DNA of 24,102 nt. It comes from a candidate division WOR-3 bacterium. Lineage in GTDB: Bacteria; Hydrothermota; Tepidihabitantia; Tepidihabitantales; Tepidihabitantaceae. Location: NCBI GenBank assembly GCA_011049385.1, contig DSBX01000201.1, positions 1 through 24,102 of the forward strand, in the 5' to 3' direction. A program made the position numbers and the translations under genes. The notes beneath the pieces are model-generated. The model was not told the DNA's origin and did not search any database. It worked only from the letters and a program-made list of their open reading frames with translations. Positions within the stretch are counted from its first letter, which is position 1; every line of letters starts with the position of its first letter. This document shows, in pieces, positions 1 through 24,102 of this stretch.

Positions 1-327
1 AAAATGGCCATACACGCGAATTGTACGCAAAATCCGCCCCAACCTGCTGATGTTCATAGAGATATAGAACTCGGTTTCAACAGAATTGTTGCACACTACC
101 CAAGGTGATGTCGGCTCTGGTCGGGGAAGTGGGAGGAACGTGAGCGGGTGACCGAGTGGTCAGGTGACCGGGTGGGAGGCAGAAGGCGGACGACCGAACG
201 GGGAGGAGCGTGGCAGGGTGAGCAGGTGGAGGGCAGAGGGCAGGACGGAGAGGAGGGTAAGGAAGAGGGTATCTGCGCACGGATTACCGAGCCGGAAAGA
301 GGCCGGTCGGAAGATGGAGATCTGTCA

Positions 328-356
328 TTGACAGCTTCCGACTCGGGTTCTACAAT
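328..356 (+). promoter_or_regulatory. sigma70-type promoter TTGACA-N17-TACAAT; palindrome CTGTCA-T-TGACAG (322-334) overlaps the -35
   Basis: Near-consensus hexamers with a 17-bp spacer, upstream of SD AGGAGG and GTG at 379. Confidence 0.8.
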
Positions 357-378
357 GGTGACGAAAAGGAGGTGCCAC

Positions 379-1077
379 GTGAAAGGTTCGTTGCTGGTGT
401 TCGTGTGCGTGCTGTGCGCCACCGCTTACGGCGACTACGTTGAGCAATGGCGTTCCTATGAGGAACTCTCGCCGACCTACATCCACGTCATCGGGGTCGG
501 CAATACCGACGCCGACCCCACCCCGGAACTCATCTACATCGCGCCTGAGCCCTGGGACCGGGGCTATACCTACGTCTGGGCGCTGGACCTGCTCACCGGT
601 GAGGTCGAGCAGGTCACCGATGAGTTCTACGATATCGTCGTCCAGCCCGGAAAGGAACCGCGCCTGGTTGACGCGACCCTTAATGGCAGACTGGAAATCC
701 TGTTCCTGGGCGCGGAAGACCCCGGCGACGGGTACCAGTGGTATCTGTACGGGTACGGCGCTTCAAGCGCGACCGGTCCGGGCAGGTACCGGCGGGTCAA
801 TGGCCCGCAACTGGTCCAAGGCAGTCCCAATCCTTTGAGGCACGGGATGCAGATCGAGTATCAGCTTCCGAAGGCGGGCGAGGTCAGCCTGCGCATCTAT
901 GATGCTTCGGGCAGGATGGTCCGGGAGGCCGTCCGCGGTTCGATGGAGGCCGGGCGGCATTCCGTCGAGTGGCGCCGTGATGATGCGCAGGGGCGGCCGG
1001 TTCCGGCCGGGACCTATTTCTATGTTCTTGAGTCCGATGGCCGGGAGGTGACCCGGAAAGCTGTCGTCGCAGAGTAG
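379..1077 (+). CDS. Secreted protein with FG-GAP-like Ca-binding motif(s) and C-terminal FlgD-Ig / T9SS type-A-like sorting domain (232 aa)
   Basis: Start moved to GTG 379 (SD AAGGAGGT, promoter). Signal peptide MKGSLLVFVCVLCATAYG; GNTDADPTPELI motif; C-terminal PNP...IEYQLPKAGEVSLRIYDASGRMVR...G.YFYVLE...TRK pattern. Confidence 0.8.
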   Translation: MKGSLLVFVCVLCATAYGDYVEQWRSYEELSPTYIHVIGVGNTDADPTPELIYIAPEPWDRGYTYVWALDLLTGEVEQVTDEFYDIVVQPGKEPRLVDATLNGRLEILFLGAEDPGDGYQWYLYGYGASSATGPGRYRRVNGPQLVQGSPNPLRHGMQIEYQLPKAGEVSLRIYDASGRMVREAVRGSMEAGRHSVEWRRDDAQGRPVPAGTYFYVLESDGREVTRKAVVAE

Positions 1078-1094
1078 AGTCGGTCCGACAGATG

Positions 1095-1119
1095 CCGCCC
1101 CGGGGTTCCCCCGGGGCGG
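1095..1119 (+). terminator. GC-rich 11-bp hairpin after the CDS, no U-tract
   Basis: CCGCCCCGGGG-TTC-CCCCGGGGCGG. Confidence 0.5.
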
Positions 1120-1172
1120 TTGCCGTGGAGGAAGACGGAAACCCCGGAGGAGAGGGTTGAGCGCAGGGCGGG

Positions 1173-1201
1173 TTGACCGGCGGCCTTCGTGCGGTTAGGA
1201 T
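1173..1201 (+). promoter_or_regulatory. sigma70-type promoter TTGACC-N17-TAGGAT
   Basis: Hexamers and spacing; ATG follows 9 nt after the -10. Confidence 0.6.
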
Positions 1202-1210
1202 TGTGTCGTT

Positions 1211-1588
1211 ATGATACGCGTTTCTACTTTCCTCGCGCTGGCCGCCGGCGTGTTGTTCTTCGCGGCCTGTCCCGGTCCCCAGAATGCCGCCTCGACCGGG
1301 GTTGAGCAGGCCCCGGCAGGGGCACCGCCCGGACAGGTGGATGCGTCCGACCCGATTGCGGTGTTGACCGCGAATCTGCACCGGCTCGAGGAGCGCCTGG
1401 CCCGGTACCGCGCCGAGAGACCGGAAAACCCGGAGCTGGACCGGGCCGCGAGCCTGCTCGATGAGGCCCGGGCCGGTATCGCGGAACTGCGCGAAACGAC
1501 CCCGGAGCCGGAGGAGATGCCGTTGAAACTGCACGCGGTCAACAGCCGGTTCTACGAGTTCGAGCAGTTGCTCCCGCCCCTTGACTGA
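1211..1588 (+). CDS. Hypothetical helical lipoprotein (125 aa)
   Basis: Hydrophobic N-terminus ending in lipobox-like FAAC, a low-complexity linker, then amphipathic helices. Confidence 0.7.
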   Translation: MIRVSTFLALAAGVLFFAACPGPQNAASTGVEQAPAGAPPGQVDASDPIAVLTANLHRLEERLARYRAERPENPELDRAASLLDEARAGIAELRETTPEPEEMPLKLHAVNSRFYEFEQLLPPLD

Positions 1589-1589
1589 T

Positions 1590-1606
1590 TGCCGACCGGG
1601 TCGGCA
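1590..1606. promoter_or_regulatory. Palindrome TGCCGACC-G-GGTCGGCA (terminator-like hairpin or operator) just upstream of the rpmH promoter
   Basis: Perfect inverted repeat seen in the sequence. Confidence 0.4.
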
Positions 1607-1612
1607 GGTGTC

Positions 1613-1641
1613 TTGATATTCCAGAGAGTTATGCCTATAAT
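1613..1641 (+). promoter_or_regulatory. rpmH operon promoter TTGATA-N17-TATAAT
   Basis: Perfect -10, near-perfect -35, 17-bp spacer; SD AAGGAG follows. Confidence 0.85.
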
Positions 1642-1661
1642 GGACGACTAAGGAGCACGAA

Positions 1662-1799
1662 ATGCCTAAGAGGACATATCAACCTTCAAATACCAGCCGT
1701 AAGCGGACGCACGGCTTCCGGGCCCGCAACAAGAAGCGTAGTGGGCGGGCGGTCCTGCGCCGGCGCCGGGCCAAGGGACGCAAGCGCCTGGCGGTATGA
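1662..1799 (+). CDS. rpmH: 50S ribosomal protein L34 (45 aa; absent from the ORF track)
   Basis: Manual translation [45 protein letters not shown]; position before rnpA. Confidence 0.98.
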
Positions 1800-1823
1800 G
1801 CCCGAGCCGGGCAGTTGATTCCG

Positions 1824-2204
1824 ATGATGGAGACGCTGAAGCGGAGCGAGGTTCTGCGCGGGCGCCGGGATGTCGCGCTGGTCTTCCGCCAGGGGCGGAG
1901 AGTTCCCGGCGGGCCGGTCTATCTGCGCTGGCGACGGCGGCCGGAGAGCGAAACCGACCGTGACCGCTTGCCTCCGCGCCAGGTGGCGTTTCTGCTGGCA
2001 CGCGGCGTGGGCAACGCGGTGCGCCGTAACCGGCTGAAGCGGCGACTGCGCGAGCTGTACCGCCGCAATAAGCATCGCTTCCCCGAGGGCCGGGACTATC
2101 TGTTGCACGCCGGGCCCGGAGCCGGCGACCTCAGCTTCGCGGAGCTTGACCGCCGGGTGGCGGGCTTCTGCCGCCCCCTGCGGCCGAGGGGCGAGAGCGG
2201 GTGA
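1824..2204 (+). CDS. rnpA: Ribonuclease P protein component
   Basis: RNR motif NAVRRNRLKRRLRE; synteny. Start uncertain (1815/1824/1827). Confidence 0.95.
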   Translation: MMETLKRSEVLRGRRDVALVFRQGRRVPGGPVYLRWRRRPESETDRDRLPPRQVAFLLARGVGNAVRRNRLKRRLRELYRRNKHRFPEGRDYLLHAGPGAGDLSFAELDRRVAGFCRPLRPRGESG

Positions 2205-2509
2205 CGCGCCTGCTGTCCGCGGCCATCGGGCTGGCGATTCGCTGTTACCAGTATACTTTCGGCGCGGTTCTGCCCGGGGCCTGCCGGTTCGAGCCGAGTT
2301 GTTCGAACTATGCGCTCGAGGCGGTCGAGAGGCACGGCCCGGCCCGGGGATGCGTGCTGGTGTTGAGACGGCTTGCGCGCTGTCATCCTTTCGGCGGCTC
2401 CGGGTTTGACCCGGTGCCGGAACGGCGCGGCGGAGCGGACCTGGAGTGCGGAGAGATTGGGAGTGGAATGCGGGCCGTGCAGACGGCAGAGGAGAAGACG
2501 ACCGGATGA
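2201..2509 (+). CDS. yidD: Membrane protein insertion efficiency factor YidD
   Basis: CRFEPSCSNY and RCHPFGGSGFDPVP motifs; synteny. Confidence 0.95.
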   Translation: MTRLLSAAIGLAIRCYQYTFGAVLPGACRFEPSCSNYALEAVERHGPARGCVLVLRRLARCHPFGGSGFDPVPERRGGADLECGEIGSGMRAVQTAEEKTTG

Positions 2510-4125
2510 ACAAAGACACGCTCCGGATGGCCATCGGCTTCGCGGTTATCGTTGGCATCTTGATAATCTGGCAGATTGCCTTCCGTCCGACGCCGCCCGC
2601 GCCCGCGCCGGTCGCGGCCGAGGCGACGCCCGGTGAACCGGCGGCGGAGACCGCGCCCCCGGTCCTGACGCCCACGCCCGTCGAAGCCGAGAGCCCGCCC
2701 GAGCCGTCCGCGCCCGCGGCCTTCGCTTTCGAGCCGGCGCCGGACACGACGGTCACGCTCGAGAACGACGTGCTCCGGCTGACCTTTTCTTCGACCGGCG
2801 GGGCGTTGCGCTCGGCCTGGCTGAAGGAGTACGATGCCGAGCTGGTGCCCGAGGGTGCCCTGCTCTTTTCCGCCGGGCTTGAGACGCCCGATGGCCGCGT
2901 CGGACTGGCCGAGGCGCCCTTCCGGGTCCGGGCCGAGAGGATGAGCGTGACGTTTTCGGTCGGCGATGACTCCTTCGGCCTGGAACGGACGTTCACGCTC
3001 GATACCGGCTACACCGTCCGGCTGGCCGGCGTCGCGCGGGGTGCAACCGGCATCGCCCTCGACTGCCCGGCCGGTATCGCGGTGACCGAGGAGAACGTCA
3101 AGGAGGACCTCACCCACTTCCATTTCTATTCGCGCAGTGCGGGCAAGGTCCGGACCCGGACGGTGCGCAACCTGAAGGAACCGGTTGCCGATACCGTGCC
3201 GGTGGACTGGGTCGGGTTCAAGAACAAGTATTTCTTCGTTGCCGCGTTCGATACCGCAAACGGCTTCGATTCGATGCTGGTGAGCGCGGTGGGCGAGGAC
3301 CGGATTGCGGTCAGCGCGGTCGCTTGGGCCGGGGAGACGGAGGCGACGCTCTACCTCGGGCCCCTGGAGTACAACCGCCTCAGCCGCTTCGGGCTCGGGT
3401 TCGAGGGCGCGGTCAGCCTCGGCTTCGTCAAGCCGGTTGCGCTGGCGATTCTCTGGCTGCTCAACTTCCTTTACCGCATCTTCGGCAACTGGGGCCTGGC
3501 CATCATCGTCTTCGCCATCATCATGAAGGCGCTGTTCTACCCGCTGACGCGGACCCAGACCGGCCAGATGCGGCGGATGCAGCAGCTCCAGCCCAAGCTC
3601 AAGGAGCTGAAGAAGAAGTTCAAGGACGACCCGCAGGCGCTGAACCAGGAGACGATGCAGCTCTACAAGCTGTACAAGATAAACCCGCTGTCGGGCTGTC
3701 TGCCGATGCTGGTCCAGCTCCCGGTTTTCTGGGCGCTCTATTCGGTGTTGCGCAATTTCATCGAACTGCGGGGCGCGGGCTTCGTGCTCTGGCTCAACGA
3801 CCTGTCCCAGCCCGACACTCTTTTCGGGCACCTGCCATTCTTCGGGAACCCGGCCATCGGCCTGCTCCCGATTCTGATGGGGGTCTCCTTCATCGCCCAG
3901 AACATGCTGACCTCGGCCGACAAGAAGAACTGGGCGATGACGATCATCTTCCCCATCTTTATAACTGTAATCTTCCTTAATTTCCCCAGCGGATTGCAGT
4001 TGTACTGGTTCATGTATAATGTGCTCTCGATTGTGGAGAGCCTGATAGGACTCAAGGGAGGAACGCCATGGACGAAGAGAAAAGGCATGAGGGAGGCGGT
4101 TCCGGCCCCGACCGGGAGAGTGTAG
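2506..4125 (+). CDS. yidC: Membrane protein insertase YidC
   Basis: N-terminal TM, periplasmic domain, GNWGLAII, GCLPMLVQLPVFWALY, WLNDLSQPD, FPSGLQLYW; ATGA overlap with yidD stop. Confidence 0.97.
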   Translation: MNKDTLRMAIGFAVIVGILIIWQIAFRPTPPAPAPVAAEATPGEPAAETAPPVLTPTPVEAESPPEPSAPAAFAFEPAPDTTVTLENDVLRLTFSSTGGALRSAWLKEYDAELVPEGALLFSAGLETPDGRVGLAEAPFRVRAERMSVTFSVGDDSFGLERTFTLDTGYTVRLAGVARGATGIALDCPAGIAVTEENVKEDLTHFHFYSRSAGKVRTRTVRNLKEPVADTVPVDWVGFKNKYFFVAAFDTANGFDSMLVSAVGEDRIAVSAVAWAGETEATLYLGPLEYNRLSRFGLGFEGAVSLGFVKPVALAILWLLNFLYRIFGNWGLAIIVFAIIMKALFYPLTRTQTGQMRRMQQLQPKLKELKKKFKDDPQALNQETMQLYKLYKINPLSGCLPMLVQLPVFWALYSVLRNFIELRGAGFVLWLNDLSQPDTLFGHLPFFGNPAIGLLPILMGVSFIAQNMLTSADKKNWAMTIIFPIFITVIFLNFPSGLQLYWFMYNVLSIVESLIGLKGGTPWTKRKGMREAVPAPTGRV

Positions 4126-4655
4126 CACCGACTTCCAGTCCGAGCGATTCGCCGGCGAGGCCGGAGCCCGCACCGGCCGGCCCGCCGTCGGTGCCGAGCG
4201 AGCCCGAGGACGTGATGGTCGCCCGGGTCCTGCGCGATATCCTGCGTCGAATCGGTTTTCACGCCCGCGTTGACATTGAGAAGCGGGAAGACGGCTACCA
4301 CGCCAACATCCGCTCCCGCCAGGCCACCGGTATCCTCATCGGCCACCGCGGCGCTACCCTGCGCGCGCTCCAGTACCTGGTGCGGGCGATTGTCCGGCGA
4401 GCGTACCCGGACGTGCCGATGCTGACCGTGGACGTGGGCGGGTACCGGGTGCGGCGCGAGAACTTTCTCAGGAAGAAGGCGACCGCGGTTGCCCGGATCG
4501 TGCTCGAGACCCGGCGCGAGATGGCTCTCGACCTGCTGACCGAGAAGGAGATGGAACTGGTTCGCGAGGCGCTCAAGGCGGAACCCGGGGTGCGGGTCTA
4601 CGCGCTGGGCGTCGGCACCCGCCGCAATGTCATCGTCGCGCCGACCCAGGAATAG
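4068..4655 (+). CDS. jag: Jag/KhpB/EloR-family RNA-binding protein (KH plus degenerate R3H, no Jag_N)
   Basis: ILIGHRGATLRALQYL KH motif, DVGGYRVRRE; synteny; SD GGGAGG. Confidence 0.88.
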   Translation: MDEEKRHEGGGSGPDRESVAPTSSPSDSPARPEPAPAGPPSVPSEPEDVMVARVLRDILRRIGFHARVDIEKREDGYHANIRSRQATGILIGHRGATLRALQYLVRAIVRRAYPDVPMLTVDVGGYRVRRENFLRKKATAVARIVLETRREMALDLLTEKEMELVREALKAEPGVRVYALGVGTRRNVIVAPTQE

Positions 4656-4659
4656 CAGG

Positions 4660-6009
4660 GTGAAGACCGATACGATCTGCGCGGTCGCGACCCCGCCCGG
4701 GGTCGGCGGCATCGCGGTCGTGAGGGTGTCCGGCCCGCTGACTTTCCCGGTGCTTGACCGGGTCGTGCGCGGCTTTCGCCCTTCGCGTCAGCCCGACCAC
4801 ACGGTTCGGTTCGGCCGGGTCGTCGGCCGGGACGGGGCGGAGCTGGACGAGGTGGTGGTCGCCGCGTTCCGCGCGCCGCGTTCCTACACCGGCGAAGACG
4901 TGGCCGAGGTGTCCTGCCACGGCGGTGACTACATCGCCGGCGAGCTGGTCCGGCTGTTCTGCGGCCAGGGCTGTCGCCCGGCCGGGCCGGGCGAGTTCTC
5001 GCGCCGCGCGGTGCTGAACGGACGGCTCAGCCTGTCGCGGGCCGAAGCGGTACTCGACCTCATCAACGCCCGGACTCCACAGGCCCACGCCGCGGCGCTG
5101 GCCCGTTACCACGGCGGTCTCGCCCACCGGACCAGGGCGATGCTGGCTGAGCTGGACGAATGTCGGGCCCGGCTCGAGTACTACATCGGGTTCGATGAGA
5201 GCGACGCGGTCCGGCCGCGGGATTTCGAGCACCGGGGGCGCCGCCTGCTGGTGCAGGTTGAGCGGCTTTCGGCCGACGCCGAACGAGCCCGGTTCCTGCA
5301 CGAAGGGGCGCGGGTCGCGATCGTCGGCCGTTCGAACGTCGGCAAGTCCACGCTCTTCAACCGGCTGGCCGGTGAGGAGCGGGCGCTGGTCGCGCCCGGC
5401 CCGGGCACGACCCGGGACCGGGTCGAGACCACGGTCGCTTTTGGCGGTGTGCCGGTGCTGTTGAGCGACACCGGGGGCATCCCGGCCCGGACCGGTGGCA
5501 GGCTGGCGCGGGGAGTGGCCGAGAGGACCGCGCAGGCGGTGGACGCGGCCGACCTGGTGATTGCGGTTTTCGACGGGTCCGAGCCCGCGCGGCCGGCCGA
5601 CCGGCGGGTCCTGCGCACCCTCGACCCGACGGCGGGAGCCGGGCGCGAGGTGTTGTGCGTTGTCAATAAGTGCGACCGGAAGGAACGGCTGGGGGCGGGG
5701 TTTCTGTCTCCTTGTCGCCGGCCGGTCATCAGGGTTTCGGCGCGGACCGGGACGAACATCGGGCGCCTCCGCAGTTTCGTCGCCCGGCGGTTCCGCCCCG
5801 GCCGTGAGACCGCGGCCACGAACCGGCGTCACCGGTCCGCGCTCAATGACTGTCGCGCGGCGCTGGCGCGTGCGCTCACGGCACCGGATTCGGCCTGCGC
5901 GCTGGCCGAACTCGAACTGGCGCACGCGGCGCTGGCCGGGCTGGACGCGCCGGCGGACCGGGCGGATGTGCTGGACCGGGTCTTCAACCGCTTCTGCGTC
6001 GGGAAATGA
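4660..6009 (+). CDS. mnmE: tRNA modification GTPase MnmE/TrmE
   Basis: ATPPGVGGIAVVRVSG, PRSYTGED, GRSNVGKS, GTTRD, NKCD, C-terminal FCVGK; start GTG 4660. Confidence 0.95.
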   Translation: MKTDTICAVATPPGVGGIAVVRVSGPLTFPVLDRVVRGFRPSRQPDHTVRFGRVVGRDGAELDEVVVAAFRAPRSYTGEDVAEVSCHGGDYIAGELVRLFCGQGCRPAGPGEFSRRAVLNGRLSLSRAEAVLDLINARTPQAHAAALARYHGGLAHRTRAMLAELDECRARLEYYIGFDESDAVRPRDFEHRGRRLLVQVERLSADAERARFLHEGARVAIVGRSNVGKSTLFNRLAGEERALVAPGPGTTRDRVETTVAFGGVPVLLSDTGGIPARTGGRLARGVAERTAQAVDAADLVIAVFDGSEPARPADRRVLRTLDPTAGAGREVLCVVNKCDRKERLGAGFLSPCRRPVIRVSARTGTNIGRLRSFVARRFRPGRETAATNRRHRSALNDCRAALARALTAPDSACALAELELAHAALAGLDAPADRADVLDRVFNRFCVGK

Positions 6010-6419
6010 TGCAACTGGAACGATTGATTCTGTACGTCCTTCCCGGCCGGGAGGGTGAGGCGGCGGCCGGCTGGGCGCTGGCGCTGGCGCGGCGGCTCGG
6101 AGCCCGGGTGTTCGCGGTTCACGCCGTTGACGACCGGGAGCAGACCGCCGGCGACCAAGAGAGCGAGGAGGCGGCCTGGAAGATACTGTACGAAGTCGAA
6201 GACGATGCGTTCGAAGAGGACGTGAAGCTCTCGTTGGTGCTGGAGCAGGGCGACCCGGTCGAGCGGCTGGTCGAGGTCGTTGCCGGCTATTCGGGCGACC
6301 TGGTCGTCGTGCCGGCCGGCGCCTTTCCACCGGCCGAACTGGTCCGTCGCAGTCCGGCCCCGGTGGTTTTCGTAGGCTCTGCCGCCGCCGAAGCGGCGCG
6401 CGGTTTCAAGGAGGAATGA
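6006..6419 (+). CDS. Universal stress protein (USP) family
   Basis: ALALARRLGARVFAVHAVD, EQGDPVERLVEV, DLVVV, LVRRSPAPVVFV pattern. Confidence 0.8.
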   Translation: MMQLERLILYVLPGREGEAAAGWALALARRLGARVFAVHAVDDREQTAGDQESEEAAWKILYEVEDDAFEEDVKLSLVLEQGDPVERLVEVVAGYSGDLVVVPAGAFPPAELVRRSPAPVVFVGSAAAEAARGFKEE

Positions 6420-6874
6420 TGACGAAAGTATCGGAGCTGCTTGCGCGCGACGCAATCCTGCTCCAGATAGAATCCCGCGACAAGATTGACGTAATCCGCG
6501 AACTGTCCCGGCCGCTGATTGAGAACGGCACGGTAACCGACGAGGAAACCTTCTTCGAAGCGATTCTGCGCCGGGAGAACCTCGAAAGCACCGGCATCGG
6601 GCTGGGCGTGGCGATTCCCCACGCCCGCACCCCGGCGGTCGCGCGGACCGCGCTGGCGTTCGGACGGTCCGAGGCCGGAGTGGATTTCAACAGCCTGGAC
6701 GGCAAGCCCGCGTTCCTGGTTTTCCTCATCGCCGCGCCCGAGGACCGCAAGACCGAGTACATCATGACCCTGGCCCGGGTTTCCCGGCTGATGCGCCGCG
6801 ACGAGGCACGCATCGCGCTGAACCGGGCCCAGACGCCGAACGAGGTCATCGCGGTCGTCCAGCAGTACGAGTGA
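6416..6874 (+). CDS. PTS EIIA component, fructose/mannitol/nitrogen-regulatory (PtsN-like) family
   Basis: RRENLESTGIGLGVAIPHAR with phospho-His; GVDFNSLDGKP. Confidence 0.92.
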   Translation: MMTKVSELLARDAILLQIESRDKIDVIRELSRPLIENGTVTDEETFFEAILRRENLESTGIGLGVAIPHARTPAVARTALAFGRSEAGVDFNSLDGKPAFLVFLIAAPEDRKTEYIMTLARVSRLMRRDEARIALNRAQTPNEVIAVVQQYE

Positions 6875-8658
6875 CGGGAAAGAGGCCGGGGGGACAGGTG
6901 AAGAACCTATACGCGCTCGAGCGGGCGCGCCGGGAAGCCGCGGAACGGGTCCGGGCCCTGGGCCTGCCCGCGGTCGAGGACGACATCCGCGACGTCGAGG
7001 GCGAAGTGGACGCGGACCTTGCCCTGCCGGTGTTCCGGGCGGCGCGCGAACAGGGCCGCAAGCCCTTCGAGCTGGCTGTCGAGCTGGCGGATTCACTCCG
7101 GCAGGGCCCAGGCGGCGAACTGCTCGACCTGTCCCGGACAACCGCGGAGCGCGGCTACCTGAACTTCCGGCTCGACCCGGTGGCGTTCAACCGCGCGGTC
7201 GTGGCCGACTACCGGCGCAACCCGGAGGCCTGGGGCCGTTCCGACGAAGGAGACGGCCGCACCGTCGTGATTGACTACTCCTCGCCCAACGTGGCCAAGC
7301 CCTTTTCGGTCGGGCACCTGCGCTCGACGGTAATCGGGCAGGCTCTGCACAACATTCTTGACTGGTGCGGCTGGCGGCCGGTGGGGGACAATCATCTCGG
7401 CGACTGGGGCACCCAGTTCGGCAAACTGCTCTGCGCCTTCGCGCGCTGGGGCGAAGAAGAAGAACTGGCCGCGGACCCGACCGGCTACCTCTTCCGGCTC
7501 TACGTGCGCTTCCACGAGGAGGCGAAGCAGGATTCGGCGCTGGAGCGCGAGGCCCGCGACTGGTTCCGCCGGCTCGAGATTGGGGACGAGGTCGCCCGCG
7601 AGCGCTGGCAGAGGTTCGTCGCGCTCAGCCGCCGCGAGTTTGACCGCATCTACGAGTTGCTCGGGGTGGGGATAGACTACACGCTGGGCGAGAGCTTCTA
7701 CGAGGACCGGCTCGGGCCGCTGGTCGAGCGGGCGCTGGCGGCCGGAGTGGCCCGGCGCGAGGCCCCGCCCGAGGCCGCGGGCGGCGAGTTCGAGGCCGGC
7801 AAGGAGGTCGTGCTGATTCCGCTGGCGGAGCAGGGCATCGAGACGCCGCTCATTCTCCAGAAGTCGGACGGGGCCAGCCTCTACGCGACCCGCGAATTGG
7901 CTACCGCCGAGTACCGGCTCGAGCGTTGGAAGCCGGCCCGGCTGGTCTACGTCGTCGGCAACGAGCAGGAGCTGTACTTCCGGCAGTTTGGGGCCGCGCT
8001 GAAACTGCTCGGTCACGACGTACCGGTGACGCACGTCAACTTCGGCCTGATTCGCCTGCCCGAGGGACGGCTCTCGACCCGGGCGGGCCGGGTCATCCTG
8101 CTTGAGGACGTCATCCGCGAGGCGGTCGGGCGGGCCCGGACGGTGGTCGCGGACCGGGAGATGACCGAAGCAGACAAGGACGAACTGGCCCGGCTCGTCG
8201 GTATCGGCGCAATCAAGTACGCGGACCTGTCCCAGAGCCGGGGGAAGGAGGTCGTCTTCGACTGGGACCGGATGCTGGCGCTCGACGGTGATTCCGCGCC
8301 CTACCTGCAGTATGCCTGCGTGCGCTGTTCTTCCATCCTGCGCAAGGCCGGGAACCGACCGCGGACGGATTTCGACCCGGCCCTGCTGGCGCAACCCGAG
8401 GAAGCCGCGCTGGTCCGCCGCCTGGCCCGGTTCCCGGACGCGGTCCGGGCCGCGGGCCGGAGCTTCGAGCCGCACCGCATCGCCGGGCACTGCTACCGCA
8501 CCGCGCGGGACTTCTCGGCCTGGTACGCCGCGGTGCCGGTGCTCGGAGCCGAGTCCGGGGAGTTGCGGGCGGCCCGGCTTCTTCTGGTCGAGCTGACCCG
8601 GGCGACAATCGGCACCGGCCTGCGCCTGCTGGGTATCGGGGTGCCGGAACGGATGTAG
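6871..8658 (+). CDS. argS: Arginine--tRNA ligase
   Basis: DYSSPNVAKPFSVGHLRS, NHLGDWGTQFG, KSDGASLYATR, LSTRAG, GDSAPYLQY, GIGVPERM C-terminus. Confidence 0.97.
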   Translation: MTGKRPGGQVKNLYALERARREAAERVRALGLPAVEDDIRDVEGEVDADLALPVFRAAREQGRKPFELAVELADSLRQGPGGELLDLSRTTAERGYLNFRLDPVAFNRAVVADYRRNPEAWGRSDEGDGRTVVIDYSSPNVAKPFSVGHLRSTVIGQALHNILDWCGWRPVGDNHLGDWGTQFGKLLCAFARWGEEEELAADPTGYLFRLYVRFHEEAKQDSALEREARDWFRRLEIGDEVARERWQRFVALSRREFDRIYELLGVGIDYTLGESFYEDRLGPLVERALAAGVARREAPPEAAGGEFEAGKEVVLIPLAEQGIETPLILQKSDGASLYATRELATAEYRLERWKPARLVYVVGNEQELYFRQFGAALKLLGHDVPVTHVNFGLIRLPEGRLSTRAGRVILLEDVIREAVGRARTVVADREMTEADKDELARLVGIGAIKYADLSQSRGKEVVFDWDRMLALDGDSAPYLQYACVRCSSILRKAGNRPRTDFDPALLAQPEEAALVRRLARFPDAVRAAGRSFEPHRIAGHCYRTARDFSAWYAAVPVLGAESGELRAARLLLVELTRATIGTGLRLLGIGVPERM

Positions 8659-8694
8659 CGTGAATCGGACGCATTCGACACCGGGTCGAACAGT

Positions 8695-9930
8695 ATGAAG
8701 ATGACCCGAGTTTACCTGGACCACGCGGCCGCAACGCCGCTCCTGCCCGAGGCGCGGGAGGCGATGGTGCCGTTCCTGGACGGAGAGTTCGGCAACCCGG
8801 CCAGCATTCACGCCCGGGGTGAGAAGCCGCGGGCCGCGGTCAAGGATGCCCGGGAAAAGGTCGCCGGCCTGGTCGGGGCCCGGCCGGAGGGTATCATCTT
8901 CACCGCCTCGGCCTCGGAGAGCAACAACCACGCGCTCAAGGGTCTGGCGGCGGGGAGGGCCGGGCATATCATCGTCTCGGCCATCGAGCACGTCTCGGTG
9001 CTGGAGCCGGCCCGGACTCTCGCCAAGGCGGGTTTCGAACTGACCGAACTGCCGGTTGACGGCGAGGGCCGGGTCCGACCCGAATCGCTGACCGCGGCCA
9101 TCCGGCCCGATACCGTGCTGGTTTCGGTGATGCACGCCAACAACGAAGTCGGCGCGGTGCAGGATATTGCCGAACTGGCCAGGGTTGCGCACGAACGTGA
9201 AGTGCCTTTCCATTCCGACGGGACCGCCGCGGTCGGCCGCCTGCCGGTGGACCTCGGCGCGCTGGGGGTGGACGTCTACTCCTTCGCGGCCCAGTCGGTC
9301 TACGGCCCGAAGGGCGCGGCCGCCCTGTACATCCGGCCCGGGACCCGGATCAGGCCGCTGGTCGAAGGCGGTTTTCAGGAACGCAACCGCCGGGCCGGCA
9401 CCGAGAATGTCGCCGCGATCGCCGGTTTCGGGGCCGCGGCCGAAGTGACCGCCCGCCGCCTCGCCGACTGGTCGGGGGAGATGAGCCGGCTCGCCGACCG
9501 TATCTTCACAGAACTGCCGTCAAGGCTGGACCGGCTGGTGTTCACCGGCCCCGGGACCGGCCGGCTGCCGGGTCACGTCTCGGTCTGCGTCGAATTCGTC
9601 GAGGGTGAGGCGATGCTGTTGTCGCTGGACGATGAGGGAATCGCCGCGGCCTCGGGTTCGTCGTGTACCGCCCGCACACTCAAGGTGTCCCACGTCCTGT
9701 TGGCAATGGGCCTGCCCCACACACTGGCCCAGACTTCGCTCGTGCTGACCCTGGGCCGGGACACGACCGACGCCGGGGTGGACCACCTGCTGGAAAAACT
9801 GCCGCCGATCGTCATCCGGCTCAGGCGGATGTCTCCGCTCTACGCGAAGCTCGAACGGGGCGAGGACCCGTACGCGGCCGCGGCCGGCGCGGCCTGTGAA
9901 GACGACCATTCGACCGTGGAGGAAGGCTAA
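8695..9930 (+). CDS. iscS: IscS/NifS-like protein lacking the PLP Schiff-base Lys (probable non-catalytic cysteine desulfurase homologue)
   Basis: Group I fold motifs YLDHAAATP, FGNPAS, MHANNEVG, YGPKG, RAGTENV, SGSSCT. The canonical SGHK reads AAQS. Confidence 0.9.
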   Translation: MKMTRVYLDHAAATPLLPEAREAMVPFLDGEFGNPASIHARGEKPRAAVKDAREKVAGLVGARPEGIIFTASASESNNHALKGLAAGRAGHIIVSAIEHVSVLEPARTLAKAGFELTELPVDGEGRVRPESLTAAIRPDTVLVSVMHANNEVGAVQDIAELARVAHEREVPFHSDGTAAVGRLPVDLGALGVDVYSFAAQSVYGPKGAAALYIRPGTRIRPLVEGGFQERNRRAGTENVAAIAGFGAAAEVTARRLADWSGEMSRLADRIFTELPSRLDRLVFTGPGTGRLPGHVSVCVEFVEGEAMLLSLDDEGIAAASGSSCTARTLKVSHVLLAMGLPHTLAQTSLVLTLGRDTTDAGVDHLLEKLPPIVIRLRRMSPLYAKLERGEDPYAAAAGAACEDDHSTVEEG

Positions 9931-10304
9931 TGTATTCGGACAAGGTCATGGACCATTTCCGCAACCCGCGGCACGTCGGCGCAGTCGAGAACCCGGACGG
10001 CGTGGGCGAGGTCGGCAACCCGGTTTGCGGCGATATGATGAGTTTCTCGATAAGGGTGCGTGACGGCGTCCTGAAGGATGTCAGGTTCCGAACCTTCGGC
10101 TGCGGCGCCGCGATTGCGGTCTCTTCGATGGTGAGCGAGATGGCCATCGGCAAGACGATAGAGGAAGCGCTGGCGATGAGCAACGCGGACGTCGCCAGGG
10201 AACTCGGCGGCCTGCCGCCCAACAAACTGCACTGCTCGAACTTGGGTGCCGACGCGCTGCACGCGGCCATCCGGAACTACCTCGAGAAACAGAAGGAGGC
10301 GTAG
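9930..10304 (+). CDS. iscU: Fe-S cluster scaffold IscU/NifU N-terminal type
   Basis: YSDKVMDHFRNPR, CGD, FGCGAAIA, LPPNKLHC; TAATG coupling to iscS. Confidence 0.97.
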   Translation: MYSDKVMDHFRNPRHVGAVENPDGVGEVGNPVCGDMMSFSIRVRDGVLKDVRFRTFGCGAAIAVSSMVSEMAIGKTIEEALAMSNADVARELGGLPPNKLHCSNLGADALHAAIRNYLEKQKEA

Positions 10305-10306
10305 TG

Positions 10307-10483
10307 ATGGAACGTGAGTGCGGTTGTCCCTACTGCGACGGTATGACCGACACCGGGGTCTGTGCGCCGTGCGGGGTCAAGCTTGTCCTTTGCCCGGACT
10401 GCGCCACCCCCCAGCCGCGCGAGGCGACGGTCTGCGCCGCCTGCGGCGCGGCCCTTTCCCAGCAAGACCAGGACAAGGAGTGA
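10307..10483 (+). CDS. 58-aa Cys-rich double zinc-ribbon-like microprotein (absent from the ORF track)
   Basis: MERECGCPYCDGMTDTGVCAPCGVKLVLCPDCATPQPREATVCAACGAALSQQDQDKE; SD AAGGAGG; fills the iscU-grx gap with 2-nt spacers on both sides. Confidence 0.85.
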   Translation: MERECGCPYCDGMTDTGVCAPCGVKLVLCPDCATPQPREATVCAACGAALSQQDQDKE

Positions 10484-10485
10484 CA

Positions 10486-10764
10486 ATGCCGACAGCAAAA
10501 GAGCCCGGTGCGAACAAGAAGCACAAGGTCAGGCTCTACGGCCTTTCGACCTGCGGCTGGTGCCGCAAGACCAAGGAACTGCTCGACTCCCAGCAGGTCG
10601 AGTACGAGTATGTCTACGTTGACCAGTGTGAGGGCGACGAGCGGGCGGAGTTGACCGCCGCGGTCCGTGCGCTCAACCCGCGTGGTTCCTTCCCGACCGT
10701 CGAGATTGACGGCGAGGTGGTGGTCGGCTACGACGACGACCGGATCCTCGAGTTGCTGGGCTGA
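10486..10764 (+). CDS. Glutaredoxin/NrdH-like redoxin (CGWC), 92 aa
   Basis: LYGLSTCGWCRKTKELL, SFPTVEI, VVGYD; SD AAGGAG before ATG 10486. Confidence 0.92.
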   Translation: MPTAKEPGANKKHKVRLYGLSTCGWCRKTKELLDSQQVEYEYVYVDQCEGDERAELTAAVRALNPRGSFPTVEIDGEVVVGYDDDRILELLG

Positions 10765-11282
10765 TGGCCGGCGAGAAGCACCCGCCCGAGGTGCTCAAGC
10801 TCTACGAACGCCTGAAGCGCGTGGCGGTTGAGGGCGGGTACATGCTCAACCCGGACGAGGAGTTCACGCTCCGGCTAGTCCAGGGGTTGCAGGATAACAT
10901 CGGCCGTTTCGGTTACCCGGCCTGTCCCTGCCGTCTGGCCTACGGTGAGAAATCGAAGGATGTGGACCTCATCTGCCCTTGTTACTACCGCGACGCGGAC
11001 ATTGAGGAGTACGGTACCTGCTACTGCACGCTCTACGTCAACGAAGACTGGGTGAGCGGCAGGTTCCCGCACAAGAGCATCCCGGACCGGCGACCGGCCG
11101 ACTTCGTCCTGAACGGCTACGCCGAACCGGAGCCGGTGCGGCGGGCCGAAAGCGGCGGGCTTTCGCCTTCCCTGCCGGTCTGGCGATGCAAGGTCTGCGG
11201 CTACCTTGCCGCCCGCGATGAGCCGCCCGGCAAGTGCCCGATCTGCAAGGTGGGCAAGGAACGGTTCGAGAGGTTTCTCTAG
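10764..11282 (+). CDS. Ferredoxin:thioredoxin reductase catalytic-subunit homologue fused to a C-terminal rubredoxin-like domain (FDR-type)
   Basis: CPC...CPC...CYC motifs, then WRCKVCGY...CPIC. Confidence 0.92.
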   Translation: MAGEKHPPEVLKLYERLKRVAVEGGYMLNPDEEFTLRLVQGLQDNIGRFGYPACPCRLAYGEKSKDVDLICPCYYRDADIEEYGTCYCTLYVNEDWVSGRFPHKSIPDRRPADFVLNGYAEPEPVRRAESGGLSPSLPVWRCKVCGYLAARDEPPGKCPICKVGKERFERFL

Positions 11283-11284
11283 CG

Positions 11285-11590
11285 ATGGCGGGTCGGGTTA
11301 TCGCCGAACTGACCATCGTGCCGCTCGGCACCGGCTCGACCAGCCTCAGCCGCTGGGTCCGGATTGCCGAGAAGGTCATCACCGAAAGCGGGCTGGAGCA
11401 CACCCTTACACCGATGGGAACCTGCGTCCAGGGCGAGCTTGAAGACATCTTCGCGGTTGTCAAGCGGGCCCACGAGGCGCTGGCCGCGGCCGGTGCAGGC
11501 AGGATTTCCACCCATATCAAGCTCGACGACCGCCTGGACAAGGACCGCGTCATGCAGGACAAGATTGACGCGGTGCTGAAGCAGGACTGA
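11285..11590 (+). CDS. MTH1187-family thiamine-binding protein
   Basis: IAELTIVPLGTGSTSLS, LTPMGT, RISTHIKLDDRLDK pattern; start moved to ATG 11285. Confidence 0.88.
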   Translation: MAGRVIAELTIVPLGTGSTSLSRWVRIAEKVITESGLEHTLTPMGTCVQGELEDIFAVVKRAHEALAAAGAGRISTHIKLDDRLDKDRVMQDKIDAVLKQD

Positions 11591-11595
11591 AGCCG

Positions 11596-12192
11596 ATGTC
11601 CGGTCGGGCAATGGCCCGACTGCTCGCCTGTCTGCTCGTCGGCCTGGCCTGCCTGCCGGTCCGGAGCCGTTCGACCGCGCCCGCGGTCAACTCCGAACTG
11701 GTGGTCCGGAAGTTCGCCGAAGGCTTCGGCAGCGGTACCGGGCGGTTGACCCGTCTGTTCCTGAATGATGCTGAGGTTCGCCTGGCCGGGTTGGGTGTGG
11801 GGTTCAGGGGACGCCGCGAAATCGAGCGCCTGCTGGACTACGCCCGGGCCGCAGAGGCCCGGCTCGAGCTGTCCGCGCTGGAGCGGCGGGGCGACACCGT
11901 GTTCTGCCGGTTGGCCGAGGACAACGCCTGGCTCCGGGCCCTGGGCGCGGACAGCCTGCGCTACTCGGCCCGGTTCCTGTTCCAGGGCGGCCGGGTTGCA
12001 GAGGCCGAAATCCGACTCCTGCCCGGCTCCCGGGCCGCGCTCGGCCGGAGCGGGATGGCTTTCGCGCTCTGGGTACGTGACCACGCACCGGGGGCCATCG
12101 AGCGCATCCTGCCCGGTGGACGGCCCGAATTCTCCCGGGACAGCGTCCGCCAGCTGTTGGAGCTCATTCGGCGCTGGCAGACCGAGCGTTGA
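11596..12192 (+). CDS. Exported hypothetical protein, NTF2/SnoaL-like fold suspected
   Basis: Signal-like N-terminus; LFLNDAEV...FRGRREIERLL...GDTVFC...FQGGRVAE pattern. Confidence 0.6.
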   Translation: MSGRAMARLLACLLVGLACLPVRSRSTAPAVNSELVVRKFAEGFGSGTGRLTRLFLNDAEVRLAGLGVGFRGRREIERLLDYARAAEARLELSALERRGDTVFCRLAEDNAWLRALGADSLRYSARFLFQGGRVAEAEIRLLPGSRAALGRSGMAFALWVRDHAPGAIERILPGGRPEFSRDSVRQLLELIRRWQTER

Positions 12193-12230
12193 GGGCGCAT
12201 CCTTTGTCCCGCTCTCTGCGTCTCACTCTA

Positions 12231-12414
12231 TGAGCGTGCGGAAGGCAAGACTCAAAGCCGGGCCCGGACCGCACTGACCAAAGGTCTCACGGTAAGGGTC
12301 CGAAGCGGCAGTACGGACTGCCGATGGCGGTACGCGCTATTCAGGGACTCTGGGATTATGGAGGTGTTCGGTCCGCTGAGACGGAACGAAGCTGCACCAC
12401 CTCCTTCCCGGTTC
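12231..12414 (+). ncRNA. Unassigned structured RNA candidate (6S-sized sRNA or cis-regulatory element)
   Basis: Non-coding gap with several stems (12306-12323; 12360-12366/12398-12404; 12265-12271/12369-12375; 12240-12245/12403-12408) ending at an intrinsic terminator. Family not recognised. Confidence 0.45.
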
Positions 12415-12444
12415 AGGGCGGGGTAACACCCCGCCCTTTTCTTT
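12415..12444 (+). terminator. Rho-independent terminator
   Basis: AGGGCGGGG-TAACA-CCCCGCCCT followed by TTTCTTT. Confidence 0.88.
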
Positions 12445-12456
12445 GTCCGGGTTCGG

Positions 12457-12484
12457 TTGACAAGCGTTGCGGGCGGCGTACGAT
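12457..12484 (+). promoter_or_regulatory. Promoter TTGACA-N16-TACGAT for the DegV-DAK2 gene
   Basis: Perfect -35, plausible -10; AGAGGA SD before ATG 12507/12510. Confidence 0.65.
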
Positions 12485-12506
12485 GGCGACAAGAGGATGT
12501 ACCGCA

Positions 12507-14894
12507 ATGATGGCAGCGCCGCATAGCGAAACCGGGCGGCCGGTCCGGATCGTAGTGGACGGCACCACCAATACCGACCCGGCCACGCGCCGGCGGTTGG
12601 GCATTGCGATCATCCCGATCCACATTTCAGGTCTGCCCGGGGAGGTGGCGTCCCGCCTTGCGGCCGGCGGGCACGAAGCGCTCTATGACCACCTCGACCG
12701 CCCGCACCGGCCCGAGGAGCAATGCGGCACCCGGGCCGGCAGTGTCTGGGAGGCGCGGCAGGTCTTTGAGGACCTCATCCGCTGGGAAGACTGCGATATC
12801 ATCTGTCTCGTTGCCTGCGGTCGGTTGTCGGCAGTTTACGATAACGCTTCCCGGGCCGCGCGCGAGCTGTCCGGCCGGTATGAGAATCGAATCGTCGTGC
12901 TCGGCGAGCAGGCCTTTCTTGCGCTGGAACTGCTGGGCGAGGCTGCGGCAGCATACGCGGCGGCCGGGCACGGGTTCGAGGAGGTGCTGGCGTTCATCGA
13001 GGACAAGCAGGACCGGGCGTTCATGACCGGCAGTATCGTTGACCTCGCCCGCCTGCGCCGCTCGGGTCGGGTGGCGATACCCCGGACACTTACCCTTGTC
13101 GCCCGGCCCTTTCTTCGGCTGTTCGGGTTGGTGCCAACCTTCATCCTCGAAGAGGGGCGGCCGCGCACGACTGCGCTCATCCGCAAGCGCCGGCTTGCTT
13201 GCCACGCGCTCGATACCACGTCCGAACGGGTCGGGTTTCACGAGCCGGTCATTGCCCGGGTCGCCTACAGCGGTAGTGGCGTGCGCGCTGAAGCCGAGAA
13301 GCTGCGGGATGCTGTGGTGGAGAGCCCGGAACTCAGGTTGGCCGAACCGGTGGCAATCGAGCGGGTGAGCCCGGTCGTCGGGGTGCACGCCGGGTCCAGC
13401 CTGGTTGCTTTCGCGGCGCTTGGGCTGGGCTACGATTTGCTTTCGACGCCGGTGCTGGTCCGAATCCTGCAGGCGGCGCAGGCGGAACTGCAGAACTTCC
13501 GGCGGATGCTCAACGCCATCAACGTTTTCCCGGTGCGCGATGGCGATACCGGCTCGAACCTGCTCTCGCCGCTGACGGGCGTTGACACGGAGATTGCCGA
13601 AGACCTGCCTTTTCCGGAAGCGCTGGACCGCGTCGCGTCACTGGTTGCCCGGCGGGGCGGCGGCTACTCGGGCGGGGCACTGGCCGCCTACCTGCTCGGG
13701 GTGGCGGCCCACGTCCGGGCTCACGAGTCCGGGCCGGAACTAGGTCTTGAAACCCTGGTCGGTGCGCTGGCCCGGGGCACGGACCGCGCCTACGAGTACT
13801 TCGGCGAAGACGCGAAGGAAGGGACGATTCTAAGCGTGATGCGGGCCTGCGACCGCGCCGCGGCCGAGGCGTTCAGGACCAGGCCTACCCTGCGCCACGT
13901 GCTGGGCCATGCCTGGCTGGCCGCGACCGACGAGCTTCTGAGCCCGGCGGTCCAGCCGGTTGAGATTCTGCGCCGCGAGCACCTTGCCCACGCGGGCGGG
14001 GTCGGTTTCGCGTTGCTGTTCTGGGCCGCGCTTGACACGCTCGGGCTGAGCCGGGATAGCCGTTTGCGCGAGCGACGACGGCTGGTCCTGTACGAGGTCC
14101 GGCGGCATGCGGAACTCGGCGGCAGGCTCGTCTACCGCCGCCAACCCGCGGGACTGCGCGGCTACTGCGTCGAAGCCAGCGTGCGCGGAGACGTGGCCCG
14201 TGAGCTGAGAGCCGAGTTCGGGACCCTCGATAATCGCTTGGCGGAGCCGAAGCTGACCTTCAATTTCGCCGACGGGGTGACTCACTTCCACTTCCACGTC
14301 TCGCCCGGTCTCGAAGCCGAAGTCTTGCGGATAGCGGCCCGCCACGGGTTTGCCGAACAGCCCAGGCCGCCGACCCGACTCGACAAGCGCCGGCGCGAAA
14401 TCGTCGGCTTCCGGCTCCTCGGTATCCTGAAGCGCATCGCCGGCCACATCGTGTCCTTCTCTGTCAACTGGGTCGCCTATGCCCTGCTCTTCCCGATAAT
14501 GCGTTACCGTGCTTACCGGCGCCTGAAGGCGCTGGAGACGAAAATCGAACACCTCGCGCTCAGCCGGCTTGGCCTCGCGGCCCTGGCCGACACGACCCCC
14601 CGGGCCTGCCTGCTGTTGGATGCGCAGGGAAACGTGACTTTCGCCAACGCGTCGGCCGGGCGTCCGGTCGCCACGGATGCGGGTGTGATCGAGGATTACC
14701 TGCCCCGGGAAGAGGCCCGGGTTCTGCGATTCCGACTGTCCGAAGCGGATGGTCGGCAGGCGGCATTCAGCTTCAACGTCGGGGACCGGGTGATGACGGT
14801 CCAGCCGCTCGGTGACAACCATCGGGCCGGCGGCTTCCTGGTCCTGATCGACCGCGCGGGCACGGCGTCGGTCCGCGCCCGGGTCGATGACTGA
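12507..14894 (+). CDS. DegV(FakB)-DAK2(FakA N+M)-TM-PAS fusion protein (~795 aa)
   Basis: DegV-like RIVVDGTT, RLSAVY, LRRSGRV, VGVHAG. DAK2 LNAINVFPVRDGDTGSNL, EGTILSV. FakA-M GYCVE...HFHFH. One hydrophobic helix, then PAS-like LLLDAQGNVTFANASA. Confidence 0.85.
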   Translation: MMAAPHSETGRPVRIVVDGTTNTDPATRRRLGIAIIPIHISGLPGEVASRLAAGGHEALYDHLDRPHRPEEQCGTRAGSVWEARQVFEDLIRWEDCDIICLVACGRLSAVYDNASRAARELSGRYENRIVVLGEQAFLALELLGEAAAAYAAAGHGFEEVLAFIEDKQDRAFMTGSIVDLARLRRSGRVAIPRTLTLVARPFLRLFGLVPTFILEEGRPRTTALIRKRRLACHALDTTSERVGFHEPVIARVAYSGSGVRAEAEKLRDAVVESPELRLAEPVAIERVSPVVGVHAGSSLVAFAALGLGYDLLSTPVLVRILQAAQAELQNFRRMLNAINVFPVRDGDTGSNLLSPLTGVDTEIAEDLPFPEALDRVASLVARRGGGYSGGALAAYLLGVAAHVRAHESGPELGLETLVGALARGTDRAYEYFGEDAKEGTILSVMRACDRAAAEAFRTRPTLRHVLGHAWLAATDELLSPAVQPVEILRREHLAHAGGVGFALLFWAALDTLGLSRDSRLRERRRLVLYEVRRHAELGGRLVYRRQPAGLRGYCVEASVRGDVARELRAEFGTLDNRLAEPKLTFNFADGVTHFHFHVSPGLEAEVLRIAARHGFAEQPRPPTRLDKRRREIVGFRLLGILKRIAGHIVSFSVNWVAYALLFPIMRYRAYRRLKALETKIEHLALSRLGLAALADTTPRACLLLDAQGNVTFANASAGRPVATDAGVIEDYLPREEARVLRFRLSEADGRQAAFSFNVGDRVMTVQPLGDNHRAGGFLVLIDRAGTASVRARVDD

Positions 14895-15025
14895 GCGGTC
14901 GCAGTGCCGCTCTCCCCGGTTGCCGGTGCGGTTGCGATCACCGGGTCGGACGCGGTCATCGCCCGTTGCGGGTTGTGGTTTTGCGTCGTATTCGGGGCCG
15001 ACCGGCAGGGCAATTGCCGGCGAGT

Positions 15026-15053
15026 TTGACCGGCGCCCGGTCCGGGCTAGACT
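15026..15053 (+). promoter_or_regulatory. Promoter TTGACC-N16-TAGACT, probably giving a leaderless mRNA
   Basis: ATG lies 7 nt after the -10; no SD. Confidence 0.6.
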
Positions 15054-15060
15054 GAAAAGT

Positions 15061-15387
15061 ATGTCCACCAAGGACCACGAATCACTCTGGGCCGATGTGC
15101 GCGAGTGGCTGTCCGACGCTACCCGCAGTGCGATACGCGAGGCCGAGGACCTGACCCGGCGGGGCAAGCTGAAGCTGGAGATAATGAACCTGTCAAGCCG
15201 GCTGGAGCGCAGGTTTGCCGAACTGGGGGGACGGATCTACGAGCAGGCCAGGACCAAGCCTGAGACACCGGTTCCGCTTGCGCCATATCGCCTGCTGATT
15301 GCCGACATCGCGAAGCTGGAAGCCGAGCGGACGAAGAAGCGCGCGCAGTACGAGGCCGAGAAGCGCCGGCGCGGCCAGTCGGAGTAA
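15061..15387 (+). CDS. Hypothetical coiled-coil protein (108 aa)
   Basis: Start moved to ATG 15061; helical charged sequence GKLKLEIMNLSSRLERRFAELGGRIY. Confidence 0.75.
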   Translation: MSTKDHESLWADVREWLSDATRSAIREAEDLTRRGKLKLEIMNLSSRLERRFAELGGRIYEQARTKPETPVPLAPYRLLIADIAKLEAERTKKRAQYEAEKRRRGQSE

Positions 15388-15391
15388 CTCG

Positions 15392-15958
15392 CTACCTGCC
15401 GCCGCGGCCGGGCGCGGTGAGCGGAACGCTGTCACGGCAGAGCGGGCAGTCGGTCGCTTCCCAGGTTTCGACCGCCCGGCGGTAGACGGCTTCGTACGGC
15501 CTGTCGAGACGGTTACTGCCGCCACTGCGGTCAATGTAGACCCCGATTCCGACAACCTGCGAAGGGTGGCCGGCAAGGGCGGCGAGGGTTTCGACCAGCG
15601 AGCCGCCGGTGGTCATCACGTCGTCCACGACCAGCACGCGGTCTTCCGGTCCAAGCCGGAAGCCCCGGCCGATCTTGCGGCCGGTCTCGGCCTTTTCGGC
15701 GATGACACTGCGCGCGCCGAGGAGACGGGCGACTTCGTAGGCGATGATGATGCCGCCGGTGGTCGGGCCGCAGACCGCGGTCACGCCCGCCTTGCTGAAT
15801 CTGTCGGCGAGAGCGACGGCGAAGCGTTCGCAGAGCGGCGGGGCTTCGAGGATGCGGAACTTCTCGAAGTAGTGGTCGGAGTGGCGGCCGGAAGTGAGCA
15901 GGAAATGTCCTTCAAGCAGGACGCCGCTTTCCTTGAGCAGTTGACCATATTCGTCCAC
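15392..15958 (-). CDS. pyrE: Orotate phosphoribosyltransferase
   Basis: GHFLLTSGRHS, PRPP motif VLVVDDVMTTGGS; pyr operon context. Confidence 0.96.
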   Translation of the reverse strand: MDEYGQLLKESGVLLEGHFLLTSGRHSDHYFEKFRILEAPPLCERFAVALADRFSKAGVTAVCGPTTGGIIIAYEVARLLGARSVIAEKAETGRKIGRGFRLGPEDRVLVVDDVMTTGGSLVETLAALAGHPSQVVGIGVYIDRSGGSNRLDRPYEAVYRRAVETWEATDCPLCRDSVPLTAPGRGGR

Positions 15959-15961
15959 GGG

Positions 15962-16669
15962 TCAGCCTCCTTCTGCCGTTCGGGTCAGCTCGGACCGGAT
16001 TTCGGACGCGGCCCGGACCGGGTCGGGCGCGGCATATATCGGCCGGCCGACGACGATGTAGTCCGCGCCGTCGCGGGCAGCCTGGGCGGGTGTAGCGACC
16101 CGGGCCTGGTCGTCCTTCGCGCCGACCGCGGGCCGAATGCCCGGGCAGACCGCGAGGAAGCCGGAACCGCATTTCGTTTTGACCTTTCGGACTTCCTGCG
16201 GCGAACAGACGATGCCGTCACAGCCGGATGCCTGCGCGAGCCGAGCCAGCTCGAGCACGCGCTCTTCGAGCGGCCGGGTGCAGCCGAAGGCCCGGGCCAG
16301 TTCGGCCGCATCGAGACTGGTCAGGACCGTGACCCCGAGGATGCGCGGTCGGTCGGCACCGAAGGCGGCGGCGGCATCGGACGCGGCCCGCATCATCTTC
16401 TCCCCGCCGGTGGCGTGGACGGTGAGGAGTTTCGCGCCGAGCTCGCCGGCCGTGGTCACCGCGTCGGCCACGACCGAAGGTATGTCGTGGAACTTGAGGT
16501 CGAGGAAGACCTCGGTGCGTTCCGCGAAGCGGCGGATGAGCGCGGGGCCGCCCCGGCCGAAGACGTCCATCTGCAACTTGTAACAGTCCACCGTCGCGCC
16601 GAGGGTGTCGAGCCACTCAAGGGCACGGTTCGGGTCCGCGAGGTTCAGGGCAAGGGCGATTCTCGTCAA
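15962..16669 (-). CDS. pyrF: Orotidine-5'-phosphate decarboxylase
   Basis: FLDLKFHDIP, TVHATGG, CPGIRP, VVGRPI. Confidence 0.97.
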   Translation of the reverse strand: MTRIALALNLADPNRALEWLDTLGATVDCYKLQMDVFGRGGPALIRRFAERTEVFLDLKFHDIPSVVADAVTTAGELGAKLLTVHATGGEKMMRAASDAAAAFGADRPRILGVTVLTSLDAAELARAFGCTRPLEERVLELARLAQASGCDGIVCSPQEVRKVKTKCGSGFLAVCPGIRPAVGAKDDQARVATPAQAARDGADYIVVGRPIYAAPDPVRAASEIRSELTRTAEGG

Positions 16670-17568
16670 TTCTCCCTCCTGGTTCTTCCGACAAGGTCGT
16701 CCCAGTCGCGTAACCGGCGGGCGCGGCAGAACGTAGCGAGTTCGCGGGCGACGCGTCCGGGTGCCTGCGGGTCGGCGAGGCTGGCACTGCCGACCTGGAC
16801 CAGCCGCGCGCCTGCGCTGAGGAAGTCGGCCGCGTCCGCGCCGTTCATCACCCCGCCGCAGGCGACGACCGGGATGCCGATTGCGGGCGCGACGCGGTCC
16901 ACGCAGTAGAGCGCAAAGGGTTTGAGGCAGGGGCCGGAGACGCCGCCGGTCCGGCCGCCGAGGAAGGGCCGGCCTTCGGGGCCGAGCGCCAGCCCGAAAA
17001 GGGTGTTGAGTACGGTGACCGCATCCGCACCCCCGGCCTCGGCGGCGCGGGCGGTTTCCGCCGGGTCAACGAAGTTGGCGGTGAGCTTGACGATGAGCGG
17101 CTTCTTCGTCCGCCGCCGGCAGAGCCGGGTGATGCGCTCAACCGCGGCCGGGCTTGCGCCGAACGCGGTGCCGCCTTCGCGGACGTTGGGGCAGGAGACG
17201 TTCAGTTCGAAGGCGTCCACCCTCGGATGGGCAAGCCGTTCGACGAGTTCGGCGTACTCGCCGGGCCGGGAGCCGGCAACGTTGACGATGACCCGGCAAC
17301 GGAGGCGGCCTATCCGGGGCAGGAAGTGGCCGACGAAGGTCGCGAGGCCCGGGTTCTCGAGCCCGACCGAGTTGATGATGCCGCCCGGGCATTCGGCGAT
17401 GCGTGGAGGCGGGTTGCCGGCACGGGGTTCGAGGGTGATGCCCTTGGTGACGATGCCACCGAGCTGGTTGGAGACATCGGCGAACCGGAGCCCGAACTCC
17501 CAGGTGCCGGACGCGGCGAGCACCGGGCTGGCGAACTCGAGTCCGGCGAGCCGGACCGACATTTTCAC
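16666..17568 (-). CDS. pyrD: Dihydroorotate dehydrogenase (class 1B) catalytic subunit
   Basis: AASGT, TKGITLEPRAGN, NSVGLENPG, ELNVSCPNV, GGVSG; GTGA overlap with pyrK stop. Confidence 0.95.
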   Translation of the reverse strand: MKMSVRLAGLEFASPVLAASGTWEFGLRFADVSNQLGGIVTKGITLEPRAGNPPPRIAECPGGIINSVGLENPGLATFVGHFLPRIGRLRCRVIVNVAGSRPGEYAELVERLAHPRVDAFELNVSCPNVREGGTAFGASPAAVERITRLCRRRTKKPLIVKLTANFVDPAETARAAEAGGADAVTVLNTLFGLALGPEGRPFLGGRTGGVSGPCLKPFALYCVDRVAPAIGIPVVACGGVMNGADAADFLSAGARLVQVGSASLADPQAPGRVARELATFCRARRLRDWDDLVGRTRREN

Positions 17569-18320
17569 CAGGCCACCTCGTTGAGCAATACGACCGGGCC
17601 GTCGGCGCAGAACCGGACCCAGCCGCCGCCCTTGCGGGGGAGGGCACAGCAGTAGCAGATGCCGGTGCCGCAACCCATCCGTTCTTCGATGAAGCCCCAG
17701 ACCGGGACCGGGTCAAGACGACGGACCAGTGCCCGGAGCATCGGCTTCGGGCCGCAGGTGAACACCAGCGGACGGTCGAGCTTCGCGGCCGCATCTGCCG
17801 CAGGTTCGATGACCGGGCCGGGGAAGCCGAGACTGCCGTCGTCGGTGGTCAGTATGGGTTTCGTGCCCAGGGCGCGGAATTCCCGGCGCAGGATGAGTTG
17901 CTCGCGGGTGCGAGCGCCGAGGACCGCATGTACGCGGTTGCCGGTGGCGAGCCTTCGGGCCGTGAAGAGCAGGGGCGCGATGCCGATGCCGCCGCCAACG
18001 AGCAGGACGTTGCGGTTGCGAGGAGCGGGCGCGGGGCGACCGAGCGGCCCGAGGACGTCGAGTCGGTCCCCGGTTCGGGTACGGGCGAGGAGTGCGGTGC
18101 CCCGGCCGACCACCCGGAAAGCGAGCCTGACCCGGCCCTCATCGGCGTCACAGACCGAAAGCGGACGTCGGAGCAGGGGGTCGGGTCCGTCGCCGACCCG
18201 GATGTTGAGGAACTGTCCGGGCTTGACCCGTTGGGCCAGTCCGGGCGCGTCCAATTCGATGAGGAATACGTCCGGGCAGAGCCGGCGACGGGCGAGGACC
18301 GGGTAGGCGACCGGCCTCAC
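17565..18320 (-). CDS. pyrK: Dihydroorotate dehydrogenase electron transfer subunit
   Basis: PGQF, LRRPLS, GPLG, GGGIGIAP, CGPKPM, EERMGCGTGICYCC...C. Confidence 0.95.
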   Translation of the reverse strand: MRPVAYPVLARRRLCPDVFLIELDAPGLAQRVKPGQFLNIRVGDGPDPLLRRPLSVCDADEGRVRLAFRVVGRGTALLARTRTGDRLDVLGPLGRPAPAPRNRNVLLVGGGIGIAPLLFTARRLATGNRVHAVLGARTREQLILRREFRALGTKPILTTDDGSLGFPGPVIEPAADAAAKLDRPLVFTCGPKPMLRALVRRLDPVPVWGFIEERMGCGTGICYCCALPRKGGGWVRFCADGPVVLLNEVAW

Positions 18321-20242
18321 AGCAGGCTGAACTCCACCCGGCGGTCGCGCCAGTATCCCTCCGGGCCGGAAGAAATGGTTTCGGAACTGCCGCGGGTCGC
18401 GGTTTCGAGCCGGACCGGGTCAATGCCCGCGCGTTCAAGCCAAGCCCGCACCGCCTCGGCCCGTCGGCGGCCAAGTCCGAGGTTGTAGTCGTCCTCGCCG
18501 CGCGGGTCGCAGTGTCCGGTGAGGCGCAGGCGTCGGGCCGGATGCTCGCGTAGCCAGGTCGCGATGCGGCCGAGCGCGGCGGTGTCCACGTCCCTGATGT
18601 CGGCCCGGTCGAAGGCGAAGCGTATCGGGCCGAAGGCGGTATCTGCGGCCGGTGGCGCAGGGCGTTCCGGCGGGGCGGGCTGCGGGCCTTCGGGCCGGCC
18701 GGGCGCGGGGTCCGGCTCCGTGGGCCGGGCCGGTTTCCCGGGTGGGCTCACCGGTGGTGTCCGCGGGCGCTCGCGCGGCGGCCTGTCCGGTCCGGGGTCC
18801 GGCGGCAGAGACGGGGGCGGCTCATCTCCGGTATCGCCGACGAACACCGGGTCGGGCGGAGGTTCGGTCTTGACCGGCTCCTTTGGCGGCGCGGGCGGAG
18901 AGGACGCGGCCGCAACGGTGGTCGGGCGCGGCGGGGCGGGCAGTCCGAGCCAGCGCTTTGCCTCGTTGGCGTATTCGGTTCTCGGGTATTCGGCGATGAG
19001 GCGCTTTAGTTCCGGGACCGCGCCCAGGCTGTCGTCCTCGACGTAACGGGATATCCAGGCCCGAGCCAGCATCGCCTTGGGCGCCCAGTCGCTGTCCGGG
19101 AATGAATCGCGGACCTGCTGGTACAGGCGTCGGGCTTCGTCGTGCTCGCCGAGGTTGAGGTTGTGGACTTCGGCAAGCAGGAAGAGCGCATCGGCCGGCT
19201 CGGCGACACCGGTTGATTCCGCGCGGGCGATGGCGTCGAGGAGCGAGAGCCGCTTTATGGCCTGAATGCCGTGTTCGGAGGTTCCACGGCGGGAGCGGGC
19301 GGTGTCGTAATGGGCCCGGGCAAGCTCGAACTCGCCGTGCTCTTCGTGGTGCTTGCCGATACGGAAGAAGGCCTCGGCGCCGAAGTCGTTCGAGCCGCGG
19401 ACCTTGCGCCAGGTCTGGAGTGCATCCGCTTCGCGACCGGTCTCGGCGAGGGCCCGACCGAGCAGGACGTGGCCTTCGTCATCAAGGTCCGGGTAGCGGC
19501 CGAGCGCTTCGCGGATGAGCGGCACCGCTTCGTCGTGCCTGCCCTGGGCGATAAGCGCGTCGGCAATCCTGAACCGGACCGAAGCTCTTTCCTTGGGGTC
19601 GGAGATGAGCGTGGCGAGCCGGCGGTATGACTGCTCGCAGGATTCCCAGCGGCCGAGCCGCGCACAACTTGCGGCCAGTTGGCGCAAGGCATCGAGGCGG
19701 TGCCGGGTCTTCGGGTGCTCTTCAAGGAAGACGGCCAGCGAGTCCGCGGCGCGGGACCAGTCCTCGCGTGCGTGGAACGAGGAGGCGAGATGGAAGGCCG
19801 CGCCGTCGCGCAACTGCGGGTAGTCGCGCCGGACCTGGTCAAGCAGGACCCGGGCCGGGCCGTACTCGCGGTTACGGAGCATCGCCAGCCCGCGATAGTA
19901 GACCGCCCGGGGAACCAGCGGGGACTCGGGGAAGGCGAGCACGAGCTGGTCGAAATGGCGGATGGCGCGGCCGTACTGGCCCATCTCGTAGTAGCTCTGG
20001 CCGATGAGGAAGGTGGCATCGTCGGCCCAGCGCGAGTTCGGCCAGCGCGTGAGCACCAGCGCCGACTTTTCGACCGCCTTTTCGAACCGGCTCCGGGCCT
20101 GGCCGACCTGGCGCTGTTCGGAGAGTTGGACGCCCTCGCGGTAGTAGCGCTGGGCGTTGTAGAAGGTGTTGAAGTAGGCACAACCGGCGAAGAGCAGGAG
20201 CGCCGGCAACAGCCGGGCCGACCGGCGGATGAGTTTCGGCAT
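18317..20242 (-). CDS. Lipoprotein: TPR array, Pro-rich linker, C-terminal OmpA/Pal-like peptidoglycan-binding domain (641 aa)
   Basis: Lipobox FAGC; repeated TPR helices; ~95-aa Pro-rich stretch; FAFDRADIR, GHCDPRG, YNLGLGRRRA, RRVEF. Confidence 0.88.
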   Translation of the reverse strand: MPKLIRRSARLLPALLLFAGCAYFNTFYNAQRYYREGVQLSEQRQVGQARSRFEKAVEKSALVLTRWPNSRWADDATFLIGQSYYEMGQYGRAIRHFDQLVLAFPESPLVPRAVYYRGLAMLRNREYGPARVLLDQVRRDYPQLRDGAAFHLASSFHAREDWSRAADSLAVFLEEHPKTRHRLDALRQLAASCARLGRWESCEQSYRRLATLISDPKERASVRFRIADALIAQGRHDEAVPLIREALGRYPDLDDEGHVLLGRALAETGREADALQTWRKVRGSNDFGAEAFFRIGKHHEEHGEFELARAHYDTARSRRGTSEHGIQAIKRLSLLDAIARAESTGVAEPADALFLLAEVHNLNLGEHDEARRLYQQVRDSFPDSDWAPKAMLARAWISRYVEDDSLGAVPELKRLIAEYPRTEYANEAKRWLGLPAPPRPTTVAAASSPPAPPKEPVKTEPPPDPVFVGDTGDEPPPSLPPDPGPDRPPRERPRTPPVSPPGKPARPTEPDPAPGRPEGPQPAPPERPAPPAADTAFGPIRFAFDRADIRDVDTAALGRIATWLREHPARRLRLTGHCDPRGEDDYNLGLGRRRAEAVRAWLERAGIDPVRLETATRGSSETISSGPEGYWRDRRVEFSLL

Positions 20243-20272
20243 TGTGTTTCTCAGCAGTAGAACCTCGTTACT

Positions 20273-20300
20273 AATCTAACCCTGCTCCGCCGGGTGTCAA
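20273..20300 (-). promoter_or_regulatory. Promoter TTGACA-N16-TAGATT for the TPR-pyr operon
   Basis: Read on the minus strand in the divergent gap. Confidence 0.65.
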
Positions 20301-20321
20301 GGAGATGCCGGCGCGTCGGGC

Positions 20322-20350
20322 TTGCAAAGCGGGTCGGCCTGGGTGATAAT
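20322..20350 (+). promoter_or_regulatory. Promoter TTGCAA-N17-GATAAT for tldD-tldE
   Basis: Hexamers and spacing; SD AAGGAG at 20384. Confidence 0.7.
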
Positions 20351-20398
20351 GACAGTCGTTCGATTCGATTCGACAAACCAACCAAGGAGTCAGACGTG

Positions 20399-21892
20399 AT
20401 GACAATTGAACAGGTCGCAACCGCGGTCCGCGGGCATTTCGACCGGATGCGGACCGCGGGTTGCGGTTTCGCTGATGCACGACTGTATGACGAGGACGCC
20501 AGCCAGCGGGTTGTGCTTTATGACGGCAACCTCGAAAGCAACAACCGCGGTCTCGAGCGCGGTATCGGAGTCCGGGTGCTCTACGAGGGCGCGTGGGGCT
20601 TCGCCGCGACCGCGGACCTCGATACCATCGGGGCCTGCTTCGACCGGGCGCTGACGAACGCCCGGGCCGCGGCCCGCCTGCCCGGGTTCCCCAAGGAGAT
20701 GGGCCCGGCGCGGCCGGCAAAGGGCGAGTACCGCGCGCCGGTCGTGAAGGACCCGTTCGAGGTGCCGCTGGCCGAGAAGCTGGCGTTCCTGACCGGCATT
20801 GACGAGCGGCTCAAGGACGACAGCGTCAAACAGCGCATCGTCCACGCCCGGTTCCAGCGCCGGCGCATTCACTACTGGAACACCGAAGGGACCGACGTCA
20901 GCCGGTTTGTCAATAACACTTTCGCGACGATGATGGTGATGGCCCCGGATAAGGACGGCCGCACCCAGCGCCGAAGCGTCGAGCTTTACTCCGACGGCTC
21001 GGGCACCCGGGGCTGGGAGTGGCTCACGAACCCGGACTGGTTCTCCGGCCACGCCGAGCGGATCAAGCGCGAGCTGTTCGAAGTCGTTGCGGCGGAGCCC
21101 CTGCCGCCGGGCAGGCGCGACCTCATCATCCTGCCCGGACAGGGCTTCCTCCAGGTCCACGAGACGATAGGCCACCCGCTGGAGTTGGACCGGATTCTCG
21201 GCTACGAGCTTTCCTTCGCGGGCGGTTCGCACGTCCGGCCCGAGATGATCGGCACCCTGCGCTACGGTTCGGACAAACTCAACTGTCGGGCGGGCGTGAC
21301 GCCCAACTCGCCCGGGACCTTCGGCTTCGACGACGAGGGCACGCCCCAGCGCGACTACTACCTCATCAAACAGGGCATCCTCGTCAACGTGCTGTCCTCG
21401 CGCACCGACCTGGCCGAGGCCAACGCCAAGGCGGGCAGCGAGGTGGTCAGCGAGTCCGGCACCGCGGCCCGGGCCTGCGCTTTCTACCGGACACCGATTG
21501 ACCGAATGACCAATATCAACATCGAACCGGGCGAAGACGGCACGCTCAACGACATCGTGGCCGCGACCGAGAACGGCATCATCGTGGATGTGCCGGTTTC
21601 CTGGTCGATCGGTTCGAACCGTGAACACTTCCACTTCGGCACCGAAATCGCGTGGGAAGTCAAGGACGGCCGGCGCACCCGGGTATTCAAAAACCCGACC
21701 TACCAGGCGCATACCCTCGACTTCTGGCGCTCGCTGGACAAGGTCGGCGACAAGTCCACTTGGCTGCTCCAATCCGTGCCGAACTGCGGCAAGGGCGAGC
21801 CCAACCAGATAATGGAACTGGGCCACGGCATTCCGGTGATGCGGTTCAAGGACGTCCAGTGCGGCGAGGCCGAAGCCGCGACGAAGGAGTGA
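20399..21892 (+). CDS. tldD: TldD-family metalloprotease
   Basis: HETIGHPLELDR (HExxGH), FDDEG, RMTNINI, C-terminal CGKGEP; start GTG 20396 or ATG 20399. Confidence 0.93.
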   Translation: MTIEQVATAVRGHFDRMRTAGCGFADARLYDEDASQRVVLYDGNLESNNRGLERGIGVRVLYEGAWGFAATADLDTIGACFDRALTNARAAARLPGFPKEMGPARPAKGEYRAPVVKDPFEVPLAEKLAFLTGIDERLKDDSVKQRIVHARFQRRRIHYWNTEGTDVSRFVNNTFATMMVMAPDKDGRTQRRSVELYSDGSGTRGWEWLTNPDWFSGHAERIKRELFEVVAAEPLPPGRRDLIILPGQGFLQVHETIGHPLELDRILGYELSFAGGSHVRPEMIGTLRYGSDKLNCRAGVTPNSPGTFGFDDEGTPQRDYYLIKQGILVNVLSSRTDLAEANAKAGSEVVSESGTAARACAFYRTPIDRMTNINIEPGEDGTLNDIVAATENGIIVDVPVSWSIGSNREHFHFGTEIAWEVKDGRRTRVFKNPTYQAHTLDFWRSLDKVGDKSTWLLQSVPNCGKGEPNQIMELGHGIPVMRFKDVQCGEAEAATKE

Positions 21893-23274
21893 TGATGCTG
21901 GAAAACAGGATTCGCGAACTACTCGGCCGGGCCCGGGACGAAGCCCGCAAGGCGGGGATGAACGTCGAGCTCAGCTTCCACCGCGAGCAGTCGTCCCTCA
22001 TCCGGCTCGGCAACTCGTCGGTCGCGCTCGCGACCCACGAGGCGCTGACCCGGCTCGATGTCTCGGTACAGGACGGCCGCAAGGTCGGCTCCTTCAGCCT
22101 GACCGCGGACATCGTCTCCGCCGACCAGCTCCGCGAGGCGGTCCACCACGCGGCCGAGAACTGCCGCGCGGCCCTGCCCAAGGACTACGACCCCATCTTC
22201 GGCACCGTCGAAGAAGCGGTGGACGACTCAGCCGGCTACGACCCGGCGCTGGAAGCGCTGTCGGCCGAGGCCAAGACCGACCTCTGCGCGGACATCATCA
22301 AAAAACTCAAGCCGCGCGGCCGCTACGACTTCTCCGGCTCCTGGTCCACCGGCTCGACCGAGATGTACTACACGACGACCGCCAACGATTCGGAATGCTA
22401 CCGCCGGCTCACCGACGGCCGGTTCGTGATGGTGCTCAAAGAGCAGGACAAGAAGTGGGAGTTGCAGGTCGAGCTCAGCCAGAAGGCCGCGGCCGATATC
22501 CGCGCCGCGGAGGTTATCGCCGCCTTCGACGACCTCCGGCCGGTCTACGAGCAGAACGAAGGCTTCGCCACCACTATCGGGCGACAGCGGGTACTGTTCG
22601 GGCCGCAGGCCATCGCCCAGCTCGTCGGGCTCGCCATCTGGGGCGGGTTCATCGGCCGGTCCTGGGAAGAGAAACGTTCCTGGACCGCGCAGAACAAGTT
22701 CGGCGACAGGATTCTGAGCGAGGCGGTGACAATCGTGGACGACCCGGCCAACCCCGATGTCTTCAGCATGCCCTTCGACTTCATGGGCAAGCGGCGGCGC
22801 CGGTTCGCGGTGGTCGAGCGCGGCGTGTTCAAGGGCCTGCTTTACGACTCGGCCTCGGCCGCACGCTACGGCAAGAAACCGACCGGCCACGACCTCGCCA
22901 GCGGCGACTTCGGGCTCGCGCCCGGCGACGGCCCGGCCGGTCTTGAAGCCGGCCGCAAGCTGGCCGGCGACGCGCTCTACGTCCCGCACCTGCACTACAT
23001 CCACCTGCCCGACCCGACCAAGGGGATGTTCACCGGTTCTTCGCGCTTCAACGCGATGCGGGTCAAGAACGGCGAGTTCGTCGCGCCGATCTTCTCGACC
23101 CGGGTCACCGACACCAGCCCGTCGGTGTTCAACAACGTCGTAGCGATGAGCTCGAAGACGGTCACGCATAACGAGAGCGCAACCTACGGCCGGCGTACGC
23201 CCGACGCGATGAGCGTGCCCGAGTGGCTGCTCTGCGACAACATCCGGATCACCGACGTCGCGGACAGCTTCTAG
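21892..23274 (+). CDS. tldE: TldE/PmbA-family partner subunit
   Basis: TldD/PmbA-like pattern without HExxH; ILSEAVTIVDDP, VVERGVFKG; overlaps the tldD stop. Confidence 0.82.
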   Translation: MMLENRIRELLGRARDEARKAGMNVELSFHREQSSLIRLGNSSVALATHEALTRLDVSVQDGRKVGSFSLTADIVSADQLREAVHHAAENCRAALPKDYDPIFGTVEEAVDDSAGYDPALEALSAEAKTDLCADIIKKLKPRGRYDFSGSWSTGSTEMYYTTTANDSECYRRLTDGRFVMVLKEQDKKWELQVELSQKAAADIRAAEVIAAFDDLRPVYEQNEGFATTIGRQRVLFGPQAIAQLVGLAIWGGFIGRSWEEKRSWTAQNKFGDRILSEAVTIVDDPANPDVFSMPFDFMGKRRRRFAVVERGVFKGLLYDSASAARYGKKPTGHDLASGDFGLAPGDGPAGLEAGRKLAGDALYVPHLHYIHLPDPTKGMFTGSSRFNAMRVKNGEFVAPIFSTRVTDTSPSVFNNVVAMSSKTVTHNESATYGRRTPDAMSVPEWLLCDNIRITDVADSF

Positions 23275-23311
23275 CCGGGTCCGGTTCGGTCCTCGGGCGG
23301 ACGTCGTCTTC

Positions 23312-23340
23312 TTGACTCGCGGCGCGGTGCCGGATATCCT
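23312..23340 (+). promoter_or_regulatory. tRNA promoter TTGACT-N17-TATCCT
   Basis: Hexamers and spacing ~30 nt upstream of the tRNA. Confidence 0.65.
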
Positions 23341-23369
23341 TTGCGCCGTCTTTCGACAATCTGGAGTGT

Positions 23370-23453
23370 GCCGAGGTGGCGGAAATGGCAGACGCGCTAG
23401 CCTCAGGAGTTAGTGAGCGCAAGCTCATGGGGGTTCAAATCCCCCCCTCGGCA
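23370..23453 (+). tRNA. tRNA-Leu(CAG), 3' CCA not encoded
   Basis: Acceptor GCCGAGG/CCTCGGC + discriminator A; anticodon stem CTAGC/GTTAG with loop CT-CAG-GA; long variable arm TGAGC-GCAA-GCTCA; TTCAAAT T-loop. Confidence 0.97.
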
Positions 23454-23456
23454 TTC

Positions 23457-23507
23457 GTGCGCGGCTTTGTCGCGCATTCACGCCGAGCGGCTTTGTCGCT
23501 CGGCGTG
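23457..23507 (+). repeat. Two tandem hairpins with identical GCTTTGT loops (13-bp direct repeat GCGGCTTTGTCGC)
   Basis: GTGCGCG-GCTTTGT-CGCGCAT and CACGCCGAGCG-GCTTTGT-CGCTCGGCGTG. Confidence 0.75.
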
Positions 23508-23532
23508 TGCCATCGGGTGCGGTGAGCCGGGA

Positions 23533-23560
23533 TTGACTTCCGCCCCGGATATGCTAGTCT
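23533..23560 (+). promoter_or_regulatory. Promoter TTGACT-N16-TAGTCT with extended -10 TG
   Basis: Hexamers upstream of SD AAAGGAG and ATG 23604. Confidence 0.6.
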
Positions 23561-23603
23561 GCCCCGGTTGCAGAGGCGCAAAACCATGGCGAAAGGAGCC
23601 ACA

Positions 23604-23891
23604 ATGCCAGTCAAGAAAAAGGGTCTTGCCGCGATAACCATCAGGGCCGATGCGGCCCTTCAGGCCATCTACGGCAAGAAAGAGCTCAAGCCGACCGAGC
23701 TCATGAAGGGCCTGTCCGACTACGCCAACAAGCATGACCTCAAGACCAAGGGCGCGGGCAAGGGTCTTGCCGCGCTCCGGGTCAAGACCGACGATGACCT
23801 CAAGGTCATCTTCGGCAACAAGCCCGAAATCAAGTGGTTCGACCTGATGAAGGGTGTCTGGGCCTACATCGATAAGAACAAACTGCGCTAG
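23604..23891 (+). CDS. Small basic SWIB/MDM2-like protein made of two tandem repeats (95 aa)
   Basis: DDDLKVIFGNKPEIKWFDLMK and VWAYIDKNKL resemble SWIB segments; Lys-rich; SD, promoter and terminator present. Confidence 0.8.
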   Translation: MPVKKKGLAAITIRADAALQAIYGKKELKPTELMKGLSDYANKHDLKTKGAGKGLAALRVKTDDDLKVIFGNKPEIKWFDLMKGVWAYIDKNKLR

Positions 23892-23909
23892 ACAGGACGG
23901 AGAGAAGTA

Positions 23910-23946
23910 AGGGGCGGCGGGTTCACACCGCCGCCTTTCTCTGTTT
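23910..23946 (+). terminator. Rho-independent terminator
   Basis: GGCGGCGG-GTTCACA-CCGCCGCC followed by TTTCTCTGTTT. Confidence 0.8.
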
Positions 23947-24102
23947 CCCGCCGCCCGGTCAGGGGCCGGGTCGGCGGTTCCCCTTTGCCGGCTCTTGGCT
24001 TTTCGTCGGTATCGTCAAGGCTTCGGGACGGCGCTCAAGACGATGACCCCGGGGTGCTCCCTCCTCCCGCCACCCCCTCCCATTCGTAGTACGACGACCC
24101 GG

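Follow-up and report, generated by a model that had tools for sequence, protein, structure and literature searches.

The window analysed here, 24,102 nt of DNA from a candidate division WOR-3 bacterium (GCA_011049385.1, contig DSBX01000201.1, positions 1–24,102, forward), carried at nt 8695–9930 a gene designated iscS*; this gene and the window features described below were all located on the plus strand. The gene was recognised from its open reading frame, its match to PF00266 and its alignment to E. coli IscS, and encoded a lysine-less IscS/NifS-type protein of 411 aa; an alternative start at nt 8701 would give 409 aa. Residues 6–362 matched PF00266 (Aminotran_5, E 2.5e-64), corresponding to the class-V aminotransferase fold, and cysteine desulfurases in PDB matched the protein at E values of 1e-111 to 1e-83.

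Gene order and the iscU linkage

Immediately downstream, nt 9930–10304 encoded an IscU scaffold of 124 aa (PF01592, E 1.6e-47; TIGR03419, 187.4 bits) with the ligands Cys33, Asp35, Cys58, His101 and Cys102. The TAA stop of iscS* (nt 9928–9930) shared one base with the ATG of iscU (nt 9930–9932), and a Shine-Dalgarno-like sequence for iscU, GGAGGAAGG, was located inside the end of iscS* (nt 9918–9926). The translational coupling of the two genes suggested in an earlier note on this DNA was thus borne out. The iscU gene was found directly 3′ of the lysine-less gene in 11/11 genomes of the same family and in 2/2 genomes of family f3, and directly 3′ of an Asp-type lysine-less form in nine of the ten WOR-3 genomes having that form, whereas it adjoined a canonical paralogue in only two of the genomes possessing both forms. 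No such adjacency to iscU was seen for the lysine-less gene of families f2, f4 and f6. None of iscU, tusA and dsrE was found in the neighbourhood of P0124, and that of P0123 was likewise uninformative.

Four further genes followed. A Cys-rich double zinc-ribbon peptide of 58 aa (nt 10307–10483) was recognised by translation and was syntenic in a same-genus genome, with a dN/dS of 0.42; in L011 this zinc-ribbon motif was fused to the C-terminus of IscU, giving a 175-aa IscU with PF12773 (DZR). The next two genes encoded a glutaredoxin-like dithiol redoxin of 93 aa with the motif CGWC (nt 10483–10764; PF00462; TIGR02196, YruB family) and an FDR-like protein of 172 aa, composed of a ferredoxin:thioredoxin-reductase catalytic domain and a rubredoxin domain (nt 10764–11282; PF02943 and PF21349; PDB 4tpu, E 2.5e-52). 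The last, at nt 11285–11590, encoded a small protein of the MTH1187/YkoF family (PF01910; TIGR00106, 104 bits; PDB 1lxn) and was syntenic in L011, L012 and L120. The reductase operon was fixed within the family of the window: in each of the 11 family genomes having both coordinates, about 0.9 kb separated iscS* from the FDR gene downstream of it, and the FDR gene was missing, too, from a family genome that had no lysine-less gene. In f2 and f4, which are sister families, the FDR and lysine-less genes were on different contigs, and linkage to FDR as a general trait of lysine-less IscS proteins was rejected. A functional coupling of iscS* with the reductase could be incidental, because the linkage is limited to this family. 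Searches for published work that pairs FTR-like/rubredoxin proteins with a glutaredoxin-like partner yielded nothing usable.

Active-site residues and the C-terminal tail

Residue correspondences were taken from an alignment to E. coli K-12 IscS (from NC_000913.3), and relatives in PDB were also compared. In the E. coli enzyme, K206 forms the internal aldimine with PLP, R354 binds the carboxylate of the cysteine substrate, Q183, H205 and S203 contact PLP, and C328 is the catalytic cysteine of the mobile loop. Conservation was counted in a clade of 121 sequences, consisting of the window protein and its 120 closest homologues, all from candidate division WOR-3 and sharing 60–78% identity. At the position of the Schiff-base lysine K206, IscS* had Ser201 (nt 9295–9297), a residue shared by 120/121 members; the same change from SFSGHK to SFAAQS also replaced S203 by Ala198 and H205 by Gln200. 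R354 corresponded to Val350 (nt 9742–9744; SIRFSLG to SLVLTLG), with Val, Leu or Met in 121/121, and Q183 to Ala178 (nt 9226–9228; HVDATQS to HSDGTAA), with Ala in 120/121. T12 corresponded to Ala13 (nt 8731–8733; DYSATTP to DHAAATP). The alignment therefore confirmed what had previously been noted, namely an intact reading frame with replacements at K206, R354, Q183 and T12 and a retained loop cysteine, and the clade counts extended the K206, R354 and Q183 replacements to the homologues, a pattern far stronger than chance would give. This loop cysteine, Cys324 (nt 9664–9666; SGSACT to SGSSCT), was conserved in 121/121 clade members and also in all 151 rows of a wider alignment made of the query and 150 representatives at 50% identity, in which the SGS-x-C loop was invariant.

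Other pocket positions varied within the clade. Position 198 was Pro in 91/121 sequences and Ala in 11, the window protein among them, position 200 was Met or Gln, and position 150 was Tyr in 80/121, though Asn in the window protein. Equivalents of His104 (H99), Asp180 (D175), Thr243 (T236) and Asn155 (N150) were kept in IscS*. Judged from these residues, the PLP pocket is degraded across the whole clade. The pattern supports IscS* as a conserved non-canonical IscS in which no internal aldimine with PLP would be possible at the usual position, and the protein probably functions without desulfurase activity and without PLP. Because the loss extends to the Schiff-base lysine, the substrate arginine and three more PLP contacts, IscS* would itself be unable to strip sulfur from cysteine; non-covalent binding of PLP or of another ligand is still conceivable, since His99, Asp175, Thr236 and Asn149/150 are kept.

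The C-terminal region (nt 9859–9927) formed a clade-specific tail in which GEDPY was followed by Cys401 (nt 9895–9897) and an acidic/His run. GEDPY was near-invariant in the clade (G389, P392, Y393), and residue 401 was Cys in 87/121 members and His in eight. The tail, to which the earlier note had drawn attention, is thus a conserved feature of the clade; neither P0209, an A. fulgidus-type relative, nor the canonical paralogue in the genome of the window had it.

Relation to known IscS systems

Archaeoglobus fulgidus IscS2 with IscU is represented by PDB 4eb5, 4eb7 and 4hvk, and a D199K variant by 4r5f. As read from a close relative of 4eb5 aligned to 4eb5, the archaeal protein has T12 replaced by A, Q183 by A, H205 by N, K206 by D and R354 by L. 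IscS* resembled it in having a type I IscS fold, replacements at all five of these positions, a retained loop cysteine and a gene beside iscU, in agreement with the likeness proposed earlier. A more extensive active-site loss than a single substitution, which had been put forward as a distinction, did not hold, as A. fulgidus IscS2 has lost the same five positions. The differences lay elsewhere: the host is bacterial rather than archaeal, the lysine position is occupied by Ser and not Asp, the preceding position is Gln or Met in the clade and not Asn, with Ala or Pro at S203, and the protein has about 25 more C-terminal residues carrying the conserved GEDPY...C-E-D-x-H tail. The operon also differed in containing the zinc-ribbon peptide, redoxin, FDR and MTH1187 genes. 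By its residues, the lysine-less IscS of the window is best described as a bacterial version of the known archaeal A. fulgidus IscS2 kind. In published reports, the archaeal protein is described as having no desulfurase activity and as donating its cysteine as a ligand to the [2Fe-2S] cluster of IscU (PMC7585200, PMC13066941).

In a quick tree, iscS* and the A. fulgidus-type clade lay apart on branches with 98% and 99% support, forcing at least three changes. The tree spoke against one common origin for the lysine-and-arginine-less forms as a whole, yet the AU test of one clade did not reject it (p 0.08).

Methanosarcina acetivorans IscS1 (MA0808) is likewise lysine-less and encoded beside IscU1, and its host carries lysine-bearing copies of IscS as well; the lysine-less protein was insoluble when expressed alone (PMC7585200). 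Unlike IscS*, it is archaeal, and the likeness rests on the published description of an uncharacterised protein. Lysine-less IscS genes were also observed beside TusA/DsrE2-like genes in other WOR-3 families, Nitrospirae, Latescibacteria and bacterium BMS3Abin14, with gene orders such as Rrf2-IscS*-IscU-TusA-DsrE (L116) and TusA-DsrE-IscS*-IscU (L117). These proteins shared with the window protein the same co-loss signature, the retained cysteine and often the iscU linkage, but the operon in the family of the window lacked TusA and DsrE, had the ferredoxin-dependent thiol reductase pair instead, and belonged to genomes that mostly yielded no TusA or DsrE.

Compared with canonical IscS/NifS proteins such as E. 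coli IscS, IscS* had the fold, a dimer-type sequence, the predicted IscU docking surface and the loop cysteine, but was without the residues that define the catalytic enzyme, and it scored under every curated NCBIfam equivalog cut-off for the IscS and NifS families (TIGR03402 for NifS, 428.8 against a cut-off of 530.75 bits; NF010611, 339.5 against 548; TIGR02006, 330 against 643.2). The minimal ISC system MIS (MisS-MisU) is similar in consisting of an IscS-like and IscU-like pair, with the HscAB, IscA and Fdx partners missing, a likeness to be read with the 83% completeness of the genome of the window in mind. It differs in that MisS is an active cysteine desulfurase, and MIS has been described as having such an enzyme (PMC12192291), whereas IscS* has lost the catalytic residues.

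The earlier note had proposed a search of the genome for a canonical IscS or SufS, and a paralogue bearing both the Lys and the Arg (SGHK, RFSLG; signature T-H-N-D-A-V-A-H-K-T-C-R) was found on another contig, C22. Such a paralogue was also encoded in 10/11 genomes of the family and, outside it, in most WOR-3 genomes that carry a lysine-less gene; the two forms shared only 38–46% identity and were nowhere seen linked or fused. A search for SufBD came up empty in 38 of the order's 41 genomes (31/34 among the high-quality ones). In the genome of the window, for which absences are provisional at 83% completeness, IscA and HscB (PF01521, PF07743) were not found, and an Nfu-type domain was present on contig C264. 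TusA was not found in this genome or in 13/18 family genomes, and a TusA/DsrE feed for the operon of the window was rejected on these grounds; in G041, the one family genome with comparable positions, TusA was unlinked to the lysine-less gene.

Proposed role in Fe-S assembly

The fold of IscS* was predicted with a pLDDT of about 93. Prediction of its complex with IscU scored 0.75, compared with 0.01 for the best of three controls, on a scale whose mark was reached by 51/78 solved complexes and 2/108 mismatched pairs; since solved IscS-IscU complexes exist, the predictor may already have learned the arrangement, and the Cys loop was left unplaced. At least 98% invariance was observed for 69% of the predicted IscU-contact residues, against 27% of residues overall. 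Binding of IscU by IscS* would be in keeping with these predictions.

We consider it probable that IscS* is a non-catalytic, lysine-less and dedicated partner of IscU in the main Fe-S assembly system of the organism. In such a partner, the class-V fold and its dimeric form would persist together with the docking surface for IscU and Cys324 of the mobile loop. For this cysteine, the sulfur source and the reductase pair, the following roles are suggested. By analogy with A. fulgidus IscS2, Cys324 would most likely be the fourth ligand of the [2Fe-2S] cluster forming on IscU, or would carry sulfane sulfur to IscU, or both. Sulfur would come from elsewhere, either as free sulfide or as a persulfide that the canonical paralogue on the other contig has formed, and iron delivery may be assisted by the acidic Cys/His tail, which is conserved. 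Classical ISC draws its reducing equivalents from ferredoxin; here they could plausibly be provided by the probably co-transcribed ferredoxin-dependent disulfide reductase and CxxC redoxin, which might reduce a persulfide carried by Cys324 or IscU or maintain the ligand thiols in reduced form. With its reductase pair, the fixed operon offers a concrete candidate for the missing reductive step.

A sulfide-fed pathway is unproven, because the canonical paralogue could supply cysteine-derived sulfur. It is possible, with a lower probability than the role just given, that the C22 paralogue uses cysteine to form a persulfide and either transfers this to Cys324 or enters a mixed dimer with IscS*; IscS* would then present the sulfur to IscU, and assembly would depend on cysteine and not on sulfide. 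The regular presence of a canonical copy alongside the lysine-less gene, the scarcity of iscU beside that copy and the failure to find TusA in the genome of the window and most of the family would all fit. However, the low identity of the two paralogues and the lack of any linkage or fusion speak against it, the canonical copy may serve only tRNA thiolation or cofactor synthesis, and the TusA/DsrE genes beside lysine-less IscS in other lineages suggest sulfur inputs besides a desulfurase.

It is unlikely that IscS* only stabilises or regulates IscU, holding or releasing the scaffold with a chemically idle cysteine. The IscU interface was the most conserved surface, and the insolubility of M. 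acetivorans IscS1 alone hints at obligate pairing (PMC7585200), but a purely structural role would not need an SGS-x-C loop that is invariant in the 121 clade members and all 150 representatives, and in the A. fulgidus complex the cysteine is reported to ligate the cluster (PMC13066941).

It is very unlikely that IscS* is still a cysteine desulfurase, with PLP attached to a different lysine or bound without a covalent link. In favour of this, Asp175 (pyridine binding), His99 (stacking) and Thr236 were invariant in a confidently predicted fold, and the fixation of Ser201 and Ala178 could mean that the pocket has been re-tuned and not abandoned. Against it, Gln183, His205 and Ser203 were replaced along with the lysine and the substrate arginine, a bulky Tyr150 and Pro198 were common in the clade, and every curated desulfurase cut-off was missed. 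The sole invariant lysine, K330, lay in the Cys loop and was common to Lys-bearing relatives, and inactivity has been reported for the A. fulgidus protein, which shares these losses (PMC7585200). The lysine of GPKG was also considered as a substitute for the Schiff-base residue and found improbable, being Arg in 13/121 clade members and in the same-genus orthologue.

Comparison with the same-genus orthologue gave a dN/dS of 0.205 (dS 0.82) for iscS*, and reading frames were intact in all relatives examined; iscS* is under purifying selection. Its orthologues across the family shared a mean identity of 64%; in these genome pairs, the canonical paralogue reached 68%. Sequencing or assembly error, or a decaying pseudogene, had nothing in its favour except the unusual residues themselves and was rejected as scarcely credible, since independent assemblies carry the same residues in 120 homologues, with intact frames and a dN/dS of 0.21.

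How anaerobes living in sulfide obtain sulfur for Fe-S clusters, and why A. fulgidus retains an inactive IscS, are both open questions in the field. The apparently inactive form described here is no spare copy: of the two forms, it is the one genetically tied to the scaffold, in an order most of whose genomes yielded no SUF system. Fe-S biogenesis in these organisms has to be explained by way of iscS*. As a broader and tentative reading, lysine-less IscS proteins may be more than archaeal curiosities and form a widespread and ancient class of non-catalytic sulfur-relay adaptors docking IscU, which hand over sulfur obtained otherwise than by PLP chemistry of their own. They would be fed by TusA/DsrE in most lineages; in this WOR-3 family, an electron path from ferredoxin through FDR to the CxxC redoxin would serve them instead, along with an iron-binding Cys/His tail, and they would provide the housekeeping Fe-S route in SUF-less anaerobes, this one included. 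Public databases label lysine-less IscS proteins "cysteine desulfurase" throughout, which misleads metabolic reconstructions.

Active-site substitutions and their conservation

The lysine-less IscS gene (nt 8695–9930, + strand) was an open frame encoding a protein of 411 aa with the class-V aminotransferase fold (PF00266, E = 2.5e-64), and the nearest solved relatives were cysteine desulfurases (9wep, E = 5e-111; Archaeoglobus fulgidus IscS2 4eb5, E = 4e-100; Escherichia coli IscS 1p3w, E = 5e-83). Alignment with E. coli K-12 IscS (iscS from NC_000913.3) bore out every substitution listed in an earlier note: T12, Q183, H205, K206, and R354 were replaced by Ala13, Ala178, Gln200, Ser201, and Val350, respectively, and S203 by Ala198, such that SGHK read AAQS. 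The equivalents of His104, Asn154/155, Asp180, Thr243, and the loop Cys328 (Cys324 in the lysine-less IscS) were retained, as that note had described. Its statement that the frame is intact and coupled to iscU (nt 9930–10304, + strand) also held, since one base was common to the stop codon of the lysine-less IscS and the iscU start, with GGAGGAAGG located just 5' of the latter.

The corresponding motifs in A. fulgidus IscS2 were DYTSAKP, DATAS, SSND, and LLLTLG, thus the five positions lost were those lost in the query, namely T12, Q183, H205, K206 (replaced by Asp), and R354 (replaced by Leu). The proposal that active-site loss exceeds a single substitution is therefore valid relative to E. 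coli IscS but does not distinguish the protein from A. fulgidus IscS2.

The substitution pattern was carried by all of the 120 best database homologues (60% to 78% identity; "candidate division WOR-3" where named). In the alignment of these with the query, scored at the positions of K206, R354, and Q183 as the earlier note had advised, Ser201 and Ala178 were each present in 120 of the 121 sequences, while Val/Leu/Met350 and Cys324 were found in 121/121 and the SGS-x-C loop was invariant. Further pocket changes, Asn155 to Tyr (80/121) and Ser203 to Pro (91/121), occurred in most members. The C-terminal tail was likewise a feature of the clade, with G389, P392, and Y393 near-invariant and followed by G-[DE]-x-Cys401-E-[DE]-[EH]-H, position 401 being Cys in 87/121 and His in 8/121; judged by linkage and conservation, it is plausible that this tail would serve as an iron site. 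Compared with a same-genus genome, in which all six genes of the operon were syntenic, the lysine-less IscS had a dN/dS of 0.205 (dS 0.82), and across ten family genomes the mean identity of its orthologues was 64%, versus 68% for the canonical (Lys/Arg-bearing) paralogue in the same genome pairs. These values indicate ordinary purifying selection, and the pattern in the 120 homologues together with the dN/dS ruled out sequence error or gene decay.

Predicted pairing with IscU and the downstream operon

All cluster ligands of IscU were present (Cys33, Asp35, Cys58, His101, and Cys102). Prediction of the complex of the lysine-less IscS with IscU scored 0.75 and the best of three controls 0.01, by a method whose mark was reached by 51/78 solved complexes and 2/108 mismatched pairs; as solved IscS-IscU complexes exist, this score denotes likeness rather than proof. 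Among the predicted IscU-contact residues, 69% were at least 98% invariant in the clade, versus 27% protein-wide.

When positions of IscS-type and NifU_N genes were compared in WOR-3 genomes, iscU immediately followed the gene for lysine-less IscS in 11/11 genomes of the window's family, in 2/2 genomes of family f3, and in 9/10 genomes with the Asn-Asp type (see below); the two genes were not adjacent in families f2, f4, and f6. In genomes having both forms, iscU was beside or near the canonical paralogue in only two; in lineages with canonical IscS alone, the canonical gene adjoins iscU.

Downstream of iscU were four genes. The first encoded a 58-aa peptide (nt 10,307–10,483, + strand) whose nine cysteines were arranged in paired CxxC motifs, and the others a glutaredoxin-like redoxin with a CGWC site, a protein with a ferredoxin:thioredoxin-reductase catalytic domain and a rubredoxin domain (FDR; nt 10,764–11,282, + strand; best solved match 4tpu, E = 2.5e-52), and an MTH1187-family protein. 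The peptide was syntenic in the same-genus genome (55% identity, dN/dS 0.42), and its motif recurred in another WOR-3 genome (locus L011, nt 6240–6767) as a double zinc ribbon at the C-terminus of IscU, which there is 175 aa long. The operon block was conserved within differing flanks, and the FDR gene lay about 0.9 kb 3' of the lysine-less gene in 11/11 family genomes with both positions known; in families f2 and f4 the two were on different contigs. Such linkage and conservation make it plausible that FDR and the CGWC redoxin would act as an electron source replacing the ISC ferredoxin. One genome of the window's family, G120 (98% complete), was the only one sampled that lacked the lysine-less gene; it lacked the FDR gene as well, with no FDR-like protein match, and possessed three NifU_N genes, none beside canonical IscS.

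Other Fe-S genes and possible function

A search of the window's own genome (83% complete, 377 contigs) for a canonical IscS, also advised in the earlier note, revealed an IscS/NifS paralogue on contig C22 (locus L001, nt 1489–2655, + strand) that retained SGHK, RFSLG, and the loop Cys and had Ala in place of Q183. It was flanked by a signal-peptidase-II-like gene and a minus-strand ORF of 146 aa, with no iscU nearby. SufBD was not found in this 83% complete genome or in 38/41 genomes of the order, nor were IscA and HscB domains found in the former. On the basis of the iscU linkage and these absences, the lysine-less IscS and IscU look like the main Fe-S assembly system of this organism. The genome also encoded one Nfu domain. 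A gene cluster on contig C178 (locus L010, about nt 560–2820) contained another NifU_N protein, of divergent sequence (E = 6e-27), among MinD/ParA-like ATPases bearing 4Fe-4S motifs, together with additional small proteins rich in Cys.

In PMC7585200 and PMC13066941, A. fulgidus IscS2 is reported to be without desulfurase activity and to ligate the IscU [2Fe-2S] cluster through a Cys, and Methanosarcina acetivorans IscS1 likewise lacks the lysine. By analogy, the lysine-less IscS would most likely partner IscU without catalytic activity of its own, acting through Cys324. Its sulfur may come from free sulfide or from a persulfide of the canonical paralogue.

Distribution of lysine-less forms

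The Schiff-base lysine was missing in 22 of the 150 best 50%-identity representatives; among the 21 full-length ones, 19 also lacked R354 and 16 had Ala at Q183. Named members, all annotated as cysteine desulfurase, were from Nitrospirae, Latescibacteria, Zixibacteria, Gemmatimonadota, Chloroflexota, and one unclassified bacterium. TusA and DsrE2-like sulfur-carrier genes adjoined the lysine-less gene in BMS3Abin14, in Latescibacteria (with ThiS, MoaE, Mrp, and ThiI), and in two WOR-3 families, and the order in Nitrospirae was Rrf2, lysine-less IscS, IscU, TusA, DsrE; TusA was not found in the window's own genome (83% complete) or in 13/18 family genomes.

A set of 100 IscS-type genes drawn from WOR-3 genomes included a Ser type, which was that of the window's family; sister families had Thr, Gly, and Gln types, and several other families an Asn-Asp type similar to that of A. 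fulgidus. A further type had H104 replaced by Asp and K206 by Thr, with Arg354 and the loop Cys kept (L054, L106, L107, and L110, from genomes G107, G077, G025, and G049); it formed its own clade beside Lys-bearing genes, with an iscU-type gene 3' of it. In f2 (L119, nt 1126–2615, genome G010), three ORFs in tandem, each about 160 aa long, preceded the Thr-type lysine-less gene, which had no iscU or tusA adjoining it.

A quick maximum-likelihood tree put the query within a group made up of 29 lysine-less sequences and one Lys-bearing sequence, a 98% branch separating this group from 51 Lys-bearing sequences and the A. fulgidus-type clade (99%). This tree requires three or more state changes, and a single clade of all Lys- and Arg-less forms was not rejected (AU test, p = 0.08). 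Representative P0126, a close relative that grouped with lysine-less sequences, kept the Schiff-base Lys and His205 but had R354 replaced by Leu and Q183 by Ala; it could be an intermediate state. The best solved match, 9wep, is a Lys-bearing cysteine desulfurase of 406 aa belonging to a variant series (9wer, 9wew, 9wf8, 9wfb, 9wfe, and 9wfy) for which no describing publication was found; the alterations in these variants fall on, or next to, sites at which the lysine-less clade differs, including the equivalents of R354 (to Val) and Q183 (to Pro).

Follow-up and report, generated by a model that had tools for sequence, protein, structure and literature searches.

A conserved operon linking a lysine-less IscS and IscU with a glutaredoxin and a ferredoxin:disulfide reductase: a possible minimal Fe-S assembly system with its own reductant supply

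In canonical ISC assembly of Fe-S clusters (iscRSUA-hscBA-fdx), a ferredoxin supplies the electrons for persulfide reduction. A simpler system is MIS, formed by MisS and MisU (Garcia et al. 2022, as presented in PMC13066941); according to this 2026 review, what donates electrons to MIS and SMS is unknown. Another close known system is the IscS-IscU pair of Archaeoglobus fulgidus, with whose inactive IscS the IscS1 protein of M. acetivorans is grouped. The A. fulgidus IscS (Asp199) is inactive but still forms a [2Fe-2S] IscS-IscU complex, in which it is the scaffold partner that gives a cysteine ligand, with sulfide as the presumed source of sulfur (PMC8918507, PMC7585200). Reviews have asked how this inactive pair builds clusters at all (PMC8918507). 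The operon described here speaks to this open question, i.e., the sulfur and electron supply of minimal, ancestral-type Fe-S assembly, and suggests where minimal systems might obtain their reducing power. The reading tentatively preferred, with a likelihood somewhat short of even, is that it carries out housekeeping Fe-S assembly in an anaerobic TA06-type bacterium, as a MIS-like minimal system equipped with a reductant supply of its own.

The operon lies in a window (the whole stretch of DNA analysed) of 24,102 nucleotides from a candidate division WOR-3 bacterium. According to the list of open reading frames and the reading of the sequence, the + strand carries all six genes where the initial annotation had placed them: IscS*, a class-V aminotransferase-fold IscS/NifS homologue (8695..9930; Pfam Aminotran_5, 218 bits); an IscU-type scaffold (9930..10304; Pfam NifU_N, 161 bits); a cysteine-rich, putative double-zinc-ribbon (DZR) microprotein of 58 residues (10307, or 10304 from a GTG, to 10483; Pfam DZR, sub-threshold); a glutaredoxin-like protein (Grx) of 92 residues (10486..10764); a ferredoxin:disulfide reductase, FDR (10764..11282); and an MTH1187-family (Thiamine_BP) protein of 101 residues (11285..11590). 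The tight coupling claimed for these genes, by 1-nt overlaps or 2-nt gaps, was read at every junction. IscS* and IscU overlap in a TAATG (9928-9932), and Grx and FDR in a TGATG (10762-10766); the TAG of IscU shares base 10304 with the GTG of the microprotein, whose ATG is at 10307; the microprotein TGA (10481-10483) is followed after 2 nt by the ATG of Grx at 10486, and the TAG of FDR (11280-11282) after 2 nt by the ATG of the MTH1187 gene at 11285. Motifs resembling Shine-Dalgarno sequences were seen ahead of three of the genes: GGAGGA for IscU, AAGGAGG for the microprotein and AAGGAG for Grx. A consensus scan of positions 8695-12186 detected no terminator-like site on the + strand, and a single weak promoter-like site (9/12 matches) located within iscU.

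The unit extends both upstream and downstream of the coordinates first assigned to it. The arginyl-tRNA synthetase gene argS (6871..8658, + strand; Pfam tRNA-synt_1d and DALR_1) ends 36 nt before IscS* and is probably co-transcribed with the operon; it also lies directly 5' of IscS* in loci L011, L091, L092, L094, L097, L098 and L099, and most members of the family keep it in synteny with the operon. Upstream of argS are ptsN, a USP-like ORF, mnmE, jag and yidC, all on the + strand and overlapping or abutting. On the other side, an ORF of 198 residues with a signal-peptide-like N-terminus (11596..12192, + strand) begins 5 nt past the MTH1187 gene. It had no match in Pfam or NCBIfam, and its counterpart was seen only in a genome of the same genus (G190, 67% identity); this tail of the operon is specific to the genus and lies outside the conserved module.

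The loss of the catalytic lysine of IscS*, noticed in the initial annotation, is real: the SGHK motif reads AAQS against the canonical NifS of the same genome in alignment A2, and also against the solved desulfurase 9WEP. The PLP lysine is replaced by serine, the histidine by glutamine and the substrate-binding arginine by valine, and the mobile-loop Cys324 is retained (SGSSC). Given the absence of the PLP lysine, IscS* cannot have cysteine desulfurase activity. It falls under the cut-off of all the NCBIfam desulfurase models and equivalogs, and it matches the A. fulgidus structure 4EB5 with an E value of 4e-100.

IscU keeps all the canonical ligands (C33, D35, C58, H101 and C102) in invariant columns of alignment A4; it scores 187.4 against TIGR03419, whose cut-off is 187.9, and its identity across the order is 70-84%. 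The microprotein has four CxxC pairs (C7/C10, C19/C22, C29/C32 and C43/C46), which are conserved with the spacing of interleaved ribbons, and one extra cysteine; in alignment A3, seven cysteines are invariant and two nearly so. It reaches 20.6 bits with Pfam DZR (PF12773), below the gathering cut-off of 27.3, and its nearest Atlas clusters are DZR proteins (score 0.90). Of the 30 relatives that were read, 17 have the microprotein joined to IscU as an in-frame fusion; it is a detachable or split-off C-terminal domain of IscU. The MTH1187-family protein is well above the cut-offs of PF01910 (107.3 bits, cut-off 24.9) and TIGR00106 (105.7, cut-off 54.7). Its gene directly follows IscU-DZR in family f2 and in genome G223, at loci without Grx-FDR, so that its linkage to IscU-DZR spans two families. 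The IscU-DZR-MTH1187 core is the older part, and Grx-FDR is an insertion in the middle of it. Since the microprotein and the MTH1187 protein adjoin IscU where Grx-FDR is absent, both belong with IscU and not with Grx-FDR; of the six-part module first envisaged, the set of genes and their close coupling stand, and the grouping of these two proteins with Grx-FDR does not.

The family to which the window belongs (f1, 15 genera) is probably part of the phylum TA06, and the operon, far from being confined to a single genome, is conserved across its 15 genera. All 37 f1 genomes that bear FDR have IscU on the same strand, 700-1000 bp upstream of it, or else the contig stops at this point; the complete order argS-IscS*-IscU-DZR-Grx-FDR-MTH1187 could be followed in genera g1, g5, g6, g8, g12 and g13, and the f1 FDRs form a single clade in the tree. 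In the sister families f2-f4, IscU and Grx-FDR are at separate loci. Lysine-less IscS-IscU pairs lacking a nearby Grx-FDR are present in G108 and G179, which indicates that a lysine-less IscS and Grx-FDR are not obligately tied.

In looser form, the linkage of IscS/IscU with Grx-FDR recurs in other lineages, with both pairs within 8 kb in Anaerolineae (L029, L037, L050, L086), Ignavibacteria (L071), Myxococcales (L085) and three further TA06 families (f12, f13 and f14). Wherever the lysine site is readable the linked IscS is lysine-less, with serine, threonine or aspartate in its place, with the exception of L085. The FDRs of these loci are scattered on the tree, and the branches starred there require at least three origins. 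In f13 and f14 it is loose (3-7 kb, with an intervening P-type ATPase in L077 of G131, f14) and looks more like a stress island. A linkage confined to this genome, which the initial annotation had named as grounds for refuting its reading, is not what was found. The Anaerolineae (Chloroflexi) operon consists of a lysine-less NifS, IscU-DUF59, TusA, DsrE-like, Grx and FDR genes and, like the window, joins a lysine-less IscS/NifS and IscU, on one strand, with Grx-FDR; reductant would be supplied by the same inferred logic. However, its NifS has threonine instead of the lysine and keeps the arginine, whereas IscS* has serine and has lost the arginine; its IscU bears a DUF59 (FeS_assembly_P) domain instead of DZR; it includes TusA, DsrE and ferritin-like genes and no MTH1187; and its FDR falls in a different clade. 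The persulfide carriers TusA and DsrE-like are also present in the Ignavibacteria cluster.

The Grx-like protein matches Pfam Glutaredoxin with 50.3 bits (cut-off 22.9), its CGWC motif was read directly in the sequence, and no NCBIfam equivalog reached its cut-off. FDR has an FTR catalytic domain (C54-P-C56, C71-P-C73, C86-Y-C88; Pfam FeThRed_B, 71.5 bits) and a C-terminal rubredoxin (C142, C145, C158, C161; Pfam RUBY_RBDX, 53.6 bits); these ten cysteines are all invariant in alignment A1. It matches the M. acetivorans FDR (MA1659, PDB 4TPU) over its full length with an E value of 2.5e-52, and "ferredoxin:glutaredoxin reductase" is the name that NCBI already gives to its relatives. Of 80 loci from bacteria and archaea of many phyla, 79 have the Grx gene immediately 5' of FDR; on the strength of this adjacency Grx is presumed to be the substrate of FDR, a partnership which suggests that it would be reduced enzymatically and not by glutathione.

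The breadth of this self-contained two-gene module favours the idea that Grx-FDR is a general ferredoxin-dependent protein-disulfide reductase, comparable to a thioredoxin system for an anaerobe, and is tied to the operon by co-expression or regulation, e.g., after oxidative stress, and not by a transfer of electrons to IscS* or IscU. Approximately 70 of the 80 loci are away from IscSU, and the commonest other neighbours are rubrerythrin, flavodiiron protein, desulfoferrodoxin, peroxiredoxin, rubredoxin or nitroreductase genes. These oxidative-stress genes fit a general antioxidant disulfide reductase, and together with the distance from IscSU they make this role a serious rival. Moreover, Grx shows no sequence specialisation in comparison with unlinked copies (C[GIV]WC in all), and the Methanosarcina FDR reportedly has thioredoxin, methanoredoxin and an NrdH-like protein as substrates (attributed to Prakash et al. 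2018 and to Wei et al. 2015). The separation of Grx-FDR from IscU in the sister families, its loss from the G223 operon, which kept the remainder, and the position of the operon within a long housekeeping string (yidC-jag-mnmE-ptsN-argS) point in the same direction. On the other hand, Grx-FDR keeps its place between IscU-DZR and MTH1187 throughout the 15 genera, where stop and start codons overlap; at least three other FDR lineages have it beside lysine-less IscS/IscU and TusA/DsrE; and among its non-self neighbour families IscS is the most frequent, at 13 of 80 loci. Nor is Grx-FDR the only disulfide reductase of the genome, which has a separate TrxB-like gene and three thioredoxins as well. 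A general reductase linked by regulation is a real possibility, somewhat less likely than the preferred reading.

The initial annotation had noted that hscAB, iscA, fdx and sufBCD were missing, and this holds for the window: neither these genes nor iscR were found there in the list of open reading frames or with Pfam. In the genome, which is 83% complete, neither the SufB/D core nor the A-type carrier family (Fe-S_biosyn) was found. SufB/D is absent from 43 of the 44 genomes of the family and present in all 14 control genomes, hence no scaffold system besides the operon can be recognised. A canonical NifS with its lysine has been conserved away from the operon in 42 of the 43 family genomes; for this reason the assembly independent of a desulfurase that had been proposed is overstated.

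The lack of SufB/D also makes a housekeeping role more likely than the post-oxygen repair suggested at first, i.e., a module dedicated to the rescue of clusters after oxygen exposure, with routine assembly carried out elsewhere. The oxygen-defence genes abundant around Grx-FDR in other genomes agree with repair, as does a second, divergent IscU-like gene on contig C178, and TM0486, an MTH1187-family protein of Thermotoga, is reportedly linked to oxidative conditions. Nevertheless, the genome has no other recognisable machinery for routine assembly, the C178 cluster possibly excepted, and no A-type carrier was found in it; IscU has its full set of ligands and an identity of 70-84% across the order, and the operon is located among essential housekeeping genes, all of which makes dedicated repair improbable. 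A role in sulfur trafficking to thio-cofactors (thiamine, tRNA thiolation), with IscS* relaying persulfide and MTH1187 binding a thiamine precursor, would agree with the Pfam Thiamine_BP assignment, the upstream tRNA-modification gene mnmE and the TusA and DsrE genes of the Chloroflexi and Ignavibacteria versions, but it is very unlikely, given that IscU keeps every cluster-ligand residue, the operon is devoid of ThiI, ThiS, MnmA and TusBCDE genes, IscS* is unable to generate a persulfide itself, and mnmE is part of the classical yidC-jag-mnmE string.

For the preferred housekeeping role the following mechanism can be proposed. By analogy with A. fulgidus, IscS* would pair with IscU as the structural half of the scaffold, lending its loop cysteine as a cluster ligand; the sulfur would come from sulfide or from persulfide made by the separate canonical NifS. 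Electrons from reduced ferredoxin would pass through the rubredoxin centre and the [4Fe-4S]/disulfide site of FDR to the CGWC disulfide of Grx, which might act as the physiological equivalent of DTT, reducing persulfide (S0) or disulfides on the cysteines of IscS* or IscU; sulfide and free thiolate ligands would then be available for cluster building. The zinc-ribbon microprotein is the split-off domain of IscU, and MTH1187 a further IscU-associated accessory. An inactive IscS-IscU scaffold and a ferredoxin-FDR-redoxin relay are each known from other organisms, and would operate here by analogy; the delivery of electrons from Grx to IscS* or IscU we infer from gene context. It is conceivable, though we hold it with some reserve, that the relay is the reductant supply of a MIS-type assembly on a dead IscS and that, in this family, it forms with DZR and MTH1187 a complete, SUF-independent and chaperone-free housekeeping machinery of undescribed composition.

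The operon offers a concrete and testable candidate chain, ferredoxin to FDR to Grx, for the electron supply of MIS, in a family with no other recognisable scaffold system; its parts are all small soluble proteins and therefore suited to reconstitution. It also brings out two unstudied accessory proteins of IscU, DZR by gene fusion and MTH1187 by conserved adjacency. Even if the link were only co-regulation, a useful map would remain of the lysine-less IscS, which is widespread in bacterial anaerobes (with serine, threonine, glutamine or aspartate) and not only in archaea. As to novelty, no paper combining FTR/FDR with IscU or IscS was found in the literature searched, in agreement with the initial statement that the combined system was not recognised as described. 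The parts are each of a known kind, i.e., an inactive IscS of the A. fulgidus type, an FDR/Grx pair, a double zinc ribbon and MTH1187.

As far as MIS is described in the review cited above, it has the same two-gene core, IscS-like and IscU-like, and like the window locus comes from an anaerobic lineage and is devoid of chaperones, carrier and ferredoxin. The adjacent IscS/NifS-type and IscU/NifU_N-type genes that characterise MIS are here overlapping; the Schiff-base lysine that also characterises it is replaced in IscS*, together with the histidine and the arginine, and MisS is described there as a cysteine desulfurase, which IscS* cannot be. The window operon has, in addition, four conserved genes beyond the MIS core. 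In canonical ISC, genes of the IscS and IscU folds are also adjacent, and the proposed reductant arm would do the job of its ferredoxin, with an Fd-FDR-Grx thiol relay in place of a [2Fe-2S] ferredoxin; in contrast with ISC, the operon lacks IscR, IscA, HscB, HscA and Fdx, and its IscS is catalytically dead. The Methanosarcina FDR shares with the window FDR the CPC/CPC/CYC motifs, the tyrosine that replaces the FTR histidine and the C-terminal rubredoxin, and it has glutaredoxin-like partners (methanoredoxin and the NrdH-like protein), as the window FDR has a Grx-like gene upstream. According to PMC6262447, FDR reduces redoxins and feeds the class III ribonucleotide reductase via the NrdH-like protein; the context is therefore different, given that the M. 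barkeri pair serves this reductase and the window pair is embedded in an Fe-S assembly operon. The IscS*-IscU pair resembles the inactive-IscS pair of A. fulgidus (4EB5, 4EB7, 4HVK, 4R5F), of the minimal "MIS" type. In both, the IscS and IscU genes are adjacent, hscBA, fdx and iscA are absent, and the PLP lysine of an inactive desulfurase paralogue is substituted while the loop cysteine is retained. However, the lysine site is serine in IscS* and aspartate in A. fulgidus, and IscS* has also lost the SGHK-motif His205 and the substrate arginine. Unlike its archaeal counterpart, the pair described here is bacterial, is the only scaffold system of its family with no SMS of the SufBC type alongside, and shares its operon with DZR, Grx, FDR and MTH1187.

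The safest conclusion on the operon of the window is that the family to which this genome belongs (f1) uses it for its housekeeping Fe-S assembly, and that it is formed by an IscS*-IscU scaffold of the Archaeoglobus fulgidus type together with accessory domains bound to IscU. Six genes are found on the + strand at positions 8695–11590, in the following order: IscS*, an IscS/NifS homologue lacking the PLP lysine (411 aa); IscU (124 aa); a cysteine-rich ORF that encodes a double-zinc-ribbon microprotein (DZR, 58 aa); a glutaredoxin-like protein with a CGWC motif (Grx, 92 aa); a ferredoxin:disulfide reductase in which a ferredoxin:thioredoxin-reductase catalytic domain is fused to rubredoxin (FDR, 172 aa); and the MTH1187/Thiamine_BP protein (101 aa). 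The gene junctions are those described in the initial annotation, i.e., TAATG at 9928–9932 and TGATG at 10762–10766, with Grx and MTH1187 starting after 2-nt gaps; IscU, the microprotein and Grx each have a good Shine-Dalgarno motif ahead of the start codon. A pattern scan of the six genes revealed no terminator-like site on the + strand, and a single weak promoter-like match within iscU.

The module had originally been delimited to these six genes, and their position stands, but the unit is longer both upstream and downstream. The end of argS is 36 nt from IscS*, and argS is itself the last gene of a string of overlapping housekeeping genes on the + strand (2446–8658) that includes yidC, a jag/KhpB-like gene, mnmE, a USP-like ORF (6009–6419) and a ptsN-like EIIA gene. 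The order yidC-jag-mnmE is typical of the vicinity of the replication origin in many bacteria. On the other side, an ORF of 198 aa, whose N-terminus looks like a signal peptide, is located 5 nt downstream of MTH1187; it was found only within the genus of the window and, being genus-specific, was discarded as a member of the module. Past this ORF there is a strong terminator-like hairpin at 12415–12437 (10 pairs, 8 of them GC) and a promoter-like site at 12457–12484 (10/12 matches). Both are inside the long ORF 12324–14894, so that this DegV/DAK2 gene probably starts only after them.

IscS* shows a class-V fold (218 bits), and all the curated desulfurase models score under their cut-offs on this protein. 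Its residues were read from an alignment with the canonical NifS of the same genome (contig C22) and with solved desulfurases. The SGHK motif appears as AAQS, i.e., Lys is replaced by Ser and His by Gln, and the substrate Arg is replaced by Val; the mobile-loop Cys is retained within SGSSC. The IscS chain of A. fulgidus is recovered with an E value of 4e-100; this protein carries Asp199, has no desulfurase activity and forms with IscU a [2Fe-2S] complex in which a cysteine of IscS is a ligand, and IscS1 from M. acetivorans is likewise a lysine-less IscS (PMC8918507, PMC7585200). In the compared loci, the lysine is replaced wherever the site beside IscU is readable, except in Myxococcales: by Ser in f1, by Asp in the family f14 and in Ignavibacteria, by Thr in Anaerolineae and in the genome G179, and by Gln in the genome G108. 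Among the loci read, Lys is kept only in the Myxococcales locus, which has a three-domain NifU. The co-occurrence of lysine-less IscS with Grx and FDR, named at the outset as a check, is borne out as an association, but the two are not tied. G108 and G179 are lysine-less, and no Grx-FDR was found in the 8-kb regions read; thus, a lysine-less state specific to the IscS linked to Grx-FDR is ruled out, and both traits are associated yet separable.

IscU from the window retains all the cluster-site residues. The microprotein that follows has four CxxC pairs and one extra Cys, scores slightly under the threshold of Pfam DZR, and resembles small DZR proteins in Atlas. A word-based protein search with the microprotein retrieved nothing but the protein itself; its relatives, obtained by tblastn and ORF extraction from the loci, have seven invariant and two nearly invariant Cys. 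In 17 of the 30 relatives read, DZR forms an in-frame C-terminal extension of IscU (in f1, the genera g2, g8 and g9 and the genomes G209 and G213; in the family f2, six of the eight genomes read), and in those without the fusion it is a separate gene in the same position. On comparative grounds, such a fusion argues strongly for a joint function of DZR and IscU; a complex prediction for both proteins scored 0.02, with the fold of the partner itself uncertain, and counts neither for nor against it. In one locus with an IscU-DZR fusion (L013:4508–4966), the IscU frame breaks off after entering the first half of DZR, seemingly because of a frameshift that is either genuine or an artefact of assembly. 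In three f14 loci (L106:3805–4560, L107:3554–4309 and L108:3296–4054), IscU shows a C-terminal extension of ~130 aa that has no Pfam match and, by eye, is like the thioredoxin reductase subdomain that binds NAD(P)H.

The f2 loci read show IscU(-DZR)-MTH1187 without a neighbouring IscS, Grx or FDR, and G223 (f1, genus g15) has the order argS-IscS*-IscU-DZR-MTH1187, with Grx-FDR absent from the operon. These orders indicate that IscU-DZR-MTH1187 is the older core, and that Grx-FDR was later inserted in the middle of the unit in the ancestor of f1 and then retained. G222, a congener of G223, is the sole carrier of a SufB/D homologue among 44 f1 genomes; this pair may constitute a natural test of how the reductase arm can be replaced.

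The cysteine motifs of FDR (CPC, CPC, CYC and two CxxC pairs) are all invariant in 22 relatives. FDR aligns end to end with the structure of the M. acetivorans FDR, 4TPU (E 2.5e-52), and some NCBI records name its relatives "ferredoxin:glutaredoxin reductase". A profile search yielded 80 FDR loci in genomes that represent species from a wide range of phyla, both bacterial and archaeal; in 79 of these loci a Grx gene directly precedes FDR, which makes Grx-FDR an autonomous and ancient two-gene module. The Grx sequence bears no mark of specialisation. When all the neighbouring ORFs were clustered, using crude ORF calling, the commonest other family was IscS (13/80 loci), followed by rubrerythrin/ferritin-like proteins, pyridine-nucleotide disulfide oxidoreductase, response regulators and IscU, and further by P-type ATPase, nitroreductase, flavodiiron protein, peroxiredoxin, rubredoxin and desulfoferrodoxin. 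In G193, a single-contig genome of f1 (genus g7), the Grx gene is followed only by a 28-residue FDR remnant (L098:3872–3955), and FDR appears to be degraded or lost. In f14, one FDR match (G136, contig C18, 10320–10799) and several weaker FTRc-only matches contain a single in-frame TGA, TAA or TAG; those with TGA may be selenocysteine forms.

The spread of the linkage was followed in 272 species genomes of the phylum, by comparing by hand the match coordinates of FDR with those of IscU (best 150 matches). Among the matches listed, IscU is 700–1000 bp upstream of FDR on the same strand in 37/37 FDR-bearing genomes of f1, a family of 15 genera; G198 was rejected as a break of this pattern, since its contig stops directly after the DZR gene. 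The full order argS-IscS*-IscU-DZR-Grx-FDR-MTH1187 was seen in the genera g1, g5, g6, g8, g12 and g13 (nine f1 loci read). Among the same matches, IscU and FDR are both present but in separate places in f2, f3 and f4, which belong to the same order as f1, and are linked at 4.7–6.7 kb in 5/11 genomes of f13 and at 3.2–5.4 kb in at least 17 genomes of f14; the linkage is again tight in G110 (f12). In one f14 locus (L077, from G131), a P-type ATPase with an HMA domain is located between IscS/IscU and Grx-FDR. Outside the phylum, four loci from Anaerolineae and one each from Ignavibacteria and Myxococcales have IscS/IscU less than 8 kb from Grx-FDR; the Anaerolineae and Ignavibacteria clusters also encode the persulfide carriers TusA and a DsrE-like protein, and the IscU of Anaerolineae bears a fused DUF59 domain. 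By our own rough estimate, with 1–2 IscU per 3-Mb genome, IscU would be within 8 kb of a random gene in <1% of genomes. In 77 non-f1 loci, IscU was within this distance in 7 against ~0.6 expected, an order of magnitude only, given that relatives are not independent. In the FDR tree, all operon copies from f1 group together in a single clade, whereas the remaining linked copies are scattered; at least three further origins of the linkage are required by branches with good support.

All these comparisons were made with metagenome-assembled genomes, that of the window being 83% complete. The SufB/D core family is absent in 43/44 f1 genomes (29 of them ≥90% complete) and present in 14/14 control genomes; an A-type carrier was not found in the 83% of the window's genome that is covered. 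A canonical lysine-bearing NifS occurs at a separate locus in 42/43 relatives, with 62–80% identity among genomes. In the window's genome it stands alone on contig C22 (L001:1489–2652), flanked by an lspA-like gene and an opposite-strand ORF, archease-like by eye, with no IscU, ThiI or MnmA partner nearby. Also present in this genome are a TrxB-like gene (341 bits, slightly below the cut-off), three thioredoxins and a second, FTRc-only gene. Another contig (C178:494–3574, + strand) encodes a divergent IscU-like protein 41% identical to that of the window, two MinD/ParA-like ATPases with 4Fe-4S motifs, a small Cys-rich protein and a Cys-rich 198-aa ORF; this cluster may be a second Fe-S related system.

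Regarding the electron supply, we tentatively lean, with somewhat less than even confidence, to a role in which Grx-FDR feeds reducing equivalents directly to IscS*-IscU assembly. This coupling is favoured by the fact that the pair was inserted into the IscU operon and has stayed in it, by the repeated and independent origin of the linkage, by the separate Trx system of the genome, and by an operon without any other reductant gene. On the other hand, it is disfavoured because most Grx-FDR pairs are found in oxidative-stress neighbourhoods, the genes are apart in sister families, one genus lost the pair from the operon, and Grx lacks signs of specialisation; hence Grx-FDR could be a general reductase merely co-expressed with IscS*-IscU, an explanation that we regard as somewhat less likely than direct coupling. 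If Grx-FDR does supply the scaffold directly, reduced ferredoxin would pass electrons to FDR, FDR would reduce the CGWC disulfide of Grx, and Grx would in turn reduce the sulfur of persulfides, or cysteines that have become oxidised, on IscS*/IscU; the persulfide could come from the separate NifS or, in other phyla, from TusA/DsrE.

All the parts of the operon are of known kinds. In the literature searched, IscU and IscS are never mentioned in the same paper as an FTR-type reductase, and a 2026 review gives the electron donor of the minimal iron-sulfur system (MIS) as unknown (PMC13066941). This analysis adds a second, independently assembled version of IscSU/Grx-FDR in a phylum other than Chloroflexi, an operon that is the only recognisable scaffold system in f1, a separate NifS conserved alongside it, the IscU-DZR fusion and the link between IscU and MTH1187. 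The IscS of A. fulgidus and the IscS1 of M. acetivorans share the lysine-less condition of IscS*. The role proposed here for the ferredoxin-FDR-Grx relay is played by DTT in vitro and by ferredoxin in the ISC system.

Follow-up and report, generated by a model that had tools for sequence, protein, structure and literature searches.

A noncoding region between a redox gene cluster and a DegV-Dak2 gene

The window analyzed here is a 24,102-nucleotide stretch of DNA comprising one contig (C1) of the metagenome-assembled genome of a candidate division WOR-3 bacterium (G000; 2.02 Mb in 377 contigs, 67% G+C, 83% complete). A 198-aa open reading frame with no Pfam match (11596-12192, stop codon 12190-12192) is the last gene of a cluster encoding NifS, NifU, glutaredoxin, ferredoxin-thioredoxin reductase and a thiamine-BP. 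Downstream lies a fatty-acid-kinase-like gene in which DegV and Dak2 domains are fused (12507-14894). The region between the two genes had been described in an initial annotation as an unrecognised structured noncoding RNA, and this description holds: the RNA folds better than shuffled sequences, contains no open reading frame conserved between the two clades in which it occurs, and matches no Rfam family.

We compared the locus with the sister species in the same genus (G004), the other genomes of the genus (G001-G003), and several metagenomic contigs: a JGI contig (L029), an ENA contig that is the closest relative with a different sequence (L030), and four Logan contigs of the G004 type (L045-L048). 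The genomes compared are incomplete metagenome-assembled genomes, so an RNA missing from the hits is reported as not found rather than as absent.

The DegV-Dak2 genes of relatives begin at the position matching ATG 12507, which we take as the start of the gene. An open frame (translation table 11) from ATG 12324 continues in frame into this gene; because relatives start DegV-Dak2 at the position of 12507, the longer frame is, on these comparative grounds, an artefact of high GC content. A sigma-70-like promoter on the + strand (TTGACA-16-TACGAT, 12457-12484, 10 of 12 matches) serves DegV-Dak2 and lies outside the RNA. It was the sole consensus promoter site in our scan, with approximately zero expected from shuffles, and it is kept in L030, where only the first -10 base differs. 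The strong terminator and the separate promoter for the next gene that had been reported earlier are both confirmed (12415-12437 and 12457-12484), with 62 nt from the end of the terminator to the DegV-Dak2 ATG.

Searches of the four other genomes of the genus (G001-G004) found no DegV-Dak2 fusion gene; several other genera of the family have one, at about 50% identity, 3' of an FG-GAP/T9SS-tail gene. Since the gene is missing from the hits in the former and differently placed in the latter, the order of genes downstream of the RNA is lineage-specific. The start region of the gene also differs in L030: at L030:980-1145 (window 12507-12560), and likewise in a contig from sediment DNA run X1, one nucleotide is lacking at 12520 and three at 12490. 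In L030 the conserved RPVRI motif is not in the reading frame of the ATGAT start, and the gene is called from a much later position; an alternative start, a frameshift or a misassembly could explain this.

Module architecture of the RNA

The minimum free energy on the + strand is -120.2 kcal/mol (z = -4.2), a value as good as which was obtained in 0 of 200 shuffles; the - strand gives z = -3.5. The fold of the RNA itself scores z = -4.2 and -4.3 in the window and z = -2.7 in the G004 copy. We assign the RNA to the + strand because five G-U pairs in its four hairpins (H1-H4) would be A-C on the - strand, and because the T-run is present on the + strand only. The motifs from which the initial annotation had built its model are all present (12306-12323, 12265/12369, 12240/12403 and 12360/12398), and the predicted fold is a series of hairpins ending in a terminator.

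Three blocks on the + strand (12197-12234), GCATCC-YTTG at 12197-12206, GCGTC at 12218-12222 and TGAG at 12231-12234, are free of indels in all three sequence types and mark a candidate promoter region and RNA start. The purine-rich 5' tail (12230-12258, with a putative 5' end), carrying GGAAGG at 12240-12245, is predicted to be mostly unpaired; the equivalent tail of G004 is 25 nt long and carries AAGGAAGG. Hairpin H1 (12259-12302) consists of an outer stem CGGGCCC/GGGUCCG (P 0.94-1.0) and a variable distal part. Its counterpart in G004, CGGAACC/GGUUCCG, differs by one compensatory change and one replacement of G-U by A-U. The junction AAG (12303-12305), within a conserved UCCG-AAG-CGGC, leads to H2 (12306-12323), the perfect 7-bp stem with a tetraloop (CGGCAGT-ACGG-ACTGCCG) that had been recognised from the outset and is predicted with P 0.9-1.0. 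In G004, H2 reads CGGCGGA-GACA-UCCGUCG, with two compensatory pairs and one change from G-C to G-U. Module folding and the partition function place H3 at 12324-12339 as a 5-6 bp stem with a 5-nt loop, and G004 has a 5-bp hairpin in the same place (AGAGC/GUUCU) after almost complete sequence turnover.

The long hairpin H4 (12345-12414, P ~0.77) is made up of an outer GGAC/GUUC, a middle UGGGA/UCCCG and an inner GGAGGUG/CACCUCC helix, the last pairing an SD-like with an anti-SD-like strand, and a clade-specific distal hairpin. The inner helix had been proposed as a mutually exclusive alternative; it is predicted to form (P ~0.77), but as part of the dominant fold. In G004 the inner stem is GGAGGAAGCG/CGCCUUCUCC (P 0.86-0.99), the distal part is 13 nt shorter, and H4 as a whole differs from that of the window by two compensatory changes, four one-sided changes and one A-C mismatch. 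The RNA ends at an intrinsic terminator (12415-12446) with a 10-bp stem (8 G-C), an AAC loop and a U-tract, whose 23-nt hairpin (12415-12437) is identical in L029, L030 and G004. Across the sequence types, module lengths are 25-29 nt for the tail, 37-44 for H1, 18 for H2, 16-19 for H3 and 57-70 for H4, and every module folds alone in all three types.

Homologs and distribution

A BLAST search against 40 relatives gave a sole match, a 43-nt stretch in G004 on a different contig, and the G004 element proved to be collinear with the window copy. The two have in common the GCATCC-YTTG, GCGTC and TGAG blocks, the GGAAGG purine-rich tail, the UCCG-AAG-CGGC junction, the 7-bp/tetraloop hairpin, CAGGG, UGGAGG, and an identical 31-nt CCCGGUUCA-terminator block. 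When the terminator is left out, their semi-global alignment has z = 4.5, a score reached in 0 of 300 dinucleotide shuffles, and the best local segment is not significant alone (z = 1.8).

The contig L029 carries an identical RNA. L030 has the RNA at the same locus (203 bits with covariance model R1), following a gene whose protein is 90% identical to the 198-aa protein of the window, and the arrangement of operon and RNA is kept in both contigs. The RNA of G004 lies between a divergent TRL-like lipoprotein gene and a DUF7507/CARDB (DUF11/CARDB) surface-repeat gene that begins ~200 nt downstream of it, a setting shared by the four Logan contigs. In G004 the next gene after the ortholog of the 198-aa gene (68% identity) is a PASTA kinase gene ~100 nt on, and the RNA does not occur there; G004 is among the genomes in which DegV-Dak2 was not found. 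Because G004 has the RNA at an unrelated locus, the ortholog without the RNA, and no DegV-Dak2 gene among the hits, we consider the RNA to be tied to neither neighbouring gene.

Covariance models R1 and R2 gave no convincing RNA in G001-G003, in 44 genomes of the family or in 151 genomes of the phylum, and a more permissive run on 40 relatives returned weak, terminator-driven matches only. The best extra match (G021, 26.7 bits) was rejected, as it falls on an 86-aa open reading frame with a similar terminator behind it. Of two JGI metagenome pattern scans, the first yielded 0 matches and the second 21, none of them upheld by the covariance model, and a synteny search (upstream of DegV-Dak2, downstream of the 198-aa gene, and beside TRL neighbours) recovered the RNA only in L029, L030 and G004-type contigs. 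Two sediment DNA runs (X1 and X2) contained the L030 variant only. The RNA has so far been seen in two species groups of an uncultured WOR-3 genus and, since it was not found in G001-G003, would be either dispensable or very young.

Other genera of the family have very similar terminator hairpins (GGGC-R-GGG, a 4-nt loop, CCC-Y-GCCC) at loci unrelated to this one (L071:873-900 in G021, and in G006, G023 and G005), so terminator similarity alone is weak evidence of homology in this group. Several further observations concern the G004-type locus. The four Logan contigs, assembled independently, all break off 117-190 nt beyond the terminator, immediately ahead of the DUF7507/CARDB gene. The repeat-gene ORF of G004 starts inside a repeat unit, and the spacer holds a direct repeat, GTGTTACCCATGT x2 (L002:1300-1500). 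An 8-bp G+C-rich hairpin or palindrome on the RNA strand, CGAACGGC ... GCCGTTCG (L002:1725-1755), has no U-tract and sits between the TRL promoter and the conserved blocks upstream of the RNA.

Compensatory changes and purifying selection

In the model-guided alignment A6, 91.4% of cells are paired, compared with 41-56% after sliding the partners by 1-3 columns, and eight pairs are altered on both sides, compared with 0-3 in the slid controls; these figures come from an alignment in which H1 and H3 of G004 are offset by one column, which re-alignment with R2 did not mend. We also compared the helices by hand. Of 35 positions, 19 are unchanged, six have one-sided compatible changes, nine are changed on both sides and one is broken, with the register of H3 assumed from position and the structure derived from the same sequences. 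The two independent lineages are too few for covariation to reach statistical significance.

The closest relative with a different sequence gives a second view of constraint. The window and L030 are identical at 109 of 112 positions in H2-H4 and at 132 of 135 (98%) when the terminator is included, compared with 78% of the 4-fold sites of the 198-aa gene (n = 120), which served as a neutral proxy (P = 4e-11). Identity is 78% in the spacer before the RNA, 88% in the tail and H1, making H1 less constrained than the remainder, and ~91% in the promoter region past the terminator. By this comparison the 3' two-thirds of the RNA is under strong purifying selection. In H2-H4 the loops are constrained along with the stems, a pattern that suggests a sequence-specific partner.

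A 10-bp DNA palindrome at 12258-12267, CCGGGCCCGG, reads CAGGGCCCTG in L030, a double change that keeps the symmetry. It would fit a mini-hairpin of 3 bp or else a site bound by a protein, and the change in L030 weakens the outer pair of H1.

Promoter, ends and coding potential

A sigma-70 scan found no site before the RNA in any copy and no consistent -10 element. Upstream conservation between the two loci consists solely of GCATCC-YTTG, N11, GCGTC, N8 and TGAG at fixed spacing. As there is no recognisable conserved promoter, the 5' end of the RNA at ~12230 is only inferred. The G004 copy follows a divergently transcribed gene, and the independent locus therefore implies that the RNA would have its own promoter there. 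Two candidate promoters within the blocks were rejected: an ECF-like GCATCC-N16-CGTC is not enriched genome-wide (22 matches, rank 11 of 120 permuted motifs), and a sigma-54-like GG-N10-GC has intact spacing in G004 only, as judged by eye.

Three possible coding frames were likewise rejected (15 codons from ATG 12230, 22 codons from ATG 12357, and the long frame from ATG 12324), none of which is found in G004. Across this region G004 and the window differ by indels of 13, 5, 4 and 2 nt, and L030 shortens the ATG 12230 frame to 12 codons.

Relationship to known RNA families and RNA-binding proteins

At the gathering thresholds of Rfam 15 nothing in the window matched at the RNA, the sole match being a tRNA elsewhere, which agrees with the earlier failure to place the RNA in a family. 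With E-values up to 10 there were sub-threshold matches only, to mmgR (RF00519; 18.3 bits, cut-off 41) and SorY (18.2 bits, cut-off 111), and these fall exactly on the CCUCC tract and terminator at the 3' end. No aptamer family of Rfam 15 matched at gathering or E-value thresholds.

The long-range helices CGGACCG/CGGUCCG and GGAAGG/CCUUCC had been combined into a ~183-nt rod, and 6S RNA had been offered as one identity for it. Neither helix is favoured. The first has a pair probability of 0.000 in the partition function and costs ~10 kcal/mol to force, as does enforcing both together, and in L030 the substitution G12266T turns one of its pairs into U-C and breaks the helix. The second, which engages the 5' tail, has P 0.005 in the window and 0.003 in G004, in both cases 3 kcal/mol above the minimum free energy. 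The idea that the RNA switches between functional alternative folds fares little better, for the tail pairing is possible in both clades but with P no higher than 0.005. All predicted folds include the terminator, and neither of the two competing pairings touches its stem. The 6S model RF00013 (threshold 46.4 bits) has no match in 12100-12560 at E up to 10. Its sole match in a genome-wide scan of G000 is a canonical 6S RNA elsewhere (C195:534-716, + strand, locus L012, 61.9 bits), and one copy each was found in G004 (67.3 bits), G001 (52.8 bits) and G003 (39 bits, below the cut-off). Within the genus, 6S RNA is thus found in G000, G004, G001 and G003, and the candidate RNA in G000 and G004 only. 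The RNA belongs to no Rfam family, is not the 6S RNA of this organism and encodes no conserved peptide.

A search for CsrA (PF02599), with positive controls, found none above the cut-off in G000, G004 or 39 relatives, and a search for Hfq found none in G000, G004, G001 or G003; the RNA is apparently independent of both. Each copy holds seven GGA motifs, some of them A-N-GGA near hairpin loops, compared with 4.3-4.9 in shuffles (P = 0.12-0.19).

The anti-SD-like segment

The initial annotation had noted a match to the anti-SD tail of 16S rRNA. The identity is real: CACCUCCUU in the RNA is the tail of the 16S rRNA of G000 itself (contig C23), which ends ...GCGGCUGGAUCACCUCCUUUCU, and the RNA strand GCUGCACCACCUCCUUCC agrees with it at 15 of 18-19 terminal positions (GCUG.A.CACCUCCUU.C). 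Three features speak against a function: the 9-mer occurs in 15 copies in the genome, equal to chance expectation, the strand is paired in H4, and CCUUCUCC takes its place in G004. To judge from the two clades, the conserved feature is the H4 helix and not the anti-SD identity.

As a built-in copy of an SD:anti-SD duplex, H4 could make the RNA a decoy for the 16S 3' end, a reading that we regard as very improbable. If it were true, the RNA might soak up a factor whose target for recognition or cleavage is the anti-SD tail or the SD:anti-SD helix, and an opened H4 might compete with ribosomes for SD sequences and so act as a global brake on translation. The weak mimicry in the sister species and the chance frequency of the 9-mer would both speak against it.

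Interpretation and competing explanations

We interpret 12230-12445 (+ strand, 5' end inferred) as a free-standing, lineage-restricted sRNA of ~215 nt composed of a tail, four hairpins (H1-H4) and a Rho-independent terminator, and give this reading a probability of roughly 55%. Among the three identities proposed initially (6S RNA, a novel trans-acting sRNA or a new cis-regulatory element), a novel trans-acting sRNA appears to be the best fit: its structure, its own terminator and the lack of an Rfam family are borne out, and it probably acts in trans. The conserved blocks, which come directly after the 198-aa gene's stop codon, would contain its promoter, and read-through from the upstream operon would also be possible in G000. 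The RNA would then act in trans, with H2-H4 contacting a specific partner, either a protein or RNAs, and the most plausible mechanism would be base-pairing regulation without Hfq. The best candidate for a seed, although a doubtful one, is the pyrimidine-rich CCUCCUUCCC strand, which lies beside the terminator and could pair with purine tracts of the SD type; this step is weak because the strand is sequestered in H4 and loosely conserved.

The same features could belong to a 3'-UTR element of the upstream redox/Fe-S operon, either a structured transcript end or a processed sRNA, with no promoter of its own. There is no terminator between the 198-aa ORF and the RNA, the sole strong one being at 12415-12437, no sigma-70 promoter precedes the RNA, and L029 and L030 keep the order of operon and RNA. 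In G004, however, the operon ends ~100 nt before a kinase gene without the RNA, the RNA copy follows a divergent gene and would need a promoter of its own, and both loci keep the blocks ahead of the RNA; together these points make a 3'-UTR element unlikely. We consider it just as unlikely that there is no RNA function at all and that the region holds DNA-level signals or a young duplicated or translocated fragment, its folding being a by-product of G+C-rich palindromes. The very narrow distribution, the ~91% conservation of the promoter region past the terminator, the palindrome at 12258-12267 that stays symmetric in L030 as a protein site would, and the good folding of the - strand (z = -3.5) are all in keeping with such an origin. 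Yet the four hairpins are in the same places and still pair at a different locus, where nine double and six single compatible changes stand against one break, the G-U pairs are strand-specific, and 135 nt at 98% identity is long for operators.

A cis-acting leader of DegV-Dak2, in which the terminator is the expression platform and GGAAGG and GGAGG compete for CCUUCC as a switch, would have typical geometry (62 nt from terminator to ATG) and two near-isoenergetic pairings of the pyrimidine strand, 3 kcal/mol apart in both clades. Against this riboswitch-like proposal, a conserved sigma-70-like promoter stands between the terminator and DegV-Dak2, the terminator stem lies outside both alternative pairings, and no Rfam riboswitch matches. 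The downstream gene also differs, being DegV-Dak2 in G000 and L030 and the unrelated DUF7507/CARDB repeat-protein gene in G004, and the DegV-Dak2 orthologs of other genera lack a leader of this kind, so that we judge a cis element to be improbable. A CsrB/RsmZ-type sponge acting through the repeated GGA motifs is disfavoured more strongly still and has only a slight chance of being correct: the motifs, seven per copy and some A-N-GGA near loops, do not exceed their number in shuffles, and CsrA was not found in G000, G004 or 39 relatives. As for 6S RNA or a second, 6S-like polymerase-binding rod, the size (~180-215 nt) and the long-range complementarities are what drew attention to it; the lack of an RF00013 match, the one canonical 6S RNA elsewhere in each of G000, G004, G001 and G003, the rod helix probabilities of 0.000-0.005, the disruptive G12266T in L030 and the multi-hairpin form of the conserved fold effectively refute it.

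The free-standing sRNA would most likely be a previously uncatalogued member of the general class of bacterial sRNAs that acts in trans. To our knowledge no regulatory RNAs have been described in candidate division WOR-3, and a full-text literature search for 'WOR-3' together with 'non-coding RNA' gave no results. The locus supplies one concrete and well-delimited candidate for this group, with ~215 nt, five modules and signs of purifying selection, and a false lead is removed in that the organism's 6S RNA lies elsewhere. With the RNA restricted to a few species, its wider significance is limited and will be modest unless a partner or target is found.

Comparison with known systems

The RNA resembles 6S RNA (RF00013) in its length, its noncoding nature and the terminator that follows, and differs from it in architecture: it is a multi-hairpin molecule with free ends, whereas 6S RNA is a rod with paired ends and a large central bubble.

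In layout the RNA is like trans-encoded sRNAs that carry an anti-SD (CCUCC-type) motif beside a Rho-independent terminator, such as the alpha-proteobacterial NfeR1 (alpha-r14) and MmgR (RF00519). These too are stand-alone genes of 150-220 nt that form a number of hairpins and have a pyrimidine-rich CCUCCU tract immediately before a strong terminator. They come from another phylum and are not homologous to the RNA in sequence or structure, and Hfq was not found here. In alpha-r14 sRNAs the aSD motif CCUCCUCCC is ultraconserved and lies in unpaired loops (PMC10746234). In the RNA described here, unlike those of the alpha-r14 and alpha-r8 families, the motif is paired in H4 (P ~0.77) and is CCUUCUCC in the sister species.

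Enterobacteria have 3'-UTR-derived sRNAs, such as CpxQ, DapZ and SroC. Like them, the RNA of G000 directly follows an operon and shares the operon terminator; unlike them, it has a counterpart in the sister species that is a separate gene at another locus.
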